Assembly (NCBI GenBank): GCA_045630405.1 | Contig: JAZQTC010000022.1 | Span: forward strand, 53,673 to 117,672 | Length of the DNA: 64,000 bases | DNA from: Acutalibacteraceae bacterium | GTDB taxonomy: Bacteria; Bacillota; Clostridia; Oscillospirales; Acutalibacteraceae | Direction: 5' to 3' | Shown here: positions 1 through 64,000 of the stretch, piece by piece | Numbering within the stretch: position 1 is the first letter of the stretch | Layout: the number at the start of each line of letters is the position of its first letter | The notes under the pieces: generated by a model | Told to the model about the DNA's origin: nothing | The model's input: only the letters and a program-made list of their open reading frames with translations | The model's database searches: none | Translations under genes and position numbers: made by a program

Positions 1-251
1 TGACCCTTGGGGGTAAGTGAGAAAAGTGCATAGAAGCTTGCTACGCCGTAAACTTTCTGAAGGGGAACACCCATACCGTCTGCGATCATCTTCTGAACTT
101 CGATGGGCAGATAGCCGTAAATGTTCTGTGCCTCCTGCATAACGTGCATGAGCATGCTCTTGTCACCGGCGCACTCTGCAATAATTGCTTTGAGCTGTGC
201 CTCCTGCTCGGGGGTGCCGGTAAAAGGTAAGTTGCTAATCTTCTTCAGCAT
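1..251 (-). CDS. NuoE/HndA/HydC-like 2Fe-2S subunit of an NADH-dependent (electron-bifurcating) hydrogenase/dehydrogenase; partial, runs off window start
   Basis: Not in the ORF track. Manual translation MLKKISNLPFTGTPEQEAQLKAIIAECAGDKSMLMHVMQEAQNIYGYLPIEVQKMIADGMGVPLQKVYGVASFYALFSLTPKG matches the NuoE N-terminal pattern (Q..YGYLP, VYGVA.FY); AGGAGG RBS upstream. Confidence 0.85.
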   Translation of the reverse strand, partial: MLKKISNLPFTGTPEQEAQLKAIIAECAGDKSMLMHVMQEAQNIYGYLPIEVQKMIADGMGVPLQKVYGVASFYALFSLTPKG

Positions 252-514
252 TAAGCCATTCCTCCTGAGTGAAATATTTTTGATGTTTAATAAAACACAT
301 AATTATCGATGCAACTGCGGTTTGATAAGCCGCAGTCCTGCATTCTTTGCCATTATAACATATTATTATAAAAAATACTACTTTTTTATTAATATTTTTT
401 TGGTTTTGAGGAAATTTTTTTGCATTTTTATGCAGTAAGATCTTCAGAAGTAAAATTTGACAACTTATACCCGTCCGTGATATATTATTAAAAAAATCAG
501 AAACGGTAGAAAAT

Positions 515-1738
515 ATGAAGAATAAACGTAATTTTCCTTTTGTGACAGTCACAAAAAAGGCTGAAGCATCAATAAAAAGAGGTCATCCCTGGGTCTACGA
601 CGCAGAGATAACCCAATCCTTCGGTGAATTTGAAAACGGTTGCCTTGTTGACGTGCTTTCCGTCAAAGGCTCGTATCTCGGCACGGGATTTTTAAGCGAA
701 AAAAGCAAAATCAGAATAAGAATCCTTTCCTCAAATGCAAACGAAGCCTTCTCCCCTGCTTTCTGGGAAAGAAGACTCCGATATGCCGTGGACTACAGAA
801 AAACCGTTATGGGCAATGATTTTTCCTGCTGCCGCCTTATTTTTGGCGAGGCAGATGGCTTGCCGGGTCTGACAATCGACAGATTTTCAGACATTCTTGT
901 TGCTCAGGTTTTGTCCTACGGTATGGACAAAATCAAGGATATGATTTACACAACCCTTGTCAGGATTCTCCGCGAGGACGGCGAAGAAATCAGCGGCGTT
1001 TACGAGCGTAACGACGTTGCAATCCGCGAGCTTGAAGGACTTGAACAATACAAGGGCTGGTATGAATCAATCCCCCATCCCGACTCACCCGTAACCGAAA
1101 TATGCGAAAACGGAATAAAATATTTCGTTGACGTTGAAAACGGTCAGAAAACGGGATTTTTCCTTGATCAGAAATACAACCGACTTGCAATTTCAAAGAT
1201 TGCAAAGGGCAAAAAAGTTCTCGACTGTTTCACTCACACAGGCTCATTCGCACTCAATGCCGCAATGGGCGGTGCAGAGAGAGTAACCGCTGTTGACGTG
1301 TCCGAAACCGCAGTAAAAATGGCTCAGGCAAATGCAGAAAGAAACGGTCTTGACGGCAGAATGGACTTCCTTGCCGCTGACGTTTTTGACCTTCTCCCCC
1401 AGCTTGAAGCAAAGGGCGGTAAGCCTTATGATTTCATCATTCTTGACCCTCCCGCATTCACAAAAAGCCGCAAAACCGTCCGTAACGCGGAAAAGGGTTA
1501 CAAGGAAATCAACTACAGAGCAATGAAGCTTCTCCCCCGAGGCGGATACCTTGCAACCTGCTCTTGCTCACACTTTATGAAGAACGAACTTTTCGTAAAA
1601 ATGCTCCACGATGCGGCTGCTGATGCAGGTGTACAGCTCAAACAGATTGAAGCCCGTCAGCAGAGCTGCGACCATCCCGTTCTGTGGAACGTTCCCGAAA
1701 CGGATTATCTTAAATTCTATATTTTTCAGGTGGTATAA
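515..1738 (+). CDS. rlmI: RlmI/YwbD-family class I SAM-dependent 23S rRNA methyltransferase (PUA + MTase)
   Basis: GHPWVY, GQKTGFFLDQ, VLDCFTHTGSF, IILDPPAF motifs. Confidence 0.85.
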   Translation: MKNKRNFPFVTVTKKAEASIKRGHPWVYDAEITQSFGEFENGCLVDVLSVKGSYLGTGFLSEKSKIRIRILSSNANEAFSPAFWERRLRYAVDYRKTVMGNDFSCCRLIFGEADGLPGLTIDRFSDILVAQVLSYGMDKIKDMIYTTLVRILREDGEEISGVYERNDVAIRELEGLEQYKGWYESIPHPDSPVTEICENGIKYFVDVENGQKTGFFLDQKYNRLAISKIAKGKKVLDCFTHTGSFALNAAMGGAERVTAVDVSETAVKMAQANAERNGLDGRMDFLAADVFDLLPQLEAKGGKPYDFIILDPPAFTKSRKTVRNAEKGYKEINYRAMKLLPRGGYLATCSCSHFMKNELFVKMLHDAAADAGVQLKQIEARQQSCDHPVLWNVPETDYLKFYIFQVV

Positions 1739-1741
1739 AAT

Positions 1742-2632
1742 ATGTTTTATGCAAATTGGATGTCCTACATAAAAGATGAAGCAAAGCTCACAAACGTTGT
1801 AATGCCCGGCTCCCACAACTCCGCAACAATGGGTATGAACAAATTCGCAAGATGTCAGGACGGCTCTCTTTATGCTCAGGCAATGCACGGTGTGCGAATG
1901 TTTGACCTGAGATTCAAGGCAACAAAAAAAGGCGAGCTTATTGCCGCCCACGGTCTGATGAACGGTATGCCTGCAGAGCAGGTTTTTGAAAATCTGAAGC
2001 GTTTGCTGGACAGCACAAACGAATTTTTCGTTATCAGCATCCAGACCTATATGAATCAGGGTTTAGGCCCCATTACGCTGCATTACAACAGCAATAACGA
2101 AGAAACCGACAGACTCATCAGAGCATACCTCTCCCCCGAAAAGTATGCCCTCACCGACTACGGCAATATGGCGGAGCTCACAATGGGCGACATCCGCAAA
2201 GCGGGCAAAAAATACATCCTCATCAATCAGAAGGAGGAGTATGATTTCAGCGTAAACGCACCGTTTTCAGGCCCTTGGGATCCCGTTGTTTTCGGCTATA
2301 AGCCTGAAAAATTCATCAAGGAAATTCAGAAATATCTCTGCACCGACTTTGACGGAATCCATTGGCTTCAGACCCAGCAGACCCCCAATCTCAACACGGA
2401 AAACGGTTGGACAAAATGGCCCGACGAGCTTGACGAATCCGTCAGAGCGCTGTTCCCTCAGCTTATTGCAGACATTGCGGCAGACCCCGTAAAACTGGGC
2501 AGAGTCAATATTGTTGCAGGCGATTTTATGGCTCGCGACTACTTCAAAGCAAACCTTATTCTCCGCCTCAATCTGCTCAAAGGTAACGTAAAAGAGGAGC
2601 TTGTTGAGGAGTTCACAAACCACACAAAATAA
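1742..2632 (+). CDS. Phosphatidylinositol-specific phospholipase C X-domain protein, no signal peptide
   Basis: MPGSHNS, Q..HGVRMFDLR and AHG motifs of bacterial PI-PLC (both catalytic His positions present). Confidence 0.7.
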   Translation: MFYANWMSYIKDEAKLTNVVMPGSHNSATMGMNKFARCQDGSLYAQAMHGVRMFDLRFKATKKGELIAAHGLMNGMPAEQVFENLKRLLDSTNEFFVISIQTYMNQGLGPITLHYNSNNEETDRLIRAYLSPEKYALTDYGNMAELTMGDIRKAGKKYILINQKEEYDFSVNAPFSGPWDPVVFGYKPEKFIKEIQKYLCTDFDGIHWLQTQQTPNLNTENGWTKWPDELDESVRALFPQLIADIAADPVKLGRVNIVAGDFMARDYFKANLILRLNLLKGNVKEELVEEFTNHTK

Positions 2633-2646
2633 ATCAGAATTTCTGT

Positions 2647-2673
2647 AAGGACAGCCCTCACGGCTGTCCTTTT
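2647..2673 (+). terminator. Intrinsic terminator after rlmI/PI-PLC
   Basis: AAGGACAGCC-ctcac-GGCTGTCCTT followed by T residues. Confidence 0.75.
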
Positions 2674-2901
2674 CAGCATAGATGACGGCAATTTACGAAT
2701 CGCCCGAAAATCAACAACCTGCGCAAACTTTCCATTCACGCAAAACGGGTACAACACCCCTTTAAAATTCACAAAACGTCTTATATCCGTTAAAAATGAA
2801 TTCACACGGAATTAATATTTGGGGATTATCATATGAGTGTACCAAGCAGGAGCCGCAACCTGCAAGGTACTCAGCAATACCCCTCCTCAATTCAACCCCA
2901 A

Positions 2902-2936
2902 AAGCAGAAGACGGTGCCTCGGCACCGTCTTCTTGC
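2902..2936 (-). terminator. Intrinsic terminator after TIR gene
   Basis: AGAAGACGGTGCC-GGCACCGTCTTCT stem immediately after the stop; TTTT follows on the minus strand. Confidence 0.75.
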
Positions 2937-2940
2937 ATTT

Positions 2941-5613
2941 TTATGTTGTTTTTTTGGTTTGATCCTGAAACAAATTAGCCAGAAAGTGACAAATAAGTTC
3001 TGCGTTTTCCGCACATATAATCTCAGGCGCGGTGCTGTCTTTGTACGTTATGCTCAACTCATTGTCTCTCTTTTTCACCGAAGCAATTCTGTCGTACATA
3101 ACGCAATGGTGATCCTCGGATGTGATGCAATACATTCCTTTTTCCGTAATCCAGCAGCCTGTTTCTCCCTTGCCGTCAGAAGTATCGGAATAAGCAATCA
3201 TTTCGTCAAGCACCCAATCGGGCTCAACAACTGTTCTGAAAACGTTCTTTTTGGAAAGAGGAATATTCGATTTGAATCGGAACATTTTAACGTTGCCGGG
3301 AATGTACATATCTTTATACACCTGCATATTGGCTTTTTTCAGAGCAACTGCAACCTTTGACAAATTCGGATCAACGTTTTCAGCACTATCCCATTTGCTT
3401 CTTTCTTCACACACAATCGCAACAAACGCCATCACGTTAAATTCAGGGGACGTCTCTATGCCTGTAAGCATACCGTCGATTGAAACAACGCTGATATGGC
3501 TGTTCTTTGTCTCTCTGATTCCCCGAATGTTGTCAAACATAAAAGCGCCCGACTCATCTTTATCGCTGTCTTCCCAATAAATCGCATTCTTTGTGAACAA
3601 GTAGCTCTGAGAAGATTTGCCTTTAAAAGATCCCACAATGTTTTTGGGATCTATCACGTAATCTTCAACTATGATTTTCGGCACCGTATCTTTATTGAAT
3701 GAATCGTCATCCGTTGTTGATATTTTTTCATCGACTTCATTGTATCGGGCAATGGCGTTTTCTACGTAAGGAATATCAGGCAAAGGTATTCTCTTCTGTT
3801 CCGCCTGCTCATCAAGACCGTATTCATACGACAGAGGAGGGCGTTTGCACATAAGCCTTTTCTTCCTGAGTATGTAAATGAACATTGCGTAAATCATATC
3901 CGAATACGAAGAATAATTTTTTGTTTCTGTTTTGCCGCCTTCAAGCTTGATTGTTATTTCACCGCTATCCGTGTTTCGGGTCACAGAACGAATTTCATCC
4001 AGATCTATGGGCACACCGCCTGCAAAGGTATCGTAGAGCTTTCCTCTCGCTATAAGAAGACCCTCTTTGCCCGTTTTATTCTTGGTTGTATCAAGAAGAG
4101 CATCAACTCTCCACTGATAAAACGGGTCTTTAATTTTTGTTTTTGTGAAATGCTCCAAAGCATTCAGCCTTTGTTTTTCGGTGAGGTTAGCCGCAAAATG
4201 AAAAACGTCATCTCTCTTGAAGTGTTTACCTGAGTGTTTCTTGTTTGCATGGCAGATTGCCTTTTTAATCAGGCACTCGGGTCTGTCTGACAAATCCTTT
4301 TCAGGCTTTTTGAAACCTCTGTGCTTCAGAAGAATTTCGGCAAATCTGTAAAAATCAAACAAACCATTGTTTTTGATTCCCAACACTTCTCCGTAATACA
4401 TATAGAACACCGTGCATACGCCTGATTTCCTGACGTCAATCACGTCACCCAAATTTACGTAACACTCATCTCCCATATATCGCCACAACAAACTTTCTCC
4501 GCAGAAAAGAGCCCCCTCTTTTCCCGAAGACAGAACCGTCATATCCATCAGGCCGACAAAATTATCCGTTTTTTCCGTTCCACACGCAATATACTTCAGA
4601 GCATTTTCAACTTGTTTGGGTTTCAACTGTTTCTCATAGCAGATACGGTGTTTTGCCGTTGTGTTATATTCATCTATGACTTTGCGGATATCAAATTCGC
4701 CGAGAAGCCTTCTTCTGGCTTTTTCTTTTTCTTCGGCTTCTTTGATTTCCTCTGATTTTGACGCAATCCTTTCATCAAAATACTTTGATGTTTGCGGACC
4801 CGTATATTTTTTCTGCGATTTATCCGCACTCTTTTTTACGGACGTTCCTTCCGTGGTTTTTGACGCTGCGGATGTTTGTTGAGTTGCATCGGCAACTGAT
4901 GATTTGTTCTGTGTTTTAACAGTATTCCCACTGTTTTTTGCGTATGTATCAGCTGATAACTCTGCGGGCTTTTTCTCGCTTTCTTCTATGTTGTTGCCGT
5001 CCTTGACCGTCAGCGGTTCGACTTGCTGTTTTCTGATGTCATTACCGCTGTTTACGCCTTTTGCATCAACCGACTCACCCGATTTTTTGAATTCGCCTAT
5101 AAGTTTGTTGAAGTTATCTTCGTTTGACTCCTTATCCGAAACTTCTTTTGTCTCAGACTTGTTTTCGGCAATGTCAGCCACCTGCGGTTTCTTCTCCGAC
5201 TTGCATGGTTGCAAAATCCTGAGTCCTGCCAAGGTGTCGCAAAGCGACTCATTGTCTTTGAAATTTGACAACCTGATATTCTGCAAATCGCCCAGCAGGA
5301 ATCTTATGTCTATTGAAGGTTCAAAATCCTCAACGTACACAACCAATATATCTTTCTGGCACTCAACCGAAAAATTTATTTCCTTGCAGCAATACTGGGA
5401 TTCCTGAGCGTTTCTGCTGAGCATCACAACAACCACCTGGCTGTTTTTGATTTTTTCAGCAAGATATCGCGTCCACTTTGATCCCACTTCTATTCCGCTG
5501 TCATACCAAACGTTGAAGTTCCTTTTCTGCAGCGCCTCGATTATGGGGTAAACAACATCGGAATCCTTATGAGAATAACTGACAAAGATAAAATTTTCTC
5601 CTGTATCTTGCAT
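2941..5613 (-). CDS. TIR-domain protein (N-terminal TIR, low-complexity linker, four repeated PH-like domains)
   Basis: FVSYSHKD...WYD..IEVG..W...SQYCCKEI TIR motifs at aa 8-95; K/E/S/T-rich aa ~140-300; repeats with D.T...GKEG.L motif. Confidence 0.8.
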   Translation of the reverse strand: MQDTGENFIFVSYSHKDSDVVYPIIEALQKRNFNVWYDSGIEVGSKWTRYLAEKIKNSQVVVVMLSRNAQESQYCCKEINFSVECQKDILVVYVEDFEPSIDIRFLLGDLQNIRLSNFKDNESLCDTLAGLRILQPCKSEKKPQVADIAENKSETKEVSDKESNEDNFNKLIGEFKKSGESVDAKGVNSGNDIRKQQVEPLTVKDGNNIEESEKKPAELSADTYAKNSGNTVKTQNKSSVADATQQTSAASKTTEGTSVKKSADKSQKKYTGPQTSKYFDERIASKSEEIKEAEEKEKARRRLLGEFDIRKVIDEYNTTAKHRICYEKQLKPKQVENALKYIACGTEKTDNFVGLMDMTVLSSGKEGALFCGESLLWRYMGDECYVNLGDVIDVRKSGVCTVFYMYYGEVLGIKNNGLFDFYRFAEILLKHRGFKKPEKDLSDRPECLIKKAICHANKKHSGKHFKRDDVFHFAANLTEKQRLNALEHFTKTKIKDPFYQWRVDALLDTTKNKTGKEGLLIARGKLYDTFAGGVPIDLDEIRSVTRNTDSGEITIKLEGGKTETKNYSSYSDMIYAMFIYILRKKRLMCKRPPLSYEYGLDEQAEQKRIPLPDIPYVENAIARYNEVDEKISTTDDDSFNKDTVPKIIVEDYVIDPKNIVGSFKGKSSQSYLFTKNAIYWEDSDKDESGAFMFDNIRGIRETKNSHISVVSIDGMLTGIETSPEFNVMAFVAIVCEERSKWDSAENVDPNLSKVAVALKKANMQVYKDMYIPGNVKMFRFKSNIPLSKKNVFRTVVEPDWVLDEMIAYSDTSDGKGETGCWITEKGMYCITSEDHHCVMYDRIASVKKRDNELSITYKDSTAPEIICAENAELICHFLANLFQDQTKKTT

Positions 5614-5636
5614 TTCCCCGCTCTCCTATTCTGAAT

Positions 5637-6638
5637 TTATCTGAAATCAACGTACTGTGCCGTGTAGTAGAGCATAATCAGAAAGCCGATTATCATAGGC
5701 ACAGTCTTCACGAAAGTTATCATCTTCGTTTTCTCGCTCATCACGGTAAACGAGGGCACCAGCCTGCGCTTTCCGCGGAGAATCACAAACCGCACGCTGC
5801 CTGCAATTGAAACAACCGTCAGCACCGCCATAGATGCGTAATAGACAATATTCAGCGTTTTTTCGTCTGCAATATCCGCAATCATAAACTCTGTCATAAC
5901 CGCGTAAAAATTGTTGCAGAAATGAATCAGAATGCCTGTCCACACGCTGTTTGTGATGCAAACTGCATAGCCGATTCCGATGCCTGCAATCAGGGCAAAA
6001 GGAGCCTGAACGAGGTTTCCGTGAAGCACGGCAAAAACAATTGCCGATGCAAGAATTGCGAATTTGTCGCCGTATCTTCTCAGAGGCTGGAGCACAGCAC
6101 ATCTGATTGCAAATTCTTCAACCAACGCAGGCACAGCCGCAACCGCAAGCACGTACAGCACTCTGCCTGCAAAATCCTCGGGCACCGAATATTCGGGCGA
6201 AGTGAGCGAAACTCCTGCAAAATCCGCAAGGTTAACAAATACACTTGTGACGTAATTTCCTGCGAGGCAAACAAAAAATCCGAGCGCCGTTGCGCTGACC
6301 ATCAGCTTTGTGCTGACAGGCTTGTCAAATCGGAAAACGTCTGTGCCCGTCTTTTTTTCAAGAAGAAATCCTGCGATACCAAAGGGAATAACCAAGCTCA
6401 GAACAGAGTAAAATATTGTTACAACGCTCTGCACCGACGGGTCTGTTTCATAAAGATTTGCCAGCGGTGTGAGGAAAATCAGCACGGAAACAATATTCTG
6501 CATCAGCACGTAGCCGATAACGCTCAATCCTGCCGCCTTGCTCAACAATTTTATATTCTTTTTCTCGTTTTCTTCGCGGATATAACTGTCGTATCCGCCG
6601 TTTTCGTAATTATACAAATTTATCACCGTATTTTGCAT
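5637..6638 (-). CDS. CPBP (Abi/CAAX) family intramembrane metalloprotease
   Basis: Multi-TM; EEFAIR, FAVLH, HFCNN motifs. Confidence 0.85.
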   Translation of the reverse strand: MQNTVINLYNYENGGYDSYIREENEKKNIKLLSKAAGLSVIGYVLMQNIVSVLIFLTPLANLYETDPSVQSVVTIFYSVLSLVIPFGIAGFLLEKKTGTDVFRFDKPVSTKLMVSATALGFFVCLAGNYVTSVFVNLADFAGVSLTSPEYSVPEDFAGRVLYVLAVAAVPALVEEFAIRCAVLQPLRRYGDKFAILASAIVFAVLHGNLVQAPFALIAGIGIGYAVCITNSVWTGILIHFCNNFYAVMTEFMIADIADEKTLNIVYYASMAVLTVVSIAGSVRFVILRGKRRLVPSFTVMSEKTKMITFVKTVPMIIGFLIMLYYTAQYVDFR

Positions 6639-6719
6639 TTTATTTTCAACTTTTTATTATTATACCGCAAATTTTTACAGGATACAAGGCTGAAAATCAA
6701 ACAAACTGTCAAAAAAATG

Positions 6720-6748
6720 TTGTAATAAATGTAATTATGGTGTAAAAT
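6720..6748 (+). promoter_or_regulatory. Sigma-A-type promoter for glgP operon
   Basis: TTGTAA-17 bp-TAAAAT with TG before the -10. Confidence 0.55.
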
Positions 6749-6788
6749 AAAAAATTATATATAGACATATATATAGGAGGATAATCAA

Positions 6789-9197
6789 ATGTCAATCAGC
6801 AAAGCACAGCTTGAAGAAATGATTTCTTCAAAGCTTTCCCATTTTTTCGGCGTTTCTCCCAAAGATGCCACCAACGAGCAGTTTTACCGCGCTCTCTCAA
6901 TGATTGCGAGAGATATGGTCAGGGATTCACGCAGAGAATTTGATAAAACCGCAAAAGAAAAGGGTCAGAAAAAGGTTTACTACCTTTGCATGGAATTCCT
7001 TATGGGCCGTGCCCTCAAAAACACCCTTTACAATCTTAATCTTACCGAAACTGCAAAGGAAGCTCTTGCAGAATTCGGCATCAAGCTTGAAAAACTCTAT
7101 GACTGCGAGCCTGATGCAGGTCTCGGCAACGGCGGTCTGGGCAGACTTGCCGCCTGCTACCTCGATGCTCTTGCAAATCAGGGCTACAGCGGTATGGGTT
7201 ACTCAATTCTTTATGAGTACGGCATTTTCAAGCAGAAAATCATTGACGGCTGGCAGACCGAAATGCCTGATTTCTGGCTTCCCGGCGGCGAAGTATGGCT
7301 TGTGCCCAGAGAAGACAAAACCGTAGAGGTCAAGTTTGAAGGCAACGTTGTTGACAGCTGGGAAGGTCCCTTCCATCAGGTCGAACTCGTAGACTGCAAA
7401 ACAGTCAAGGCTGTGCCCTACGATATGATGGTTGCAGGCAAAGACGGCAAGGGTGCCGCCGTGCTCCGACTCTGGAGCGCAAAGGTTGACGGCATTGATA
7501 TGGCAATGTTCAATCAGGGTAACTATATCCGCGCTATGGAAGAAAAGGCTATGGCAGAGGTTATCAGCAAGGTGCTTTATCCTGCGGACAATCATCAGGA
7601 AGGCAAGAGTCTCCGTCTGCGTCAGCAGTATTTCCTTGTTTCCGCTTCAATTCAGGATATCGTTGCCCGTCATCTGAGAGATTACGGCTCACTTGAAAAT
7701 TTTGCGGAAAAGAACGCAATCCACATCAACGACACCCATCCCACAATGGCTATTCCCGAGCTTATGAGAATTATGCTTGACGAATGCGGCTACGGTTGGG
7801 ACGATGCATACAGAATCGTTGAGGAATGCTGTGCATATACCAACCACACCGTTATGGCAGAAGCACTTGAATGCTGGGGTGAAGACCTCTTCAAGCGTCT
7901 GCTTCCCAGAATTTATCAGATTGTCAAGGAAATCGACAACCGCTACAGAAAGAAAATCTGGGATATCACAGGTGACGCAGGCAAGGTTGAAAGACTTGCC
8001 GTTATTTCAGGCGGAGCTGTGAAGATGGCTAACCTCTGCGTTGCCGTATGCCACAAGGTAAACGGTGTTTCTGCTCTCCACAGTCAGATTCTCAAGGACA
8101 CAATCTTCAGCGAATCATATGCTCTTGAGCCCGATAAATTCACAAACGTCACCAACGGTATTGCTCACCGCCGCTGGCTTTGTCAGGCTAACCCCCGACT
8201 CACTTCAATGCTTACCGGCCTTATCGGTGACGGCTTTGTTTACGACGCAAGTCAGCTGGAAAAGCTGAAAGCATATTCAACCGATGCAGGCGTGCTTGCA
8301 GACCTGCGCAAAATCAAGACCGCAAACAAGGAAGATTTTGCAAAGCTTGTTATGAAGAAAACAGGCATCGCTCTTGACCCCTCATCAATTTTTGACGTTC
8401 AGGTCAAGCGTCTGCACGAATACAAGCGCCAGAATCTCAATGCCCTCAACATCCTTGCAAAGTATCTTGAAATAAAGGCAAATCCCAACGGTAACTACAC
8501 TCCTCACACCTATATCTTCGGTGCAAAGGCTGCTCCCGGTTACTATATGGCAAAGAAAATCATTGAATTCATCTGCACTCTTGCCAACGTCATCAACAAT
8601 GACCCCGACGTAAAAGACCTTCTCAAGGTTGTATATATGGAGGACTACAACGTTACGATGGCTGAAGCACTTATGCCTGCGGCTGATATCAGCGAGCAGA
8701 TTTCTCTTGCAGGCACAGAGGCAAGCGGCACAGGCAATATGAAGCTTATGATTAACGGCGCAATCACTCTTGGCACAATGGACGGTGCAAACGTTGAAAT
8801 TTACGACGCTGTAGGTGCAGATAACATCCTTATCTTCGGTATGAGCACACCCGAAGTCAACGAGCTCAAAAAGGCAGGCTACCACCCTGTTAACTACTAC
8901 AACAACAGCGAAGAAATCAATGCTGTAATCAATTTTATCAACAAGGGCTTCGGCGGCAAGACCTTTGGCGAAATAGGCGGCACAATCACTCATCACGACC
9001 CCTATATGGTGCTTGCTGACTTTGCGGATTACAGAAACATTCAGAAGCTTGCGGAAGAAATCTGGCACGACACAGCCAGATGGGATACAATGTCACTTAT
9101 GAACATTGCAGGCGCAGGTATATTTGCAGCTGACCGTTCAATCAACGACTATGCAAGAGATATCTGGCACGTTGAAAAAATTGATTTAAGAAAATAA
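6789..9197 (+). CDS. glgP: Glycogen/maltodextrin phosphorylase
   Basis: GLGNGGLGRLAAC, INDTHP, QVKRLHEYKRQ, EASGTGNMK (PLP lysine) motifs. Confidence 0.97.
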   Translation: MSISKAQLEEMISSKLSHFFGVSPKDATNEQFYRALSMIARDMVRDSRREFDKTAKEKGQKKVYYLCMEFLMGRALKNTLYNLNLTETAKEALAEFGIKLEKLYDCEPDAGLGNGGLGRLAACYLDALANQGYSGMGYSILYEYGIFKQKIIDGWQTEMPDFWLPGGEVWLVPREDKTVEVKFEGNVVDSWEGPFHQVELVDCKTVKAVPYDMMVAGKDGKGAAVLRLWSAKVDGIDMAMFNQGNYIRAMEEKAMAEVISKVLYPADNHQEGKSLRLRQQYFLVSASIQDIVARHLRDYGSLENFAEKNAIHINDTHPTMAIPELMRIMLDECGYGWDDAYRIVEECCAYTNHTVMAEALECWGEDLFKRLLPRIYQIVKEIDNRYRKKIWDITGDAGKVERLAVISGGAVKMANLCVAVCHKVNGVSALHSQILKDTIFSESYALEPDKFTNVTNGIAHRRWLCQANPRLTSMLTGLIGDGFVYDASQLEKLKAYSTDAGVLADLRKIKTANKEDFAKLVMKKTGIALDPSSIFDVQVKRLHEYKRQNLNALNILAKYLEIKANPNGNYTPHTYIFGAKAAPGYYMAKKIIEFICTLANVINNDPDVKDLLKVVYMEDYNVTMAEALMPAADISEQISLAGTEASGTGNMKLMINGAITLGTMDGANVEIYDAVGADNILIFGMSTPEVNELKKAGYHPVNYYNNSEEINAVINFINKGFGGKTFGEIGGTITHHDPYMVLADFADYRNIQKLAEEIWHDTARWDTMSLMNIAGAGIFAADRSINDYARDIWHVEKIDLRK

Positions 9198-9204
9198 ATT
9201 TATC

Positions 9205-9234
9205 ATAAGGGCAACCCTTGGGTTGTCCTTATTT
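9205..9234 (+). terminator. Hairpin/terminator after glgP
   Basis: ATAAGGGCAACC-cttg-GGTTGTCCTTAT then TT. Confidence 0.6.
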
Positions 9235-9245
9235 GTGGTGATAAT

Positions 9246-9713
9246 ATGACCGATACGGATTTTATGCTTCTTGCAATTGAACAGGCAAAACTTGCGGCTA
9301 ACGAGCTTGAGGTGCCCGTCGGTGCGGTAATCGTGCGTAATGGCGAGGTTGTTTCCGTTGGCAGAAATCGCAGGGAAAAGGGTAAAAACGCCCTTGCTCA
9401 CGCAGAAATCGAGGCAATCGATCTTGCCTGCAAAAAGCTTGGCGGCTGGCGGCTGTGGGAATGTGAAATGTACGTTACCCTTGAGCCTTGTCCGATGTGT
9501 ACGGGTGCGATTATCAACTCCCGTCTGCGCCGCGTAGTTTACGGTGCATCAGATTACAAAGCAGGCTCCTGCGGCTCGGTGGTCAATCTTTTCGACTTAC
9601 CCTATAACCACAAACCCGAACTTATAAGCGGATTTATGGCAGATGAATGTTCTGCGTTACTTACGGATTTTTTTGCCCGACTGAGGAAAAAGAAAAATGA
9701 AGAAAAAAATTAG
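9246..9713 (+). CDS. tadA: tRNA adenosine(34) deaminase
   Basis: EVPVGAVIV, HAEI, TLEPCPMC motifs. Confidence 0.93.
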   Translation: MTDTDFMLLAIEQAKLAANELEVPVGAVIVRNGEVVSVGRNRREKGKNALAHAEIEAIDLACKKLGGWRLWECEMYVTLEPCPMCTGAIINSRLRRVVYGASDYKAGSCGSVVNLFDLPYNHKPELISGFMADECSALLTDFFARLRKKKNEEKN

Positions 9714-10080
9714 AATTATATATATCATCGTTTTCTTTCTGCTCCTTGCGGCAGAAATCTTCATCGGCGCATTCATAAACGATGCCTTTGTTCGTCCATA
9801 TATGGGTGACGTGCTTGTGGTAATGCTTATGTGTGCTTTTCTTCGCATTTTCTTTGCTGAAAAGCCGAAACTTCTGCCTCTTTATGCTACCGTTTTCGCC
9901 GTAGCAATCGAAATTCTTCAATATTTTGATTTCGTGAGCCTTATGGGTCTTGAAAACAACCGCATTTTAAGCATTGCTTTAGGCAGAACCTTTGACGTCA
10001 AAGACATAATCTGTTACATTGCAGGCGGCGCAATATTCTTTGCCGCCGAAGAAATAAGGAGGAGATGCAATGACAGCTGA
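9697..10080 (+). CDS. DUF2809-like small membrane protein
   Basis: VRPYMGDVLVV, IEILQYF, LGRTFD..D pattern. Confidence 0.7.
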   Translation: MKKKIRIIYIIVFFLLLAAEIFIGAFINDAFVRPYMGDVLVVMLMCAFLRIFFAEKPKLLPLYATVFAVAIEILQYFDFVSLMGLENNRILSIALGRTFDVKDIICYIAGGAIFFAAEEIRRRCNDS

Positions 10081-10726
10081 AAACATATTTTTTGCCATTG
10101 AAATAATCGGTACAATCGCATTCGCCATAACGGGTGTCATAACGTCTCTCGAAAAGAAATTTGACGTTTTCGGTGCATTGGTACTCGGCACAATGACGGC
10201 AGTTGGCGGCGGTATTGTCCGTGACCTTATTCTCGGCTACACTCCGCCTATGGCATTCCGCAAACCCGTTTATGCCCTGACAGCGCTTATCACCTCTCTT
10301 GCGGTTTTTGTTATTGCCTATTTCTTCGGCAGAAGAATAAAAAAACATTTTGAGATTTACTCGCAGGTTATCAATATTTTTGACTCAATCGGACTTGCGG
10401 TTTTTGTAATTGGCGGTATCAACAGCGCAATATCCTGCGGCTTTGGTGAGAATATGTTCCTTTCCGTTTTCGTCGCAACCCTGACGGGCGTTGGCGGCGG
10501 CGTGATGCGAGACATCATGGCAGGCAGAGTACCCACCATACTCCACAAAAGAGTTTATGCCCTTGCGGCAATCATCGGTGCAATTATATATTATGTATTG
10601 TATTTTTACGGAATTTGTCCCGCAACCCTTGCGGTCATCATCGGTGCAGGCTCCGTGCTGATAATCAGAATCCTTGCAACAATTTTCCGCTGGAATCTTC
10701 CGACGGTAAAAAACCTTGACGAATAA
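10070..10726 (+). CDS. TRIC/UPF0126 (YadS-like) membrane protein
   Basis: Internal duplication GTIAFAITG...TAVGGGIVRD / DSIGLAVF...TGVGGGVMRD. Confidence 0.9.
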   Translation: MTAENIFFAIEIIGTIAFAITGVITSLEKKFDVFGALVLGTMTAVGGGIVRDLILGYTPPMAFRKPVYALTALITSLAVFVIAYFFGRRIKKHFEIYSQVINIFDSIGLAVFVIGGINSAISCGFGENMFLSVFVATLTGVGGGVMRDIMAGRVPTILHKRVYALAAIIGAIIYYVLYFYGICPATLAVIIGAGSVLIIRILATIFRWNLPTVKNLDE

Positions 10727-10734
10727 AAACGAAA

Positions 10735-10767
10735 ACTCCGTAAGGTCGCCCTTACGGAGTCTTTTTT
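10735..10767. terminator. Bidirectional terminator between convergent genes
   Basis: ACTCCGTAAGG-tcgc-CCTTACGGAGT with T tract 3' and A tract 5'. Confidence 0.75.
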
Positions 10768-12520
10768 ATGCCTTGATTTTAAACAGTTTGCCATATTCTT
10801 TATAGAGTTTTTCGAACTCTGCGTTATGCTCATCCTTGACGGTTTCAAGGTATTCGTGTGCCTCAAAGGTGCCGTGTGCGGATTCAATAACCGCAACCGC
10901 AATGTTTGAGCAGTGGTCAGAAACTCTTTCGTAGTTGGTCAGCAGGTCGCTGAGCACAAAGCCAAGCTGAATTGTGCAGTTGCCGCCTCTGAGCCGTGCA
11001 ATATGGTTGCGCTTAACAATCATAATCAGGTCATCAATAACCTGCTCAAGAGGCTCAACCTTTTTGGCAAGGTCAACGTCATTGTTTTCAAAAGCTTCTG
11101 CGGTAATCTTCAGAATTTCTGCGATTGCCTGAGTGAGAACGTTTATTTCACGGTTTGCCTCGTCGGAGAAAACAATTTCTTTTTCGTGGATTTCCTTTGC
11201 AACGCCCAGCATATTGACTGCATGGTCGCCGATTCTTTCAAAATCGTCGATTGTGTGCAGAATCTTTGCAATGCTCTTTGAGTCCGCGTCGGAAACACCG
11301 ATTTTTGAAAGCTTCATCATATAGGTGCCCAGCTTGTCCTCGAATTTATCGATTTCAGCCTCTGTTTCAAGCACTTTGTCAGCTTTTTTGCTGTCATATC
11401 CGCCGAGAAGTCCGATTGAATCCGCAAAAGCCTTTTTGGAAAGCACGCACATCTGCTTGACAACGTCAAACGACTTCTGAACCGCAACGGTAGGCACGGT
11501 AAGCAGACGGTCGTCAAGGATAACGTCAAGCTCGTGCTTCTCTTCCCTGTCGGGAATAACCTTGTTTGCAAGCTTTTCAAGAAGCTTTGAGAAAGGCAGA
11601 AGAATTGCAGTTGTGACAACGTTGAAAATGCTGTGGATAATGGCAATCATAAAGGGGGTTGTTGCCTGCTCAACAAATGCCCATTTGAAAATCATATTGC
11701 CGATGCAGAAAGGAATGAGGCAGATGAGAGTGCCGAAAAGGTTGAATGAGAAGTGAACAACGGCAACCTTTTTTGCATTGCGGCTTACACCGATGCTGGA
11801 AATAACCGCTGTAACGCAGGTACCGATATTCTGACCCATAATTATGGGAATTGCAATGCCGTAGGTGATTCCGCCCGTCATTGAAAGAGCCTGCAAAATG
11901 GCAACGGATGCCGCCGAGCTCTGAATGATACCCGTGAATACCGCACCCACAATAACGGCAAGAACAGGATTTTTGAATGCAGTGAGAACGCTTGCAAATT
12001 CGGGCATTTCACCGAGAGGCTCCATTGCACCCGACATAAGATTCATACCGAACATCAGCACCGCAAAGCCGATAAGTACACTGCCGATATCTTTCAGCTT
12101 CGGCTTTTTGCCAACCATTATCATCAGCACGCCTGCAAAAGCAAGAATGGGTGAGAAATTGGAAGGCTTCAGCAGATTGACCCACACAACGTCGCTGTCA
12201 ATGCCTGCAAGGCTGAGAATCCAGGCGGTCAGGGTTGTTCCGATGTTTGAACCCATCAGCACTCCGATGGTCTGACCGAATTCAAGGATACCCGAGTTTA
12301 CAAGACCCACAAGCATAACCGTTACTGCCGATGACGACTGCACCGCAATGGTCATTCCTGCACCGAAAAGCATTGCAACAAGCTTGTTCTGAGTAACCTT
12401 TTTCAGATTTTTGTTAAGACTTCCGCCCGATGATTTTTCAAGTCCGTCGGACATAACTTTCATTCCGTAAAGGAAGAATGCAAGTCCTCCGAAAAGAGTT
12501 ATGATTGAAAAAACATCCAT
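10766..12520 (-). CDS. Na+/phosphate cotransporter family protein with C-terminal PhoU-like domain
   Basis: Two QSSSA repeats, GSNIGTT / GQNIGTC, C-terminal ERIGDHAVN and ERVSDHCSN. Confidence 0.92.
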   Translation of the reverse strand: MDVFSIITLFGGLAFFLYGMKVMSDGLEKSSGGSLNKNLKKVTQNKLVAMLFGAGMTIAVQSSSAVTVMLVGLVNSGILEFGQTIGVLMGSNIGTTLTAWILSLAGIDSDVVWVNLLKPSNFSPILAFAGVLMIMVGKKPKLKDIGSVLIGFAVLMFGMNLMSGAMEPLGEMPEFASVLTAFKNPVLAVIVGAVFTGIIQSSAASVAILQALSMTGGITYGIAIPIIMGQNIGTCVTAVISSIGVSRNAKKVAVVHFSFNLFGTLICLIPFCIGNMIFKWAFVEQATTPFMIAIIHSIFNVVTTAILLPFSKLLEKLANKVIPDREEKHELDVILDDRLLTVPTVAVQKSFDVVKQMCVLSKKAFADSIGLLGGYDSKKADKVLETEAEIDKFEDKLGTYMMKLSKIGVSDADSKSIAKILHTIDDFERIGDHAVNMLGVAKEIHEKEIVFSDEANREINVLTQAIAEILKITAEAFENNDVDLAKKVEPLEQVIDDLIMIVKRNHIARLRGGNCTIQLGFVLSDLLTNYERVSDHCSNIAVAVIESAHGTFEAHEYLETVKDEHNAEFEKLYKEYGKLFKIKA

Positions 12521-12611
12521 TTTACTCTCCCCTTTCGACGAGATATCGGTAAATTATATATATTGTATCATATATTTATGTAAAAATCACTACAAAAATG
12601 GAATTTTATGC

Positions 12612-12654
12612 AAAAAAACGGCTTACACGGGAATAAAACCCACATAAGCCGTTT
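12612..12654 (-). terminator. Intrinsic terminator closing the SCP2/aminotransferase/transketolase operon
   Basis: Minus strand AAACGGCTTA...TAAGCCGTTT followed by a run of Ts. Confidence 0.75.
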
Positions 12655-12668
12655 ATTTTGTTATTCGC

Positions 12669-13475
12669 TTATCTTGCGTAGTCGCCAACCATCAGCATAT
12701 AATTACCGATCTGTGCACCGAATTCGGGTGCACCGTCCATGATAAGCTTGCTGTCCTTTGTGAACTCAAGCATATCTGCGGTACCCATAAGGATGCCCAG
12801 TGCGCTGTCGAGACAGTCAAATCTCATTGTGAAGAAAGGAAGAGCGCGCTTGTAAACGCCTCTGCCTGCCTTTGACTTACCTGCCTTGATGCGGATGTAA
12901 GCAGAAATGTCGGGGTAACCGTCAACTGCCCAGGCATAAACTCGGTCAGGGCTTGTGAGAGTCCATCTGTGAATCTCTTCGTGACCCTGCTTGTTGAGCG
13001 TGCTGATACCGCTTGAAAGCAGGTAGAAATAGCACTTAACAAGGAGTTTTTTATCCTCTTCAGCTTCGGGAGCCTGTGTTGCGGTAAGCATTGAGGACAT
13101 TTTGAGAAGTGTCATCATAAATGCCGCAAAAACTGCAGGCTTCTTTGCAACGCCCTTCATCTTAGGAAGAGTTGAGGGGCCGATTTTTCCTTTGAAGAAT
13201 GCGTTCATCTGCTCAACACTCTTGAACTCAAGCTCGATGTGAGCATTGTCTGCAACCTTATCTGTGTGGCAGAGCCACTCGCCGCTGTTAACAACGTAGT
13301 GAGTTGCAAACTTTCCGTTGGGAGCGTCGGGGTCTTTTGCGCTGACCTGAATAACCGCATGAGCGTGCTCAAATTTCTTTGCAAGCTTGGGGTCATCCAT
13401 AGCAATGGTCTTTACAAGAGGCAGAACAGCACAAAGGAAAATTTTATTGGTAAGAATGTCTTCTCTTGAAGGCAT
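12669..13475 (-). CDS. Hypothetical protein with two SCP2 (sterol carrier protein 2)-like domains
   Basis: ELEFKSVEQMNAFFKG and TMRFDCLDSALGILMGTADMLEFTKDSKLIMDG resemble the SCP2 beta-helix-G...G.l.i.G pattern. Confidence 0.55.
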   Translation of the reverse strand: MPSREDILTNKIFLCAVLPLVKTIAMDDPKLAKKFEHAHAVIQVSAKDPDAPNGKFATHYVVNSGEWLCHTDKVADNAHIELEFKSVEQMNAFFKGKIGPSTLPKMKGVAKKPAVFAAFMMTLLKMSSMLTATQAPEAEEDKKLLVKCYFYLLSSGISTLNKQGHEEIHRWTLTSPDRVYAWAVDGYPDISAYIRIKAGKSKAGRGVYKRALPFFTMRFDCLDSALGILMGTADMLEFTKDSKLIMDGAPEFGAQIGNYMLMVGDYAR

Positions 13476-13513
13476 TTAAATCATTCCTTTCGCAATTTTA
13501 TCGGGATACTTTT

Positions 13514-13620
13514 CGCAACGAGCGAGAAAATAAAATAAATCTCGGAATTTGAGATTAGTTTCGCTTTCGCAGTGAGGGCCGCGTATTTCTATACGCAACT
13601 GAACGAGAAAGTGAAAATAA
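13514..13620. repeat. Imperfect direct repeat with short hairpins in the 151-bp intercistronic gap
   Basis: cgcaacgagcgagaaaataaaataa (13514-13538) vs cgcaactgaacgagaaagtgaaaataa (13594-13620); hairpins aatctc/gagatt and gcgtat/atacgc between them. Confidence 0.5.
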
Positions 13621-13626
13621 CTCAAA

Positions 13627-14637
13627 TTATGCTTCGTCATCCCAGTCGTCGTCGAGTTCGAAGTCCTTACCCATAACTTCACGAACAGCGTCAATGATAC
13701 CGTTCTGGTCGATGCCGAGAGTTGACATAATGTCCTCGTGGAGACCGATGGGTGCGAACTTATCCTGAATACCGAGCTGCTTGAATGCGCAACCCTTACC
13801 TGCCTCACCGATAACCTCTGCAACCCCTGAGCCGAGACCGCCGATAACGTTGTGGTCTTCTGCAGTGATGATTCTTCTGGTTTCCATAACAGCCTTTACG
13901 ATAGCTTCCTTATCGATGGGCTTGATTGTGTGCATATTGAGAACTCTTACCTTGAGACCGTCGTTTGTTTCAAGGAACTTTGCAGCCTGATATGCCTGGA
14001 AAACACATGAACCGCAAGCGATGATTGTGATATCTGAACCTTCGTTGATTGTAACAGCCTTACCAACTTCGAAGCCGTAGTCTGTGGTATCGTAAAGAAC
14101 ACGGTCAAAGCCTCTGTTGATACGGATGTAGTAAGGTCCGAAGTTATCGTATGCAGCGTGAACTGCGTTGTAAGTTTCAAGACCGTCTGCAGGGCAGATA
14201 ACTGTCAGGTTGGGGATTGAACGTGCAACTGCCATATCGCAGATAGCGTGGTGAGTTGAACCTGCCTGACCGAATGATGTGCCTGCGTGAGTAGCAATGA
14301 TTTTTGCGTTAACGTTCTGGTAGCAGATGTCTGTGTGAAGCTGGTCAGCACTTCTGAGAGAAGCAAAAACTGAGAATGTTGAGAGGAAAGGCACAAGACC
14401 TGCTCTTGCCATACCTGCAGCCATACCGAACATATTCTGCTCTGCAATACCTACGTTGAAGTATCTGTCGGGGAACTTGTCGCCGAACATACCGATTTTT
14501 GTTGATTTACCAAGGTCAGCTGTGAGAGCAACAACCTCGGGATGCTTTTCGCCAAGCTCGCAAAGAGCCTTACCGTAAATTTCAGCGGTGGAGAAAGCTG
14601 TTGATTCAGTTGCTGTATAGGTTAATCCGCCTGCCAT
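13627..14637 (-). CDS. Split transketolase, C-terminal (pyrimidine-binding + C-domain) subunit, atypical acceptor site
   Basis: TADLGKST, VGIAEQN, THAGTSFGQAGSTHH, YIRINRG, AEDHNVIGGLG. Confidence 0.92.
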   Translation of the reverse strand: MAGGLTYTATESTAFSTAEIYGKALCELGEKHPEVVALTADLGKSTKIGMFGDKFPDRYFNVGIAEQNMFGMAAGMARAGLVPFLSTFSVFASLRSADQLHTDICYQNVNAKIIATHAGTSFGQAGSTHHAICDMAVARSIPNLTVICPADGLETYNAVHAAYDNFGPYYIRINRGFDRVLYDTTDYGFEVGKAVTINEGSDITIIACGSCVFQAYQAAKFLETNDGLKVRVLNMHTIKPIDKEAIVKAVMETRRIITAEDHNVIGGLGSGVAEVIGEAGKGCAFKQLGIQDKFAPIGLHEDIMSTLGIDQNGIIDAVREVMGKDFELDDDWDDEA

Positions 14638-14639
14638 AA

Positions 14640-15509
14640 TCAGATGCCCTCCTTTTCTGCGCGAGCAACGCGTTTTGCATAGTATTTTTCAAGGCTTTCT
14701 TTTGCCTGTTCGTATTTCTCATCGTTGAGAGCGCCGTAGTGCCACTTGTAGTCGCCTTCCATGTAATCAACGCCTGCACCCTTAACTGTGTTAGCGATAA
14801 TCATAACGGGAGCGCCCTTATTTTCAAGAGCAAAATCAATAGCATCTGCAAGTTCGCTGAAGTTGTGGCCGTCAACTTCCTTAACGATGAAGCCGAATGA
14901 ACGCCACTTATCTGCGAAGGGTTCAAGAGCCATAACTTCTTCTGTGGGGCCGTCAATCATGCACTGGTTGCGGTCAACAAATGAAATGAGGTTATCAGCC
15001 TTGAAGTGAGCAGCTGACATTGCTGCTTCCCAGTTTGAACCTTCGTCGCATTCGCCGTCACCGAGGATACAATATGTCTTGTAATCCTTGCCGAGTACCT
15101 TTGCTGCAAGAGCAGTACCGAGAGCGATTGAAAGGCCGTGACCGAGTGAACCTGTTGAAGCGTCAACACCCTTAACCTTGTTTGAGTCAAGGTGGATACC
15201 CATTGTTGAGTTGCTGAGGTTAAACGTCTTGAGCTTTTCCTTATCGTCAAAGCCAACGTGGCAAACAAGGCTTGCAAGAGCAACGCCTGAGTGACCCTTA
15301 CTGAGGATGAAGCGGTCTCTGTCCTCCCACTGGGGGTTTGCAACGTCGTATTTCATGTACTTGTAATAGAGAATGGTGAGCATATCCATAACGCTCATAC
15401 CGCCGCCGATGTGAGCACTGCCTGCCCAGAAAGTTGTGTCAAGGCAAAGCTTACGCAGCTCGTGAGCCTGCTTTTCAAGCTCAAGCCATTCCTGCTTGGT
15501 TAATGCCAT
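14640..15509 (-). CDS. Split transketolase, N-terminal ThDP-binding subunit
   Basis: SAHIGG, RDRFILSKGH, STGSLGHG, GDGECDEG...N ThDP motif, KWHYG. Confidence 0.92.
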   Translation of the reverse strand: MALTKQEWLELEKQAHELRKLCLDTTFWAGSAHIGGGMSVMDMLTILYYKYMKYDVANPQWEDRDRFILSKGHSGVALASLVCHVGFDDKEKLKTFNLSNSTMGIHLDSNKVKGVDASTGSLGHGLSIALGTALAAKVLGKDYKTYCILGDGECDEGSNWEAAMSAAHFKADNLISFVDRNQCMIDGPTEEVMALEPFADKWRSFGFIVKEVDGHNFSELADAIDFALENKGAPVMIIANTVKGAGVDYMEGDYKWHYGALNDEKYEQAKESLEKYYAKRVARAEKEGI

Positions 15510-15566
15510 AGAGAATTCCTCCTTTTAATATCTGTAAGCGACATTTCGCTTTGGTTCCGAAAATTA

Positions 15567-16829
15567 TCAGCCAAGTTCGGGATGATTCTTGCGAAGAGTG
15601 TTGAATGCGTCTTCAGCAACGTCGATTGTGAACTTGATATCTTCATCTGAAAGTGATGCATTGATGAAGTGATTGTGGTGGTTTGTCATATATACGCCTC
15701 TCTTGACGATTTCAGCAATCCACTCCTGATGAAGCATAAGTGAATCGTCATCCTTAAGCATAAGGTAGAAGAGTGCGGGTTCGCCTGTAACGTTAAGGTT
15801 GAAGCCGTTATTTGCAGCAGCAGCCTTGAGACCGTCGCAAAGCATTGTGCCCTTTTCAAGACAAATCCTGGGAAGGTCGATTTCCTTCATCTTGTTGATA
15901 CAAGCAATTGCAGCCGCAAAGGGAACTGCGCTCATCCAGTAGCTGCCTGTGTAAGTAAGACCGCTGATTGCGCCCTTAAGCCATTCCTTACCGCAAAGTG
16001 CTGAAACATTCCAGCCGTTTGCAAGTGCTTTACAGAAGCAGATAAGGTCAGCTTCAATGCCGTAGAAATGGTCTGAACCTGCAAGATCAAGTCTGAAACC
16101 GCAACGAACGTCGTCGATGATAAGAACGATGCCCTTTTCTGTGCAAAGGTTACGTACCTTCTGCCAATAGCCTTCAGCAGGAAGAACGTTATCAAGGAAA
16201 TTGCCGTGCATATAAGGTGTTGAGATAAATGCAGCGATTTCGCCCTCGTTCTCTTCAACAACTTTCTTGAGACCTTCAAAGTCGTTCCAATCAACGTAAA
16301 GGTTGTTTGCAACGTCCTCGGGAAGAACACCGGGATAGTCAATCTTCTGGCACCAGGGAGCAACACCGTGGTAGTAGCCCTTAACGAAGATAATCTTCTT
16401 CTTGTGAGTTGCTGCTCTTGCAGTCATGATAGCAGCAGTTGTTGTGTCACCGCCGTTCTTTGCAAAGAAAGCCCAGTCTGCCGATGCAACGGTGTCAACC
16501 ATAAGCTCTGCAAACTCAATAATCTTTGTTGAAGGTGCGGTAACGCAGTTTTCAATCTTCATCTGCTCCATAACAGCCTTGTCAACGTCGGGGTCATTGT
16601 AACCGAGTACGTTGGGGCCGTATGCGCACATATAGTCGATATATCTGTTTCCGTCAACGTCCCAGAAGTAGCTGCCCTCTGCTCTCTGGCTGAAAAGAGG
16701 ATAAGCTGAAACGGGGATGCAGCAGCCCTCTGCAGGACCCTGATGGCCGTAAAGACCTGAGGGAATAACTTTTGCAGCTCTCTGGAAGAGTTCTGCACTC
16801 TTTGCGTGTGTGTTGATTTTCATGCTCAT
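15567..16829 (-). CDS. Class III PLP aminotransferase, FumI/GSA-aminomutase-like
   Basis: VIPSGLYGH, YIDYMCAYGPNVLGY, ADWAFFAKNGGD, YHG, IIDDVRCGFR, FCKALANG (PLP Lys), TGSYW. Confidence 0.9.
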   Translation of the reverse strand: MSMKINTHAKSAELFQRAAKVIPSGLYGHQGPAEGCCIPVSAYPLFSQRAEGSYFWDVDGNRYIDYMCAYGPNVLGYNDPDVDKAVMEQMKIENCVTAPSTKIIEFAELMVDTVASADWAFFAKNGGDTTTAAIMTARAATHKKKIIFVKGYYHGVAPWCQKIDYPGVLPEDVANNLYVDWNDFEGLKKVVEENEGEIAAFISTPYMHGNFLDNVLPAEGYWQKVRNLCTEKGIVLIIDDVRCGFRLDLAGSDHFYGIEADLICFCKALANGWNVSALCGKEWLKGAISGLTYTGSYWMSAVPFAAAIACINKMKEIDLPRICLEKGTMLCDGLKAAAANNGFNLNVTGEPALFYLMLKDDDSLMLHQEWIAEIVKRGVYMTNHHNHFINASLSDEDIKFTIDVAEDAFNTLRKNHPELG

Positions 16830-16841
16830 TTCTCTTCCTCC

Positions 16842-17600
16842 TTATGCAAGATACAGAGCAACTCTGTCAAGAATTCTGTTAAGGTTGTCAATCATTGAAA
16901 TCATACCCTTCATAACGATATCGCCTGTACCTACGCAGGCAACAGCGTTGACCTTGCCGTCAAAGAGGGCTCTTGCAAGCTCGATGCTTGAGAATTCCAT
17001 GATTGCTCTGGGTGATTCGCTGGGCTTCTTGATTCCGAGAAGTCTGTGGTTTTTGATTCTTACTGTTGTTGAGGTGCAATCCTTGATGCTGATTGAAATA
17101 TCACCGTCAACCATATATTTTGCGGAATGTTTGCCGATTTCATCATTGTTACCGATCTGTGCAATAGCAACAGTAATGGTATTGAGCATAAGCAACGTGC
17201 TGATGCGGAAGAAATCAGGATCTTCAAGGTCGGCAGGATCGGGTCTCATATACTTTGTGAGAAGATCTGTGAGCTTTGTGAAGTCGTTAAGCAGGAACTT
17301 AACGTGGATAAGACCCTTTGAGGGGATGGGTGTTGTTGTTCCGTCGATAAGTCCGTTGAACTTTTCGCAGGAGCTGAAGGGAAGCTTTACGTCGCACTTT
17401 GTGCAACCCTGCTCCATTCTGCACTTGCCGTTTGCAAATGTGATGGTTGCCTTGGGGCCGCCCTTTACGTCAAAGCCGATTGAAATGGGCTTTTTGTTGG
17501 TGAGGATACTGCCTGCCTCGGGAGCCAGCTCGCAGAGGTTTTCAAGAGTACCCAGAACGCCGTAAAGATTGATATACGCCAATGTTTTCTGATCAATCAT
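16842..17600 (-). CDS. Hypothetical protein with two SCP2-like domains
   Basis: ATITFANGKCRMEQG..KCDVKLPFSSCEKFNGLIDG and PRAIMEFSSIELARALFDGKVNAVACVGTGDIVMKG. Confidence 0.6.
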   Translation of the reverse strand: MIDQKTLAYINLYGVLGTLENLCELAPEAGSILTNKKPISIGFDVKGGPKATITFANGKCRMEQGCTKCDVKLPFSSCEKFNGLIDGTTTPIPSKGLIHVKFLLNDFTKLTDLLTKYMRPDPADLEDPDFFRISTLLMLNTITVAIAQIGNNDEIGKHSAKYMVDGDISISIKDCTSTTVRIKNHRLLGIKKPSESPRAIMEFSSIELARALFDGKVNAVACVGTGDIVMKGMISMIDNLNRILDRVALYLA

Positions 17601-17637
17601 TTTGATTTCCTCCTTTTAAATGAAAGATATTCAATTT

Positions 17638-17666
17638 ATTTTATCAAAATAATTATAACTTGTCAA
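17638..17666 (-). promoter_or_regulatory. Near-consensus sigma-A promoter of the five-gene operon
   Basis: Minus strand TTGACA-17 bp-TAAAAT, followed by AAGGAGG RBS. Confidence 0.75.
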
Positions 17667-17747
17667 CAAAGAAAGACTGCTGTTTTCAAATTTTCCACAT
17701 AAAATTACACAAAAAAGAAAGGGACAGCCTCAGCCGTCCCCCGATAT

Positions 17748-18440
17748 TCATTTTGAGTTGACCACAAAATATTCAATCAGCTTTGCCGCATTTGCCGCCG
17801 CAACAGGTAAGAATTCGCCGTAATCCATATGGGATGAGCCGTCCGCGCAGTCGGAAACCGCCCTCACAACGCCGAAAGGAACGCCGTTTGAATAGCACAC
17901 CTGAGCGATGCTTGCACCCTCCATTTCGCATACAATTGCATCGAAATTATCGGTGATGAATTTCTTCTTTTCATCGCTGGCAATGAACTGGTCTCCCGAG
18001 GCTATGACACCCCTCAGACCCTTAATGTTTTCAAGGGTTCCGATGCCCTCAAGGAGCAGATTTGCGACCTCTCCGTCAGCAGGAATATTGACCATATTCA
18101 GACCCGAAATGAGACCTACGGGATCGCCCAGAGGTGAGGTGTCCATATCGTGCTGAACAAGGCTTTCCGCAACGGCAATATCGCCGATTGCAAGCTTTGT
18201 GCTGAGGCTTCCGCCAACGCCCGTGTTGATGATTCTGTCGGGTGAATATTTAAGTATCATTATCTGTGTGCACATAGCCGCCGCAACCTTGCCGATGCCG
18301 CAGACTGCCGCAACGATTTCCTTTCCGTGAAGAGTGCCTTTCACAAATTCAACACCGCCGATTTTTTCAACGGTTTTGTTTTCCATAAGTGATTTTATTG
18401 TTTCAACTTCAATGTGCATTGCACCGATTATACCTGTCAT
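17748..18440 (-). CDS. mtnN: 5'-methylthioadenosine/S-adenosylhomocysteine nucleosidase
   Basis: GIIGAM..E, GIGKV.AA, INTGVGG, SGDQF, CEMEGA, RAVSD. Confidence 0.95.
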   Translation of the reverse strand: MTGIIGAMHIEVETIKSLMENKTVEKIGGVEFVKGTLHGKEIVAAVCGIGKVAAAMCTQIMILKYSPDRIINTGVGGSLSTKLAIGDIAVAESLVQHDMDTSPLGDPVGLISGLNMVNIPADGEVANLLLEGIGTLENIKGLRGVIASGDQFIASDEKKKFITDNFDAIVCEMEGASIAQVCYSNGVPFGVVRAVSDCADGSSHMDYGEFLPVAAANAAKLIEYFVVNSK

Positions 18441-18574
18441 ACCGAATTACCTCCGTGATTTTCTCCTGCTATTTTAACACACAAAAATAAAAATATCAAC
18501 ACACAAAAAAGTGTTGCCTATTTAATGTATATGTGTTATTATTTAGTGTGTATTGTAAAATGGAGGATTGTTTT

Positions 18575-19825
18575 ATGGAATACATAATTACTGCGATGCT
18601 TGCGGCGGTGATTATCCTTCTTGTGATTGTCATCGCAAGACAGGGCAAAAATAAAAACGACTTGACCGACAGAAAAATAGATTCATTATCCGAAAAAACA
18701 GCGGAGCTTTCACGTGCTCTCGGTGCGGAATTCGAGCGCAGCCGCCGCGAATCAACCACGGCGCAGCACAATATGAGGATGGAAACCTCTGCCAGACTTG
18801 CAGAAATGAGCGAAAAAATCGAAAGCATCCGAGTCAACAATCTTGAGCAGAATGCAAGGCAGAGCAAAGAGCTTGCCCAAGCCGTTGACAGAATGAGAGA
18901 AAGCAATGAGAAAAAGCTGGAAGAAATGAGAGTCACCGTTGACGAAAAGCTGACCTCAACCCTCACCCAGAGGCTTGACAGCTCATTCAAGACCGTTTCA
19001 GACAGACTTGAAAACGTATATAAATCCCTCGGTGAAATGAAAGAGCTTTCAAACGGTGTTACTGCAAACGTCACAGCCCTCAACAAGGTGCTGACCAACG
19101 TAAAGGCAAGAGGCACCTGGGCAGAAGTACAGCTTGGAGCAATCCTTGACCAGACCTTGCCGGGTATGTACGAAACAAATTTTGTCTGCGTTGACGGCTC
19201 AAAGGACAGAGTTGAATTCGCGGTCAGAATTCCCTCAAACGAAGGCACGGTCACTTATCTTCCCGTTGACTCAAAATTCCCCATGGAAGATTATATCCGC
19301 CTTTGCAATGCGGCTGATTCCGCCGACCCCGAGGCACTTGCCGCCGCCCGTAAGGCACTTGAAGCAAGAATTCTCAGCGAAGCAAAAACCATAACCAAAT
19401 ATATAAACGTACCAAAAACCACTCCGTTTGCTATTATGTACCTTGCAACGGAAGGTCTTTATGCGGAAATCGCATCCTCACGCACGGGCATTGCGGAAAA
19501 AATCCGCAGTGAATACAACGTAATGATTGCAGGACCAACAACAATTACCGCCCTGCTCAATTCACTTTCCCTCGGCTTCAGAGCCGTTGCAATAAATGAA
19601 AAGGCTAACGAGGTAAGGCTTCTGCTTGCCGCCGCAAAAGTGCAGTACGATAAATTCGGTGTTGTGCTTCAGAAAGCAAGGCAGAAGATTGATGAAGCAG
19701 GCAAATCCCTTGACGAAGCAGACAAACGCAATGAAATGATACGCAAAAAGCTTCGTTCCGTTGAAGAAATCGACGGCGCTGCCGCCGATGAAATACTTTT
19801 GTCAGAAGATAATTCAGATACATAA
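18575..19825 (+). CDS. rmuC: DNA recombination protein RmuC
   Basis: N-terminal TM + coiled coil, RGTWAEVQL, VDSKFP, FAIMY; start chosen at ATG 18575 after GGAGG. Confidence 0.92.
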   Translation: MEYIITAMLAAVIILLVIVIARQGKNKNDLTDRKIDSLSEKTAELSRALGAEFERSRRESTTAQHNMRMETSARLAEMSEKIESIRVNNLEQNARQSKELAQAVDRMRESNEKKLEEMRVTVDEKLTSTLTQRLDSSFKTVSDRLENVYKSLGEMKELSNGVTANVTALNKVLTNVKARGTWAEVQLGAILDQTLPGMYETNFVCVDGSKDRVEFAVRIPSNEGTVTYLPVDSKFPMEDYIRLCNAADSADPEALAAARKALEARILSEAKTITKYINVPKTTPFAIMYLATEGLYAEIASSRTGIAEKIRSEYNVMIAGPTTITALLNSLSLGFRAVAINEKANEVRLLLAAAKVQYDKFGVVLQKARQKIDEAGKSLDEADKRNEMIRKKLRSVEEIDGAAADEILLSEDNSDT

Positions 19826-19839
19826 GGAGGACACAAAAA

Positions 19840-22257
19840 ATGAAAGACCCCAAGGAAATTCTCGCTCAGTTGACCCTTGAAGAAAAAGCTGCTATCTGCG
19901 ACGGTGCAGATTTCTGGCATCTCAAGGGACTGGAAAAATTCGGCATTCCCTCAATTATGGTTTGCGACGGCCCTCACGGACTCCGCAAGAAAGACTATTC
20001 AAAAACAGGTGACAGCCTTTCAAACAGCGTGCCTGCCATCAGCTATCCCACAGCCGCAACAACCGCAGCTTCATGGGATTCAGAGCTCCTCTTCGAAATG
20101 GGTGTTGCTCTGGGCAAAAAGTGCCTCAAGGAAGAAGTCGGCGTGCTTCTCGGACCCGGCATCAACATGAAGCGTTCACCCCTTTGCGGCAGAAACTTTG
20201 AGTATTTTTCAGAAGACCCCATCCTTGCAGGTGAACTTGCAGCAGGCTTCATCAACGGTGTTCAGTCAATGGGCGTCGGCACTTCACTCAAACATTTCTG
20301 TGCCAACAGCCAGGAAACCCGCAGAATGACCTGCGATTCAGTTGTTGACGAAAGAGCGCTCCGTGAAATCTATCTCACCGCATTTGAAATTGCCGTCAAG
20401 AAGGCTCAGCCCTGGACAGTAATGAACTCATACAACAAAATCAACGGTTTCCACGGTTCGGAAAACAAGCACACACAGATTGAAATCCTCCGTGACGAAT
20501 GGGGCTTCGACGGTGTTGTAGTCAGCGACTGGGGCGCAGTTAACGACAGAGTTCTCGGTTTTAAGAACGGTAACGACCTTGAAATGCCCTCATCATCAGG
20601 TTCAGGCACAAAGAAAATCGTTGAAGCTGTTCAGAACGGCACACTCGACGAAGCCGTTCTCGACGAAAGAGCACTCAATATGCTCAAGCTTATGAAGAAA
20701 GCAGTTGACGGTGCAAAGGCAAACTATGCATACAACGACGCAGACGATCAGCCTCTTGCAAGAAGAATTGCCGCAAACTCAATGGTTCTCCTTAAAAACA
20801 ACGGCATCCTTCCCCTCAAGAAGGGCGGCAAGATTGCAGTTATCGGCGAGCTTGCAAGAAAGCCCAGATATCAGGGTGCAGGCTCATCACATATCAACCC
20901 CACACAGCTTGACAACGCTCTCGACGAACTCAGGAAGGCAGGCTTTGACGTTGAATTCGCTCAGGGCTACGAACTTTCAAACAAGAAAGCAAAGAAGAAC
21001 GCTGCTCTTGCTGCAGCCGCTGCAGAAGTTGCAAAGAAATGCGAAACCGCAGTTCTCTTCATCGGTCTTACCGACGAATACGAAGCAGAGGGCTTTGACA
21101 GAAGCCATATGAATCTTCCTGCAGCACACGATGCTCTTGTTGAAGAAATCCTTAAGATAAACAAGAACGTTGTTATCGTTCTTGCAGGCGGTTCACCCGT
21201 TGAAATGCCCTGGAACGACGGTGTTGCAGCTATCCTCAACTCATACCTCGGCGGTCAGGCAGGTGCAGGCGCAGTTGCAGATATCCTTTCAGGCGCGGTT
21301 AACCCCAGCGGTAAGCTCCCCGAAACTTATCCCATGACTTACGCAGACACTCCTGCAGTCAACAACTTCCCCGGCAACCCTGCATCGGTTGAATACCGTG
21401 AAAGCGTATATATCGGCTACAGATATTACGAAAAGGCTGCAAAGGCTGTACGCTATCCCTTCGGCTTCGGTCTTTCATACACAACATTTGAATATTCAGA
21501 CATCAAACTTGACAAGTCAGCAATGGATGAGAACGATACTCTCACCGTTACCTGCAAAATCAAGAACACCGGCAACGTTTCAGGCTGCGAAGTTGCACAG
21601 CTTTACGTTGCAGATAAAGAAAGCACAATCTACAGACCCGTCAAGGAGCTTAAGGGCTTCAAGAAGGTATGGCTTAACCCCGGTGAGGAAAAGGAAGTTT
21701 CATTTGAACTTTCAAAGAGAGCATTCGCTTTCTATAACGTAAACATCAACGACTGGTGCGTCGAAAGCGGTGAATTCGATATTCTCGTAGGCGCATCAAG
21801 TGCAGATATCAGACTCAGCGCAACAGTCAACGTAACTGCAGCTGCAGCAGATATCCCCGACTACTCAAAGGTTGCTCCCCTCTACTACACAGGCAACGTT
21901 CAGAACGTTCCCGAGGAGCAGTTCGTTGCAGTTCTCGGCAGAGAGCTTCCCGAAACAGACTACGATCCCAACAGAAAGCTTGGCATCTGCGACACCTTTG
22001 AAAGCTGCCGCCACGCAAAGAACGGCAAGAAATTCTACAAGCTTCTTTCAACCCTTATTCCTGCAGGCTTTGCTCAGGCAATCGCTCTCCAGACTCCTTT
22101 CCGCGATTTCATCAGTATGAGCGGCGGCGTTATGAGCGAAGATATGGCAAACGGTCTTGTAATGTGGATCAGCGGCGAAAAAGGCGGTATCCGCAAGATT
22201 CTTAAGGGTATCCCCGGCGCAATCAAGGGCATTGGTCCCCTCCTTAAGAATATCTAA
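19840..22257 (+). CDS. Glycoside hydrolase family 3 beta-glucosidase with Fn3-like domain (cytoplasmic)
   Basis: DGPHGLR, RNFEYFSEDP, KHFCAN, VVSDWG nucleophile motif, ELKGFKK. Confidence 0.95.
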   Translation: MKDPKEILAQLTLEEKAAICDGADFWHLKGLEKFGIPSIMVCDGPHGLRKKDYSKTGDSLSNSVPAISYPTAATTAASWDSELLFEMGVALGKKCLKEEVGVLLGPGINMKRSPLCGRNFEYFSEDPILAGELAAGFINGVQSMGVGTSLKHFCANSQETRRMTCDSVVDERALREIYLTAFEIAVKKAQPWTVMNSYNKINGFHGSENKHTQIEILRDEWGFDGVVVSDWGAVNDRVLGFKNGNDLEMPSSSGSGTKKIVEAVQNGTLDEAVLDERALNMLKLMKKAVDGAKANYAYNDADDQPLARRIAANSMVLLKNNGILPLKKGGKIAVIGELARKPRYQGAGSSHINPTQLDNALDELRKAGFDVEFAQGYELSNKKAKKNAALAAAAAEVAKKCETAVLFIGLTDEYEAEGFDRSHMNLPAAHDALVEEILKINKNVVIVLAGGSPVEMPWNDGVAAILNSYLGGQAGAGAVADILSGAVNPSGKLPETYPMTYADTPAVNNFPGNPASVEYRESVYIGYRYYEKAAKAVRYPFGFGLSYTTFEYSDIKLDKSAMDENDTLTVTCKIKNTGNVSGCEVAQLYVADKESTIYRPVKELKGFKKVWLNPGEEKEVSFELSKRAFAFYNVNINDWCVESGEFDILVGASSADIRLSATVNVTAAAADIPDYSKVAPLYYTGNVQNVPEEQFVAVLGRELPETDYDPNRKLGICDTFESCRHAKNGKKFYKLLSTLIPAGFAQAIALQTPFRDFISMSGGVMSEDMANGLVMWISGEKGGIRKILKGIPGAIKGIGPLLKNI

Positions 22258-22268
22258 GGGTGAATACA

Positions 22269-25200
22269 ATGGCAAAAAAGAAGTTATCAGTAAAAATAAT
22301 CAGCGTTGTGCTTGCACTTGCTATGCTCATTTCCTGCGTTCCTATGATGGCAAGTGCGGACACTTCAACCATCCGCTTCGGCGTTATTTCCGACATTCAT
22401 TACCTCGCTCCCTCGCTGAAAGGTGAGGGCGCGGAATGGTATGACAAGGTCAACAAGCAGCACAAGGAATACAACGACCTTGACGGTCTTGTCGACAACG
22501 CTCTTGACGGTGTTCTCCGCAACGCAGTTGAAAACGGAGAAACCTATCTGCTCATCCCCGGTGATATGACCAAAGACGGCGAGCTTGAGAGCCACAAGGT
22601 TCTTGCCGCAAAGCTTGAACAGTTTGAGGCTGAAACAGGCATTCCCGTTTTTGTTATCCCCGGCAACCACGATATCAACAACAGCAAGGCAACCGATTAT
22701 TCGGGCAACACCCAGACTCCTGCCGCAACAACTTCTCCCGAGCAGTTCAGAGAAATCTATAAGAACCTGGGATTTGATATGGCAGACAGCTTCTTCGTTC
22801 CCGAAGAGGGCAAAAAAGGCGGTATGCTTTCATACGCCTGCACTCTCGGCGGTTACAGACTCATCGCTATCGACAGCTGTATGTACAGCGAGGATAACGG
22901 TGCAGAAGGCAACGAGCATATGACCGACGGTCAGCTTGCAGACGGTCTGCTTGAATGGATTGTTGACGAGTGCGAAAAGGCAGAGGAAAACGGACTTACC
23001 GTTATCGGTATGCAGCACCACAACCTTGTTCCCCACACAGACATCGAGGAAGCCACTTTCTGGCCCTTCGTTGTAAGAGATTGGATGAGAATTGCAGAAA
23101 CCTATGCAGACGCAGGTATGCACTACGTTTTCACAGGCCATCTTCATTCAAACGACACGGTTTCTCACGTCAACGACAACGGTGAAACCGTATATGACAT
23201 TCTCACTCCCACCCTTACAGGCTATCCCAACTATTACAAAATAATTGATTTCACATCCGACGGCGAAACAACCTCAATGGATATGCAGACGCTTGACATC
23301 GACAAGTATCAGCCCGTTGTCGGTGATGACGGTACTGTCTACGAAGTACCTTTCAAGTATACGTATTCATACGGTCAGACCTTCGGTGACGGCGGTGTAA
23401 AGAATCTTATTCAGGGTCTTGTTTATCCCTTTATCTCCGGCCTTTTTGAAGAAATTCAGGCAGCCGGCGGCATCGGTGAATACCTCAAGACAAAGAATCT
23501 TGACCTTGAAAAGATTATTGTTGACGCTCTCGGCACCAACGGTCTTGCAATCGGTGATGTTGAAATCCTCACCGTCAGCTCAAACGTTATGGGCTTTGCA
23601 AACGACCTTTTCAGTCAGGTTGACAACGTTTATATCAACGATATCGACGGCACAATCGCAAAGGTTGACGCAATCATCGATAAGCTCATCAATTTTGAGG
23701 TAAGTACCCTTGAAGCAACCATTCCCAACGAATACGTGGGCTATGAGCTTACAGGCAAGGGCTGCACTCTTGCAGACTACGCAACCTCACTTCTCATTCT
23801 CCACTACCTTGGTGATGAAGATATTTCCGGTTATCCCTATATGACCGATGCTCTTGACCGTTTTGAAAGCGGCGAGCTTGCAGAAAAGTTCTTTGCACTT
23901 CTTCTTGAGGTTGTTGTTGACGACCTTGTGCAGGGTGAAATCCTGGCAAATCTCAAATTCAACCCCGGTGAGCTTTTCCCCGACGGTACTGCGCTCAGCA
24001 TCTTCGGTGATATCATTCAGGGCGGTCTTGAAGCACTTCTCGGCGGTGACAACAGTTTCATCAACCTTGTCAGCTCCGTGCTTGCAATTCCCCTTGTTCC
24101 CGAGGAATACAGCTCCGTCAACTCAATCATCGACACTCTTCTCGGCGAATATATCACTCAGAGCCAGTATGAAGCCTGGGGCTACACCATCAGCTGGATG
24201 GTAAATGCCTTCCTTGAGGATGACGGCATTGACGATAACAACTGCACAATCACCTACAGCGGCCCCGTTGAGGTCGAGGCAACTCAGGATAACTACCGTC
24301 TCCCCTCACACATTGCGGTTTCTCTCGGTGAAGATTCATCAAGTGAAATGAGCATCACCTGGCTCACAAAGTACAGCGTTGAGGGCAGCGACATCGAGAT
24401 TATTCCTTACAGCGAAAATCCCGAGTTCACGGGCAATCCCACAAAGGGATTCGCTGCAAAGTGCGAGCCTGTTGAAAAAATTTATCCGGGTGCAGATATC
24501 GGTCTGCTCCTCACTCTTCTCCCCTTTGAGAGAATTTACAACAAGCACACCATCAATCTTTCAGGTCTTGAAAGCGGCACAAAATACAGCTACCGCATCG
24601 GTGATGCGGAAAAGGGCTGGTGGAGCGAAGCAGGCACAATCACCACCGCAGGCGGTGATGACGAAGCATTCACCTTCTTCTATATGGCCGACCCTCAGGC
24701 TCAGCGCAAAGACCAGTACGAAAGATTCGGCGAAGTTGTTGAAACTGCTCAGGCTCTTTATCCCGATGCACGTTTCATTGTTTCCGCAGGCGATCAGGTT
24801 GACGCAGGTCAGAACGTTAAGCATTGGAATTACTATCTCAATTCAACCACAGCGCTCCTTGATCTTCCTCTTATGCCCACAACAGGCAACCATGAAAAAG
24901 AGGGTGCGGTAATCACAGAAAACTTTGCACTTCCCAACGTTCCCGAGCAGGACCTTGAAACAGGCGTTTATTATTCATACGATTACAACGGTGTTCATTT
25001 CACCGTTCTCAACACCAACGATGACGAGGACGATAAGCTCAGCGATGCACAGATTGACTGGATGATTGATGATATCAGTTCAAGCGACGCAAAGTGGAAA
25101 ATCGTTGTTCTTCACAAAGCACCTTATTCAAACGGCTCTCACTACGATGACAGCGACGTTGAGGGCTTCAGAAAGCAGCTCGGTACTCTTCTTCCCTATC

Positions 25201-25703
25201 TGGGAGTTGATATGGTGCTTCAGGGTCACGACCACGTTTACCTGAGAACAGACGTGCTCAATGCAAATGCGGTTATGCCCACCAAGACAGGAACAAAGAC
25301 CTACAACGGTGTTGAATATCTCACCAAATATAACCCTGACGGAACAATCTATTCAATCTGCGGCACTTCAGGTGTTAAGGTTTACCACACCAAGGATACC
25401 GCCGCAACGGATGAAAAGTTCCCCCGTGCAGAGGCGATTGTTGACGTTGAAAATTCAATGTTCAGCGCAATCACCGTTGACGGCAACACACTTTATTACA
25501 ACGCTTATGAAGTCAACAACGGCGAGGCAACAACTGTTGACACCTTTGCTATCGAAAAAACCGATAACAAAGCACCCGTTGATACCTTCGGAAGCGGTGT
25601 TGCGGATTTCCTTGCAGATATCAATCTGAACTTTATGTGGAAAATCGTCAACTTCTTCACAAACATCATCGGCAAGGTTATGAACCTCGTCCGGAGCATT
25701 TAA
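22269..25703 (+). CDS. Secreted protein with two calcineurin-like metallophosphoesterase domains (second of purple acid phosphatase type)
   Basis: Signal peptide; domain 1 SDIH/PGDMT/PGNHD/QHH/GHLH; FN3-like PAP N-domain; domain 2 ADPQ/GDQVD/GNHE/LHK/GHDH. Confidence 0.85.
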   Translation: MAKKKLSVKIISVVLALAMLISCVPMMASADTSTIRFGVISDIHYLAPSLKGEGAEWYDKVNKQHKEYNDLDGLVDNALDGVLRNAVENGETYLLIPGDMTKDGELESHKVLAAKLEQFEAETGIPVFVIPGNHDINNSKATDYSGNTQTPAATTSPEQFREIYKNLGFDMADSFFVPEEGKKGGMLSYACTLGGYRLIAIDSCMYSEDNGAEGNEHMTDGQLADGLLEWIVDECEKAEENGLTVIGMQHHNLVPHTDIEEATFWPFVVRDWMRIAETYADAGMHYVFTGHLHSNDTVSHVNDNGETVYDILTPTLTGYPNYYKIIDFTSDGETTSMDMQTLDIDKYQPVVGDDGTVYEVPFKYTYSYGQTFGDGGVKNLIQGLVYPFISGLFEEIQAAGGIGEYLKTKNLDLEKIIVDALGTNGLAIGDVEILTVSSNVMGFANDLFSQVDNVYINDIDGTIAKVDAIIDKLINFEVSTLEATIPNEYVGYELTGKGCTLADYATSLLILHYLGDEDISGYPYMTDALDRFESGELAEKFFALLLEVVVDDLVQGEILANLKFNPGELFPDGTALSIFGDIIQGGLEALLGGDNSFINLVSSVLAIPLVPEEYSSVNSIIDTLLGEYITQSQYEAWGYTISWMVNAFLEDDGIDDNNCTITYSGPVEVEATQDNYRLPSHIAVSLGEDSSSEMSITWLTKYSVEGSDIEIIPYSENPEFTGNPTKGFAAKCEPVEKIYPGADIGLLLTLLPFERIYNKHTINLSGLESGTKYSYRIGDAEKGWWSEAGTITTAGGDDEAFTFFYMADPQAQRKDQYERFGEVVETAQALYPDARFIVSAGDQVDAGQNVKHWNYYLNSTTALLDLPLMPTTGNHEKEGAVITENFALPNVPEQDLETGVYYSYDYNGVHFTVLNTNDDEDDKLSDAQIDWMIDDISSSDAKWKIVVLHKAPYSNGSHYDDSDVEGFRKQLGTLLPYLGVDMVLQGHDHVYLRTDVLNANAVMPTKTGTKTYNGVEYLTKYNPDGTIYSICGTSGVKVYHTKDTAATDEKFPRAEAIVDVENSMFSAITVDGNTLYYNAYEVNNGEATTVDTFAIEKTDNKAPVDTFGSGVADFLADINLNFMWKIVNFFTNIIGKVMNLVRSI

Positions 25704-25705
25704 TC

Positions 25706-25749
25706 AAAAAGCCCGACCTGAAATTTTTATCAGGTCGGGTTCTTTATTT
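25706..25749. terminator. Intrinsic terminator after the phosphoesterase gene
   Basis: CCCGACCTGA-aattttta-TCAGGTCGGG flanked by A and T tracts. Confidence 0.75.
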
Positions 25750-25832
25750 GTGTAACACATTCCCCGTCATCCACATAAGATGTGAATGTAAGCGGCAGAT
25801 AAACCGCTTAACGGGAAACGGAGGTAAGATAT

Positions 25833-25970
25833 ATGTGCAATAACAACTGGTGCCTTTTCATCATCCTCATTCTTCTTTTCTGCAACAACGATTGCGGTTC
25901 AACCTTCAATTCAGGTTGCGGCTGCGGTGCAGCAAGAAGCAACGACTGCGGCTGCGGATGCGGTTGCTAA
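25833..25970 (+). CDS. 45-aa Cys/Gly-rich small protein (possible spore-associated)
   Basis: Below ORF-track cutoff; GGAGGT RBS; MCNNNWCLFIILILLFCNNDCGSTFNSGCGCGAARSNDCGCGCGC. Confidence 0.7.
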   Translation: MCNNNWCLFIILILLFCNNDCGSTFNSGCGCGAARSNDCGCGCGC

Positions 25971-27067
25971 ATAATTAAAGCAAGGATTTCCGCCGCCTCT
26001 TCCTGCGTCAGACCGCCGGGGGAGGCGGGAAAATTTCCGGGAATAACGCTCTGCCAGCGCAGGGCGTATTCTTTTGCCTTTTCTCCGATTGATGCGCCTC
26101 CAAGGTCGGTCAGGGAGGCAATAACGCTCTTAACCTCATCAATATCAGCGGTCATCTCAACAAAATCAGCAAATTTTTCGGGCGCAAATCTTGCGCAGCG
26201 GTCAATATAGGGAGCAAAGAATGCCGCACAAGCCATACCGTGAGGTACTCCGTAGTTTTCCGTCAGCACGTAGCCGAGAGGATGGGGAAAACCCGTGCCG
26301 CAATCATTGATGACAAGCCCTGCATAGATTGATGCGTCATAGAGAGGCTCCCTCAATTCGGGTGCTACGGAATCCGTCTGTGAAAGTGCTTTGAGACAAC
26401 GGTAAAGCTCGGGAATACATTTTTCTGCATAAAGTCGGAGCATTCCGCCGCATTTGTCGGTGAAAAATCCTTCAACTGCGTGTGCAAAAGCATCAAGAGC
26501 CGTTGAGACCGTTGTTTTATATGACATTGACGCTGTGTATTTATGGTCGCAGAACGAAACGGCGGCATAGCAATCCTTGCCCTTTATGCTTTTCTTTGCA
26601 CCTGTTTCATCGTTTGAAAGCACGGCAACTGCCGTCACTTCGCTTCCCGTTCCTGCTGTTGTGCCGATGAGAGCAAGAGGCAGGGGCGGATTTTTATATT
26701 TCCTTTTGTAAATATCAATAGGAGTGAGATCTGCGTTGGATGCATATATCGCCACCGCCTTTGAGCCGTCAAGCACGGAGCCGCCGCCAATACCGAGAAT
26801 AAAATCCGCATCGGCATCCCTTGCCGCCTCGCCTGCTTTGTGGCAAGCTGAAATAAGAGGATTTTCGCTTATTCCGTCAAAAATCGCATAGCCTATGCCC
26901 TGCTTTTCAAGGGCGTTTATCGCATCGTCAAGCGCACCGCTTGCCTTTGCGCTGTTTTTTCCCGTAACAATAAGGCATTTTTTGCCCAGTGCAAGAGCAG
27001 AAGAATTCTCTGCAACGGCATTTCTTCCCCATATACAATTAACGGGCATATGTATCGTATTTGCCAT
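25967..27067 (-). CDS. Iron-containing alcohol dehydrogenase family protein
   Basis: GIGGGSVLDGSKA, TTAGTGSEVT, DAFAHAVE, HPLGY..HG; start at ATG 27067 after GAAAGGA. Confidence 0.9.
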   Translation of the reverse strand: MANTIHMPVNCIWGRNAVAENSSALALGKKCLIVTGKNSAKASGALDDAINALEKQGIGYAIFDGISENPLISACHKAGEAARDADADFILGIGGGSVLDGSKAVAIYASNADLTPIDIYKRKYKNPPLPLALIGTTAGTGSEVTAVAVLSNDETGAKKSIKGKDCYAAVSFCDHKYTASMSYKTTVSTALDAFAHAVEGFFTDKCGGMLRLYAEKCIPELYRCLKALSQTDSVAPELREPLYDASIYAGLVINDCGTGFPHPLGYVLTENYGVPHGMACAAFFAPYIDRCARFAPEKFADFVEMTADIDEVKSVIASLTDLGGASIGEKAKEYALRWQSVIPGNFPASPGGLTQEEAAEILALII

Positions 27068-27151
27068 AATAACCATTCCTTTCACAATTATTTTACCATA
27101 TTTTATACCAAAATCAATTATTAACCAATATTTTTTATAAAATATAAACTA

Positions 27152-27180
27152 TTGAAATATTTTTAAAAAAGGTGTATCAT
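27152..27180 (+). promoter_or_regulatory. Sigma-A-type promoter for the apbE-rnf operon
   Basis: TTGAAA-17 bp-TATCAT with TG before the -10. Confidence 0.55.
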
Positions 27181-27209
27181 ATATCATTATAATTGGGGAG
27201 GTATGTGGT

Positions 27210-28208
27210 GTGAAAAGAATTGCATCAATTATTGCGGCAATTGCCGCGGTTATTCTTGCTTTTCTGATTATTTCCGATACCGTCACCCCAAAGCAGAGCT
27301 TCAGCTTTTTTGCTATGAATACTTACGTGTCAGGCGAGGTTGAAGGCGGAGAATCCGATAATCTTCCGCAGGATATTGAGGATATAATCGGAAATCTTGA
27401 TCTGAAAATTCTTTCACGCACGGCGGAAGGCTCTTTTGTTTATGACCTCAACAAAAACCATTCGGCTTCTCCCGATGCAAAAATGACGGAATATTTCGAA
27501 ACTCTCCGCGAAGTCTGCAAAAAAAGCGACGGTGCCTTTGATTTCACTCTCGGAGGAGTAAGCGACCTCTGGAATTTCAGCGGTACCCCTTCAATTCCCG
27601 ACTCTGTAATGCTTGCAGACGTCCTCTCCCACAGCGGATACGAAAAAGTCACTCTCTCTGACGGCAGAATCACTCTCACAGACAAATCTGCCGTTGTTGA
27701 CTTCGGTGCATCAGGCAAAGGAATCGCACTCGACAGCGTCAGAGATTATCTTGAAACACAGAATGCAAAACGAGCAGTTGTCAGCGTTGGCGGAAGCGTG
27801 CTTCTCTACGGAAAAGACGACTTCACCGTGGGAATCAAAAATCCCTTTGGAGGTAATGATTTTGCTGCAACGTTGACCGTTAACGAATGCTGCGTTTCAA
27901 CCTCGGGCACTTACGAGCAGTATTTTGAGGAAAACGGCAAAAGATATCATCACATCCTTGACCCCAAAACAGGTTACCCTGCAGAAAGCGGAGTGGTCAG
28001 CGCAACGGTTATTTCGGAAAGCGGATTGCTCAGCGATGCTCTTTCAACCGCCTGCTTCGTGCTGGGTATGGAAAAAGGCTTTGAGCTTGCGGATGAATTC
28101 GGCGCAACCGTTATTTTTGTGACCGACGACGGCAAGATACACTGCAAAGACGGTGCGGATATCACAATCGACCTTAACGGTGAATCTTTCACCCTTGTGA
28201 AACATTGA
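27210..28208 (+). CDS. apbE: FAD:protein FMN transferase (ApbE family)
   Basis: FAMNT, DFGASGKG, STSGTYE, YHHILDPKTGYP, SDALST. Confidence 0.92.
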   Translation: MKRIASIIAAIAAVILAFLIISDTVTPKQSFSFFAMNTYVSGEVEGGESDNLPQDIEDIIGNLDLKILSRTAEGSFVYDLNKNHSASPDAKMTEYFETLREVCKKSDGAFDFTLGGVSDLWNFSGTPSIPDSVMLADVLSHSGYEKVTLSDGRITLTDKSAVVDFGASGKGIALDSVRDYLETQNAKRAVVSVGGSVLLYGKDDFTVGIKNPFGGNDFAATLTVNECCVSTSGTYEQYFEENGKRYHHILDPKTGYPAESGVVSATVISESGLLSDALSTACFVLGMEKGFELADEFGATVIFVTDDGKIHCKDGADITIDLNGESFTLVKH

Positions 28209-28209
28209 T

Positions 28210-28581
28210 ATGAATACAAAACTTTTCAGAAAAGGCGATCTCATCGTCATTATTGCGGTTATTCTTTCAGCTCTGTTTTTCGCTTATTTTGCATATTCGG
28301 GCAACGAAAAAACCGTTGCGGTCATAAGTGTCGACGGGGTTGAGGTTGAAACCGTGGAGCTTTATTCCCTCACGGAAAGGTGTGAGATAAACCTCGGTGG
28401 CGAATATAATATAAAAATCGTTGCGGAAAACAATGGAATACGCTTTGAGCATTCCGATTGCAAGGACAAGCTGTGCGTCAACACAGGCAACCTGAAAAAG
28501 GGCGGTGACGTTGCTGTTTGTCTGCCTGCAAAAACAGTTATAACCGTTACAGGCACAGACGTTGATGCCGTTGTTTACTAA
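28210..28581 (+). CDS. NusG domain II-containing membrane-anchored protein
   Basis: KGD+TM N-terminus, SDCKDKLCV..G, VCLP. Confidence 0.85.
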   Translation: MNTKLFRKGDLIVIIAVILSALFFAYFAYSGNEKTVAVISVDGVEVETVELYSLTERCEINLGGEYNIKIVAENNGIRFEHSDCKDKLCVNTGNLKKGGDVAVCLPAKTVITVTGTDVDAVVY

Positions 28582-28584
28582 ATT

Positions 28585-29106
28585 ATGAAAAAGAATTATA
28601 ACGTTGCACTTGTTGCAATTCTGTGCGCACTTGCGCTGAGTATGGGCTTTCTTGAAAGCCTTATCCCACCTATTCCCCTTTTGCCCCCGGGAGCAAAATT
28701 GGGATTTTCCAACATAATAACCATGTTTGCCGCAGGCAGTCTGGGTTTGCCCTCCGCTTTATTCATAGCGATTATAAAAGGCGGTTTTGCATTCATAACC
28801 CGAGGCGCAACTGCAGGAATAATGAGCCTTTCAGGCGGTATTCTTTCTGCGGCAGCAATGTTTCTGCTTATGAAATACGCACGCAAAGTGCTGGGCCTCA
28901 TCGGAATTTCCGTTATCTGTGCCCTTTGCCACAACGCAGGTCAGCTTGGGGCGGCAATCTTCATAACAGACACGGCAAGCATTGTTTACTATGCCCCTGC
29001 CCTCGCCATTTTCGGAATAGTCACAGGCGCGGTTACGGGTATTATACTCAGGGCGGTTATTCCTGCGCTTGAGAAAATAAAAAATAAATTCGTAAACTTT
29101 CAATAA
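28585..29106 (+). CDS. Gx transporter family protein (ECF S-component-like; often labelled heptaprenyl diphosphate synthase component I)
   Basis: LESLIP...PGAKLGFSN, HNAGQL; canonical context apbE-nusGII-Gx. Confidence 0.85.
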   Translation: MKKNYNVALVAILCALALSMGFLESLIPPIPLLPPGAKLGFSNIITMFAAGSLGLPSALFIAIIKGGFAFITRGATAGIMSLSGGILSAAAMFLLMKYARKVLGLIGISVICALCHNAGQLGAAIFITDTASIVYYAPALAIFGIVTGAVTGIILRAVIPALEKIKNKFVNFQ

Positions 29107-29124
29107 AAGTCAGGAGGAATATTT

Positions 29125-30474
29125 ATGGCCAAGACCAGACTTGACGGTGTTTTGCAGGCTGTCAAAAAGGTCAGAGGCGGCGTTAAGGTTGCTCACCACA
29201 AAAACACCGCCGAAAAGGAAGTTGAAAGACTTCCCATACCCTCAAAGGTAGTTATCCCTATGCAACAGCATATCGGTGCACCCTGCGACCCCGTTGTCAA
29301 AGCAGGCGATATTGTTGCAGTTGGTCAGCTCATCGGTGACTCGGATAAATACGTCAGCGCCCCCATTCACGCTTCCGTTTCAGGCAAGGTTGTTGCTGTT
29401 GGCGACGTCAAGCTTCCCAACGGTGTTATGTCAAAGGCTGTCACAATCGAATCCGACGGTGAAATGAGACTCTGGGAGGGCATCACTCCCCCCGAGGTCA
29501 ACACAAGAGAAGACCTTATCAAAGCAGTCCGTGCTTCAGGTCTTGTAGGCCTTGGCGGCGCAGGTTTCCCCGCTCACGTCAAGCTCAATTTCCCTGCTGA
29601 CAAAAATATTGACACCCTTGTTATCAATGCGGCTGAATGCGAGCCTTACATTACGGTTGACTACCGCGAATGTATGGAGAATTCCTGGGACATCCTTGCA
29701 GGTGTTTATCTGCTCAAGGATTTGCTGGGCTTCAAGCAGGTTGTCATCGCAGTTGAGGACAACAAACCCGAAGCATTCAAAGTTCTCAAGAACATTGCTG
29801 ACCATAAGGAAGACGTCCGTGATGAAGTAAAACTTATGACTCTGGAGTCAAAGTATCCTCAGGGCGCGGAAAAAATGATGGTTCAGTCCGCAACAGGCAG
29901 AAAAGTTCCTCCCGGAAAGCTTCCCGCAGACGTTGGTTGCGTTGTTATGAACGTTGCATCAGTTGCATTCATTGCACGCTACATAAAGACAGGCAAGCCT
30001 CTTGTCAGCCGTTCTCTCACAGTTGACGGTTCTGCAATCGCAAATCCCAAAAACGTAAGAGTTCCCGTTGGCACAAACATCGGTGATATCATTGAATTCT
30101 GCGGTGGTTTCAAAGGAGAACCCTGCAAAATTCTGACAGGCGGACCTATGATGGGTCTCGCAATAGTAGGCACAGACCTTCCCGTGCTCAAGCAGAACAA
30201 CGCTCTCCTTGCATTCTCAAAGGATGATGCCGTTCTCAAAGATGAAACAGACTGTATCCGTTGCGGACGCTGTGCAAATGCCTGCCCCATGAGCCTTATG
30301 CCCACAAATATCGTCAGAGCCGCAAAAGCAAAGGACGCTGCTCTGCTCAGCAAGCTTGGCACAATGGTTTGTATGGAATGCGGAAGCTGTTCATTTGCTT
30401 GCCCTGCAGGCAAGCCCCTTGTTCAGCATATGCGACTTGCAAAAACAATTATCAGAGAGGAGGGCAATAAATAA
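29125..30474 (+). CDS. rnfC: Rnf complex subunit C
   Basis: QHIGAP, GLGGAGFP, NAAECEPY, two 4Fe-4S motifs CIRCGRC..C and CMECGSC. Confidence 0.95.
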   Translation: MAKTRLDGVLQAVKKVRGGVKVAHHKNTAEKEVERLPIPSKVVIPMQQHIGAPCDPVVKAGDIVAVGQLIGDSDKYVSAPIHASVSGKVVAVGDVKLPNGVMSKAVTIESDGEMRLWEGITPPEVNTREDLIKAVRASGLVGLGGAGFPAHVKLNFPADKNIDTLVINAAECEPYITVDYRECMENSWDILAGVYLLKDLLGFKQVVIAVEDNKPEAFKVLKNIADHKEDVRDEVKLMTLESKYPQGAEKMMVQSATGRKVPPGKLPADVGCVVMNVASVAFIARYIKTGKPLVSRSLTVDGSAIANPKNVRVPVGTNIGDIIEFCGGFKGEPCKILTGGPMMGLAIVGTDLPVLKQNNALLAFSKDDAVLKDETDCIRCGRCANACPMSLMPTNIVRAAKAKDAALLSKLGTMVCMECGSCSFACPAGKPLVQHMRLAKTIIREEGNK

Positions 30475-31463
30475 TGGTAAACGGTAAAAAACTGGTTGTC
30501 AGCGCATCACCTCACCTGCGCACAAAAGACACAACAACAAGAATAATGCTGGATGTTATCATCGCTCTTCTGCCCGCCCTCGGTGCATCAACAGCTATTT
30601 TCGGACCCCGTGTCCTTGCCGTTACGGCAACAACCGTTCTCAGCGCAGTTCTTTCAGAATACGTTGCAAGAAAGGTTATGAAACGTCACAACACAATCAA
30701 AGACCTGAGCGCAGTTGTAACCGGTCTTATTCTTGCATTCAACCTGCCCGTCAGCATTCCTCTGTGGATGGCTGCAATCGGCAGTTTCTTTGCAATCGTT
30801 GTTGTCAAGCAGTTCTTTGGCGGCATCGGTCAGAACTTTGCAAATCCCGCCATTGCGGCAAGAATTTTCCTGCTCATCAGCTTTGGTCAGCAGATGGGCA
30901 ACTGGACTGCTCCCCTTGCATGGAAATCAGCTGATGCGGTTTCTTCCGCAACGCCCCTTGCAATCCTCGGCGGCGAAACAGCGGAAACTCTGCCCTCACT
31001 GGTTGATATGCTCATCGGTGTCAGAGGCGGCAGCCTTGGCGAAACCTGCTCAATCGCTCTTATTCTGGGCGGAATTTACCTCATTGCAAGAAAGGTTATT
31101 GCTCCCAACATTCCCGTTGCATATATCGGCACAGTTGCCGTTGTGATGCTTATTGCAGGCAAGTTTGACCTTGAATTCCTTGCATATCAGCTCATGGGCG
31201 GCGGTCTTCTCATCGGTGCATTCTTTATGGCAACCGACTATTCAACAAGCCCCATCCGCGGAAGCGCAAAAATCGTTTTCGGTATCGGCTGCGGTCTTAT
31301 CACTTGCATAATCAGACTTTTCGGCTCATTGCCCGAAGGTGTTTCATTCGCAATTCTTATTATGAATCTCCTTGTTCCTCATATTGAATCTCTTATGGCT
31401 CCCAAGCCCTTCGGTACAGTCAAGGAAAAAAAGTCAAAAGCAAAGGAGGGCGAGGCAAAATGA
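30474..31463 (+). CDS. rnfD: Rnf complex subunit D
   Basis: SPH, FGGIGQNFANPA, DAVSSATP flavinylation site, GSLGET, ATDY. Confidence 0.95.
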   Translation: MVNGKKLVVSASPHLRTKDTTTRIMLDVIIALLPALGASTAIFGPRVLAVTATTVLSAVLSEYVARKVMKRHNTIKDLSAVVTGLILAFNLPVSIPLWMAAIGSFFAIVVVKQFFGGIGQNFANPAIAARIFLLISFGQQMGNWTAPLAWKSADAVSSATPLAILGGETAETLPSLVDMLIGVRGGSLGETCSIALILGGIYLIARKVIAPNIPVAYIGTVAVVMLIAGKFDLEFLAYQLMGGGLLIGAFFMATDYSTSPIRGSAKIVFGIGCGLITCIIRLFGSLPEGVSFAILIMNLLVPHIESLMAPKPFGTVKEKKSKAKEGEAK

Positions 31464-32014
31464 AAAGCTTAAAGGAATATATTGTCCCCACGGTAACACT
31501 CTTCATCATCTGCCTTGTTGCAACCCTTCTTCTCGGCGTTACAAATTCAGTTACCGCACCTATCATTGCAGACCTTGCGGTTGAAACTGAAAAGAAATCA
31601 AGACAGGTTGTTTTTGCCGATGCTTCATCATTCAGTGAAGCAGAAATTCTTGAAGACGGCACAAGTATCGTTGCCGCCCTCGACGAATCAGGCAACGTTA
31701 TCGGTCACGTTGTTGTAAACGTAGCAAAAGGCTACGGCGGAGATATGTCCGTTATGACAGGTGTTGACGCTGACGGCAAGGTTACGGGAATCAACATCCT
31801 TTCCCATTCCGAAACCGCAGGTCTTGGCGCAAAAGCAACGGAAGACAGCTTCCGTGACAGATTTGTGGGTCTTATTCAGGGAATCACAGTTTCCAAGGAT
31901 AAGGCAGGCGACAATTCAATCGACGCCATCACAGGCGCAACAATAACATCAAGGGCGGTTGTTGAAGCTGTCAACGCCGCAATCGAAGCAGCAGGAGGTG
32001 CAGACAATGGCTGA
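31460..32014 (+). CDS. rnfG: Rnf complex subunit G
   Basis: N-terminal TM, KGYGG, ETAGLG, DAITGATITS FMN-attachment motif. Confidence 0.95.
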   Translation: MKSLKEYIVPTVTLFIICLVATLLLGVTNSVTAPIIADLAVETEKKSRQVVFADASSFSEAEILEDGTSIVAALDESGNVIGHVVVNVAKGYGGDMSVMTGVDADGKVTGINILSHSETAGLGAKATEDSFRDRFVGLIQGITVSKDKAGDNSIDAITGATITSRAVVEAVNAAIEAAGGADNG

Positions 32015-32783
32015 GAAAAAATCCCTCGGTAAAGAATTTACCAAAGGTCTGATTGCAGAAAATCCTGTTTTCCGCCTTGCGCTGGGCACCTGCCCCACCC
32101 TTGCAACAACAACAAGTCTTGTCAATGCTCTCGGTATGGGCATTTCGGCAATGATTGTTCTTGTTTGCTCAAACATCGTTATTTCACTTCTCAGAAAAGT
32201 TATTCCCTCAAAGGTGCGTATCCCTGCTTACATAGTTGTTATCGCATCTTTCGTTACAATCGTTCAGATGCTTGTAAAGGCTTTTGTGCCTGCACTTGAC
32301 TCTGCATTGGGCGTTTTCCTGCCCCTTATCGTTGTTAACTGCATCATCCTTGGCAGAGCCGAAGCTTTTGCAGGCAAGAATTCCGTTGTTGCATCTGCTG
32401 TTGACGGACTTGGCATGGGCGTTGGTTTCACAATTGCACTTTGCCTTATGGCGGCTGTCAGAGAAGTCCTCGGCGCAGGCACAATCTTTGCAGGCGCACA
32501 GAATCTTCTTGTTCTCTTCGGTGAGAACGTTCTCGGCGGTTTCAACGGCTTCACACTTCCCTGGACAGAATATCTTTCACCTATGACGGTATTCATCCTC
32601 GCTCCCGGCGGTTTCCTCACCTTCGGTCTGCTTATGGCTTGTGCAAACAGACTTGCGGAAAGCAAAGGCAAACCCAAAGCAGAGCTTGGCGGATGCAAGG
32701 CTTGTCCCATGGCTAAAAACTGCGCACTTCTTGCTGACGGCAAGGCTTGCGACAACGAAAAGAAGGAGGGCAAGACAGTATGA
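32007..32783 (+). CDS. rnfE: Rnf complex subunit E
   Basis: ENPVF..LGTCP.LA, LPLIVVNCIILGRAE; ATG 32007 after GGAGG. Confidence 0.95.
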   Translation: MAEKKSLGKEFTKGLIAENPVFRLALGTCPTLATTTSLVNALGMGISAMIVLVCSNIVISLLRKVIPSKVRIPAYIVVIASFVTIVQMLVKAFVPALDSALGVFLPLIVVNCIILGRAEAFAGKNSVVASAVDGLGMGVGFTIALCLMAAVREVLGAGTIFAGAQNLLVLFGENVLGGFNGFTLPWTEYLSPMTVFILAPGGFLTFGLLMACANRLAESKGKPKAELGGCKACPMAKNCALLADGKACDNEKKEGKTV

Positions 32784-33379
32784 TTCTGGTAAAATCTTTT
32801 CTTGCAATTATTCTGACATCCGTTCTCACAGAAAACTTTGTTCTCTGTAAATTTCTCGGCATATGCCCCTTCCTCGGTGTTTCAAAGAAGCTTAATACCG
32901 CAGTCGGTATGTCAGCGGCAGTTATCTTTGTTATGGCTCTTGCAACAGCCGTAACCTATCCCATCAACAAGTTCCTTCTCGTGGCAAACGGTCTTGAATA
33001 TCTTCAGACAATCGTATTCATTCTCGTTATTGCTGCTCTTGTTCAGCTTGTTGAGCTTGTTCTCAAAAAGTTTATGCCCCCTCTTTACAATGCGCTGGGC
33101 ATTTATCTTCCCCTTATCACAACAAACTGCGCTGTTCTCGGCGTTGTTCTTCTCAACCAGACAAAGGGCTACGGATTTGCTGAATCAATGGTAAACAGCA
33201 TCGGTGCAGGTCTGGGCTTTATGGTTGCAATGGTTATTTTCTCAGGCGTACGCAGCAGGCTTGAGGGCGCAGATATCCCCAAATTCCTTCAGGGTCTGCC
33301 CATCGTTCTGATTGCCGCATCCATCGTTTCACTTTCGTTCATGGGCTTCACAGGTCTTGTTGACGGAATATTCGCTTAA
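32780..33379 (+). CDS. rnfA: Rnf complex subunit A
   Basis: FLGICPFLGVS, LPLITTNCAVLG; ATG 32780 after AAGGAGG. Confidence 0.95.
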   Translation: MILVKSFLAIILTSVLTENFVLCKFLGICPFLGVSKKLNTAVGMSAAVIFVMALATAVTYPINKFLLVANGLEYLQTIVFILVIAALVQLVELVLKKFMPPLYNALGIYLPLITTNCAVLGVVLLNQTKGYGFAESMVNSIGAGLGFMVAMVIFSGVRSRLEGADIPKFLQGLPIVLIAASIVSLSFMGFTGLVDGIFA

Positions 33380-33393
33380 GGAGGTAACGAAAA

Positions 33394-34203
33394 ATGAATC
33401 CTATTGCTATGGCTGTAATTATCGTTGCCGCTATCGGTTTTATTGCAGGTCTCGGACTCTCAATAGCATCCAAGATTTTTGCTGTTCCCGTTGACGAAAA
33501 GGCAGAAGCTATCAGAGAATGCCTTCCCGGTGCAAACTGCGGTGCTTGCGGATTTTCAGGCTGTGACGGCTATGCATCTGCACTTTCAAAAGGCGAAACA
33601 ACAGAAACCGCACTTTGCTCACCCGGCGGAAACGACGTTGCAAAGGCAATCGGCGAAATCACAGGTCTTGCAGCAGGCGAGGTTAAGCCTATGGCGGCTG
33701 TTGTGCTCTGTCAGGGTCATAACGAAAATGCCGCAACAAAGCTTGAATATCAGGGCGTACAGAGCTGTAAAATGGCTGCCCAGATTTTCGGCGGTCCCAA
33801 GGAATGTATCTACGGATGCCTCGGCTTCGGTGACTGCGTTGAAGCCTGCCCCTACGATGCAATCAGCATCTGCAACGGTGTTGCACGAATCAACCCCTAT
33901 GCCTGCAAGGCTTGCAAAATGTGCATAAAAACCTGCCCCAAGGCTCTTATCGAGCTTCTTCCCCTTCACGAATCAAAAGCCGCGGTTCTTTGTAAGAACC
34001 ACGACAAAGGTGCAGTTACACGAAAAGAATGCACCGCAGGTTGCATCGGCTGTATGAAGTGTGTCAAGGCTTGCGAAGTCGGAGCAGTTACAATTGATAA
34101 ATTCTGCGCAAAAGTTGATTATGAAAAGTGCACGGGCTGCGGCAATTGCCACGCAGAATGCCCCGTTGGCGCAATTGACATAATGACTCTCGCAAACGCA
34201 TAA
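33394..34203 (+). CDS. rnfB: Rnf complex subunit B (polyferredoxin)
   Basis: LPGANCGACGFSGC plus four CxxCxxCxxxC(P) motifs. Confidence 0.95.
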   Translation: MNPIAMAVIIVAAIGFIAGLGLSIASKIFAVPVDEKAEAIRECLPGANCGACGFSGCDGYASALSKGETTETALCSPGGNDVAKAIGEITGLAAGEVKPMAAVVLCQGHNENAATKLEYQGVQSCKMAAQIFGGPKECIYGCLGFGDCVEACPYDAISICNGVARINPYACKACKMCIKTCPKALIELLPLHESKAAVLCKNHDKGAVTRKECTAGCIGCMKCVKACEVGAVTIDKFCAKVDYEKCTGCGNCHAECPVGAIDIMTLANA

Positions 34204-34223
34204 TTGAATCAAGTCAAAAAATC

Positions 34224-34249
34224 AAGGGACTGTTTTCACAGTCCCTTTT
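34224..34249. terminator. Bidirectional terminator after rnfB
   Basis: AAGGGACTG-ttttca-CAGTCCCTT-TT. Confidence 0.7.
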
Positions 34250-34250
34250 C

Positions 34251-34589
34251 TTATGCTCTGTATTTGACAAAAACCGATTTGACAAGGTCAAGAAAGCTTT
34301 TTTCGCCCACGGTGTTTATCTTGAATATCATCGCCTGACTTCCGCCCGACGTGATTGCAGATGCAAAAATCCTGCCGTCCGCTTCAAGCAACGTAACGCT
34401 CATACTCACTCTGCTCTGACCCGTAACGCTGTATCTCTCATAAATATGAACTGCGCACCTTGAGTTTTCCGTTTTAAAAAAGCTTTTGTCCTCAAGGATT
34501 GCGGTTGAACTGTTGACGAGAATCGCATTGTTGATTTCCTGAAGTATAAGGTCAAAATTCCCCTTGAGTTCAGCCTCAAGCTTTGCCAT
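34251..34589 (-). CDS. DUF6054-like conserved hypothetical protein
   Basis: YERYS....SRVSMSVTL...SGGSQAM pattern. Confidence 0.7.
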   Translation of the reverse strand: MAKLEAELKGNFDLILQEINNAILVNSSTAILEDKSFFKTENSRCAVHIYERYSVTGQSRVSMSVTLLEADGRIFASAITSGGSQAMIFKINTVGEKSFLDLVKSVFVKYRA

Positions 34590-34637
34590 AATAATCTCCT
34601 TTACAAAAAGCGGTCACCGAAGTGACCGCCTTCGTTT

Positions 34638-36464
34638 TTATGCTTTTTTATTGGTAACTGATTTAAGAACAAGGAGAGCTGCAACTGTGAGCACCGCACC
34701 AACGGGAAGAGCAACTATTGCAAGACCCGAGCCTGCAAGTGCACCTGCGATAATATACGTTACGAATGAAATAGCCGCAACGGTAAGTGCATAGGGAAGC
34801 TGGGTTGAAACGTGGTTGATGTGGTTGCACTGTGCACCTGCGGAAGCCATAATTGTTGTGTCCGAAATGGGTGAGCAGTGGTCACCGCAAACTGCGCCTG
34901 CCATACAAGCTGAAATTGCAACGATTGTGAGAGGATTGGTTGCCTCAAATACGCTGAGAACGATGGGGATAAGAATACCGAATGTGCCCCATGAGGTGCC
35001 TGTTGCAAATGAAAGACCAACTGCAATAAGGAAGATGATTGCAGGAAGAAGTGCCTGGAATGCGCCTGCGCTGCCTTCAACAAGCTGTGAAATATAAATC
35101 TTTGCGCCAAGGCTGTCTGTCATAGCCTTAAGAGTCCAGGCGCAGGTAAGAATAAGGATTGCGGGAACCATTGCCTTGAAGCCTTCGGGAAGAGAACCCA
35201 TAGCATCCTTGAAGCTGATAACTCTTCTGACAAGAAGATATGCAACTGTGAATACAAATGCAATTGCCGAGCCGATAACAAGACCGACGGAAGCATCTGA
35301 GTTTGAGAATGCATCGATGAAGCTTTCACCGCTGAAGAATCCGCCTGAATAGATCATACCGAATACGCAAGCGATGATAAGCACAACAACGGGAAGAACA
35401 AGGTCAATAACCTTACCCTTTGCGTTTGCTTCAACTTCTTCCGCAACAACACGGTCACCTGCTGTGAAGAGGTCGCCCTTTTCAAGAGCGTTCTTTTCGT
35501 GGAGTCTCATGGGACCGTAATCAAGCTTTGTAACTGCAAGAACAACCATCATAAGGATGGTGAAAAGAGCATAGAAGTTAAAGGGAATAGCCTGAACAAA
35601 AAGGCTGATGCCGCTTTCTGCACCTGCGCCTCTTGCAAAGCCTGCAACGGCTGCCGCCCATGAAGAAATGGGAGCGATGATGCAGACGGGAGCTGCAGTA
35701 GCGTCAATAAGGTAAGAAAGCTTTGCTCTTGAAACCTTTTTCTCGTCGCATACGGGACGCATAACCGAACCTACTGTGAGACAGTTGAAATAGTCGTCAA
35801 CGAAGATAAGGCAACCGAGAAGGATTGTTGCAAGCTGAGCACCTGTTCTTGTTTTGATGTGCTTTGAAGCCCATCTGCCGAAAGCTGCCGAGCCGCCTGC
35901 CTTGTTCATCATTGAAACAAGCGCTCCGAGAAGAACAAGGAATACGATGATACCCATATTGTAGCTGTCTGAAAGGCTTGAAACAAAGCCGTCAAACAGA
36001 ACGTGGTTGATTGCGGTTTCAAAGTTGCCGCCTGCATAAATAAAGCCGCCAACAACAATACCGATGATGAGTGATGAGTAAACTTCCTTTGTGATAAGCG
36101 CAAGAACGATTGCGATTACGGGAGGAAGAAGCGCAAGGATTGAAGCGTATGAGCTGATGCTCTCGCGTACCTTTGCAATAGCTGCGTTTATGTTGTTTCT
36201 GAAATCGGGGTCGTTGGTGAGATTGTCTGCGTAGCTGTCAACGTAAGCCTGAGCACCGTCTGCATCATCAAGGTCATATTCACAGATTTCTCCGTCAACG
36301 TCAACTGCAACGATGTTTGATGCAACCGCCTCTTCTGCCATAAGCAATACTGCTTCGCCCTCAACCGCTGCATCTGCTTCAGTTGCAAAACCGAACGAGC
36401 AGAAGATTGAGCCGATTAATGCAACAGCCATCAGAAGTGCAAAAATCTTTGTTCTGCGTGTCAT
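34638..36464 (-). CDS. NhaC-family transporter, probable lysine importer (LysW-like), with N-terminal signal peptide/acidic extension
   Basis: FVDDYFNCL, DATAAP, TGTSWGTFGI, GDHCSPISDTT; lysine riboswitch upstream; start ATG 36464 after GGAGGT. Confidence 0.88.
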   Translation of the reverse strand: MTRRTKIFALLMAVALIGSIFCSFGFATEADAAVEGEAVLLMAEEAVASNIVAVDVDGEICEYDLDDADGAQAYVDSYADNLTNDPDFRNNINAAIAKVRESISSYASILALLPPVIAIVLALITKEVYSSLIIGIVVGGFIYAGGNFETAINHVLFDGFVSSLSDSYNMGIIVFLVLLGALVSMMNKAGGSAAFGRWASKHIKTRTGAQLATILLGCLIFVDDYFNCLTVGSVMRPVCDEKKVSRAKLSYLIDATAAPVCIIAPISSWAAAVAGFARGAGAESGISLFVQAIPFNFYALFTILMMVVLAVTKLDYGPMRLHEKNALEKGDLFTAGDRVVAEEVEANAKGKVIDLVLPVVVLIIACVFGMIYSGGFFSGESFIDAFSNSDASVGLVIGSAIAFVFTVAYLLVRRVISFKDAMGSLPEGFKAMVPAILILTCAWTLKAMTDSLGAKIYISQLVEGSAGAFQALLPAIIFLIAVGLSFATGTSWGTFGILIPIVLSVFEATNPLTIVAISACMAGAVCGDHCSPISDTTIMASAGAQCNHINHVSTQLPYALTVAAISFVTYIIAGALAGSGLAIVALPVGAVLTVAALLVLKSVTNKKA

Positions 36465-36476
36465 TTGAATACCTCC

Positions 36477-36516
36477 AAAAAAATAAGCTCCGATATACAC
36501 GGCTGCATATCGAAGC
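36477..36516 (-). terminator. Expression-platform terminator of the lysine riboswitch
   Basis: Minus strand GCTTCGATATGC-agccgt-GTATATCGGAGC then TTATTTTTT, just upstream of the RBS. Confidence 0.7.
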
Positions 36517-36542
36517 AAAAATCAATGTTATATCAAAGATTC

Positions 36543-36699
36543 AGATAGCGCTCCACAACCGTGACAGTACGTTACATATTCTGCAACGTCCCAGCAAATG
36601 CCGCCTCGGGCAAGCCTGCATTCACTTCGGCAAAAGTTCCTTTCATTCTCCGCTATGCCCTGTGCGCGGGAAATACTCTTAACTTCTGCACCTCTATCA
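36543..36699 (-). ncRNA. Lysine riboswitch (L-box)
   Basis: Minus strand GATAGAGGTGC..AAGAGTA...GAAAGG...GCCGAA...CTGGG...AATA...ACTGTCAC..GTGGAGCGCTATC with closing P1 GATAG/CTATC. Confidence 0.92.
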
Positions 36700-36704
36700 C
36701 TTTG

Positions 36705-36733
36705 ATATTAACTTAATACTCTTTTTTTGTCAA
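36705..36733 (-). promoter_or_regulatory. Sigma-A-type promoter upstream of the lysine riboswitch
   Basis: TTGACA-17 bp-TAATAT. Confidence 0.65.
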
Positions 36734-36741
36734 GGAGAAAA

Positions 36742-37614
36742 TTAACGGTTTTTCAGCAATTCTCCTATTTTTTCGCTGAGTTTCGCCAGTTCTTCCATGC
36801 TCAGACCTTCCGCGCGTACAGAAGGCTCAAAGCCGCATTCTTCAATGGCTCTGATAACCGCATCCTTGGGAATTCCCGAGCCTGCGCTGATTGAATTTGC
36901 GGCAGTTTTTCTGCGCTGACCGAAAGCGGCGTGCACCATTCTGAAGAAAAGTTCTTCATCGGAAATCTGAATTTCAGGCTCTTTTCTGATATCCATACGG
37001 ATAACTGCGCTATCAACCTTTGGTGCAGGCATAAACGAGCCTGCGGTAACGTCAAAAAGCTTTTCCGCCTTTGCGTAGTAATCAACCGCAACCGTAACCG
37101 CACCCGAAAGTCTGCTGCCTACGGGAGCGCAAAGCCTCTGAGCCGCCTCTTTCTGCACCATAACGGTGATTGCCTCAATGGGCAGTCTGCTTTCAAGCAG
37201 GGTCATAATTACGGGAGATGTTATGTAATACGGCAGATTTGCGCAGACGTAAACAGGCATACCCTCAAATTTTTCTTTGATAAGGGCTGCAAGGTCGGTT
37301 TTCAGCACGTCCTGATTGATTATTTCAATGTTATCAAAGTCAGCCAGCGTTTCGTCAAGAATAGGCAGAAGCCTTGTGTCAAGCTCAACGCATACCACTT
37401 TTTTTGCTCTTTTGGCAAGCTCTGCGGTCAACACTCCGATACCTGCACCGATTTCGATTACACCGCAGTTTTCGTCAATTCCGCTTTCCTCCGCCATTCG
37501 GGGACAAACAGACGGATTAACTATAAAATTCTGCCCCAATGCCTTTGAAAAATGGAAACCGTGTCTGCCAAGAATTTCTTTTATTGTTCCAATGTCGGTT
37601 AATTTATACATCAC
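36742..37614 (-). CDS. rsmA: 16S rRNA dimethyltransferase KsgA
   Basis: KALGQNF, EIGAGIG, ANLPYYIT, FGQRRK. Confidence 0.96.
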   Translation of the reverse strand: MMYKLTDIGTIKEILGRHGFHFSKALGQNFIVNPSVCPRMAEESGIDENCGVIEIGAGIGVLTAELAKRAKKVVCVELDTRLLPILDETLADFDNIEIINQDVLKTDLAALIKEKFEGMPVYVCANLPYYITSPVIMTLLESRLPIEAITVMVQKEAAQRLCAPVGSRLSGAVTVAVDYYAKAEKLFDVTAGSFMPAPKVDSAVIRMDIRKEPEIQISDEELFFRMVHAAFGQRRKTAANSISAGSGIPKDAVIRAIEECGFEPSVRAEGLSMEELAKLSEKIGELLKNR

Positions 37615-38279
37615 AGTAACCTCGTATCGTTAATAATAAGCTCAAAATCGCAGCCGAGAAATGCGGCGGATTTTTTGCAAAGCACCATTCTGTCCAGAAA
37701 TATCTCAAAATACTCCATAACGGGGCAGATAAGCGTGTCAATATTGAGGGTCAGGATTATGAGCTTTTCTTCCTTTTTAACCTCAATCCTTGAGCCGAAA
37801 ACCGCATAATTCACTCTGTCGTGAATATCCGTGTAAACGGTTTTTTTGTTACGCACTCTCGTTGTGCGCACGTCGCTTTTATCCGCAAGAATGAGTGCAG
37901 CCGCAACGGGTGTTACGGGTGCGGCGGTTTTCTCGTCGTGATGACCGATCGCGGTTGTGACTGCAATCACATCCTCAACAGGAAATCCCCTTGCCCTGAG
38001 CAAATCAAAAGCCAGCAACGCACCGCTTTGAGCGTGGTCTGCACGGTTAACCATATTGCCGATATCGTGAAGCAAACCTGCAATCTTCACAAGCTCACAT
38101 TCTCTTTCGGAATAACCGAGAGTTTCCAGAATAATACTCGCATCCGTGCCTGTTTTAACGGCGTGCGCCATTCCGTGCTCCGTGTATCCGATTGCTCCCA
38201 GCACCTCATTCGCCGCTTTCACATAGCTTATAATTTCAGCGTCATCCTTCAATTTTTCGTAACTGAACAAAAAACACAC
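37611..38279 (-). CDS. HD-domain phosphohydrolase
   Basis: TEHG..H, LLHDIGN, H, ADKSD; 4-bp overlap with rsmA. Confidence 0.85.
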   Translation of the reverse strand: MCFLFSYEKLKDDAEIISYVKAANEVLGAIGYTEHGMAHAVKTGTDASIILETLGYSERECELVKIAGLLHDIGNMVNRADHAQSGALLAFDLLRARGFPVEDVIAVTTAIGHHDEKTAAPVTPVAAALILADKSDVRTTRVRNKKTVYTDIHDRVNYAVFGSRIEVKKEEKLIILTLNIDTLICPVMEYFEIFLDRMVLCKKSAAFLGCDFELIINDTRLL

Positions 38280-38382
38280 AACCTTTTGATAAAATATTGT
38301 TTACACTTCCGTTGATTTTTTCAAAAATATATTTATAATTGTATATGGAATAATAAAATGATTATAATGGAGGAATGTTGCA

Positions 38383-39399
38383 ATGTCAATTCTCGTTACA
38401 GGCGGTGCCGGTTTCATCGGCTCACACACCTGCGTTGAGCTCCTTAACGCAGGATATGATACCATTATACTTGATAATCTCTGCAACAGCAAGAGCGAAA
38501 GTGTAAAACGTATAAAAGAAATTACGGGCAAGGATGTTAAATTCTACGAATGTGATATCCGTGACCGTGCAGGTCTTGATAAAATTTTTGCAGAAAACAA
38601 GGTTGATGCAGTTATTCACTTTGCAGGACTCAAAGCGGTTGGCGAAAGCTGCGAAAAGCCCCTTGAATATTATGACAACAACATCGGCGGTACAGTTATT
38701 CTCTGTCAGGCTATGGCTGCTGCAGGCTGCAAGAAAATTGTTTTCAGCTCATCTGCAACAGTTTACGGCAGCGAAAACCCCTCTCCTCTCAAAGAGGATA
38801 TGCCTGAAGGCAAAACAACAAATCCCTACGGCACAACAAAGCTCTATATAGAAAGAGTCCTCAAGGACCTTTATGCCTCCGACAATGAGTGGAGCATTTC
38901 ACTTCTCCGCTATTTCAATCCCATCGGTGCACACAAAAGCGGCAAAATCGGCGAGGACCCCAACGGCATCCCCAACAACCTTGTCCCCTACATTGCTCAG
39001 GTTGCAATCGGCAGAAGAGAATTCCTCAATGTTTTCGGTGACGATTACGACACACACGACGGCACAGGCGTGCGCGACTACATCCACGTTGTTGACCTTG
39101 CTTTGGGTCATATCAAGGCGGTTGAAAAAGTGCTTGGTGAAACAGGCTGTAATACTTACAATCTGGGCACAGGCAACGGATACAGCGTTCTTGACGTTGT
39201 AAAGGCATTTGAAAAAGCCTGCGGCAAGCCCGTTAAATATGAAATTGCACCCCGTCGCCCCGGTGACATCGCAACCTGCTATTCCGACCCCTCAAAGGCA
39301 AAAGAAGAACTGGGTTGGGTTGCAACAAGAGGAATTGACGAAATGTGCGAGGATTCATGGCGCTGGCAGTCACAAAATCCCAACGGATACGATGCATAA
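38383..39399 (+). CDS. galE: UDP-glucose 4-epimerase
   Basis: TGGAGFIGSH, HFAGLKAVGES, SSSATVYG, YGTTK, LRYFNP. Confidence 0.97.
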   Translation: MSILVTGGAGFIGSHTCVELLNAGYDTIILDNLCNSKSESVKRIKEITGKDVKFYECDIRDRAGLDKIFAENKVDAVIHFAGLKAVGESCEKPLEYYDNNIGGTVILCQAMAAAGCKKIVFSSSATVYGSENPSPLKEDMPEGKTTNPYGTTKLYIERVLKDLYASDNEWSISLLRYFNPIGAHKSGKIGEDPNGIPNNLVPYIAQVAIGRREFLNVFGDDYDTHDGTGVRDYIHVVDLALGHIKAVEKVLGETGCNTYNLGTGNGYSVLDVVKAFEKACGKPVKYEIAPRRPGDIATCYSDPSKAKEELGWVATRGIDEMCEDSWRWQSQNPNGYDA

Positions 39400-39409
39400 G
39401 GAGAATATT

Positions 39410-39679
39410 ATGAGAGCTGTTATTACTGTTATCGGCAAGGACATGGTTGGTATCCTTGCAAAGGTTTCCACCGAATGTTCAAACCACAATATCAACGTTC
39501 TTGAAGTTACGCAGTCCATTCTTCAGGATCTTTTCGCAATGATTATGATGGTCGATTTTTCAAAATCAGACCTTCCATTCACCGAATTTTCCGATATGCT
39601 GGGCAAAATCGGTGATGAAATGGGACTTTCTATCCACGTTATGCACGAGGATATTTTCAACGCTATGCACACAATATGA
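39410..39679 (+). CDS. ACT-domain protein (UPF0237)
   Basis: MRAVITVIGKD.VGI...N..I..V.Q...IFNAMH; true start ATG 39410. Confidence 0.9.
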   Translation: MRAVITVIGKDMVGILAKVSTECSNHNINVLEVTQSILQDLFAMIMMVDFSKSDLPFTEFSDMLGKIGDEMGLSIHVMHEDIFNAMHTI

Positions 39680-39689
39680 GGTGACTTAA

Positions 39690-41048
39690 ATGCTTAATGC
39701 AAGAGATATTCTTGAAACCATAACAATGATACAGGACGAACATCTTGACGTCCGCACAATCACAATGGGTATTTCTCTGCTGGACTGCTGTCACAGCGAC
39801 GTTGACGTTATGTGTCAGAGAGTTTATGACAAAATCACACGCTATGCAAAAGACCTTGTCAAAACAGGCGAGCAGATTGAAAAAGAACTTGGTATTCCCA
39901 TTATTAACAAAAGAATTTCCGTTACTCCTGCGGCAATGATTCTCGCATCCTGCGAAAACAAGGATGCGGTGAAGCTTGCGCTGACCCTTGAAAAAGCGGC
40001 AGTTACCTGCGGAGTCAACTTCCTTGGCGGATTTTCCGCCCTTGTGCAGAAGGGCTTCGGCCCCGGCGACAAAGAGCTTATTGAGGCTATTCCCGAGGCT
40101 CTCAGCGTTACCGACCACATCTGCTCATCCGTCAACATCGGCTCAACAAAGGCAGGCATCAATATGGATGCGGTTGCACTTATGGGCAAGGTTGTCAGAA
40201 AGAGTGCAGAGCTGACCGCAGACAGAGATTGTATCGGCCCTGCAAAGCTTGTTGTATTCTGCAACGCTCCCGAGGATAACCCCTTTATGGCAGGTGCATT
40301 CCACGGTGCAGGCGAGCCTGATTGCGTTATCAACGTAGGTGTTTCAGGACCCGGTGTTGTAAGAGCAGCCCTTGCAAAGGCAGGCGACTGCGACCTTACC
40401 GCAGTTGCAGACCTCATCAAGAAAACCGCATTCAAAATCACCCGTATGGGTCAGCTTGTTGCAACCGAGGCTTCACGCAGACTTGGCGTGCCCTTCGGCA
40501 TTGTTGACCTTTCACTCGCTCCCACTCCTGCAATCGGTGACTCCGTTGCTCATATTCTTGAGGAAATGGGTCTTGAATGCTGCGGATGCCACGGCACAAC
40601 TGCCGCACTTGCACTTCTCAACGATGCAGTCAAAAAGGGCGGTGTAATGGCATCGTCACACGTAGGCGGACTTTCGGGCGCATTCATCCCCGTAACCGAG
40701 GACGCAGGTATGATTGATGCGGCACGTTGCGGTGCACTTACCCTCAACAAGCTTGAAGCAATGACAGCGGTTTGCTCCGTTGGTCTTGATATGATTAACA
40801 TTCCCGGTGACACACCTGCCGAAGTCATCTCTGCAATCATCGCAGACGAGGCGGCAATCGGTATGGTCAACTCAAAGACCACAGCGGTCAGAGTTATTCC
40901 TGCAATCGGCAAGCAGGTGGGCGAAGAGCTCAGCTTCGGCGGACTTCTGGGAAGCGGCCCCGTAATGCCTCTTTCAACTTATTCCCCTGCAAAATTCATC
41001 AGCAGAGGCGGCAGAATCCCTGCTCCTATGCAGAGCCTTAAAAACTGA
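39690..41048 (+). CDS. UPF0210/DUF711 family protein
   Basis: [44 protein letters not shown]; canonical partner of UPF0237. Confidence 0.92.
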
Positions 41049-41055
41049 TAAAACG

Positions 41056-41086
41056 AATCCCCTTGGAGCAATCCGAGGGGATTTTT
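41056..41086 (+). terminator. Intrinsic terminator with GCAA loop
   Basis: AATCCCCTTGGA-GCAA-TCCGAGGGGATT-TTT. Confidence 0.75.
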
Positions 41087-41245
41087 GTGTAGGGGGTTGA
41101 GATAATGTATCATAGTGTGATAAAATAAAAAAGACTTCGTGAAAATTATAAAACATATTATAAAAAAATATAAGAAGATTGGATATGAATACCGCTTATC
41201 TTATGATATAACAATTTAACATCAAAAATGATTTGGAGTGATTTT

Positions 41246-42484
41246 ATGAAAATCAAGATACATACCTCTCTTGAAGAAAAAAGAGCGGAAAGTCTAAAAA
41301 TAAAACAGTATATGGAAATCGGCATTATTATTCTTTTTGCAACGGAAATATTTTGCGAATTTTTCGATATTCAGTATTTTGACTATATCACTATGTCAAT
41401 AAGTTTTATTGAGTGCGGTCTCTTTTTGTATGTTTATTTTCTTAATTTGTTTATGAGCCGTTATCTGGAGTTTTCTGTCGAAAAATACGATGCAATAATT
41501 GATTTTCACAATACATTTATGACAAGTATAATTATCCCTATGATATTTGTGTTTTCAAACAACAATACATCTTTTGAAAATACACGGATTTCAGATTTTG
41601 AATTACTAAAAAGAACAACTGTTGCATTAGTTTTAGTCGCTATGTTTTGCTATAAAACGATTCATTATGTTTTGAATAAGTTGTCATTCGATAGTCTTAC
41701 TGATGAACAAAAGAAGTTATATGATCGTCGTGCTAAGATTTCTGTTTGTTTAGCGTACTTTATCGATATAGGCGTTATGTGTTGTTTGTTCTTGTTTTTT
41801 TTCGGGATGCTCAATAAAGAAGAAATGTTAACCACTTATTCTGTGTTGTTTGCTTTTCTGATTGTGTGTAATGTCGTTTTTTTGAATCGCGTCAAAGAAA
41901 AAAAGAATATCTTCAAAATTTCATTTGTGGTATTTACAGTACTTTATATAGCCTTTGGAGTGTATGATATTTATTTAGATAAAAGTATCGAAGAATTCCA
42001 ATTTGAAGAGACCGATTATAGCTGCTTTACAGAGATGTCGGACGGTGGAAAAGTAGAGCAATACTGTAGATTTGCGGATGGCGAAAATAATAAAGAGATC
42101 TTAAAATATATTATAGTTTATACCACCTCTGAAGGAGATGTAAAAGCAGGCAGTTCGATCTATGAATTCACTGCCATAAGACCTTCAAAAGGCATTTTCA
42201 GATGGTATGATATTGATGATGTATACTATGCAAAAAAAGACATCGAGAAAGATGAATTTCCCGTTGTTATCTCGGTGTCTCGCGAAAAAACTGAAAGTGA
42301 TGATGAATTTCCGTTTGTAAAACATCTCGAAAACAATAGTTATGCCTATAAGGGTGTGATTGGTGATGAGCGTGAATGGCTGCTTGTCGGAAAAGACCGT
42401 ATTGAATTGCGTGGATATACCTTAAATAAAACAGATAGACTTCCTGATGATGTGGAAAAGATATTTGATGAAATGTCTTTTTAA
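41246..42484 (+). CDS. AT-rich hypothetical membrane protein (about 7 TM + soluble C-terminal domain)
   Basis: Long ORF with GGAG RBS; hydrophobic segments in the N-terminal ~240 aa; no family recognised. Confidence 0.65.
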   Translation: MKIKIHTSLEEKRAESLKIKQYMEIGIIILFATEIFCEFFDIQYFDYITMSISFIECGLFLYVYFLNLFMSRYLEFSVEKYDAIIDFHNTFMTSIIIPMIFVFSNNNTSFENTRISDFELLKRTTVALVLVAMFCYKTIHYVLNKLSFDSLTDEQKKLYDRRAKISVCLAYFIDIGVMCCLFLFFFGMLNKEEMLTTYSVLFAFLIVCNVVFLNRVKEKKNIFKISFVVFTVLYIAFGVYDIYLDKSIEEFQFEETDYSCFTEMSDGGKVEQYCRFADGENNKEILKYIIVYTTSEGDVKAGSSIYEFTAIRPSKGIFRWYDIDDVYYAKKDIEKDEFPVVISVSREKTESDDEFPFVKHLENNSYAYKGVIGDEREWLLVGKDRIELRGYTLNKTDRLPDDVEKIFDEMSF

Positions 42485-42711
42485 TAAGTTGTGACCTCAA
42501 ACGGAGTATAGTAGCTGTTTATTTGTATTTTGTATAATAATTTGATGTAAATTAATACTATAGCAGACAATAATGACTTCCTGCTTTTTCTTGTCGCCAC
42601 TCGGACGACGATTACTGAAATGAAACAATCAAATTTCATTTCAGAATAGCAAACAAGTAAAACTAATCACCTTGGAGCAATCCAAGAAGATTGGTTGTGC
42701 TACAAACAAAA

Positions 42712-42752
42712 CAAAAATCCCGTTGTACCGAAGTACAACGGGTAATTTTTTT
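42712..42752 (-). terminator. Terminator of the rpsF-ssb-rpsR operon
   Basis: CCCGTTGTAC-UUCG loop-GTACAACGGG, T tracts on both sides. Confidence 0.8.
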
Positions 42753-42756
42753 ATAA

Positions 42757-43002
42757 TCAGTCACTTGTGTAGGGGAGAAGAGCAATCTGACGTGCACGCT
42801 TGATAGCGGTTGTCAGCCCACGCTGATGCTTAGCGCAAGTACCTGTCACACGACGGGGAAGGATCTTTGCTCTGTCTGAAGTGAACTTGTTAAGCTTGTT
42901 TACATCCTTGTAATCGATGCATTCAACCTTTTCAACACAGAAAGCGCAAACCTTTCTGCGGCCCTTCTTGTTGGGTCTTCTTTCGCTTCTATCGTAAGCC
43001 AT
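42757..43002 (-). CDS. rpsR: 30S ribosomal protein S18
   Basis: [27 protein letters not shown] (Zn-binding type). Confidence 0.98.
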
Positions 43003-43041
43003 CTGGATTAAACCTCCTTTTCAGTTTCAGTTTGTGCGATC

Positions 43042-43485
43042 TCAGAACGGGAGATCGTCTTCGGGAATTTCTTTGAAATCGCCCTCATCTGCAGTTGAAT
43101 ATGAGGGTGCGGGCTGAGCTGCTGCATAGCTGTCCTCTCTTGCGAAAGAACCTGCGCCGCCTTCTGACTTTGAGCCGCAGAAGCTGACGTTGTCTGCTAC
43201 AATTTCAACAGCCTTTCTCTTGTTGCCGTTTTTATCCTCATACATTCTTGTCTGGATATAGCCCTGAACAGCAATCATTGAACCCTTGCGGAAATACTTG
43301 CAGACGAACTCTGCAGTCTGTCTCCATGCAATGATGTCAATGAAATCTGCCTGACGGTCTTCACCCTGACGGTTGAAGCGTCTGTCAACGGCTACCGTGA
43401 ACGATGATACGGAAATTCCGCTTCCTGTAGTGCGAAGCTCGGGGTCTGCAACAAGTCTGCCCATAATTACGGCATTGTTTAACAT
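43042..43485 (-). CDS. ssb: Single-stranded DNA-binding protein
   Basis: GRLVADPELR, ADFI...W, C-terminal DDLPF. Confidence 0.97.
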   Translation of the reverse strand: MLNNAVIMGRLVADPELRTTGSGISVSSFTVAVDRRFNRQGEDRQADFIDIIAWRQTAEFVCKYFRKGSMIAVQGYIQTRMYEDKNGNKRKAVEIVADNVSFCGSKSEGGAGSFAREDSYAAAQPAPSYSTADEGDFKEIPEDDLPF

Positions 43486-43497
43486 TTTGCGACCTCC

Positions 43498-43788
43498 TTA
43501 GTTCTTCTTGACAATGAGTGAACGAAGCACGCCGTCTGTAATCTTTACAACACGGTCGAGCTCAGCGGGGAATTCAGGAGCAGCCTGATAGTTGAAGAGA
43601 ACGTAGTAACCCTCTGCCTCGTCGTCGATAAGGTAAGCGAGCTTGCGCTTGCCCCATTCATCAACGCTCCCAAGAGTGCCGTTAGCTCCAATCATAGCCT
43701 TGAATTTCTCCAGGAGAGTCTGAACAGCTTCGTCGCCGTTGGCAACTGAAAAAACCATCATTGTCTCGTAGCTGATGTTTGCTGACAT
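43498..43788 (-). CDS. rpsF: 30S ribosomal protein S6
   Basis: YETM, EWGKRKLAYLI, GYY, VLRSLIV; ATG 43788 after AAGGAGGT. Confidence 0.97.
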   Translation of the reverse strand: MSANISYETMMVFSVANGDEAVQTLLEKFKAMIGANGTLGSVDEWGKRKLAYLIDDEAEGYYVLFNYQAAPEFPAELDRVVKITDGVLRSLIVKKN

Positions 43789-43796
43789 TCTTAAAG

Positions 43797-43841
43797 CACC
43801 TCCTTCTGGTCTTTGGCCACGGTGCATCCGTGGCAAGGATA
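43797..43841 (-). ncRNA. S6:S18 ribosomal protein leader (autoregulatory mRNA structure)
   Basis: Minus strand CCTTG-CCACGG/CCGTGG hairpin-CCAAAGACC-AGAAGGAGG: pyrimidine 5' arm can pair with the SD, as in the Firmicute rpsF leader. Confidence 0.65.
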
Positions 43842-43880
43842 AAATTTGTTTTAATCCTGCTGCTATCGCAGCGGTTTATT

Positions 43881-43909
43881 ATTTTAACAGAATAATATCA
43901 AGTTGTCAA
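43881..43909 (-). promoter_or_regulatory. Sigma-A promoter of rpsF operon
   Basis: TTGACA-17 bp-TAAAAT. Confidence 0.75.
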
Positions 43910-43934
43910 GCAAATTTAAAAAATTAGTTGGGTC

Positions 43935-43963
43935 TTGCAGAAATTAATATATAAGGATATAAT
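43935..43963 (+). promoter_or_regulatory. Sigma-A promoter of uvrC
   Basis: TTGCAG-17 bp-TATAAT. Confidence 0.6.
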
Positions 43964-43999
43964 AATATATACAAATCCACCAAAACGGAGGTGAGCACA

Positions 44000-45847
44000 A
44001 TGAATGAACGACTGCCCTATCTGCGAAAAAAGTCAATGAGCCTGCCACTTACACCCGGTGTTTATCTGATGAAAAACAAAAAGGGCGAAATCATCTACGT
44101 CGGCAAGGCAAAGGCTCTCAAAAACCGAGTCAGCTCCTATTTCGGCTCCCAGAACAACCTTTGGATAAAGGTGCGCCGTATGGTTGAAAACGTTGAAGAT
44201 TTTGACTATATTATGTGCGACAGCGAGTTTGAGGCTCTCATTCTTGAATGCTCGCTTATCAAACAGCATTCCCCGAAATACAACATATTGCTCAAGGATG
44301 ACAAGGGCTATCACTATATAAAAATCACAAAAAACGGTTGGAAGAATTTCACCGCCGTCAAACAAAGGCTTGATGACGGTGCGGAATACATCGGTCCTTA
44401 CACCAATTCATTCGGAATAACCAACGCCATTGACACGGCAAAAAAAATATTTATGCTGCCCCAATGCAACAAGGTTTTTCCCAGAGATTACAAAAAAAGC
44501 AGACCCTGCCTCAATCATTCCATCGGTCAGTGTGCCGCACCCTGCGCAGGCAAAATGAGCGCAGAGGCTTATGCCGAGGCGGTTGACAGAGCAATCGATT
44601 TCATCATCAACGGCTCGGGCAAAGCCATTGACGACCTGACGGCAAAAATGCTTGAAGCCTCCGAAAATCTTGAGTTTGAGAAAGCGGCAAAGCTCAGGGA
44701 TAAAATCAACGCTATCAAAAAAATAACGGAAAAGCAAAAAGTTGTTGCCGCTTCCGTTGAGGAGCAGGACGTTTTTGCAATCGTTTGCTCGGACAGCAAG
44801 GCTTGTCTTTCCGTGCTTCGCTTCAAGGATGCCCGTCTTTATGACAGCGAGCATTTCATCATTGACCTTCCCGACGATATGCCCGAAGCCCGTCACGAGC
44901 TTATCCGCAGCTACTATTCTATGAGGGATTTTGTACCCAGAAGAATTGCGATTGACGGAGAAGTTGAAGGAGATGAGCTTCTCTGCGAATGGCTGTCATC
45001 TCTTGCTAGGCGCAAGGTCAGCATCGTCACTCCCCAAAGGGGCGAGCAACATTCACTTGTTGAAATGTGTCGCTCAAACGCAGCGCAAAAGTTGGCAATC
45101 TATCTCGGAAAAACAGGCAAATCCACCGCCGCGCTCGATGAATTGGGTACACTTCTCGGTCTTAAGTCCCCTCCCAAATTCATTGAATCATACGATATTT
45201 CCCACACCGCAGGCACAGAAAATGTTGCGGGTATGGTTGTTTTCAAAGACGGCTTGCCCTATAAAAAGGCATACCGCCGATTTAAAATCAAGGGCTTTAC
45301 GGGTCAGGATGACTACGCTTCAATGGCAGAGGTAATCGAGCGCAGAATCCTGCGTTATTTCGAAGAAAAAGACAGCGGCGAAGGCTTTGGCAGGCTGCCC
45401 GACCTTATTCTTCTTGACGGCGGAAGCGGTCAGGTTAATGCGGTCAGACCCATACTGGAAAAATACAGCCTTGACATTCCCCTTTTCGGTATGGTCAAGG
45501 ATTCCCACCACAAAACCCGTGCCATTGCCCTTTCAGGCGATGAGCTTTCCCTGACCTCAAAACGTGCGGCATTTACTCTTGTTTCAACCATTCAGGAGGA
45601 AGTACACAGATATTCCGTTGAATATCACCGCAGCCGCAGAAAGAAAGCCGCCCTCTCATCAACCCTGACCTCAATCGAGGGCATCGGCGAAAGCAGATGC
45701 AAGGCGTTGCTCCGACATTTCAAAACGGTAAAAGCGGTTTCCGAGGCAAGCATCGACGAGCTTTCCGCAGTCAAAGGAATGAACAAAAATGCCGCCAAAG
45801 CGGTTTTTGAAGCATTTCACGGTCAAAATAACGTTGATGAGGATTAA
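44000..45847 (+). CDS. uvrC: Excinuclease ABC subunit C
   Basis: GIY-YIG (PGVYLM..IIYVGKAK.LKNRV), UVR coil, ESYDISH, LILLDGG, HhH GIG. Confidence 0.97.
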   Translation: MNERLPYLRKKSMSLPLTPGVYLMKNKKGEIIYVGKAKALKNRVSSYFGSQNNLWIKVRRMVENVEDFDYIMCDSEFEALILECSLIKQHSPKYNILLKDDKGYHYIKITKNGWKNFTAVKQRLDDGAEYIGPYTNSFGITNAIDTAKKIFMLPQCNKVFPRDYKKSRPCLNHSIGQCAAPCAGKMSAEAYAEAVDRAIDFIINGSGKAIDDLTAKMLEASENLEFEKAAKLRDKINAIKKITEKQKVVAASVEEQDVFAIVCSDSKACLSVLRFKDARLYDSEHFIIDLPDDMPEARHELIRSYYSMRDFVPRRIAIDGEVEGDELLCEWLSSLARRKVSIVTPQRGEQHSLVEMCRSNAAQKLAIYLGKTGKSTAALDELGTLLGLKSPPKFIESYDISHTAGTENVAGMVVFKDGLPYKKAYRRFKIKGFTGQDDYASMAEVIERRILRYFEEKDSGEGFGRLPDLILLDGGSGQVNAVRPILEKYSLDIPLFGMVKDSHHKTRAIALSGDELSLTSKRAAFTLVSTIQEEVHRYSVEYHRSRRKKAALSSTLTSIEGIGESRCKALLRHFKTVKAVSEASIDELSAVKGMNKNAAKAVFEAFHGQNNVDED

Positions 45848-45943
45848 TTTTGCAACTTTTTTCCCTTTTGTTTACTTTTAATCTTGACATTAAACTATAA
45901 TTAATGCGATAATAGATTGATAATACTCTGCGGAGGAATTATA

Positions 45944-46483
45944 ATGAGAGTAATAACAGGAACAGCGAGAGGTATGACTCTCAGAACACTTGAGGGCAAC
46001 GACGTGCGCCCCACAACAGACAAAGTCAAAGAAGCCGTTTTCAGCGCATTTCAGTTTGAAATCGAAGGCAGACGCATTCTTGATTTGTTTGCAGGCTCGG
46101 GTCAGCTTGGAATAGAAGCTCTCAGCAGAGGCGCAAAAAGTGCGGTTTTTGTTGATGCGGATAAAAACGCTGTCAGAATCGTAAAAGAAAATCTGGCAAA
46201 AACAAAGCTTGACAACCTCGCAACCGTTGTGCAGACAGATTCAATCGCTTTTCTTTCAATGACAGACAGAGTTTTTGACATCGCATTTCTTGACCCCCCT
46301 TACGAAAGAGGTCTTCTCCAGAAAGCGCTGGCAAAAATGGACAGTCTCATTTCCGACGGCGGCGCAGTTATCTGCGAGCATCCGTTCAAAGAAGAGCTTG
46401 AAGACAGCTACGGCTCATTGATAAAGACAAAAGAATACAAATACAGCAAAACGGCTGTAACCGTTTATCGGAAGGAAGGATAA
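45944..46483 (+). CDS. rsmD: 16S rRNA m2G966 methyltransferase
   Basis: MRVITG.ARG, RPTTDKVKE, LDLFAGSG.LG.EALSRG, FLDPPY. Confidence 0.95.
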   Translation: MRVITGTARGMTLRTLEGNDVRPTTDKVKEAVFSAFQFEIEGRRILDLFAGSGQLGIEALSRGAKSAVFVDADKNAVRIVKENLAKTKLDNLATVVQTDSIAFLSMTDRVFDIAFLDPPYERGLLQKALAKMDSLISDGGAVICEHPFKEELEDSYGSLIKTKEYKYSKTAVTVYRKEG

Positions 46484-46485
46484 TT

Positions 46486-46986
46486 GTGAAAACCGCAATC
46501 TGCCCGGGCAGTTTTGACCCCGTAACAATCGGTCATATCGATATTATCCGCCGTGCCGCAAAGCTTTTTGACAAGGTTATCGTGGTTGTTATGATTAACT
46601 ATCACAAACCTGCAGGCTATTTCACCGTTGACGAGCGCGTTGAATTGCTCAGACGCAGTCTTACCGACGTTGACAACGTTGAAATCGAAACAAACAGCGG
46701 TCTGCTTGCCGAATACGCAAAGCAGAAAGGTGCCTGCGCCGTTGTCAAGGGTTTGCGCGCCGTGTCTGACTTTGAATATGAATTCCAGCAGGCATTGACA
46801 AACAAAAAACTTAATCCCGAACTGGAAACCGTATTCCTGACCGCAAACGCAGAAAATATGTATCTTTCATCCAGCGTTGTAAAGCAGGTTTGCGAATTCG
46901 GCGGAGATATAAGCGAATTTGTACCCTCACAGGTATGCGACGATATAATCAGAAGAATAAAAGAAAGGAACAGAATCACAAAATGA
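46486..46986 (+). CDS. coaD: Phosphopantetheine adenylyltransferase
   Basis: PGSFDPVT.GH, KGLRAVSDFEYE, SSS.VK. Confidence 0.97.
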   Translation: MKTAICPGSFDPVTIGHIDIIRRAAKLFDKVIVVVMINYHKPAGYFTVDERVELLRRSLTDVDNVEIETNSGLLAEYAKQKGACAVVKGLRAVSDFEYEFQQALTNKKLNPELETVFLTANAENMYLSSSVVKQVCEFGGDISEFVPSQVCDDIIRRIKERNRITK

Positions 46987-47759
46987 ACATTGAAAGCTTA
47001 CTTGATCAGATCGAAGATATTCTTGACGCAGGTTCAAAAGTTCCCCTGTCAAGCAAAACAGGAGTAGATGCAGCTGCTATCAGAACAGCTATTGAAGATA
47101 TCAGACTCAATCTCCCCAACGAAATCACCCAGGCAAGAGCAATCGTTGCCGACAGAAACAATATTCTTATCAAGGCAAAGGATGAGGCTGTCAACTGCGT
47201 TACAGGTGCTCAGGAAAAATCAAGAGCCCTCATTTCATCTGCCGAAGATAAGGTAAGAGCACTCGTTCTCAAAACTGAAGATTATTCAAAGAATAAGGTT
47301 GCCGAGGCTGAAGCTCAGGCAAATCAGATTGTGAACACCGCAAACGAAGATGCAAAAATCATCAGAGCAAACGCTCAGCTTGAAGCTGCCGCTATGGTTG
47401 ACGCCAGCGAGGTTGCTGTTCAGGCAAAAGCTGCTGCGGAATCAATTCTGAAAGCAGCTCAGGATGAGGCAGCTTCAACAGTTGCAGGTGCAAGAGCACA
47501 GGCTGACAACATCGTTGCAGCCGCAACAGAGCAGGCAGAAAGACAGATTGCGCAGGCAAGAGCAAGCTCGGATGAAACAATCGACAAGGCTAACAAATGG
47601 TCGGCAGAAATCAGAATTTCCGCAAGTGATTTCATTGAGGATATTATGAAAACCGCAAACGACGCTGTTGCAGCAAGCCTTATGCAGATTCAGTCTGCAC
47701 GTGAAAGCATCAGAACCGTTACAGGCAAAATCGAAAATCCCAACGCAACAGAAGAATAA
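46983..47759 (+). CDS. DivIVA/Wag31-like Ala-rich coiled-coil protein
   Basis: Conserved position after coaD; N-terminus LLD.IED...KVPL; 11-residue repeats. Confidence 0.6.
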   Translation: MNIESLLDQIEDILDAGSKVPLSSKTGVDAAAIRTAIEDIRLNLPNEITQARAIVADRNNILIKAKDEAVNCVTGAQEKSRALISSAEDKVRALVLKTEDYSKNKVAEAEAQANQIVNTANEDAKIIRANAQLEAAAMVDASEVAVQAKAAAESILKAAQDEAASTVAGARAQADNIVAAATEQAERQIAQARASSDETIDKANKWSAEIRISASDFIEDIMKTANDAVAASLMQIQSARESIRTVTGKIENPNATEE

Positions 47760-47763
47760 AAAC

Positions 47764-47788
47764 AACCCCCTGTTCCGAACAGGGGGTT
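47764..47788. terminator. Bidirectional terminator
   Basis: AACCCCCTGTT-ccg-AACAGGGGGTT between convergent genes. Confidence 0.7.
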
Positions 47789-47805
47789 AACTGTTGTCTG
47801 TTATT

Positions 47806-48216
47806 TTATTCCGAATCTTCAAGCAACTTTACGTCCTCAATCCAGACGTTTCTTGCATTTTCAACAATCTCTGCCTTGCGGACGGAATCACGGTAAAAAT
47901 TGATGAGCTGCTTTTCTTCGGGAGTAATCGAAACAAGCTCCCTTTTTTCGGGTGTGCTTGCAACGGCATACTTTGAGCCGTCGGTGCTTTCGGTGAAGAA
48001 TTCTTCCAGAAAACTGTCAACCGAAACGTCATAGAAGGCGGCAAGCTTCATAATAACGTCAAGTTCGGGTTTTCTTACGGTTTCATATTTTGTGTAGGTT
48101 GTGCGGTCTATTCCGAGATAATCCGCAACCTTTTTCTGGGTGTAACCGTGCTCAACTCTGTATTTGCGAAGCACGTCACCAAGAGCCTGCTCCGTTACGC
48201 CTAAGTAAACCCTCAT
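47806..48216 (-). CDS. XRE-family helix-turn-helix transcriptional regulator
   Basis: LRKYR...GYTQKKVADYLGIDRTTYTKYE; ATG 48216 after AAGGAGG. Confidence 0.9.
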   Translation of the reverse strand: MRVYLGVTEQALGDVLRKYRVEHGYTQKKVADYLGIDRTTYTKYETVRKPELDVIMKLAAFYDVSVDSFLEEFFTESTDGSKYAVASTPEKRELVSITPEEKQLINFYRDSVRKAEIVENARNVWIEDVKLLEDSE

Positions 48217-48385
48217 AAAGCTTCCTCCTTCCTTAATAATATATATATTATACAAAGTATTTTTATAAATTCCATCATATGTGCCAAATCATCACATATT
48301 TTTTCGTTTACATCTTTATATGCACAGCAAAAACTGTTAAAATATAGCTGTTTAAAATTTCGCATCTGAAAAGGAGCTGATTTCT

Positions 48386-49171
48386 GTGGGAAACGGCATT
48401 TTTGCAAACACAAAATATTTTATCATCGATATGGACGGAACCTTCTATCTTGACGGTAACATAATCGAAGGTTCAATTGAATTCATCAAAAAAGCCAAGG
48501 AAAGCGGCAGAGATTTTTATTTCTTCACAAACAACTCATCCAACAACGTTGAGGTGTGCAGAGCAAAGCTTGAAAAAATGGGCTTCCCTGTTGACGAAAA
48601 CAGAGTTATCATCTCATCTCACGTTGCCGCTGATTACCTCAACCGCAACTACAGCGGCAAAAAGGTTTTCCTCCTCGGTAATGAAAGACTTACGGGTGAT
48701 TTTGAAAAGGCAGGCATCAACCTTGTTGCGGAAAACCCCGACATTGTTGTGCTGGGCTTCGACACCACTCTCACTTACCAAAAAATGTGGGATGCCGTCA
48801 GATACATTGACGGCGGCGCAGTTTATCTTGCCACTCACCCTGACCTCAACTGCCCCACAGCAGACGGCTATATGCCTGACACGGGCTCAATGATTGAGCT
48901 TTTTGCCGCATCAACGGGCAAAAGACCCACCGTGCTTGGCAAGCCTATGACTGCAACGGTTGATTACATCACCAATATGCTTGGTTGCAAGCGTGAAGAG
49001 CTGGCTTTCATCGGCGACAGACTTGCAACGGATATTGCAATCGGTGCAAATCACGGTATTCCCTGTGCCCTTGTTTACAGCGGTGTTACCACTCCCGAGG
49101 AATATGCAGCCTCGGATATCAAGGCAAGCGTAGCCGTTGAAAACCTCAAGGCACTTGCGGATTATCTTTAA
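48386..49171 (+). CDS. HAD-IIA (NagD-like) phosphatase
   Basis: IDMDGTF, FTNNS, ATHPD, LGKP, IGDRLATDI. Confidence 0.93.
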   Translation: MGNGIFANTKYFIIDMDGTFYLDGNIIEGSIEFIKKAKESGRDFYFFTNNSSNNVEVCRAKLEKMGFPVDENRVIISSHVAADYLNRNYSGKKVFLLGNERLTGDFEKAGINLVAENPDIVVLGFDTTLTYQKMWDAVRYIDGGAVYLATHPDLNCPTADGYMPDTGSMIELFAASTGKRPTVLGKPMTATVDYITNMLGCKREELAFIGDRLATDIAIGANHGIPCALVYSGVTTPEEYAASDIKASVAVENLKALADYL

Positions 49172-49234
49172 ATAAATTGTTGCTTTACAACGTTGACGAA
49201 GTCAATTCACGTCATAAGGCAACTCATCCAAACA

Positions 49235-49290
49235 TGTCAGTTCGAAACCTTCCTGACGGACACCTGCTCGGTGTCAAACAAAACTAAAGG
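49235..49290 (+). ncRNA. preQ1 class I riboswitch (type I-like loop) with inserted hairpin
   Basis: P1 GTCAG/CTGAC around loop TTCGAAACCTTC, then hairpin GACAC/GTGTC, then AAACAAAACTAAAGG; directly upstream of a QueT gene. Confidence 0.8.
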
Positions 49291-49320
49291 CGCTGCACGG
49301 CAGCAAAAGGAGCAAAAAAA

Positions 49321-49827
49321 ATGAAAAACAAAAGAATTCTCAATCTCGTTCACGGAGCGATGATTGCGGCAATCTATGCCGCCGCAACCTATTTCTGCGC
49401 AACTCTCGGAGTTGCCTACAACGCAATTCAATTCCGATTTTCGGAAGCACTCACCATTCTCTCCGTGTTCACCCCTGCCGCGATTCCCGGCTTGACTGTC
49501 GGATGTATTCTGGGCAATATTTCAAGTCCTTTCGGAGTATGGGACATTGTTTTCGGCTCGCTGGCAACTTTCCTTGCAGCGATTTGCGCAAGAAAACTGA
49601 GGCACGTCACCTTCAAAAGTCTGCCTCTGCTTTCTCTGATAATGCCCGTAATTTTCAACGCAGTCATTGTGGGTGCGGAAATAACATTTCTCTTCCCCAC
49701 AGACGCACCCGGCCTGACGGCATTTGCCGTTGCCGCCCTTGAAGTGGGCGCAGGTGAGGCGGCTGTCTGCCTTGCAGGCGGAATTCCCCTTTTCTACGCA
49801 ATAAAGAAAAGCAAGCTGTTCAAATAA
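49321..49827 (+). CDS. queT: QueT-family queuosine precursor transporter (ECF S component)
   Basis: AMIAAIY, QFRFSEAL, GLTVGCILGN..SPFG..D; preQ1 riboswitch upstream. Confidence 0.9.
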   Translation: MKNKRILNLVHGAMIAAIYAAATYFCATLGVAYNAIQFRFSEALTILSVFTPAAIPGLTVGCILGNISSPFGVWDIVFGSLATFLAAICARKLRHVTFKSLPLLSLIMPVIFNAVIVGAEITFLFPTDAPGLTAFAVAALEVGAGEAAVCLAGGIPLFYAIKKSKLFK

Positions 49828-49828
49828 G

Positions 49829-50998
49829 TCACGGAGACGTTTCTTCAATCTCCAACGGAATTTCCCTGCCTATATTTTCAATACAAACAAAATCACCGCT
49901 GAACGTGCAGCCGTCAGGTTGTATGTCGGCGGTTATTTTTTCGCTTTCCGTAATAAGCGGACGGAATTCCTCCGCGCATTGTTCAAAGAATCTGAGCCGT
50001 GCAAGTAGTTGCACCTGATCATCCGTAAGTTTCACGGCAACCTGCTCTTTTTGCGTTTCCGTCCTGCGGACAACGGCAAACGGCAACGTGACTCCGTTGA
50101 TTTTCAGCTCTGTTTTATCCTCGTATCCGTCCTGAATCTGCCTGCCGAGAGGGATTGAAAAGGTAAGGAATTCAAGGGCATAGGTGTGATTGGTCGCAAC
50201 CGTTTTTTCTGCGGCAAACTCTTTTTTCACCTCGCATGTAATTTTTCGGTTTGTCCTCGCAACAACGTATCCCTTTGCCCTGCAAAAGCTGACGGTCAGG
50301 TCTTTGTTTTCTCTGATTCCGCTGATAATCAGGTCTCCTTCAAGCACGGCATTGCCCGTTTTCAGCTCCTGCGTGCCGCTGAAAGGGCGCAGAATAATTA
50401 TCTGGCCGTCACGGGCGGCAACGATTTCAGAAGGTTTATCCTCCTGCTCATCGGGAATTTTCTTCCTTTCCCTGACCTCAATCCGAGCGGTACAACCGTC
50501 AAAATTAATATTGACCCACGACAGCTCTTCAATACGTTGCAAAACCGCAATTTCAGCGGCGGTTACGTCAACGTTTCTCCCTGATATCCCCTTTTTTATA
50601 CCCAATTCCCCAAAAACCTCCAGAATTTCTTCCGAATGGATGGTTTCATTTCCTGCAACTTCAATGCTCCACACCCTTGTTGACAGAATACACACCACGG
50701 CGGCGCACAGACATATGCCTGCAATCAGCCCGACTCTGTGACTGTGTCTGTTAAGAAAGAAGGGCAAACCGTGCTTTTTTTCTATTTTAACCTTCATTCC
50801 CGATTTTTTTGCGGCTTTGCGGATTTTTTTGTAGCCGTTGCAATCGGTGCAGGCACGGATAACGGAATTGACGCTTTTAAGCTCCCAGAGATTTATCCTG
50901 TTCAACCTGCAGAGGTTAATAAATCTTTCGGGGAAGCCGCCTCTTGCGCTGAAGCTGACGTACCCCGAAACAAACCGCAGAAATCTCAATAAAAGCAT
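49829..50998 (-). CDS. yqfD: Stage IV sporulation protein YqfD
   Basis: GYV......PERFINLC, single TM, W.IEV.GN, IVA..DG.I, G..LISG. Confidence 0.9.
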   Translation of the reverse strand: MLLLRFLRFVSGYVSFSARGGFPERFINLCRLNRINLWELKSVNSVIRACTDCNGYKKIRKAAKKSGMKVKIEKKHGLPFFLNRHSHRVGLIAGICLCAAVVCILSTRVWSIEVAGNETIHSEEILEVFGELGIKKGISGRNVDVTAAEIAVLQRIEELSWVNINFDGCTARIEVRERKKIPDEQEDKPSEIVAARDGQIIILRPFSGTQELKTGNAVLEGDLIISGIRENKDLTVSFCRAKGYVVARTNRKITCEVKKEFAAEKTVATNHTYALEFLTFSIPLGRQIQDGYEDKTELKINGVTLPFAVVRRTETQKEQVAVKLTDDQVQLLARLRFFEQCAEEFRPLITESEKITADIQPDGCTFSGDFVCIENIGREIPLEIEETSP

Positions 50999-51007
50999 AA
51001 TTTCCCC

Positions 51008-51307
51008 CTAATTGCAGAATTCAACGCTTGTGATAACACCTTTTATGATTGCCTGCCCGTTCTGCATTGACACAACCGTAAGTTCACCGCCGCATATGCG
51101 GACGGTCAGCCTGCCCGTATTGAGAGCAATGGTGCAATCGCCGTATTCAAGCACGCCCTGACAACCGTCAACAAGCACCTCACTGTTGCCGCTGATTTCG
51201 ATATGTGCATAGCAGCCCAGCGCATCCTGAGGCAAATCAAAGCTTCTGCTGATTGCGTCAACTATTCTGTCGCTGCGCCTTTCGTTTTTGCAATTTTTCT
51301 TTCTCAT
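51008..51307 (-). CDS. yqfC: YabP/YqfC-family sporulation protein
   Basis: DLPQD....I.I.GN.E..VDG..GVLEY...I.G.I..V; upstream of yqfD. Confidence 0.85.
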   Translation of the reverse strand: MRKKNCKNERRSDRIVDAISRSFDLPQDALGCYAHIEISGNSEVLVDGCQGVLEYGDCTIALNTGRLTVRICGGELTVVSMQNGQAIIKGVITSVEFCN

Positions 51308-51326
51308 TCACATTCCTCCTCCCTAT

Positions 51327-51372
51327 AAACTATGAGTACGGTGCATTAAAAAGAACGTTGCAGGCATAGAAT
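51327..51372. promoter_or_regulatory. Divergent sigma-E-like -10 elements for yqfCD and ylbJ
   Basis: CATAGTTT on minus (51327-51334) and CATAGAAT on plus (51365-51372) match CATAnnnT; both gene sets are sigma-E targets in B. subtilis. Confidence 0.45.
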
Positions 51373-51394
51373 GAACTGAACGGAGGCATGCAAT

Positions 51395-52441
51395 TTGAAA
51401 AATAACAAGGGTTTTTTATCTGTTTTTACGGGAGTGCTGCTGTTTGCGGCTCTTTTTGTGTTTTCCGATGAATTTTCAGAGGGCATCGGCACGGGGCTTT
51501 CCGTCTGCGCAAAAGTGCTCGTACCCTCCATTTTCCCTTTTCTTATTGCCGCATCTCTTGCAGGCAACTGCACTCTGTCTGCGCCTGTCCGAAAAGTTTT
51601 TGAGCCCGTAATCCGCTTTTTGTTCGGCTTGCCTGCAGATTGCCTGCCTGCAATAATCCTCGGTCAGATTGGCGGCTATCTTTCGGGCGCAAAGTCGGCG
51701 CAGATTCTGTGCCGTAACGGCACAATAGCTCCAAAGCAAGCTGAACGTCTGCTGCTTTTCTGCGTCAACGCAGGTTTAGGTTTTTCCGTCAACGCAGTAG
51801 GCAACGGGCTGCTGAATTCCCGTGAGGCAGGCAAGATTCTGCTTTTTTCACTTTGTACTTCATCGCTTATACTGGGAATCATAAGCAGAATCCTTATAAA
51901 AGAAGCCTCCGATGATTCGGAAAAACAAAATCCCCTTATCCTCCCTTTCTCCTCCGCCGTGGTCAGCAGCGTTTCTTCAGGTGCGCAGTCAATGCTTACC
52001 GCTTGTGGATTTGTTACCGTTTTTTCGGGTATATGCGCTGTTGCGGAAAAGCTTTTTCAGAGTCAATCTCTGTGCCTTACGGTCACCTGTCTGCTTGAAG
52101 CAACAAAGGGTTGCATCGGTCTTGCAGGCAACGCATCTCTGCCCGTTATTACCGCTGTATGCGGATTTGGAGGGCTTTGCGTCCATATGCAGATTTTTGC
52201 CCTTGCCCGTGAAATCAGAATCAATTTACCCCGTTTTTATTTATTCCGTCTGCTCCACTCCGCTCTGGCATATGCCGTTTGCAGAATCACCCTCCATTTC
52301 CGACCCGTAACCCTGCCCGTTTCCGTCACTTTTTATCAGAACGTGCAGCCTTTCTCATTTTCCGCTCCCGCGTCAATATCTCTGCTGTTTCTGTGCGCAT
52401 TACTCATATTAGACCTTGATAACAGACAAAAAATATGTTAG
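51395..52441 (+). CDS. ylbJ: Sporulation integral membrane protein YlbJ-like
   Basis: LVPSIFPF, IGGYLSGA, CGFVTVF, LEATKG, GFGGLCVHMQ; TTG start after GGAGG. Confidence 0.8.
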   Translation: MKNNKGFLSVFTGVLLFAALFVFSDEFSEGIGTGLSVCAKVLVPSIFPFLIAASLAGNCTLSAPVRKVFEPVIRFLFGLPADCLPAIILGQIGGYLSGAKSAQILCRNGTIAPKQAERLLLFCVNAGLGFSVNAVGNGLLNSREAGKILLFSLCTSSLILGIISRILIKEASDDSEKQNPLILPFSSAVVSSVSSGAQSMLTACGFVTVFSGICAVAEKLFQSQSLCLTVTCLLEATKGCIGLAGNASLPVITAVCGFGGLCVHMQIFALAREIRINLPRFYLFRLLHSALAYAVCRITLHFRPVTLPVSVTFYQNVQPFSFSAPASISLLFLCALLILDLDNRQKIC

Positions 52442-52444
52442 AAT
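52416..52444 (+). promoter_or_regulatory. Sigma-A promoter embedded in the ylbJ 3' end
   Basis: TTGATA-17 bp-TAGAAT; the -10 overlaps the ylbJ TAG stop. Confidence 0.5.
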
Positions 52445-52483
52445 TTAATGGATAATGTAAAACACCGCAGAAAGGGTGTTAAA

Positions 52484-52702
52484 ATGAAAAAGAAATTAAC
52501 CGAAAAGAAAAAATATGCCGCCGTGTGCGAAAACTGCCTTCACGGCAGACTTGCCCCCGATGAGCAGACCGTTCTTTGCATAAAGAAAGGAATTGTTCAG
52601 CCCGACGGCACTTGCAGACGCTATTCCTACGACCCTCTCAAGCGCAGACCCAAAAAGCCTCTGCTTATCGAGCAGGCAGACCCATCAGATTTCACATTGT
52701 GA
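52484..52702 (+). CDS. Small conserved hypothetical protein with four Cys (possible metal binding)
   Basis: CENCLHG...VLCIKKG...CRRYSYDPLKR; AAGGGTG RBS. Confidence 0.65.
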   Translation: MKKKLTEKKKYAAVCENCLHGRLAPDEQTVLCIKKGIVQPDGTCRRYSYDPLKRRPKKPLLIEQADPSDFTL

Positions 52703-52713
52703 GGTAAATAAAA

Positions 52714-53703
52714 ATGAAAACGTTAAAAGAATTTGTGTGCAACCCCTTGCCTACCCCCAACGCCCACGCATCAACTATCCTCCCCTTGCCCGACGGCACG
52801 GTTATCTGCGCCTGGTTCGGCGGCACAAAAGAGGGTAAAACCGACGTTGATATCTGGTATGCACGCCGCGACGAAAACGGCTGGAGCAAACCTTCAAGCA
52901 TATGCTACAACAAGCGCATCCCCCATTGGAATCCCGTGCTTTTCCTGCGTGAAAACGGCGACGTCATTCTTTTCTTCAAAGTCGGTAAAGAGATTTATTC
53001 ATGGCGCACCTTTGCCTGCATTTCCACCGACGGCGGAAAAACCTTCGGCAAGCCCTATGAGCTTGTGGCAGGCGATAAAAGCGGCGGCAGAGGTCCCGTC
53101 AAAAACAAGTGTCTCCGCCTTTCAGACGGAAGAGTGCTCGCCCCTGCATCAAGCGAAAACAGAGGCTGGAATTGCTTCATCGACACCTCTTTTGATGACG
53201 GTCTGACCTGGAAAAAGGGTCAGAAAATAAGAACCGAGCGCACCGCTCCCATTCTTAACAGCCTTAACCATTTCACCTCAAATCTTATTCCTATGATTCA
53301 GCCCACTCTCTGGGAATCCGAAAACGGCAAGGTTCATATGCTCACAAGAACAGCCGTCGGCAAGGCATACAGAAGCGATTCCGAGGACTACGGCGAAACC
53401 TGGTGTCAGGCATATCCCACAGTATTGCCCAACAACAACAGCGGTCTTGACGTTGTGAAGCTGCCAAACGGCGAGCTTTATCTCATTTCAAATCCCGTCA
53501 GCGAAAACTGGGGAGAGCGTTCACCTCTCACAATCCAGAAATCCTGCGACAACGGTGTCAGCTGGGAAACAATCATCACCCTTGAAGAGGAAAAGCTCGA
53601 CAGCGAATTCTCCTACCCTGCAATGGTTTATATGGACGGTTCACTCTATATTTCATACACGTATGAGCGTCTCAACGTTGCATTCTGGAAAATCGATCTT
53701 TAA
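52714..53703 (+). CDS. BNR/Asp-box (sialidase-fold) protein, no signal peptide
   Basis: Asp boxes STDGGKTF, SFDDGLTW, SEDYGETW, SCDNGVSW; RGPVKNK, IQPTLW, SYP. Confidence 0.85.
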   Translation: MKTLKEFVCNPLPTPNAHASTILPLPDGTVICAWFGGTKEGKTDVDIWYARRDENGWSKPSSICYNKRIPHWNPVLFLRENGDVILFFKVGKEIYSWRTFACISTDGGKTFGKPYELVAGDKSGGRGPVKNKCLRLSDGRVLAPASSENRGWNCFIDTSFDDGLTWKKGQKIRTERTAPILNSLNHFTSNLIPMIQPTLWESENGKVHMLTRTAVGKAYRSDSEDYGETWCQAYPTVLPNNNSGLDVVKLPNGELYLISNPVSENWGERSPLTIQKSCDNGVSWETIITLEEEKLDSEFSYPAMVYMDGSLYISYTYERLNVAFWKIDL

Positions 53704-53810
53704 TTAACAATTATTTTACACATTTAGCACAAAATAACTCTTGTAAAAGAAACATTTTGCTGATATAATCGTAGACGTTGCAAAAAATAAAAATATAAAA
53801 GGAGACAAAT

Positions 53811-54470
53811 ATGAAAAAGATTATTGCAATTCTTCTTGCACTTGCTGCTGTTCTTTCACTTGCAGCTTGCGGCAACAATTCAGGCACAACAGAAACAGAA
53901 ACAACAACTTCCGCTCCCGCATATGAGCTCACAGGTTCTCTTGAAGATATCGCAAATCAGATCATCGAAAAGACAACAAAGATTGAAATGATGCTTATGC
54001 CTCCCACAGAAGTTGACTTCTCAGATGTTGAGGCTGCTCAGTACTACATCGGCGTTGACCCCACAGGCAAAGTTGCAAAGGCAGTTTTTGTTGAGCCTAT
54101 GATCGGTTCAATCCCCTTCTCAATGTGCATCATCGAAGGTGCAGAAGGCGCTAAGATTGAAGACCTCAAGAACGAAATCCTTGAAGGCGTAAACTACAGA
54201 AAGTGGGTTTGCGTTGCAGCAGAAAAGGTGCTTGTTTCAAGCTGCGGCAACAAGATTCTCATGATTATGTCAACAGAAGAAATCGTTGACGACGTTTACA
54301 GCGCATTCCTCACAATCACCCAGAATTCAGCTTCAGCTCCTATCACAAAGGCAGGCGAAGTTAACGAAGAGCCTCCCGTTGACGGTGGCGTTGCTGATGA
54401 TATGGGCGGCATTGCTGATATGGAAATCCCCGCAGATATGCCCGCATACGACGGCGAAACACTCGAATAA
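53811..54470 (+). CDS. Lipoprotein (DUF4358-like) of the MBOAT cluster
   Basis: Lipobox LAAC, T-rich linker, EPMIGSIPFS..KWVCV, acidic tail. Confidence 0.75.
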   Translation: MKKIIAILLALAAVLSLAACGNNSGTTETETTTSAPAYELTGSLEDIANQIIEKTTKIEMMLMPPTEVDFSDVEAAQYYIGVDPTGKVAKAVFVEPMIGSIPFSMCIIEGAEGAKIEDLKNEILEGVNYRKWVCVAAEKVLVSSCGNKILMIMSTEEIVDDVYSAFLTITQNSASAPITKAGEVNEEPPVDGGVADDMGGIADMEIPADMPAYDGETLE

Positions 54471-54482
54471 TTACAAAAACAG

Positions 54483-54513
54483 AGCACCGAAGCAAATCAC
54501 TTCGGTGCTTTTT
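54483..54513 (+). terminator. Hairpin with T tract between the lipoprotein and MBOAT genes
   Basis: AGCACCGAAG-caaatca-CTTCGGTGCT-TTTT. Confidence 0.65.
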
Positions 54514-54531
54514 CTCTGAAAGGAGACAGCT

Positions 54532-55929
54532 ATGCTTTTTTCAAGCATAATATTCTTATTTGTTTTTCTGCCTGTGGTAATCGCAGGGTATTACATTCTG
54601 CCCTTCAAGGCAAAGAATCTCTGGTTACTGCTGGCAAGCCTGTTCTTCTATTTTTACGGCGAGCCGAAATATCTTATCCTGATGATATCCGTCATCACTA
54701 TGAGCTACCTTTTCGGTCTTGTCACAGAAAAGGCAAAGGGTACTGCACGGAAAGTTATTCTCGGGCTTTCCGTTGCATCAACCCTTTCTGCGCTGATTTA
54801 TTTCAAATACACAGACTTCTTCCTTTCAAGCATCAACGGCATTTTCGGCACAAACATTGATCTGCTCAACATTGCGTTGCCTATCGGCATCAGCTTTTAC
54901 ACTTTTCAGGCAATCAGCTACAACGTTGACGTTTACAGAGGCGACGTTCCTGCGCAGAAAAATCCGCTTAAGCTTGCCCTTTATATTTCGCTTTTCCCCC
55001 AGCTTGTTGCAGGCCCCATTGTCCGCTATTCGGATATTGAAAAAGCACTCACCGACAGAAAGCACAGCCTTGACGGCTTTTCTTACGGCGTAAAAAGATT
55101 CACAATCGGTCTTGCCAAAAAAGTTCTTCTTGCCAACTCATTCGGCAGCCTTTGCGAAACCTTCAGGGCTACGGACGAAAAATCCACACTATTTTTCTGG
55201 GTTTATGCTGTTGCATATTGTCTGCAGGTTTACTTTGATTTCTCGGGCTACAGCGATATGGCAATCGGTCTTGGCAAAATATTCGGCTTTGAGTTTATGG
55301 AAAACTTCCGTTATCCCTACGTTTCAAAGAGCGTCACCGAATTCTGGCGCAGATGGCACATTTCCCTCGGCAGCTGGTTCAGGGATTACGTTTACATCCC
55401 TATGGGTGGCAACCGTGTTAAAACTCCCCGATTTTTCTTTAACATTCTCACCGTGTGGTTTCTCACGGGATTCTGGCACGGTGCAGACTGGACGTTCATT
55501 ATCTGGGGTCTCTATTTTGCCGCACTTCTGCTGATTGAAAAGAGCATTCCGAAGAAAATCAAGGATTCCGTGCCCTCTGTTATCAATCATATTTATCTGA
55601 TTACCGTTGTTATCATCGGCTTTGTTATCTTCAACGGCAACGGAGTTGAGGGCGTTATCAGCGACCTTAAGGGTATGTTCACTCCTGCTTATCCCATTTG
55701 CACAGACATCACCCTTTATCATCTCAAAAGCTATGCCGTGCTTCTTTGTGCAGGTATTTTTGGTGCAACTCCTGCAGGCAAACTGGCAATCAACAAGATT
55801 TCCGAGACAAAAATCGGCTCAAAAATCACAGCGGTTGCAGAGCCTGTTTTTATCATCGCCGTGCTTGTTGCGGTAACGGCTTATCTTGTTGACGGCTCAT
55901 ACAATCCCTTCCTCTATTTCAGATTTTAA
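54532..55929 (+). CDS. MBOAT O-acyltransferase (AlgI/PatA/DltB-like)
   Basis: LPIGISFYTFQ, FPQLVAGPI, DFSGYSDMAIG, EFWRRWHISL, GFWHGA. Confidence 0.95.
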   Translation: MLFSSIIFLFVFLPVVIAGYYILPFKAKNLWLLLASLFFYFYGEPKYLILMISVITMSYLFGLVTEKAKGTARKVILGLSVASTLSALIYFKYTDFFLSSINGIFGTNIDLLNIALPIGISFYTFQAISYNVDVYRGDVPAQKNPLKLALYISLFPQLVAGPIVRYSDIEKALTDRKHSLDGFSYGVKRFTIGLAKKVLLANSFGSLCETFRATDEKSTLFFWVYAVAYCLQVYFDFSGYSDMAIGLGKIFGFEFMENFRYPYVSKSVTEFWRRWHISLGSWFRDYVYIPMGGNRVKTPRFFFNILTVWFLTGFWHGADWTFIIWGLYFAALLLIEKSIPKKIKDSVPSVINHIYLITVVIIGFVIFNGNGVEGVISDLKGMFTPAYPICTDITLYHLKSYAVLLCAGIFGATPAGKLAINKISETKIGSKITAVAEPVFIIAVLVAVTAYLVDGSYNPFLYFRF

Positions 55930-55941
55930 GGGGGTGCTGAA

Positions 55942-57045
55942 ATGAAAATCAAAAAAATAATCAGCGTGATTTGCTTTGTTGCGTTCATTTTCACTCTCGG
56001 CATCGCTTGTTTCGTAAAAGAGCCTGTACAGGTGCTTATTTCCGAGCGCAGAAAGGCGGCTCAATTCCCCGAATTTTCCGTTGAAGCATTGCTTGATAAA
56101 TCATTTTTCAGCGGTCTTGAGGACTATCTTGCCGACCAATTTCCCTTGCGTGATGCTTTTCGCAGTATCAAGGCAAGCATTCAGCTGAAACTCCTGAACC
56201 AGAGCGACAACAACGGTATTTACACCGCAGAGGGTCACATTTCCGAGCTTGACTACACCCTCAACGAAACCTCTGTTGAAAACGTTGCAAAAAAGCTGAA
56301 CGAAATTTATGATAAATATATTTCAGGCAAGGGTGCAAAGTGCTATTACTCCGTTGTGCCCGACAAGAATTACTATCTTGCCGAGAAAAACGGCTATCCT
56401 GCCATTGACTATGACAAAATGATTGAGATTTACACCGCAGGCGTCAAAAATATGGAATACATCGATATTTTCGATTGCCTGACCGTTGACGATTATTACA
56501 AAACCGACTCCCATTGGAAGCAGGAAAATATTGCTCCCGTTGTCCGGAAGCTTGCCTCTGTAATAGGATTTGACGCAAAGCCTGCGGATTATTACACAGC
56601 GGAAAAGGTTGCGGATTTTGAGGGCGTATATGCTCCCCGACTTGCGTTGAAAAGCGGATTTTCGGATGAAATAACAATCCTCAACTCCCCTGCAACCGAC
56701 GCCGCAAAGGTGTTCAACCTTGAAACAGGCAAAACCACCGTCGGTGTTTACGACAAATCAAAGCTTGAGGGCAACGACAGATACGACGTATATCTTCAGG
56801 GTGCAGCGGCAATGCTGACGGTTGAAAATCCCTTGGCAGCAGAGAAAAAAGAACTTGTGATTTTCCGTGACTCCTTCGGCTCATCCCTTGCACCACTTCT
56901 GCTTGAGGGCTACAGCAAAATCACAATCGTTGACCTGCGCTACGTTTCATCGGCAATCCTCGGTCAATACGTTGACTTCACGGATTGTGACGTACTTTTC
57001 ATCTATAACACCCAGATTCTCAATCAGAGTTCATTGCTGAAATGA
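55942..57045 (+). CDS. DHHW-family (AlgJ/AlgX-like SGNH) periplasmic-type acetyltransferase partner
   Basis: ERRKAAQFP, DQFPLRD, YYKTDSHW, FRDSFG. Confidence 0.85.
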   Translation: MKIKKIISVICFVAFIFTLGIACFVKEPVQVLISERRKAAQFPEFSVEALLDKSFFSGLEDYLADQFPLRDAFRSIKASIQLKLLNQSDNNGIYTAEGHISELDYTLNETSVENVAKKLNEIYDKYISGKGAKCYYSVVPDKNYYLAEKNGYPAIDYDKMIEIYTAGVKNMEYIDIFDCLTVDDYYKTDSHWKQENIAPVVRKLASVIGFDAKPADYYTAEKVADFEGVYAPRLALKSGFSDEITILNSPATDAAKVFNLETGKTTVGVYDKSKLEGNDRYDVYLQGAAAMLTVENPLAAEKKELVIFRDSFGSSLAPLLLEGYSKITIVDLRYVSSAILGQYVDFTDCDVLFIYNTQILNQSSLLK

Positions 57046-57046
57046 C

Positions 57047-57078
57047 AAAACCCCGTACCGCGGTACGGGGTTATTTTT
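57047..57078. terminator. Bidirectional terminator (perfect palindrome)
   Basis: AACCCCGTACCGCGGTACGGGGTT between convergent genes. Confidence 0.75.
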
Positions 57079-59764
57079 ATGCTGTTGGAAGTGAAATTAT
57101 AGCTTTGAAAAGGTCGCCGTCCGTCTGAATTTCAAGCTTGCCGTTCTGAAGCTCGCAAAGACTTTTTGCAATGGAAAGTCCGAGACCGCTTCCCTCGCCC
57201 GAGCGTGATGAATCGCCTCTGACAAATCTCTGTATAAGTTCATCGGGTGAAATATTAAGTGCATTTTTCGAAACGTTCTTGAACACAACCGAGCCGTGTT
57301 CCGCTTCTGCGACAACTTCAATATAAACCCGTGTTCCCTCCAGAGCGTACTTTCTTATGTTTGAGAAAAGATTTTCAATCACTCGGGAAACCTTCTGTGC
57401 ATCCGCCATAACCATAACGGGCTTATCGGGATTTTTGAGCACCAACTCAATGTTGTATTTCTTCAGCTCGTCATCGTGCTCACCCACCGCCTGAGCAGCG
57501 AATTCGCAAAGATTAAGCTTCACGGGATGAATCTCCATTGCTCCCGACGAGGCTTTTGATGCCTCCACCAGATCTTCAATGAGTTTCTTCATCTTATGCG
57601 ATTTTTCATCAAGTACGGTAAGATATTTTCGCGCCGTTTCATCCTCAATATCACATTTCTTCAGTAAATCAACGTAATTTACAATTGAGGTAAGAGGCGT
57701 TTTCAGATCGTGAGAAACGTTGGTGATAAGCTCCGCTTTCATCCTCTGATCTTTCACCGCGCGGTCAACCGCATCCTGCAAACCATCCTGCATACAGAGC
57801 ACATCCTCTGCAAAACGGCGCATAAAGGGCGGCATATATTTTGTGTCAATCTCCTTGCCCGTTTCACCTTTTCTTATATCGGAAACCGCCGACATAATTC
57901 TGTCAAGTGAAACAATAAGAAGCGCCGCAAACAAAATCACGGCAACGTCACCGATTATACCAAGCAGGTAAAGCAAAAACGCAACTCCCTCGTCGTTGCC
58001 CTGCATAATCATACCGACCACGAAATAGTAAACGCCCGTCAGCACAACAAAAAGGCTGACCGCAAGGCAGGCAAGCACCTTGAATTTCTTACCCTGACCC
58101 TTGGAATAATCGCAGGTTAAAATATATTTTATTTTATCCTTTGTTTTCTTAATCCAAGCCCAAAGCTTTCTGAAAATCCAGCCAACGGGCTTGAAAACAA
58201 GACACACAAGCGAATGCTTGCGGAATGATTTGTTGCGGAAATTGCGGACGATGCTTGCTGTCAGACCTGTCCACACCGTAAAGAAAATCGCAACAAACCC
58301 ACCCATAATCAGGTTTGAAAAAGGAGCTGCAGCGCAAACAATGGGAAACAGAGTGTTGCCAAAGCCGTAGTTATCCGCCAACATAAGCGGCTCAAAATCA
58401 AAGCAAGCCGTCATCGCCGCACCGAAAACGCAAAGAGCCATGACTCCCAGACCCAGCACAGAGTTTATTTCAACGGGCACTTTATCAGAAAACCTGATTT
58501 TCACGCTTCCGTCAGCAGATTTGCCTGCAACGGAAAGCAGATAAATGCACAATGCGCAGGCAAGCGCAAGGCAGATAAATGTTGCAAAAAGCAAGCCCGT
58601 CAGGGATGCATCCGTGTTGTATCTGCCGAATGAATTTGAAATCGCTCCGAAAGCATCTGCCTCCGGAGGCATATTAATGGCGAAATACGCGGATTTATAG
58701 CTTTCGTTGAGCATATAAGTTCCATCTGTAAGAACGCTTTTTTTGTACCATTCTCCGAAAAGCCAATCGTGAAGAGATGCATAAAAACCGTTTGCGGTTT
58801 TGTTTTCAGAATCGTTAGTTTGGTAGTTTCCGTTATTGACCCACTCTGCCCACAGAAGATTATCTGCACCGAGTTTCTGCATAATCTGCTCGTGAGTGTC
58901 GGTTGATGCAACTCCGCAGTTTGTGAAAACCTTGCCGTTTTCAGCAATAACCGCATAGTTAATACTTTTCACACTTTCCAGCGTGTCGATTGCATAGACA
59001 TAAACTTCATATACCATATCATACTCTGATTTGAGCGCATACTGCCTCTGACTTTCAACAATTGAAAGCACCTCGTCAAGAGTACATTCGCCGTAGCAGG
59101 TGTAGTCACTGTAGCTGTTGAGAAGGCGAAGCGCTTCTGAAATCCGTGCCACATAATCGGGCGTATTGCCCGTTTCATAAGGGTCATAATAAACAATGTT
59201 GCTCTCGTTTTCCGGAACCTCAATCGGCACGGAAACACTTCCGTCAATGCCCGTCTCTTGAACCGCCGTTACATCCTCCTCAGCATAGGAATAAACAAAT
59301 TCGTGGTCCGAAAACTGACTGTAACTGATGAATTCGCCATTATAAGTCATAAAATAGCGGACACCCTTGTAATCCAGCGTATAGCGGTAACGGTTCTGCC
59401 CGTCAACGTAAACCTTTATACCCGAATTATCAAGCAAAGTCATTGCATCGGTCACCTTTTTCGCATCCTCGTCAAACCTTGCGGAAATCTCCTTTGCACT
59501 TTCGGTCTGCAGCCATTCATCAAAGGTACCTCTGTTGTTTTTCTCCGCCACCCTCAGCGCATCGATGATATATCCGTTCATCTGACCGCGGAAAGATGCG
59601 GTGTTTGTGAAATCCTCGGGATGAGCGAAGATATTGAAATTGGCAAATCCTTTGATGAAAAGCCCTGCAAAGTTGCCTGCAAGGAAGAACATCAGGATTG
59701 CCAGCACAAGGGCAACCGCCTTTGTTGCCTTGTTATGCTTAAATTTTTTCCATTTTGTATCCAA
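57077..59764 (-). CDS. Sensor histidine kinase with large extracytoplasmic domain and multiple TMs
   Basis: H-box NVSHDLKTPLTS, N-box NLFSNIRKY, G-box GSGLGLSI; TTG start overlapping the response regulator. Confidence 0.93.
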   Translation of the reverse strand: MDTKWKKFKHNKATKAVALVLAILMFFLAGNFAGLFIKGFANFNIFAHPEDFTNTASFRGQMNGYIIDALRVAEKNNRGTFDEWLQTESAKEISARFDEDAKKVTDAMTLLDNSGIKVYVDGQNRYRYTLDYKGVRYFMTYNGEFISYSQFSDHEFVYSYAEEDVTAVQETGIDGSVSVPIEVPENESNIVYYDPYETGNTPDYVARISEALRLLNSYSDYTCYGECTLDEVLSIVESQRQYALKSEYDMVYEVYVYAIDTLESVKSINYAVIAENGKVFTNCGVASTDTHEQIMQKLGADNLLWAEWVNNGNYQTNDSENKTANGFYASLHDWLFGEWYKKSVLTDGTYMLNESYKSAYFAINMPPEADAFGAISNSFGRYNTDASLTGLLFATFICLALACALCIYLLSVAGKSADGSVKIRFSDKVPVEINSVLGLGVMALCVFGAAMTACFDFEPLMLADNYGFGNTLFPIVCAAAPFSNLIMGGFVAIFFTVWTGLTASIVRNFRNKSFRKHSLVCLVFKPVGWIFRKLWAWIKKTKDKIKYILTCDYSKGQGKKFKVLACLAVSLFVVLTGVYYFVVGMIMQGNDEGVAFLLYLLGIIGDVAVILFAALLIVSLDRIMSAVSDIRKGETGKEIDTKYMPPFMRRFAEDVLCMQDGLQDAVDRAVKDQRMKAELITNVSHDLKTPLTSIVNYVDLLKKCDIEDETARKYLTVLDEKSHKMKKLIEDLVEASKASSGAMEIHPVKLNLCEFAAQAVGEHDDELKKYNIELVLKNPDKPVMVMADAQKVSRVIENLFSNIRKYALEGTRVYIEVVAEAEHGSVVFKNVSKNALNISPDELIQRFVRGDSSRSGEGSGLGLSIAKSLCELQNGKLEIQTDGDLFKAIISLPTA

Positions 59765-60428
59765 TGCCCCACACCACCTGTAAATATTTCGGCTCCTTGG
59801 GATTGATTTCGATTTTTTCGCGGATTCTGTTGATATGCACCGTTACCGTTTTGTCCGAATAGCCTGCCGGCTCGTTCCATACCGCCTCGTAAACCTGACC
59901 CGCAGAAAAAACTCTGCCCAGATTTTCCATAAAGAAGTTGACTATTTTGTATTCCGTTGCCGTCAGCTTGACGGGCTCACCGTCAACAGTCAGCTCCTTT
60001 GCAAGAGTGTCAAGAGAAAGCCCCCCCGTTGTGATAACTCCCTCTTTTTTCTCCATTGCACCCAGCGAGGTGTATCGCCTGATTTGCGACTTGACCCTTG
60101 CCATCAGTTCAAGAGGGTTGAACGGCTTTGTCACGTAGTCATCGGCACCGAAGGACAGACCCGTTATCTTATCGGTATCCTCGCTTTTGGCTGACAGAAG
60201 AATAATTGGGATATTATGTTTTTCTCGCATTCTGAGCGTTGCCTGAAGACCGTCCATCTCAGGCATCATTATATCAAGAATAACGCAGTGCACCTCGTTA
60301 TCCCTGACCTGCTCAAGGGCGGCTCTGCCGTTTTCGGCTTTGAGCACGTTATATCCCTCCAGCTTAAGATAAATCTCAACGGATTCAAGAATTGCGACGT
60401 CATCATCACAAACAAGTACGGTATACAT
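59739..60428 (-). CDS. OmpR-family response regulator
   Basis: CDDD, LDIMMP, LSAK, DDYVTKPF, wHTH VWGIGY; ATG 60428. Confidence 0.96.
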   Translation of the reverse strand: MYTVLVCDDDVAILESVEIYLKLEGYNVLKAENGRAALEQVRDNEVHCVILDIMMPEMDGLQATLRMREKHNIPIILLSAKSEDTDKITGLSFGADDYVTKPFNPLELMARVKSQIRRYTSLGAMEKKEGVITTGGLSLDTLAKELTVDGEPVKLTATEYKIVNFFMENLGRVFSAGQVYEAVWNEPAGYSDKTVTVHINRIREKIEINPKEPKYLQVVWGIGYKMEKI

Positions 60429-60520
60429 TTTGTCACCTCTGAAAAAATCAATCCCACGGAACAATTATGATTATAAGGGGCGTAAATTACAAACAAACAC
60501 CCAAAAAAGTTACAAATTTA

Positions 60521-61129
60521 TTAAGGTTTCAGAATTCCTGCTTTAATGGAGGTGTTTATAATCCCCTCAACAATATGCCACAGTTCGGGCGTTGCGGTGC
60601 GGATAATATCCATCCGCTTATAAATCTTTTCGGACGTAACGTCACCCATTTTCCAGGTGTGTCCGTCTGTCAGATAATTGAGCATAAGGGGCTGAATGCG
60701 GTCAATTGCGTTGGCATACTTGCTTTCCGCCGTTTCCATCGCCTCAAATTCATCCCACAAGGCTCGGATTTCCGCACCCTGCACGGGGTCGAGAATGCCG
60801 AAAAGCCTGTCCGCCGCCTGCACTTCCCTTTCGTGCTTATCCTCGTTGCCCTTGGCATCGTAAGCAAAGGTATCCCCTGCATAAACCTCTATAAGGTCGT
60901 GAACAAGTGCAATCTTCAGCACTCGCTCAATGCAGATTTTTTCCGCACTGTATTCTTCAAGAATCATTGCGAGCATCGCCAGATGCCAGGAATGCTCCGC
61001 ATCATTCTCACGTCTTGAACCGTCTGCAAGCAGATTGCGGCGAAAAATATTTTTCATTTCGTCTATGGTTATCACAAACTTAATCTGATTCTGAATTTTT
61101 CCGTTCTTTATAAATGTGAAATCGTTCAT
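60521..61129 (-). CDS. HD-domain hydrolase (5'-deoxynucleotidase-like, HD_3)
   Basis: RENDAEHSWHL, LVHDLIE..AGD, DRIQP. Confidence 0.88.
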   Translation of the reverse strand: MNDFTFIKNGKIQNQIKFVITIDEMKNIFRRNLLADGSRRENDAEHSWHLAMLAMILEEYSAEKICIERVLKIALVHDLIEVYAGDTFAYDAKGNEDKHEREVQAADRLFGILDPVQGAEIRALWDEFEAMETAESKYANAIDRIQPLMLNYLTDGHTWKMGDVTSEKIYKRMDIIRTATPELWHIVEGIINTSIKAGILKP

Positions 61130-61218
61130 AAAATCACCTCGTTTTCATTATACCACAGAGTTGCAACACAATCAAATTTATGTTAATATTTCATTACATT
61201 GTATATAGGAGTGCGGAT

Positions 61219-61686
61219 ATGAGAACTGAAAAAGGCACGGTTGAATTCACAAATATGATAATGATTGAGGACAATGCAACGGGCAAAGTGCTTGTGCAGG
61301 AGAGACGCAAAAGCTGGACGGGACTTTCCTTCCCCGGCGGTCACGTTGAGCCCTTTGAGAGCATTGTTGACTCCGCAATCCGAGAGGCAAAGGAAGAAAC
61401 GGGTCTGGACATAAAAAATCCCCGTCAATGCGGTGTTATACATTGGGTACACAAAACACGCGGTGACAGGTACATTGTTTTTCTTTTCAAGACATCGGAT
61501 TTCAGCGGTGATTTACTTGCCGAAACCGATGAGGGCAGAGTATTCTGGATTGACCCCGATGAGTTGAAGAATGAAAATCTCTCCAAAAACTTCGGTAACT
61601 ATATTCCCATGTTTTTCAACGATGAGTTTAACGAAGCCTACGGAATCTGGCACGAGGACGAAGAGGACAAATTGATTTATAAATAA
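61219..61686 (+). CDS. Nudix hydrolase (MutT/8-oxo-dGTPase-like)
   Basis: Nudix box GGHVEPFESIVDSAIREAKEETGL. Confidence 0.9.
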   Translation: MRTEKGTVEFTNMIMIEDNATGKVLVQERRKSWTGLSFPGGHVEPFESIVDSAIREAKEETGLDIKNPRQCGVIHWVHKTRGDRYIVFLFKTSDFSGDLLAETDEGRVFWIDPDELKNENLSKNFGNYIPMFFNDEFNEAYGIWHEDEEDKLIYK

Positions 61687-61705
61687 GTTGACAATAAAAG
61701 CAAAC

Positions 61706-61733
61706 AAAAAAGCCACCCGATTTGGGTGGCTTT
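61706..61733. terminator. Bidirectional terminator
   Basis: AAAGCCACCC-gattt-GGGTGGCTTT between the Nudix gene and rpsU. Confidence 0.7.
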
Positions 61734-61749
61734 AGCTTTGCGTTTTCAA

Positions 61750-61926
61750 TTACTTGAACTTACGCTTACGAGCAGCCTCTGACTTCTTCTTTCTCTTAAC
61801 TGAAGGCTTTTCGTAGTGTTCTCTTTTGCGAACCTCCTGAATAACGCCGTCTCTTGAAGTCTGTCTCTTAAATCTTCTGAGTGCGTTCTCGAGTGACTCG
61901 CCTTCCTTAACTTTTACCTGACTCAA
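61750..61926 (-). CDS. rpsU: 30S ribosomal protein S21
   Basis: [20 protein letters not shown]...[13 protein letters not shown] start after GGGAGGG. Confidence 0.97.
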
Positions 61927-61978
61927 TGTATTCCCTCCCCTCATTTAATTAGGGACTAATTTTCATAGCTTGGAGATT

Positions 61979-62008
61979 ATTATACTATAACATAGCCCCG
62001 CTTGTCAA
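61979..62008 (-). promoter_or_regulatory. Sigma-A promoter of rpsU
   Basis: TTGACA-18 bp-TATAAT. Confidence 0.65.
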
Positions 62009-62055
62009 CATCAAAATTATGAATTTTTTGTTGATTGCAGGGGTGTTTTTTAATG

Positions 62056-64000
62056 TCAGGGACGGACAACGATATTTACAAGTCTGCCCTTTACGTAAAG
62101 CTCCTTGACAACGGTCATACCGTCTATTGCCTCTGCAATCTTATCAAGGCTCTTTGCGGCTGCAATTGCTTCATCAGCAGTTGCTTCAGCGGCAATAACA
62201 AGCTTTTCTCTGACCTTGCCGTTAATCTGAACAGCAATTTCAACTTCGTTGTCAACACACTTTGACTCGTCGTATGAGGGCCAACTTTCAAATGCAATTG
62301 TTTCGCTGTGTCCGAACATTTCCCAGATTTCTTCGCAGATATGGGGTGCAATGGGACTGAGTGCTCTGATAAAGCCCTCTGCAAATTCCTTGGGACAGCT
62401 GTCTGCTTTGTAAACCGCATTAACAAAAATCATCATCTGGCTGATTGCCGTATTGAAAGCCAGATTTTCAAAGTCATTTGAAACCTTACGGATTGTAACG
62501 TTATAGATTTTTTCAAGTTCGGCATACTTGCTGTCGTTTATCTTTGTTTCATCGGTAAAGAAGTTCCATACTCTTGAGAGGAAACGCTTTGCGCCTTCAA
62601 CACCCTGATTGCTCCAGGGCTTTGAAGCCCCAAGGGGACCCATAAACATTTCATAAAGGCGAAGTGTATCAGCACCGTAATCACGAACGATATCTGACGG
62701 ATTTACTACGAATTCAGGGAATCTCTTACCCATCTTGATGCCGTTTGAGCCGAGAATCATACCCTGATGAACAAGCTTTTTGAAAGGCTCTTTGACGGGT
62801 GAAACACCTTCGTTATATAAGAATCTGTTCCAGATTCTGGAATACATAAGATGACCTACCGCATGCTCGGGACCGCCGACATAAAGGTCAACGGGAAGCC
62901 AATGCTTAAGAAGCTGGGGATCGCAGATTTCCTTATCATTGTTCGGGTCAATATATCTCATGAAATACCAGCTTGAACCTGCTGAGCCGGGCATTGTTGA
63001 CGTTTCGCGCTTACCCTTGACGCCGTTTTTCTCAACGAACTTCCATTCCTCTGCATTCTCAAGAGGTGCCTGACCGTTCTTGCCTTTGTACTCCTCCAGC
63101 TCGGGAAGAACAAGCGGAAGCTCGTCATCATCAAGAACGTGGATTTCGCCGTCATCTGTATAGTAAACGGGAACGGGCTCGCCCCAATAACGCTGTCTTG
63201 CGAAAATCCATTCGCGGAAATGATAATTGACCTTTCTCTTGGCAACACCCATCTTCTCAAGCTTCTGAGTGATTGCCTCCTTTGCCTCCTCAACGGTAAG
63301 ACCTGTGAACTCCTCGGAGTTGATGAGCTTGCAGCCCTTTCCGAGATAACCGCCCTTTTCAAAAGCGCATTCGGAAACGTCTGCACCGTCAATAACCTGA
63401 ATCATGGGAATGTTATGTACAATCGCATATTCAAAGTCACGCTGATCGTGGCTGGGAACAGCCATAACGGCACCCGTGCCGTAGCTTGCAAGAACGAAGT
63501 CGCCGATATAAACGGGAACTTCCTTGCCGTTTACGGGGTTTATTGCATATATGCCCTTAAGAGGACAACCTGATTTTGTTTTGTTGAGGTCAGTACGATC
63601 CATATCGGACTTTTTGATTGTTTCCTGAATGTAAGCATTAACCTCATCTTTATTTTCAATTCTCGGCATAAGCTCCTTAACAAGATCGCCGTCGGGAGCC
63701 ATAACCATAAATGTTATACCGTATATGGTTTCGATACAGGTTGTGAAAATAGAGAACTTGCCGCCGCCCACAAGCTGGAATTCAACCTCAACGCCCGTAC
63801 TTTTTCCTATCCAATGGCGCTGCATATCCTTTGTTGATTCAGGCCAGTCTATTTCATTAAGACCGTCAAGAAGCTCTTCGGCAAATGCAACCTGATCTAT
63901 AACCCACTGCTTCATATTCTTGCGGACTACGGGATAGCCGCCGCGCTCACTCTTGCCGTCAATAACCTCGTCGTTGGCAAGAACCGTGCCCAGTTCCTCG
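62056..64000 (-). CDS. leuS: Leucyl-tRNA synthetase, partial (start lies beyond the window end)
   Basis: Frame stays open to the window edge (ELGTVLANDEV...MKQW); CP1 editing domain GTGAVMAVP.HD.RD, RQRYWGEP, YVGG.EHA, KMGK variant of KMSK. Confidence 0.97.
   Translation of the reverse strand, partial: EELGTVLANDEVIDGKSERGGYPVVRKNMKQWVIDQVAFAEELLDGLNEIDWPESTKDMQRHWIGKSTGVEVEFQLVGGGKFSIFTTCIETIYGITFMVMAPDGDLVKELMPRIENKDEVNAYIQETIKKSDMDRTDLNKTKSGCPLKGIYAINPVNGKEVPVYIGDFVLASYGTGAVMAVPSHDQRDFEYAIVHNIPMIQVIDGADVSECAFEKGGYLGKGCKLINSEEFTGLTVEEAKEAITQKLEKMGVAKRKVNYHFREWIFARQRYWGEPVPVYYTDDGEIHVLDDDELPLVLPELEEYKGKNGQAPLENAEEWKFVEKNGVKGKRETSTMPGSAGSSWYFMRYIDPNNDKEICDPQLLKHWLPVDLYVGGPEHAVGHLMYSRIWNRFLYNEGVSPVKEPFKKLVHQGMILGSNGIKMGKRFPEFVVNPSDIVRDYGADTLRLYEMFMGPLGASKPWSNQGVEGAKRFLSRVWNFFTDETKINDSKYAELEKIYNVTIRKVSNDFENLAFNTAISQMMIFVNAVYKADSCPKEFAEGFIRALSPIAPHICEEIWEMFGHSETIAFESWPSYDESKCVDNEVEIAVQINGKVREKLVIAAEATADEAIAAAKSLDKIAEAIDGMTVVKELYVKGRLVNIVVRP

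What the first reader, a model, noticed from the sequence alone, without database searches (positions are those of the whole stretch)
2941..5613. TIR domain fused to four tandem PH-like repeats: candidate NADase sensor/defence protein
Seen: TIR at aa ~5-125 keeps the Glu (E78 in SQYCCKEI) at the position that is catalytic in TIR NADases. A ~160-aa disordered linker follows, then four ~130-aa repeats (approx. aa 308-433, 446-585, 612-738, 750-884). Their shared core is GLMDMTVLSSGKEGALF / ALLDTTKNKTGKEGLLI / GSFKGKSSQSYLFTKNAIYW / AYSDTSDGKGETGCWITEKGMY, each ending in a helix. Hand-counted lines give roughly 37-45% GC versus about 50-55% in glgP. Known: bacterial TIRs act as NAD+-cleaving effectors or signal generators in Thoeris, CBASS, Pycsar and SPARTA. 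Inference: the repeats are beta-rich PH-like folds that may sense a ligand or protein and cluster the TIR. I do not recognise this architecture as a described system.
Basis: partly seen in the sequence, partly recalled or inferred. Interest (0 to 1): 0.62.

Follow-up and report, generated by a model that had tools for sequence, protein, structure and literature searches.

The report
TIR enzyme with four PH-like repeats
A gut Clostridia genome encodes a soluble 890-residue protein that joins a TIR (NAD-cleaving type) domain to four copies of a PH-like domain also found at the start of the anti-phage protein BnzA, and its patchy, fast-diverging distribution suggests an undescribed single-gene immune sensor, though no function has been tested.

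Summary
Window 2941-5613 (-) is one 890-aa ORF. It has a TIR domain (Pfam TIR_2, E 8e-21; E78 aligns with the catalytic Glu of plant TIR NADases), a 157-aa K/E/S-rich linker, and four divergent repeats of about 140 aa.

An independent HMM finds all four repeats, with R3 weakest. AlphaFold models (pLDDT 87 and 79) give each repeat 2-3 helices, seven strands and a C-terminal helix. Foldseek returns almost only PH-superfold structures.

New here:
- **Homology to BnzA.** The repeat is homologous to the N-terminal domain of BnzA, from the validated but unexplained Bunzi defence system. It has no Pfam model.
- **Rarity.** The TIR+repeat architecture is rare and confined to animal-gut Clostridia MAGs. 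Relatives carry 1-3 repeats; four occur only here and in one metagenomic relative.
- **Position.** The gene sits 23 bp downstream of a core CPBP protease gene. Among 132 congeners it is found in 3 species.
- **Divergence.** Syntenic alleles are 39-43% identical while flanking genes are 75-95%. Synonymous divergence is 4-14 times that of the adjacent gene, which points to allele exchange. dN/dS is about 0.2.

Best reading (about 0.5): a standalone TIR NADase defence protein whose PH-like array senses a cue and clusters the TIR. No partner gene was found and no function has been tested. I class it as a new variant of a known kind.

The parts
2941..5613 (-). Whole gene: 890-aa TIR-linker-4xPH-like protein (P0001). 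No signal peptide and no TM segment (maximum Kyte-Doolittle 19-residue mean 1.15).
5194..5613 (-). TIR domain, aa 1-140 (Pfam TIR_2 match aa 9-119).
   Evidence: E 8.4e-21; PDB sequence hits to plant and bacterial TIR NADases
5380..5382 (-). Codon of E78, the putative catalytic glutamate.
   Evidence: aligned to the Glu of the WCLDEL motif in 7xoz; invariant column in A2 and A5
4723..5193 (-). Low-complexity K/E/S/T-rich linker, aa 141-297, presumably disordered.
   Evidence: composition; length and sequence not conserved among relatives
4294..4722 (-). Repeat R1 (aa 298-440), a BnzA-N-like PH-like domain. Motif FVGLMDMTVLSSGKEGALF lies at strand 1, the loop and strand 2. pI 8.8.
   Evidence: unit HMM 7e-23; PADLOC BnzA positions 9-91, E 2.8e-9; AF2
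3826..4293 (-). Repeat R2 (aa 441-596), motif ALLDTTKNKTGKEGLLI; pI 9.6.
   Evidence: unit HMM 7e-23; PADLOC BnzA E 1.2e-3; hhalign R1-R2 probability 97.9%; AF2
3379..3825 (-). Repeat R3 (aa 597-745), the most degenerate copy (SFKGKSSQSYLFT; the D/T of the motif are lost); acidic, pI 4.4.
   Evidence: unit HMM partial hit 3.6e-5; hhalign best partner R1, E 1.9e-4; AF2 shows the same helix / seven-strand / helix order
2944..3378 (-). Repeat R4 (aa 746-890), motif AYSDTSDGKGETGCWIT.
   Evidence: unit HMM 1.5e-12; hhalign best partner R2, probability 93.5%; AF2
2906..2933 (.). 12-bp GC-rich hairpin directly after the stop codon, with T/A runs on both sides. Likely terminator of the gene.
   Evidence: sequence
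5621..5627 (-). AGGAGAG Shine-Dalgarno-like motif 7 nt before the ATG, inside the 23-bp spacer to the upstream CPBP gene.
   Evidence: sequence read
5637..6638 (-). Upstream co-oriented CPBP/Rce1-like intramembrane protease gene. It is core in the genus and is probably the promoter donor, not a dedicated partner.
   Evidence: Pfam Rce1-like 1e-15; found in 36/37 congeners; the same gene precedes the TIR gene in L036, L037 and L087

Best explanation
This is a cytoplasmic, single-gene sensor-effector protein of the bacterial conflict/immunity type. The N-terminal TIR domain keeps the catalytic glutamate and is the enzymatic output, most likely NAD+ cleavage. A flexible 157-residue linker ties it to four tandem PH-like domains of the type found at the N-terminus of the Bunzi protein BnzA. 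Three of the four (R1, R2, R4) keep a conserved D-x-T-x(3-4)-G-K-x-G loop between strands 1 and 2, the position where classical PH domains bind their ligands. Proposed mechanism, which is inferred: the PH-like array binds a multivalent cue, such as an anionic membrane surface or envelope intermediate altered by infection, or a repetitive phage structure. Binding concentrates or orders the protein so that TIR domains self-associate. Self-association is what activates TIR NADases. NAD+ is then depleted and growth stops (abortive infection). The four-repeat form arose by duplication of a two-repeat module (R1R2 to R3R4). Shown here: the architecture, the predicted fold, homology to BnzA-N, the conserved Glu, accessory distribution, purifying selection, and excess synonymous divergence at the locus. 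Inferred: the ligand, the oligomerisation trigger, NADase activity and anti-phage function.
For: TIR_2 E 8e-21 and the catalytic Glu aligned and invariant. Four repeats found by an independent HMM. AF2 pLDDT 87 and 79, seven strands plus a C-terminal helix in each repeat. Foldseek lists dominated by PH domains. Repeats hit the first ~110 positions of the PADLOC BnzA model, and the experimentally verified BnzA proteins begin with the same motif...AAIYDTTLLGSGKEGIVFTGEKLFY (Millman et al. 2022 supplement). [quoted passage not shown] Standalone bacterial TIR proteins are treated in the field as likely NAD+-depleting effectors (Yirmiya et al. 2025 preprint). Accessory distribution: TIR+repeat at this locus in 3 of 132 species of the genus, and the repeat domain in 5 of 398 other genomes of the class. 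An empty site exists in G034, where CPBP and PI-PLC are 224 bp apart. Hyper-divergence: flanks are 75-95% identical but this protein 39-43%. Between L036 and L087, CPBP dS is 0.13, against 0.49 for the TIR, 1.37 for the linker and 1.80 for R1R2. dN/dS is about 0.2-0.25, so the gene is under purifying selection. The same TIR clade is fused elsewhere to MORN, Sel1, FHA, LRR, TPR, WD40 and kinase modules, a typical sensor-swapping pattern. No conserved neighbour across 10 loci, which fits a single-gene system. No TM segment or signal peptide.
Against: There is no experimental datum for this family. The gene is not in a defence island: its neighbours are housekeeping genes (rlmI-like, PI-PLC-like, CPBP, glgP), with no integrase or transposase. 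PADLOC and NCBIfam call no system, and the TIR hits to ThsB and spbK models are weak and far below cut-offs. Foldseek E-values are modest (best 1.8e-4) and whole-model TM-scores are low, because the inter-domain geometry differs. The R3-R4 model was built with an alignment containing R1-R2-type sequences, so it is not independent. A conserved Glu does not distinguish an NAD+-depleting TIR from a signal-producing one. Nothing shows that the PH-like domain binds lipid or anything else. No homologue was found on phages, plasmids or viral contigs, so mobility is not demonstrated.
Confidence: 0.5

Rival explanations
1. It is a signal-generating TIR of the Thoeris type. The TIR makes a cADPR-isomer or related messenger on sensing by the PH-like array, and an effector encoded elsewhere, or the upstream CPBP membrane protease, executes the response.
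For: The best PADLOC and NCBIfam TIR matches are ThsB / Thoeris-III ThcB4 models. About 30 effector types, many of them membrane proteins, are now linked to TIR signalling. The CPBP gene is 18-23 bp upstream in all four syntenic genomes.
Against: CPBP is a core gene, present in 36/37 congeners whether or not the TIR gene is there, and it is absent next to the other TIR+repeat loci. No conserved neighbour exists at all. No SIR2_2 (ThsA-type) gene was found in this 93%-complete genome. CAAX/CPBP proteins are not mentioned in the text of the Thoeris survey. The TIR matches are far below family cut-offs.
Confidence: 0.15
2. It has a non-immune housekeeping or stress role: a membrane- or envelope-state sensor that adjusts NAD+ metabolism or signalling, in the sense proposed for TerB-linked 'membrane surveillance', with no phage connection.
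For: The gene is embedded among housekeeping genes, is probably co-transcribed with a core membrane protease, and has a syntenic position in three sister species. The BnzA-N domain is also fused to non-immune-looking modules such as Fib_succ_major, Zn-ribbons and Sel1.
Against: The gene is absent from 129 of 132 congeners, which argues against a general physiological need. Extreme allele divergence with excess dS, and repeat-number variation between genomes whose CPBP is 97% identical, is the pattern of conflict genes. Both domains have their only functional precedents in immunity.
Confidence: 0.2
3. It is a host-directed TIR protein of a gut bacterium, like Tcp/Btp proteins. The PH-like repeats would bind host phosphoinositides and the TIR would interfere with animal TLR signalling or deplete host NAD+.
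For: The family is restricted to animal-gut MAGs. A lipid-binding module next to a TIR recalls TIRAP and Brucella BtpA (established knowledge; TIRAP PI-binding paper listed). PDB sequence hits include Brucella TIR proteins, but weakly.
Against: There is no signal peptide, secretion motif or nearby secretion system. The hosts are commensal Clostridia (Acutalibacteraceae and relatives). The PH-like domain is shared with an anti-phage protein of E. coli and Lactobacillus.
Confidence: 0.05
4. It is a decaying or functionless remnant of a horizontally acquired gene.
For: Lower GC than the flanks. R3 has lost the conserved loop motif. P0007 is a truncated relative whose C-terminal sequence departs from that of P0006.
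Against: An intact 890-codon frame. dN/dS of 0.08-0.39 in every region compared, including R3R4. The catalytic Glu and motif residues are conserved. A good RBS and terminator are present.
Confidence: 0.03

Closest known systems
Bunzi defence system, protein BnzA (Millman et al. 2022; verified in Ligilactobacillus animalis DSM 20602 and E. coli)
   Same: The ~110-135-aa N-terminal domain of BnzA is homologous to each repeat here. The PADLOC BnzA model, positions 7-116, hits R1 (2.8e-9) and R2 (1.2e-3). They share the motif K-x-x-x-N-A ... D-T-T-x-x-x-S-G-K-E-G-x-x-F-T.
   Different: BnzA has one copy followed by TerB and two TM helices, and it works with BnzB. This protein has four copies, a TIR instead of TerB/TM, and no BnzB-like neighbour.
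Standalone or sensor-fused bacterial TIR NADase effectors (e.g. SpbK of B. subtilis ICEBs1, AbTir, TIR-SAVED/TIR-STING of CBASS, TIR-Avs)
   Same: A TIR with the catalytic Glu is fused to a non-catalytic sensing or assembly module, in a single polypeptide with no signalling partner. Weak model hits to spbK (E 0.0019) and SAVED_TIR (1.2e-6), both in the TIR part. PDB sequence hits to AbTIR.
   Different: The sensor module is a tandem PH-like array, not SAVED, STING, NACHT/STAND or the SpbK N-domain. None of those domains is detectable.
Thoeris ThsB
   Same: TIR_2/ThsB_TIR family matches (Pfam ThsB_TIR 3.7e-7; several PADLOC ThsB models).
   Different: There is no adjacent ThsA or other effector and no SIR2_2 gene in the genome. 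ThsB proteins lack PH-like repeat arrays.
PH-domain superfold, especially tandem/double PH modules (Rtt106, FACT Spt16/Pob3/SSRP1) and bacterial PH (bPH) domains
   Same: A seven-stranded sandwich capped by a C-terminal helix, arranged in tandem. These are the top Foldseek hits.
   Different: No sequence similarity to any Pfam PH or bPH family or to any PDB sequence by profile. The repeats have an extra 2-3-helix N-terminal extension carrying the conserved K-Q-x-x-N-A motif. The inter-domain geometry is not that of the histone-chaperone double PH (rmsd 13-17 A).
TIRAP/MAL and Brucella BtpA/TcpB (lipid-binding region + TIR)
   Same: The concept of a membrane- or lipid-targeting element attached to a TIR domain (established knowledge).
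   Different: Those use a short basic PI-binding motif rather than PH-like domains, and they act in animal TLR signalling. No homology outside the TIR.

Membership tests
TIR-domain NAD+ hydrolase/cyclase | TIR fold recognised by family models | tested here: met
   Pfam TIR_2 75 bits (cut-off 28), ThsB_TIR 30.9 (21.2), TIR 29.6 (21.3)
TIR-domain NAD+ hydrolase/cyclase | Catalytic glutamate at the conserved position | tested here: met
   E78 aligns with the Glu of WCLDEL in 7xoz; invariant in A2 and A5
TIR-domain NAD+ hydrolase/cyclase | NAD+ consumption dependent on self-association | not testable with these tools
   needs an enzyme assay
Thoeris | ThsB-type TIR gene adjacent to a signal-activated effector gene (ThsA SIR2/SLOG, Macro, etc.) | tested here: not met
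   neighbours are CPBP and PI-PLC-like, with no PADLOC hit; no conserved neighbour in 10 related loci; no SIR2_2 in the genome
Thoeris | Score above the curated cut-off of a Thoeris TIR model | tested here: not met
   NCBIfam ThcB4 26.7 bits against a cut-off of 220
Bunzi | BnzA full architecture: N-domain + TerB + TM helices | tested here: not met
   only positions 7-116 of the 544-position BnzA model are matched; no TerB Pfam hit; no TM segment
Bunzi | BnzB partner gene next to BnzA | tested here: not met
   adjacent proteins give no PADLOC hit
Bunzi | BnzA N-terminal domain | tested here: met
   PADLOC BnzA E 9.7e-14, 3 stretches; motif identity with verified BnzA sequences
PH-domain superfold | Seven-stranded antiparallel beta-sandwich closed by a C-terminal alpha-helix | tested here: met
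   DSSP of the AF2 models for all four repeats; Foldseek hits to PH domains with probability 0.97-0.99 and TM (target-normalised) 0.43-0.50. These are predicted models, not solved structures.
PH-domain superfold | Sequence membership in a described PH or bPH family | tested here: not met
   no Pfam hit at E<=10 for any repeat; precomputed Pfam lists for relatives show only TIR families
CBASS/Pycsar TIR effectors | Nucleotide-sensor domain (SAVED, STING, cNMP-binding) fused to the TIR, with a cyclase gene nearby | tested here: not met
   the PADLOC SAVED_TIR hit covers only TIR residues 9-78; no such Pfam domain; no cyclase neighbour

The most novel reading that the evidence does not exclude
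The BnzA-N PH-like domain is a portable infection sensor that reads a membrane or envelope state or a repetitive phage structure. Evolution has plugged it onto at least two different outputs: TerB/TM in Bunzi and a TIR NADase here. The TIR-(PH-like)n proteins would then be a previously undescribed single-gene abortive-infection family, in which repeat number (1, 2, 3 or 4) and allele exchange at a fixed chromosomal site tune recognition. Working out the ligand here would also explain how Bunzi senses phage.
Probability: 0.4. Interest if true: 0.72.

Novelty: new variant of a known kind. Interest (0 to 1): 0.57.

Why it matters
Bunzi is a validated anti-phage system with no known trigger or mechanism. 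Its N-terminal domain has no family model. Here the same domain is found, multiplied, on a TIR, an output whose chemistry is easy to assay. That gives a direct experimental handle on what this sensor domain recognises. It also adds a PH-like, possibly membrane-reading, sensor class to bacterial TIR immunity. The locus is also a compact natural example of allele exchange and repeat-number change at a fixed chromosomal site in uncultured rumen and gut Clostridia, where immune systems are poorly surveyed.

Tried and rejected
- **Self-BLAST** of the protein found no internal repeats, because they are too divergent.
- **Pfam** at E<=10 on each repeat gave nothing relevant.
- **Profile of the two-repeat module against all PDB sequences** gave only chance-level hits.
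- **The search for related loci with the module alignment A1** failed because no stretch was conserved enough. It was repeated with the full-length alignment A2.
- **Word-indexed homologue searches** recover few relatives. The exhaustive phmmer run gave only 17 hits at E<=1e-3.
- **CPBP protease as a dedicated partner** was rejected: it is core in the genus and absent from the other TIR+repeat loci.
- **PI-PLC-like neighbour as a functional link to a lipid-binding domain** was rejected as coincidence. It is a core gene, sits on other contigs in most congeners, and is adjacent to CPBP without the TIR gene in G034.
- **Mobile-element origin** found no support: no match in phage or plasmid collections, only a weak TIR hit in viral contigs, and no integrase nearby.
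- **Simple in-place fast evolution** was rejected in favour of allele exchange, because synonymous divergence is itself 4-14 times that of the adjacent gene.
They were compared by secondary-structure order and hhalign only.
Full report
**1. What is in the sequence**

Window 2941-5613 (minus strand) is a single open frame of 890 codons. Pfam places a TIR domain at residues 9-119 (TIR_2 E 8.4e-21, with ThsB_TIR and TIR also above their cut-offs).

Against PDB sequences, the best matches are plant and bacterial TIR NADases (7xoz, AbTIR 7uwg/8g83, RPP1, RPS4). In the printed alignment, E78 of SQYCCKEI falls on the Glu of the plant 'WCLDEL' motif, which is the catalytic residue in that class by established knowledge. 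E78 is an invariant column in two alignments of the clade.

Residues 141-297 are 83% K/E/S/T/Q/N/D/A/G/P with GRAVY -1.34, so this is a low-complexity linker. There is no signal peptide. The most hydrophobic 19-residue window scores only 1.15, so the protein is soluble and cytoplasmic.

**2. The repeats are real**

Self-BLAST sees nothing. I built an HMM from 27 repeat units taken from other proteins (P0013-P0027, found by an exhaustive phmmer run). It hits this protein four times:

| Repeat | Envelope (aa) | E-value |
|---|---|---|
| R1 | 305-438 | 7e-23 |
| R2 | 444-589 | 7e-23 |
| R3 | 650-742 | 3.6e-5 (partial) |
| R4 | 759-890 | 1.5e-12 |

A profile of the two-repeat module matches R3-R4 colinearly at 2.8e-21.

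hhalign pairs R1 with R2 (97.9%), R2 with R4 (93.5%), and R3 best with R1 (E 1.9e-4). This fits duplication of an R1R2 module to give R3R4. R1, R2 and R4 keep the motif D-x-T-x(3-4)-G-K-x-G. R3 has largely lost it.

**3. Fold**

R3-R4 gave 78.8 and 0.71. Each repeat is 2-3 helices, then seven strands, then a long C-terminal helix. The conserved motif lies at the end of strand 1 and in the strand 1-2 loop.

Foldseek against PDB returns almost only PH-superfold entries. These include the tandem PH modules of Rtt106, Pob3, Spt16 and SSRP1 (best E 1.8e-4 for R3-R4 and 3e-3 for R1-R2). They also include single PH domains of ARAP3, Avo1, GRK2, ASAP1, ISP3 and DAPP1, with probability 0.9-0.99 and target-normalised TM of 0.43-0.50. 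BFVD adds a few small phage 'bacterial PH domain' proteins.

Three caveats apply. E-values are modest. Whole-model TM-scores are low because domain packing differs. The R3-R4 alignment contained R1-R2-type rows. No Pfam PH or bPH model and no PDB sequence profile matches, so this is a PH-like fold without a described sequence family.

**4. The repeat is the BnzA N-terminal domain**

PADLOC's BnzA model (Bunzi) matches the protein in three stretches (E 9.7e-14). Only model positions 7-116 of 544 are matched. R1 alone gives 2.8e-9 and R2 gives 1.2e-3.

The supplement of Millman et al. 2022 prints the verified BnzA proteins. They begin '...KKKVVNAAQKIANGINPAFIAAIYDTTLLGSGKEGIVFTGEKLFY' (L. animalis) and '...KKLNNVAKSM...VIALLDSSLLGNGKEGIAFTGERMVY' (E. 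coli), which is the same motif. [quoted passage not shown]

The domain is promiscuous. It also occurs in:
- BnzA-like TerB/TM proteins (L029, L030);
- proteins with a membrane-associated glycine-rich region and a coiled coil (L031, L095);
- a giant Zn-ribbon + 3 repeats + Sel1 protein (L093);
- a protein with Fib_succ_major (P0023).

**5. The family**

Across 1.84 billion representative proteins, phmmer with the C-terminal 595 residues finds only 17 hits at E<=1e-3. Most are TIR + linker + two repeats, one has three, and one has the TIR at the C-terminus.

In one genome per species (GTDB), 51 loci carry this TIR clade. Nearly all are ruminant or animal-gut Clostridia MAGs (Acutalibacteraceae, Oscillospiraceae, Ruminococcus). 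Ten of them have the TIR plus one or two repeats.

Four repeats occur only here, in a 97%-identical fragment (P0011), and in P0006, a metagenomic protein about 43% identical. No source gives any of these proteins a name.

The same TIR clade is fused elsewhere to MORN, Sel1, FHA, kinase, LRR, TPR and WD40 modules, or to a TM segment plus an extracellular domain. The repeat domain is found in 5 of 398 other genomes of the class. Nothing was found in phage, plasmid or viral-contig collections beyond one weak TIR hit.

**6. Genomic setting**

The gene order is rlmI-like (+), PI-PLC-X-like (+), TIR gene (-), CPBP/Rce1-like protease (-), glgP (+). The TIR start lies 23 bp after the CPBP stop and is preceded by AGGAGAG. 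A 12-bp GC-rich hairpin follows its stop codon. No separate promoter stands out, so co-transcription with CPBP is likely but not shown.

CPBP is core, present in 36 of 37 congeners sampled. Most congeners have an HtrA-HK-RR cluster beside CPBP instead. In this genome that cluster lies about 10 kb away, with ordinary genes between. G034 has CPBP and PI-PLC convergent and 224 bp apart with no TIR gene, which is an empty site.

Among 132 species genomes of the genus, the TIR+repeat gene is at this locus in three: this genome, G490 (= L036) and G482 (= L037). It is also there in the metagenomic contig L087.

No neighbour is conserved across the ten TIR+repeat loci, which sit among housekeeping genes such as GlmS, cysteine synthase, PanE-like and GH3. 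In two of them a second TIR-Sel1 gene follows.

**7. Evolutionary signal**

| Comparison | Gene or region | Protein identity | dS |
|---|---|---|---|
| This genome vs L036/L037 | RlmI | 94-95% | |
| This genome vs L036/L037 | GlgP | 93% | |
| This genome vs L036/L037 | CPBP, PI-PLC | 76% | |
| This genome vs L036/L037 | TIR protein | 39-43% | |
| L036 vs L087 | CPBP | 97% | 0.13 |
| L036 vs L087 | TIR domain | 89% | 0.49 |
| L036 vs L087 | Linker | | 1.37 |
| L036 vs L087 | R1R2 | 53% | 1.80 |

L036 and L037 have two repeats rather than four. L036 and L087 also differ in repeat number, two against four.

Excess synonymous divergence cannot come from positive selection alone. It indicates that divergent alleles have been exchanged at a fixed site. 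dN/dS is 0.08-0.39 in all regions, so the gene is maintained by selection. GC is 41.5% against 46-47% in the flanks.

**8. Interpretation**

The best-supported reading is a standalone TIR effector whose PH-like array is the sensor or assembly module. Cue-dependent clustering would switch on NAD+ cleavage. The support is indirect:
- Both domains have their only functional precedents in anti-phage immunity.
- Standalone TIRs are regarded as NAD+-depleting effectors.
- The gene is accessory, hyper-variable and modular.

I put this at about 0.5. Rivals and my estimates:
- A Thoeris-like signalling TIR with an unlinked effector (0.15). No ThsA-type SIR2_2 gene is in the genome, and CPBP is core.
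- A non-immune membrane-stress or NAD role (0.2).
- A host-directed Tcp-like protein (0.05).
- A decaying gene (0.03), which dN/dS contradicts.

**9. Novelty**

The protein is not a member of Thoeris or Bunzi, because defining features were tested and not met. It is a TIR protein with a PH-like sensor shared with Bunzi. I found no description of this architecture in PADLOC, NCBIfam, Pfam or the searchable literature. I class it as a new variant of a known kind (sensor-fused TIR effectors).

Noticed in passing
G000 contig C61, about 21440-22626 (-); locus L002 682-1869: A second TIR protein in the same genome (396-aa frame). It has an N-terminal TIR, one TM helix, and an extracytoplasmic domain like those of P0008/P0010, which is a Toll-like-receptor-style topology in a bacterium.
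   Followed up: partly
L044 8052-10268 and L047 8051-10267: In two Eubacteriales MAGs, the TIR + one-repeat gene is followed directly by a 738-aa TIR-Sel1-repeat gene, giving a tandem pair of TIR sensors (Pfam TIR_2 2.5e-6, Sel1 1.8e-8).
   Followed up: partly
L093/L096 (G033 contig C216): A giant ORF (at least 1077 aa in the locus, 1468-aa frame in the genome) with an N-terminal zinc ribbon, three BnzA-N-like PH-like domains and Sel1-like repeats. It is in a species of the same genus.
   Followed up: no
L029, L030 (same class); L031, L095 (L095 = same genus, G012): Bunzi BnzA-like proteins (PH-like + TerB-like helices + glycine-rich TM region, 559-594 aa), and a second type with PH-like + glycine-zipper-like membrane region + coiled coil (379-396 aa).
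   Followed up: no
window 5637-6638 and 1742-2632 compared with L036/L037: The two genes flanking the TIR gene (CPBP, PI-PLC-like) are themselves more diverged from sister species (about 76% aa, dS 0.85-1.27) than the next genes out (RlmI, GlgP: 93-95%, dS 0.66-0.74). This is as expected if recombination tracts around the variable gene extend into its neighbours.
   Followed up: partly
window 1742-2632 (+): A 296-aa PI-PLC X-domain-like protein (Pfam PI-PLC-X 2.8e-5, just above cut-off), conserved in 31/37 congeners. Its function in an anaerobic gut Firmicute is unclear.
   Followed up: no
L042 5565-6953: A TM + RyR-domain protein (Pfam RyR 6.3e-8) lies immediately upstream of, and co-oriented with, a TIR + two-repeat gene in an Acutalibacteraceae MAG.
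   Followed up: no

Follow-up and report, generated by a model that had tools for sequence, protein, structure and literature searches.

Judged from its sequence, the minus-strand set of five genes studied here is one transcription unit within the window (the whole analysed stretch of DNA, 64,000 nucleotides). Gene A is the first of the unit and gene B the last, while a class-III aminotransferase (AT) and the two subunits of a split transketolase (TktN and TktC) lie between them (Table 1). Both A and B were found as minus-strand open reading frames at the positions given in an earlier note on this DNA, and they bracket the enzymes as described there. The predicted promoter and terminators enclose exactly these five genes. 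The promoter-like site is situated directly after the terminator (17742-17719) of the preceding MTA/SAH-nucleosidase gene, and a ribosome-binding site, AAAGGAGG, is visible upstream of gene A. The AT gene starts 12 nt past the stop of A. The spacer between TktC and B is made from an 82-nt unit, which is present as five tandem copies in one related locus.

Table 1. Positions of the genes, modules, motif segments and predicted control elements, counted from the first letter of the window.
Feature	Position	Strand	Description
Promoter-like site	17638..17666	-	TTGACA, 17 nt, TG-TAAAAT; 11/12; upstream of gene A
Gene A	16842..17600	-	252 aa, tandem-SCP2 protein; putative partner of the aminotransferase
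Gene A, N module	17235-17600	-	residues ~1-122
Motif segment KLPFSSCEKFNGLIDG	17340..17387	-	A residues 72-87; strand 4 and helix D, N module
GTTTPIPSKG loop, protein A	17313..17342	-	candidate contact or lid loop
Gene A, C module	16845-17234	-	residues ~123-252
Motif segment IMEFSSIELARALFDG	16956..17003	-	A residues 200-215; C module
Aminotransferase (AT)	15567..16829	-	class-III, FumI-like, 420 aa
TktN	14640..15509	-	split transketolase N-terminal (ThDP-binding) subunit, 289 aa
TktC	13627..14637	-	split transketolase C-terminal (Pyr and C domain) subunit, 336 aa
TktC-B spacer	13476..13626	-	151 nt; long hairpin, -36.5 kcal/mol, z -2.5
Gene B	12669..13475	-	268 aa, tandem-SCP2 protein; putative partner of the transketolase
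Gene B, N module	13071-13475	-	residues ~1-135
Motif segment ELEFKSVEQMNAFFKG	13188..13235	-	B residues 81-96
Gene B, C module	12672-13070	-	residues ~136-268
Motif segment TMRFDCLDSALGILMG	12783..12830	-	B residues 216-231
Intrinsic terminator-like hairpin	12616..12654	-	16-pair stem and T run; 15 nt past B stop; operon end

The four motif segments pointed out in the earlier note are real, but the pattern as typed there, [LM].F.S.E....[FL].G, has four dots where five are required and therefore misses all of them. The five-dot version matched two of the four segments, and a looser motif, [LM].F.[SC].[ED].....[FLI].G, matched all four. Across about 128,000 residues, from all six reading frames of the 64-kb window, the loose motif matched exactly four times, each time inside A or B. 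Since profile-profile alignment pairs the halves of A with each other, and the A family with B, the segments are homologous positions, covering strand 4 of the SCP2 fold together with its helix D. Also the beta-strand-like stretches noticed ahead of the motifs were recovered, as the models place four strands before each one, and the G.l.m.G ending of the C-terminal modules corresponds to a strand 5 of the G.I.M.G type (GDIVMKG in A, KLIMDG in B). In agreement with the previous reading, a clear membrane segment is absent from both proteins, and neither N-terminus resembles a signal peptide. The 19-residue Kyte-Doolittle mean peaked at 1.46 for A and at 1.67 for B, where the peak lies within the amphipathic first helix, which was modelled with confidence.

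Profile-profile alignment (hhalign) matched the N-half of A with its C-half (98.4%, E 7e-15), and the diverse A family with B over the full length of 242 columns (98.0%, E 2.7e-13), which supports the earlier description of two divergent paralogues, each with two SCP2-like modules. The AlphaFold2 models, constructed from shallow input alignments (16 and 19 sequences, 70-94% identity), reached a pLDDT of 85.4 and a pTM of 0.84 for A and 90.9 and 0.88 for B. In both models the order helix-helix, four strands, helix, strand, helix occurs twice, and both show the N-terminal helices, five-stranded sheet, helix D between strands 4 and 5, and C-terminal helix of the SCP2 fold. When the models were searched with Foldseek, every significant match was an SCP2-fold structure (target TM 0.5-0.7, probability 1.0), the targets being SCP2, the SCP2L domain of MFE-2, UbiJ, AF1534 and the alkylsulfatase C-terminal domain. 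The sole low-confidence stretch of the A model, with pLDDT below 50, was the loop of residues 83-96, the P-I-P-x-K-G core of which is still conserved at 27% identity.

The Pfam SCP2 family (PF02036) matched 30 of the 49 diverse A-family members with E below 0.01 (best E 4.5e-11), and the A profile matched rabbit SCP2 in the PDB (E 0.001). The A protein of the window scored 18.4 bits against PF02036, under the gathering score of 21.3, and the B protein of the window had no Pfam match. As had been anticipated, 'hypothetical protein' was every source name seen in the A and B families alike. The N modules are considered SCP2-like from two observations, the hhalign match within the protein and the succession of secondary structures. 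On these alignments and predicted models, A and B are distant paralogues, each an internal duplication of the SCP2 fold.

The order A-AT-TktN-TktC-B was preserved in all 80 related genome loci fetched, as far as the contigs reach. No sixth conserved gene was found among the related loci, and the flanking genes vary. The full cassette was present also in G177 and G345. In G356 the A-AT and TktN-TktC-B parts form separate divergent operons, in G294 they are on separate contigs, and the complete genome G300 and L090 have A-AT but neither B nor the cassette transketolase. As the distant genomes thus split the unit into A-AT and TktN-TktC-B, A pairs with the aminotransferase and B with the transketolase. 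The association with the two enzymes proposed earlier holds at the genetic level, both in the gene order across the related loci and in the pairing. The A family is regarded as accessory and not core: 39 of the 165 good genomes belonging to the same family carry it, as do 10 of the 401 genomes in the phylum sample. The A-AT pair of G300 lies behind an APC permease and beside an AraC regulator.

The aminotransferase has the class-III PLP fold (PF00202, E 4e-42) and keeps the catalytic lysine in CFCKALANG, aligned with that of FumI. FumI is the aminotransferase of aminopentol (hydrolysed fumonisin B1) in Sphingopyxis sp. MTA144, and it was the closest solved relative (PDB 6hbs; 295 bits, E 7e-87, 37% identity over 400 residues). 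The best glutamate-1-semialdehyde aminomutase reached only 167 bits, and the scores against all NCBIfam HemL models were far under the cut-offs. AT thus stands nearer to FumI than to HemL and the rest of the class-III enzymes, and AT and FumI have G(L/M)YGH in common where HemL has NSPVRAF. FumI deaminates 2-amino-12,16-dimethylicosane-3,5,10,14,15-pentol with a Km of 1.1 uM; this hydrolysed fumonisin B1 is a sphinganine analogue, a sphinganine-like long-chain 2-amino-3-ol (PMC3136697). The kinship therefore points to a probably hydrophobic substrate also for AT.

The nearest structure of the split transketolase was that of Carboxydothermus (E 1e-78 and 3e-74), which is likewise split. The cassette enzyme keeps the ThDP/metal motif and the catalytic histidines (E. 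coli H26, H66, H100, H261, H473), and the motifs SAHIGG, SKGH, GIHL, GDGECDEG, KWHYG and GSTHH were found in it. The acceptor pocket is different. The equivalent of E. coli R91 is Asn97 of TktN, invariant in 72 orthologues, and that of R358 is Ala18 of TktC, which is A or S in 58 orthologues and A or G in the distant cassettes. E468-D469 are replaced by Gln124-Ala125 of TktC (GQAG), Ala125 being invariant in 58 orthologues. These substitutions are maintained in cassettes of 46-67% identity, while a second, ordinary split transketolase of the same genome retains R, ED and R. In E. coli transketolase the D469-R91 pair reads the 2-hydroxyl of the acceptor; its positions hold Ala125 and Asn97 here. 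From the sugar-phosphate set of R358, S385, H461 and R520, R358 is lost and the equivalents of the other three are kept, so that a sugar phosphate may remain among the substrates. In the E. coli enzyme, changes at R358, S385, D469 and R520 raise activity on aromatic aldehydes, and D469T is a step to non-polar aliphatic and aromatic acceptors (PMC7661550, PMC5073344). The loss of R358, D469 and R91 thus points to a hydrophobic substrate, as far as can be read from residues, and together with the FumI-like aminotransferase it is consistent with the insoluble substrate envisaged in the earlier note. A precedent for a split transketolase working on a lipid ketol is DesAB (PMC3735941, PMC12876203).

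We tentatively prefer, at slightly less than an even chance, the reading that A and B are carriers in the cytoplasm, from which their enzymes receive a long-chain amino-diol, ketol or aldehyde. Both would be soluble accessory proteins, each a pseudo-dimer of two SCP2 modules. A would be dedicated to the FumI-like aminotransferase and B to the remodelled split transketolase, the two enzymes catalysing the two steps of a pathway whose amine or ketol is insoluble in water. The carrier pocket would extract the hydrophobic tail of the substrate from a membrane or micelle and then offer the polar head to the enzyme; the SCP2 domains of UbiJ, SCPx/MFE-2 and the alkylsulfatases are thought to present lipids in a similar manner. 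The enzymes would probably work on a greasy, sphingosine-like amino-alcohol. In the first step the aminotransferase would interconvert a long-chain 2-amino-1,3-diol, resembling a sphingoid base, and a 1,3-dihydroxy-2-ketone, and in the second the transketolase would break or make the C2-C3 bond of the ketol, giving a fatty aldehyde and a C2 ketol unit for which a second substrate would act as acceptor or donor. A catabolic or detoxifying direction is somewhat favoured over biosynthesis. No published description of such an aminotransferase and transketolase route was found. Some points speak against this pathway: the cassette has no aldehyde dehydrogenase or reductase, kinase, ceramidase or transporter to fix it, the APC permease beside A-AT in G300 would equally suit a soluble amine, and on stereochemical reasoning D-erythro-sphinganine would give a 3R ketol, while ordinary transketolases need 3S.

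The same carrier architecture might also serve some other hydrophobic amine or ketol than a sphingoid-type amino-diol, for instance a ketol on the side chain of a steroid or bile acid (as with DesAB), a natural product of the polyketide or alkyl-amine type, or an isoprenoid intermediate. This is considered rather unlikely, although nothing in the cassette fixes the substrate and the SCP2 folds among the Foldseek targets take ligands as different as sterols, quinone precursors, acyl chains and detergents. The closest characterised relative of AT, FumI, uses an acyclic 2-amino-3-ol lipid, and the related loci have no conserved hydroxysteroid dehydrogenase, transporter, PKS/NRPS or tailoring gene next to the cassette. 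We know of no amino-steroid substrate. For another cargo, gut Clostridia are shown by DesAB to use split transketolases on steroid ketols (PMC3735941, PMC12876203), and AniP and AniQ are a natural transketolase/aminotransferase pair of secondary metabolism (PMC11387542).

That A and B are not carriers at all, and the SCP2 fold acts as a structural or regulatory subunit (in oligomerisation, as an active-site lid or as a stabiliser) of enzymes acting on a soluble amino-polyol or amino-sugar, seems improbable. Auxiliary or dimer-contact domains of SCP2 type do exist, MycE and the dimerisation-plus-SCP2 region of alkylsulfatases being among the Foldseek matches, and the most conserved motif of A (PIPxKG) lies in a loop rather than a pocket. 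The permease ahead of A-AT in G300 and the three retained phosphate ligands of the transketolase would fit as well. However, the loss of R358, D469 and R91 speaks against ordinary sugar-phosphate acceptors, the FumI kinship indicates a lipid amine, and four full SCP2 modules are maintained, for carriers down to 27% identity. The fact that the paralogues flank the enzymes in one operon in most genomes would agree with an obligate heterodimer or heterotetramer of A and B, a single scaffold seating both enzymes; the earlier note had put forward a possible heterodimer or scaffold. An obligate assembly of this kind is very hard to reconcile with A-AT occurring without B in G300 and L090, or apart from TktN-TktC-B in G356 and G294; the carriers therefore look enzyme-specific instead of one shared scaffold. 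Also, A and B are each already a confident two-module pseudo-dimer by their pTM values.

A and B share with SCP2/SCP-2L proteins (rabbit and human SCP2 1c44, 1ikt MFE-2, the SCPx thiolase-SCP2) the alpha/beta fold, strand 4, helix D and the 'G..P....G.l.i.G' signature, but the identity is 12-20%, and each of the two paralogues fuses two modules in a stand-alone protein. In SCPx and MFE-2 the SCP2 domain accompanies lipid-acting enzymes of beta-oxidation, whereas the partners of A and B are a PLP aminotransferase and a ThDP transketolase. The best Foldseek E-values for A were obtained with the C-terminal region of the alkylsulfatases SdsA1, YjcS and Pisa1, in alignments of about 210 columns covering the helical region and the SCP2-like domain that recruits the alkyl chain; Pfam Alkyl_sulf_C was matched by one A-family member. 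At an RMSD of 16-19 A over these long alignments, the domains are arranged differently from those of A and B, and in the alkylsulfatases the domain is fused to a hydrolase of the metallo-beta-lactamase fold. FumI is known as a purified single enzyme, studied with BSA in the assay (PMC3136697).

The steroid-17,20-desmolase DesAB of Clostridium scindens, likened here by description, is a transketolase homologue divided into N and C parts; the 1,3-dihydroxy-2-ketone that it cleaves is carried by a hydrophobic skeleton (PMC3735941, PMC12876203). The des operon includes 20-HSDH and a transporter, with neither aminotransferase nor SCP2 genes reported there, and the clustered related loci show neither a dehydrogenase nor a transporter as a conserved neighbour of the cassette. 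Engineered transketolase-transaminase cascades are a synthetic pairing of a C-C bond step with transamination of the ketol to an amino-alcohol. A natural transketolase-type C-C step followed by ketol transamination to an amino-alcohol is provided by AniP/AniQ of anisomycin (PMC11387542); AniP differs in being a fused 603-aa enzyme with aromatic keto-acid donors, in a Streptomyces biosynthetic cluster where carriers are not involved. UbiJ (6h6n/6h6o/6h6p), a bacterial stand-alone SCP2 protein among the top structural matches of A and B, is an accessory factor of the ubiquinone metabolon and thought to hold the hydrophobic intermediates on which soluble enzymes act. UbiJ consists of one SCP2 domain with a tail, serves many Ubi enzymes instead of a single one and has no paralogue pair, but as an analogy it would be the best one for the working mode of A and B.

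The genes of the predicted tandem-SCP2 protein A, a class-III aminotransferase (AT), the two subunits of a split transketolase (TktN and TktC) and the second predicted tandem-SCP2 protein, B, lie head to tail in that order on the minus strand of the window, separated by gaps of 12, 57, 2 and 151 nt, respectively. Because a promoter precedes A and a terminator follows B, the five genes look, from the sequence, like a single transcription unit. Of the five, Pfam and NCBIfam named only AT, TktN and TktC.

Coordinates of the A–AT–TktN–TktC–B cassette and its flanking signals in the window
Feature	Position	Strand	Length or remark
A	17600..16842	-	252 aa
AT, class-III aminotransferase	16829..15567	-	420 aa
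TktN, transketolase N-terminal subunit	15509..14640	-	289 aa
TktC, transketolase C-terminal subunit	14637..13627	-	336 aa
B	13475..12669	-	268 aa
Near-consensus promoter	17666-17638	-	just after terminator of upstream MTA/SAH-nucleosidase gene
Terminator, 16-bp stem	12654-12616	-	downstream of B

The spacer between TktC and B (13476-13626, minus strand) contains a long hairpin (-36.5 kcal/mol, z -2.5) made of an 82-nt unit, which is present in five tandem copies at 12094-12521 of a related cassette locus (L006). Among the loci, this spacer is between about 40 and about 700 nt long. Rfam detected no known RNA in the operon, spacer included, and the spacer sequence, being found only once in the genome, does not represent a dispersed repeat. 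It may be an element of intra-operon processing, stability or attenuation that sets the ratio of B to the enzymes.

The AlphaFold2 models of A (pLDDT 85.4, pTM 0.84) and B (pLDDT 90.9, pTM 0.88), both constructed from shallow input alignments, show twice over the SCP2 order of helices, four strands, helix D, strand 5 and a long C-terminal helix. When the models were compared with the PDB using Foldseek, every significant match was an SCP2-fold structure (target TM 0.5-0.7), including mammalian, insect, yeast and archaeal SCP2, the SCP-2L of MFE-2, UbiJ, Thermus TT1886 and an alkylsulfatase C-terminal region, and the SCP2-like fold proposed in the earlier note was thus recovered. Independently of the models, Pfam SCP2 was matched by 30 of 49 diverse A-family members (best E 4.5e-11), and the A profile retrieved rabbit SCP2 from the PDB (E 0.001). 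By predicted fold, A and B belong to the SCP2 superfamily. Single-sequence PDB searches with A and with B gave nothing useful, NCBIfam had no match for either protein and Pfam none for B, while the C-terminal half of A scored 18.4 bits with Pfam SCP2, below the cut-off of 21.3. A and B both lack convincing membrane segments and signal peptides, as had also been read from the sequence earlier.

The N module of A includes a P-I-P-x-K-G loop (residues 87-96; window 17313-17342). Few features of the A family are as well conserved, even at 27% identity, yet the loop lies in the only stretch of the A model with pLDDT below 50. The loop is a candidate contact, docking or lid element. B has a comparable stretch, G.I.P.TLP.M.G.

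All four motif segments quoted in the earlier note are present, at residues 72-87 and 200-215 of A and 81-96 and 216-231 of B. The expression typed for them was one dot short and matched none of the four, and its five-dot form matched two; a looser form, [LM].F.[SC].[ED].....[FLI].G, matched all four and nothing else in the six-frame translation of the window. In a profile alignment based on 49 diverse A-family sequences (27-65% identity to A of the window), the N and C halves of A matched each other with 98.4% probability (E 7e-15). The A and B families matched end to end (98.0%, E 2.7e-13, 242 columns), bearing out the proposed paralogy, and module by module the probabilities were 93% for the N halves and 96.7% for the C halves. 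Judged by these sequence comparisons, the motif segments are equivalent positions of homologous modules. The A-family HMM also picked up the B genes of three genomes, namely this one (E 3.5e-10) and two others. The paralogy became evident only when the diverse A alignment was used; it was marginal in BLASTP (E 0.004) and in hhalign with shallow profiles (54%). The two halves of B gave no direct profile signal (0.3%), and the duplication within B is therefore derived through the A modules and the predicted model.

The A and B families comprise 1940 and 1043 clusters at 90% identity, respectively; all these clusters carry only 'hypothetical' names, as the earlier note had anticipated. At 50% identity the A family resolved into 589 clusters in an exhaustive profile search. 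Almost all of these have a length of about 250 aa, and the tandem architecture is therefore the rule. The cassette is common: the scan of species-representative genomes confirmed 543 loci. The 80 that were fetched belong to Acutalibacteraceae, Oscillospiraceae and unclassified Clostridia sampled from humans, ruminants, horses and digesters, and the order A–AT–TktN–TktC–B was found in all 80 as far as the contigs extend. A cultured isolate, 'Acutalibacteraceae bacterium SVS042' (L078), is among the carriers of the cassette. The metagenome scan, with a single protein as query, gave one locus. No sixth conserved gene was present beside the cassette in the 80 fetched loci, the flanks being variable, and synteny with MtnN, RmuC and BglX was limited to close relatives. 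In its distribution the cassette is accessory: of 165 good-quality Acutalibacteraceae genomes sampled, 39 (about a quarter) had the A family, as did ten of 401 sampled across the phylum.

Two of the other genomes compared (G177 and G345) have the entire cassette, and in G268 A–AT–TktN–TktC is followed by the contig end. In G356, AT–A and TktN–TktC–B form two separate operons of opposite orientation, and in G294 A–AT lies on one contig and TktN–TktC–B, with the cassette transketolase signature, on another. G300, a 6.4-Mb genome listed as 100% complete, has a permease–A–AT arrangement and no B-family gene anywhere. On a distant metagenome contig (L090, 5843-9051), where A is 27% identical, A and AT overlap by 4 nt, and no transketolase or B is present within 7 kb. 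These splits in distant genomes show that A goes with AT and B with the transketolase. The A–B heterodimer or scaffold suggested in the earlier note did not hold as the main model, since A–AT occurs without B (G300, L090) and the two pairs occur as separate units (G356, G294); an obligate heterodimer is unlikely, and a single A–B scaffold carrying the enzymes highly improbable.

Between the split operons of G356 (L084, 5694-7339) lie genes for a Fur-family regulator and a flavin-reductase/rubredoxin/rubrerythrin fusion. The permease upstream of A–AT in G300 (L085, 1160-10826) is of the APC amino-acid family and has the same orientation, and the pair adjoins an AraC-type regulator and a GH1, SDR and GH2 gene set. 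On L090 an endonuclease/exonuclease/phosphatase-family gene lies immediately upstream of A; sphingomyelinases are members of this superfamily.

AT is much closer to FumI (PDB 6hbs; 37% identity, 295 bits) than to any glutamate-1-semialdehyde aminomutase, none of which scored above 167 bits. It shares the G(L/M)YGH stretch with FumI, where HemL has NSPVRAF, and keeps the catalytic lysine. FumI is an aminopentol aminotransferase from Sphingopyxis; using pyruvate as acceptor, it deaminates hydrolysed fumonisin B1, which is an analogue of sphinganine, at the 2-position with a Km of 1.1 uM (PMC3136697).

The cassette transketolase is nearest to the split enzyme of Carboxydothermus, with the ThDP motif and all catalytic histidines kept. 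Three pocket changes were found (E. coli numbering): R358 is Ala18, E468-D469 is Gln124-Ala125 and R91 is Asn97, so that also the salt-bridge partner of D469 is lost. The changes varied little or not at all among 58-72 orthologues and persisted in cassettes of only 46-67% identity. Mutations at positions among these improve the aromatic-aldehyde activity of E. coli transketolase, and it was D469T that opened the way to non-polar acceptors, both aliphatic and aromatic (PMC7661550, PMC5073344). The equivalents of S385, H461 and R520 are retained, and one of the two substrates may therefore still be a sugar phosphate. The same genome encodes an ordinary split transketolase (contig 35, L081; 280 + 315 aa) with canonical R91, R358 and E468-D469, as well as a 622-aa DXS (contig 62, L083), and the cassette transketolase is thus an extra, specialised paralogue.

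Given two partners of lipid-carrier fold, an aminotransferase resembling FumI and a transketolase pocket that has become less polar, the cassette is most simply read in three parts: A and B would solubilise and present a long-chain substrate, AT would interconvert a sphingoid-like amino-diol and its 2-ketone, and the transketolase would break or make the C2-C3 bond, with a fatty aldehyde and a C2 unit for transfer as products. The path from an amino-alcohol through an alpha-hydroxyketone to ThDP-dependent C-C cleavage is chemically coherent and takes two steps, and a 2-amino-1,3-diol would yield exactly a 1,3-dihydroxy-2-ketone, i.e. a transketolase donor. That A and B carry cargo for their enzymes at all is probable, while the whole specific model is tentative, its chances being slightly less than even. 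The same carriers may instead serve some other hydrophobic cargo, which is a good deal less likely; a structural, non-carrier role of A and B as subunits of enzymes using a soluble substrate is less likely still. The steroid-desmolase reading was also considered and ranked lower, because des-type neighbour genes are lacking at the cassette.

As to direction, the patchy accessory distribution, the permease and AraC regulator beside one A–AT pair and the catabolic nearest relative incline towards catabolism or detoxification, with biosynthesis in the style of AniP/AniQ the somewhat less likely direction. It is possible, if rather doubtful, that the cassette represents an undescribed sphingoid-base route in which the FumI-like AT and a transketolase adapted to lipids turn long-chain 2-amino-1,3-diols into fatty aldehydes or the reverse without serine palmitoyltransferase or S1P lyase, each enzyme having its own double-SCP2 chaperone. 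If so, gut and rumen Clostridia could break down, detoxify or synthesise sphingoid bases of host, dietary and fungal origin, fumonisin-type toxins included. With a sphingoid-like substrate, gut anaerobes would have a new means of clearing or exploiting lipids from host and diet that are bioactive and antimicrobial, possibly also fumonisin-type mycotoxins in ruminants. The cassette would also offer a natural transketolase already carrying the engineers' pocket changes for non-polar aldehydes, with a matched aminotransferase for amino-diol synthesis, and A and B a clean natural model for the access of cytoplasmic enzymes to membrane-bound substrates.

In the literature searched, no paper on the cassette gene set and no description of a tandem, paired, enzyme-specific SCP2 arrangement was found. 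The known precedent for a split transketolase acting on a lipid ketol is DesAB, whose operon differs from the cassette in its make-up. In their mode of working, the closest parallels of A and B would be UbiJ and the SCP2 domains found in SCPx, MFE-2 and alkylsulfatases. Most SCP2 domains occur singly, either fused to lipid enzymes or loosely associated with them, whereas A and B are tandem and duplicated, each copy being firmly tied, genetically, to a single soluble enzyme.

Follow-up and report, generated by a model that had tools for sequence, protein, structure and literature searches.

The sole characterised relative of the aminotransferase considered here is FumI, the aminopentol aminotransferase of Sphingopyxis sp. 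MTA144 (PDB entries 6hbs and 6hbv), a catabolic enzyme which takes the C2 amino group off a long-chain vicinal amino alcohol with a Km of 1.1 µM and pyruvate as the acceptor (PMC3136697). Its substrate is a 2-amino-3-ol bearing a methyl group at C1 (PMC2933618, PMC3136697), and FumI functions within a cluster for fumonisin catabolism in an aerobic proteobacterium, alongside tricarballylate genes and the esterase FumD (PMC3136697). The validated fumonisin transaminases have mutual identities of 61–75% (PMC9858248), and we reserve the term fumonisin (HFB1) aminotransferase for FumI, FumIB, FumTSTA, FumPHTA and FumUPTA. No analysis of the 6hbs active site detailed enough for the mapping of pocket residues was found in the literature. 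The next-best family by structure and by sequence (about 30% identity, 150–185 bits) is glutamate-1-semialdehyde 2,1-aminomutase (HemL), which has the same fold and belongs to the same class, and whose partners in the C5 tetrapyrrole pathway are glutamyl-tRNA reductase (hemA) and ALA dehydratase (hemB).

The window is a stretch of 64,000 nucleotides from an Acutalibacteraceae bacterium, and the aminotransferase gene (AT) is the second of five genes in the order SCPa, AT, TKN, TKC and SCPb (Table 1). A promoter-like site lies in the gap that separates the start of SCPa (17600) from the terminator (17742–17719) of an mtnN-like gene upstream, and a terminator-like hairpin begins 15 nt past the SCPb stop codon; these signals suggest that the operon is one bounded unit. 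The gene list and Pfam searches revealed no transporter, binding protein, kinase or regulator within the operon, and Pfam no aldehyde dehydrogenase or reductase for a fatty aldehyde. Neither an acyl-ACP/CoA reductase nor an N-acyltransferase was found in the cassette by Pfam or in the gene-order table.

Table 1. Features of the operon, in positions of the window.
Feature	Positions	Strand	Basis
Promoter-like site 5' of the operon, TTGACA-17-TAAAAT with TG extension, 11/12 matches	17638..17666	minus	consensus match
SCPa, 252 aa, two predicted SCP2-type lipid-binding modules	16842..17600	minus	AlphaFold2 + Foldseek
AT, 420-aa class III (fold-type I) PLP aminotransferase, FumI-like superclade	15567..16829	minus	ATG start, PF00202
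TKN, transketolase N-terminal half, ThDP-binding	14640..15509	minus	PF00456, 167 bits
TKC, transketolase C-terminal half, apparently remodelled substrate pocket	13627..14637	minus	PF02779 + PF02780
SCPb, 268 aa, SCPa paralogue, partner of the transketolase module	12669..13475	minus	BLAST cluster
Intrinsic-terminator-like hairpin at the operon end, 16-bp stem, T-run	12616..12654	minus	sequence

A single open reading frame fills the AT interval, and the plus-strand frame across it is stop-rich. The translation contains all seven of the motifs quoted in the original prediction, namely VIPSGLYGH (residues 21–29), YIDYMCAYGPNVLGY (63–77), ADWAFFAKNGGDTT (117–130), YHGVAPW (153–159), DDVRCGFR (239–246), TGSYWMSAVPFAAAI (294–308) and GVYMTNHHNHF (378–388), and the seven FumI segments set beside them there agree letter for letter with the 6hbs sequence on alignment. 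In a profile search PF00202 matches residues 43–389 at 144.8 bits, where the cut-off is 30.5. The class III aminotransferases are recognized by a Schiff-base lysine and an aspartate that pairs with the pyridine nitrogen of PLP; the corresponding Lys267 (FCKALANG) and Asp239 (DDVR) do not vary among 53 relatives, and in the alignment they fall on the GK and DE(V) positions that FumI and the solved HemLs have. The enzyme, for which the AlphaFold2 model has a pLDDT of 92.9, belongs to the FumI-like superclade of PLP-dependent class III aminotransferases and is not a glutamate-1-semialdehyde aminomutase.

The claim that AT resembles FumI rather than HemL is borne out by sequence, tree and predicted structure. 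FumI (6hbs) is the best PDB match in a phmmer search (295 bits, E = 7e-87 across residues 11–415), whereas the HemLs all score 167 bits or less, and the BLASTP identity is 37% to FumI compared with 30–31% to the HemLs. In the tree, obtained by a quick IQ-TREE search with SH-aLRT supports and no bootstrap, AT and FumI lie in a clade of 97 rows (SH-aLRT 98, branch length 0.5) to which HemL is the outgroup, so that the BLASTP and phylogenetic comparison suggested at the outset groups AT with FumI. There are 82 positions which are at least 90% conserved and identical between the clade of AT and that of FumI, and at 34 of them the HemL consensus has a different residue; these family-specific residues, and a deletion after YHG relative to HemL, are common to both enzymes. 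Foldseek with the AT model places FumI on top (6hbs/6hbv; TM 0.94/0.96, r.m.s.d. 1.7 Å, E = 5e-43), compared with TM values of 0.85–0.90 and E of about 1e-33 for the HemLs. The resemblance to FumI is far above chance.

Some pipelines nevertheless annotate near homologues of AT as HemL, the JGI annotation calls several of them GSA aminomutase, and the HemL subfamily models are the highest-scoring NCBIfam models for AT itself. However, every HemL and GntE model scores far under its cut-off, with 209.1 bits against 527 for the HemL equivalog TIGR00713 and 230.1 bits against 398 for the best HemL-type model, and no locus in the genome reaches the TIGR00713 cut-off. Searches for hemA (TIGR01035) and hemB (PF00490) gave no match in this 93%-complete genome, with both controls positive, and the C5 tetrapyrrole pathway is in this respect absent. 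The HemL motifs IPGGVN-SP and (F/I)DEVMTGFR, already reported as lacking, are found on alignment in four solved HemLs and are missing from AT, which has VIPSGLYGH and DDVRCGFR at these sites and is 11–12 residues shorter in the loop after YHG. Together with the tree and the fold search, these results effectively refute identity with HemL, to which we assign a negligible probability. Thousands of near homologues of AT from gut, rumen and sediment metagenomes bear a generic name or the HemL mislabel, and the placement with FumI corrects these labels.

AT is not an orthologue of FumI either, given the 37% identity, its position in a subclade of its own (36 rows, support 100) apart from the FumI subclade, its different neighbours and the lack of any FumD-type carboxylesterase (PF00135) in a profile search of the whole genome. 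The suggestion that AT also deaminates hydrolysed fumonisin is, from its sequence, a guess, and one made less likely because AT falls outside the validated fumonisin clade; an oxygen-independent gut HFB1 deaminase, if true, would be relevant to feed detoxification. Among the loci fetched, those of the FumI clade have no SCP2 partner, whereas the AT gene is linked to genes for a split transketolase and tandem-SCP2 proteins. The FumI-clade genes of Caulobacteraceae adjoin genes for a TonB receptor, TetR, an aldehyde dehydrogenase, a PfkB kinase and a class II aldolase. The Sphingopyxis fum cluster may also include a ThDP enzyme, but no claim made here draws on this.

The product of the gene upstream of AT, SCPa, scores 18.4 bits against the Pfam SCP2 family, under the threshold of 21.3. 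Its AlphaFold2 model (pLDDT 94.2, pTM 0.90) consists of two helix-sheet-helix repeats, and the top 46 Foldseek matches of this model in the PDB are all of the SCP2 type (probability 1.0, TMt 0.5–0.72), comprising SCP2, UbiJ-SCP2 and alkylsulfatase SCP2-like domains. As modelled, SCPa is an SCP2 alpha/beta fold, doubled. SCPb has no Pfam match and falls in one BLAST cluster with SCPa. It lies 3' of TKC in every full cassette, and where TKN and TKC are unlinked from AT it still accompanies them. SCPa shares its fold with carriers of the UbiJ/UbiT type and other SCP2 carriers, and the established role of UbiJ is to offer membrane lipid (quinone intermediates) to soluble enzymes. It differs from the UbiJ/UbiT-type carriers in its tandem arrangement and in having no significant sequence similarity to them, and the tandem-SCP2 proteins, unlike those carriers, are paired one-to-one with the aminotransferase and with the transketolase. 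Since sterols, quinones and alkyl sulfates are also among the ligands of SCP2 domains, a lipid ligand need not be a sphingoid one.

The best PDB matches of TKN and TKC are the two chains of the split transketolase from Carboxydothermus hydrogenoformans, 6yak (the N-terminal chain, 253 bits) and 6yaj (268 bits), respectively, with which they have the two-chain architecture, the ThDP motif and the catalytic histidines in common. When aligned with 6yak and full-length transketolases, TKN keeps the GDGE..EG ThDP/Mg motif and all four catalytic histidine positions (saHiGG, skGHsg, giHld and dGHn), and TKC retains the histidine of THH. The substrate pocket differs from that of the C. hydrogenoformans enzyme. 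In TKC, Ala18 stands in the place of the phosphate-binding arginine (R318 in the human enzyme, with numbering read off the alignment), and GQAGSTHH replaces GEDGxxHQ, which puts Ala125 at the position of human D424, which binds the sugar hydroxyl adjacent to the scissile bond. We take the E. coli equivalents of these two residues to be R358 and D469. Adaptation of transketolase to lipid ketols has been attempted by enzyme engineers at the same aspartate position. Nearly all of the operon-linked copies keep the pocket changes; L036 retains the arginine, and L047 and L049 read TP[AT]E. The genome also encodes a housekeeping paralogue (L085), a split transketolase at C35:24280–25197, in which the pocket is canonical, and the operon transketolase, judged by its sequence, is an extra paralogue without the phosphate-binding arginine and the hydroxyl-binding aspartate.

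Related loci were sought with an eight-sequence alignment, and the linkage counts cover the loci fetched. SCPa lies directly upstream of AT in nearly all loci whose AT is at least 55% identical and whose sequence extends upstream, and the same adjacency is seen in six loci with an AT at 40–47% identity. This linkage holds for nearly all near relatives, which come from Bacillota and Actinomycetota records and from MAG records labelled Bacteroidota, and it extends to a more distant Myxococcota/Syntrophomonadaceae subclade. Loci of high GC content give antisense mis-calls of open reading frames, and linkage there was therefore taken from tblastn rather than from the gene-order table. In three separate subclades, FumI-like aminotransferases have a split transketolase linked to them. 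The variant transketolase is absent from about 10 of 14 genomes with an SCPa–AT pair, so that the cleavage step proposed below would not be obligatory. Four genomes with the SCPa–AT pair alone at the locus hold an unlinked TK–SCPb module; since the genes 3' of such loci are mixed housekeeping genes, there appears to be no replacement for the transketolase there. TetR genes border several cassettes. Cultured carriers include Eubacterium coprostanoligenes ATCC 51222, Lutispora saccharofermentans m25, Cellulomonas sp. IC4_254 and Frondihabitans sp. PhB188.

In our view, the substrate of AT is most likely a hydrophobic, lipid-like vicinal amino alcohol, as judged by analogy from the neighbouring genes and from one characterized relative at 37% identity. 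The long-chain 2-amino alcohol named in the original prediction gains support, as far as context can give it, from a near-obligate tandem-SCP2 partner and from a transketolase that lacks the phosphate- and hydroxyl-binding residues. A lipid substrate is suggested because SCPa is predicted to fold as a double SCP2, stays linked to AT and belongs to an operon with no transporter or kinase. A ketol intermediate is suggested because the linked transketolase keeps the ThDP motif and the donor-holding histidines while lacking the Arg and Asp, and a canonical paralogue is present elsewhere in the genome. A catabolic logic would follow from the deamination by FumI of a 2-amino-3-ol lipid, from the TonB, TetR, aldehyde dehydrogenase, kinase and aldolase contexts of the relatives and from the TetR genes that flank cassettes. 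Our best guess at the substrate class is a sphingoid base, that is a 2-amino-1,3-diol such as sphinganine, sphingosine or phytosphingosine. We consider it somewhat probable overall that a lipid-like 2-amino-1,3-diol is deaminated and then cleaved by a thiamine-dependent reaction to a fatty aldehyde.

In the scheme that we infer, which covers substrate identity, amino acceptor, carrier hand-over and catabolic direction, SCPa would extract the lipid from a membrane or micelle and pass it to the soluble AT, in the manner of UbiJ. AT would shift the C2 amino group onto a keto acid (pyruvate in the case of FumI), giving a long-chain 1,3-dihydroxy-2-ketone, effectively a lipid-tailed ketose. The split transketolase, together with SCPb, would cut the C2–C3 bond, releasing the fatty aldehyde and transferring the two-carbon glycolaldehyde unit. 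If this reading is right, the cut at C2–C3 and the release of a long-chain aldehyde are common to the operon and to the sphingosine-1-phosphate lyase route. That route, however, proceeds by phosphorylation and a PLP-dependent retro-aldol reaction rather than by deamination and ThDP-dependent ketol cleavage, and its enzymes have no sequence relationship with those of the operon. A full-text search of the literature found no SCP2–aminotransferase–transketolase pathway and no bacterial transaminative breakdown of sphingoid bases. Sphingoid bases, which come from the diet, the host epithelium and Bacteroides, act both as signalling lipids and as antimicrobials against Gram-positive bacteria. Their deamination by AT would constitute a new bacterial sink for them, and the scheme, if true, would provide a first function for a widespread family of tandem-SCP2 proteins and a natural adaptation of transketolase to lipid ketols.

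Several other readings bear on the nature of the substrate. It could be a hydrophobic amine other than a sphingoid base that carries a hydroxyl or ketone next to the amino group, such as a 1-deoxy (2-amino-3-ol) lipid (hydrolysed fumonisin or the AAL-toxin backbone), a polyketide amino alcohol or an aminated derivative of a sterol or bile acid. The sterol and other lipid ligands of SCP2 domains are in keeping with this, as are the OYE-type enoate reductase, VOC protein or SDR that adjoins some cassettes and the occurrence of the cassette in Eubacterium coprostanoligenes, a sterol-transforming species; the C1 methyl group of the FumI substrate points the same way (PMC2933618, PMC3136697). On the other hand, the transketolase keeps the histidines that hold the C1 hydroxyl of a true ketol donor, and a 1-hydroxy-2-ketone fits this better than a methyl ketone. 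For the fumonisin variant in particular, no esterase of the FumD type that could produce HFB1 is encoded in the genome, and AT lies outside the validated clade. We regard such an amine as an unlikely substrate. A small hydrophilic amino-polyol or amino sugar (serinol, a 2-amino-2-deoxy-alditol or aminobutanetriol) would yield a ketose, the ordinary type of transketolase donor; the pairing of the two enzymes is chemically sensible, and in Caulobacter the relatives are accompanied by a class II aldolase and a PfkB kinase of the sugar type. Yet two dedicated tandem-SCP2 proteins, an operon with no transporter, binding protein or kinase, and a transketolase in which the phosphate-binding Arg and hydroxyl-binding Asp are gone, beside a canonical one elsewhere in the genome, make a hydrophilic substrate very improbable.

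The direction of the pathway may also be questioned. Transketolase and aminotransferase reactions are reversible, as is established enzymology, and a synthetic direction is therefore possible, in which the transketolase would lengthen a fatty aldehyde by a two-carbon ketol unit, and AT would turn the resulting 1,3-dihydroxy-2-ketone into a sphingoid-type base by amination, with no need for serine palmitoyltransferase. Engineered transketolase–transaminase cascades do yield 2-amino-1,3-diols. The near-consensus promoter with no regulator and the lack of an aldehyde-oxidizing gene would suit synthesis, and the SCP2 carriers would suit a fatty aldehyde substrate equally. If true, gut Clostridia and some Actinobacteria would gain a sphingoid-base route that bypasses serine palmitoyltransferase. 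Against this, the cassette holds neither an acyl-ACP/CoA reductase as an aldehyde source nor an N-acyltransferase for use of the base, and the TetR, TonB receptor and aldehyde dehydrogenase contexts of the relatives suggest uptake and breakdown. The many genomes with SCPa–AT but no transketolase are hard to square with a two-step synthesis, the distribution is patchy and apparently reflects horizontal transfer, and the sole characterized relative is catabolic (PMC3136697). We consider synthesis to be doubtful and deamination followed by cleavage to be the better account of the operon.

The module is rare, being present in 9 of 301 genomes of the order to which the bacterium belongs. An HMM of the SCP2 partner matched none of the proteins of 560–1026 aa from a representative search in which the AT domain follows an extension of 260–450 aa, and so gave no sign of an SCPa–AT fusion among them; the N-terminal extensions that were inspected in these proteins are cytidylyltransferase-like.

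The aminotransferase (AT) is read from the minus strand, and the plus-strand frame of 15567..16829 contains many stops; the strand is the sole addition to what the original prediction had observed. All seven peptide segments that it quoted are present in this translation, and the seven segments that it gave for FumI, the Sphingopyxis aminopentol (hydrolysed fumonisin B1, HFB1) aminotransferase, are exact to the PDB sequence of that enzyme in the HMMER alignment. The motifs IPGGVN-SP and DEVMTGFR, both found in each of the four solved glutamate-1-semialdehyde aminomutases (HemLs) compared, are indeed absent from AT. The catalytic residues Lys267 and Asp239 are invariant.

AT is a class III aminotransferase (Pfam PF00202, 144.8 bits). 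Its proposed resemblance to FumI rather than HemL was borne out by a phmmer search of the PDB, BLASTP, a phylogenetic tree and the match of an AlphaFold2 model. Searched against all PDB sequences, AT scores highest with 6hbs, annotated 'aminopentol aminotransferase' (FumI), at 295 bits and E 7e-87 over residues 11-415, compared with 167 bits for the best HemL. By BLASTP it is 37% identical to FumI, and its identity to three HemLs is 30-31%; the reference sequences were taken from HMMER alignments and lack a few terminal residues. In a HemL-rooted maximum-likelihood tree of 147 sequences (IQ-TREE quick search, with support as SH-aLRT only and no bootstrap), a single clade of 97 rows unites AT and FumI (support 98, stem 0.5), with HemL outside. 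Within this clade AT lies in a subclade of 36 rows (support 100) and FumI in a different one of 35 rows (support 99), the branching order among subclades being unresolved. FumI is also the closest structural match of the AT model (pLDDT 92.9), with TM 0.94/0.96, an r.m.s.d. of 1.7 Å and E 5e-43; HemLs come next, with TM 0.85-0.90 and E values near 1e-33. The window and FumI subclades share 82 positions that are identical and at least 90% conserved in both, 34 of which differ from the HemL consensus, and in both the 11-12 residues that follow YHG in HemL are missing.

NCBIfam ranks HemL-type and GntE models first for AT, but none of them applies, since the scores of 209-230 bits lie below the cut-offs of 398-527. 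Neither hemA nor hemB was found in the 2.65 Mb, 93% complete genome, in searches that each had a working positive control, and no locus anywhere in it exceeded the HemL cut-off; without hemA and hemB, the genome has no source of glutamate-1-semialdehyde and no user of aminolevulinate. Together with the absent motifs, the tree and the fold match, this effectively rules out HemL, an identity to which we attach almost no probability.

AT is likewise not FumI itself. Validated fumonisin transaminases are 61-75% identical to one another (PMC9858248), and the nearest tree neighbours of FumI are proteobacterial sequences of 56-65% identity. The 37% identity, the separate subclade, the different gene neighbours and the failure to find a FumD-type carboxylesterase in the genome indicate an enzyme that is FumI-like and not orthologous to FumI. 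Hydrolysed fumonisin is a conceivable but unsupported substrate. In the literature we found no description of the residues that line the FumI pocket.

Features of the aminotransferase operon and adjacent antisense frames
Feature	Position in window	Strand	Remarks
Promoter-like site	17666-17638	minus	near-consensus; after terminator of upstream gene
SCPa, 252 aa	16842-17600	minus	gene 1; SCP2-type
Aminotransferase (AT), 420 aa	15567..16829	minus	gene 2 of 5; ATG start; single long ORF
Transketolase N-half (TKN)	14640-15509	minus	gene 3
Transketolase C-half (TKC)	13627-14637	minus	gene 4
SCPb, 268 aa	12669-13475	minus	gene 5; SCPa paralogue (shared BLAST cluster)
Terminator	12654-12616	minus	16-bp stem; hairpin resembling an intrinsic terminator; after SCPb
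ORF antisense to SCPa, 251 aa	16810-17565	plus	low-complexity frame, not a gene
ORF antisense to RmuC gene, 252 aa	18496-19254	minus	low-complexity frame, not a gene

SCPa gives only a sub-threshold match to Pfam SCP2. Its model, predicted from a 50-sequence alignment (pLDDT 94.2), has two helix-sheet-helix repeats, and its top PDB structural matches are all SCP2, UbiJ-SCP2 or alkyl-binding SCP2-like alkylsulfatase domains. Both transketolase halves are closest to the split transketolase characterised from C. hydrogenoformans, and the ThDP/Mg motif and catalytic histidines are retained. By alignment, Ala18 of TKC occupies the position of human R318, which binds phosphate, and GQAGSTHH replaces the canonical GEDGxxHQ, with Ala125 at the position of human D424. 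These positions correspond to R358 and D469 in E. coli. The two changes occur in nearly all operon-linked copies, and the same genome also carries a canonical split transketolase (ATRDAYG, GEDGASHQ) and DXS. With the catalytic residues retained and the Arg and Asp lost, the enzyme keeps its hold on the two-carbon ketol end of a donor but not that on a phosphorylated, hydroxylated tail.

Linkage was scored by tblastn with the operon proteins at 80 named loci retrieved with the family alignment, and at high-GC loci by tblastn only. SCPa lies directly upstream of AT in nearly all loci with an AT of at least 55% identity that extend upstream of it. Among the carriers are Oscillospirales, other Clostridia, Eubacterium coprostanoligenes ATCC 51222, Lutispora, Christensenellaceae, Cellulomonas, Frondihabitans, Microbacterium and MAG records labelled Muribaculaceae and Bacteroides; six further loci at 40-47% share the arrangement (Syntrophomonadaceae, other Bacillota, Myxococcota and one unclassified MAG). 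About 27 loci have the full five-gene cassette and about 16 have SCPa-AT alone. Among 14 of the latter genomes searched whole, four carry TKN-TKC-SCPb at an unlinked site, with its pocket altered in the same way, and the other ten have canonical transketolases only. The system thus consists of two modules, in each of which a soluble enzyme is paired with a double-SCP2 protein of its own.

Within the window's order AT is rare (9/301 genomes, 7/153 genera). The nesting of an actinobacterial group among Bacillota sequences in the tree points to horizontal transfer. Four of these loci (L015, L020, L022 and L032; Actinomycetales MAG, Cellulomonas, Frondihabitans and Microbacterium) have SCPa-AT pairs with ATs 64-69% identical to the window's and nested inside Oscillospirales sequences, which suggests that the two-gene module moved between phyla. 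Two 'Bacteroidota' MAG records (L034, L041; titled uncultured Bacteroides sp. and Muribaculaceae) have ATs that cluster closely, at branch lengths of 0.03-0.2, with sequences of the Eubacterium coprostanoligenes type, as might result from contamination during binning or from a very recent transfer.

The SCP2 partners, the linkage and the transketolase pocket would suit a lipid whose head group is a 2-amino-1,3-diol. What is observed ends with the family assignment, the folds, the linkage and the altered pocket; beyond that we infer a scheme in which such a lipid is deaminated and then cleaved, and we lean slightly towards it. The lipid would be solubilised by the SCP2 partner, and AT would turn its C2 amine into a ketone, the acceptor presumably being pyruvate, which FumI prefers, 2-oxoglutarate not being used (PMC3136697). 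The product, a 1,3-dihydroxy-2-ketone, would formally be an alkyl-tailed ketose, which the remodelled transketolase could cut between C2 and C3 to yield a fatty aldehyde; in SCPa-AT-only organisms the ketone would be the end point, as when FumI detoxifies HFB1. The natural substrates that most readily suggest themselves in a gut are sphingoid bases, which we propose tentatively, with rather less assurance than the general scheme.

An unlikely though credible alternative is that AT acts on some other hydrophobic amino alcohol, 1-deoxy compounds like HFB1 among them, or on a steroidal amine. Somewhat less probable still is that the same enzymes run in reverse and synthesise sphingoid-type bases, as the cassette has no genes to supply the aldehyde or to N-acylate and many of the genomes lack the variant transketolase. 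The SCP2 partners and the loss of the phosphate site make a small amino-polyol improbable.

Distant actinobacterial FumI-subclade members have a split transketolase directly upstream and no SCP2 (tblastn); at L076, L077 and L083 (Actinomycetota MAG, Streptomyces and Pseudonocardia) it has a further pocket variant, reading G[YF]YGTSHH for GEDGxxHQ. A Caulobacteraceae FumI-subclade cluster (L054 1064-9882, Brevundimonas MAG; order kept in L058 and L059, Caulobacter vibrioides OR37) encodes a TonB-dependent receptor, MFS, TetR, aldehyde dehydrogenase, AT, PfkB kinase and class II aldolase. It would be another means of cutting a keto-polyol beside the carbonyl and oxidising the aldehyde, and its make-up suggests a catabolic pathway, as yet uncharacterised, that acts on an amino-polyol or a lipid resembling phytosphingosine and has kinase and aldolase in place of transketolase. 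Downstream of the cassette in Lutispora and Clostridiaceae (L026 11293-14762, also L029 and L048) are a VOC/glyoxalase-family protein, a 756-aa OYE-type FMN + FAD/NAD oxidoreductase (enoate or 2,4-dienoyl-CoA reductase type) and a TetR regulator, which hint at additional processing of an unsaturated lipid product. The window's own genome, lacking hemA and hemB, carries a second, orphan HemL-like class III aminotransferase of 492 aa (L001, G000:C43:82171-83484 and flanks), which scores 268 bits with the hemL model, whose cut-off is 527; with the 407-aa class II aldolase/epimerase-domain protein downstream, it could be another pair of amine-to-ketol enzyme and C-C lyase.
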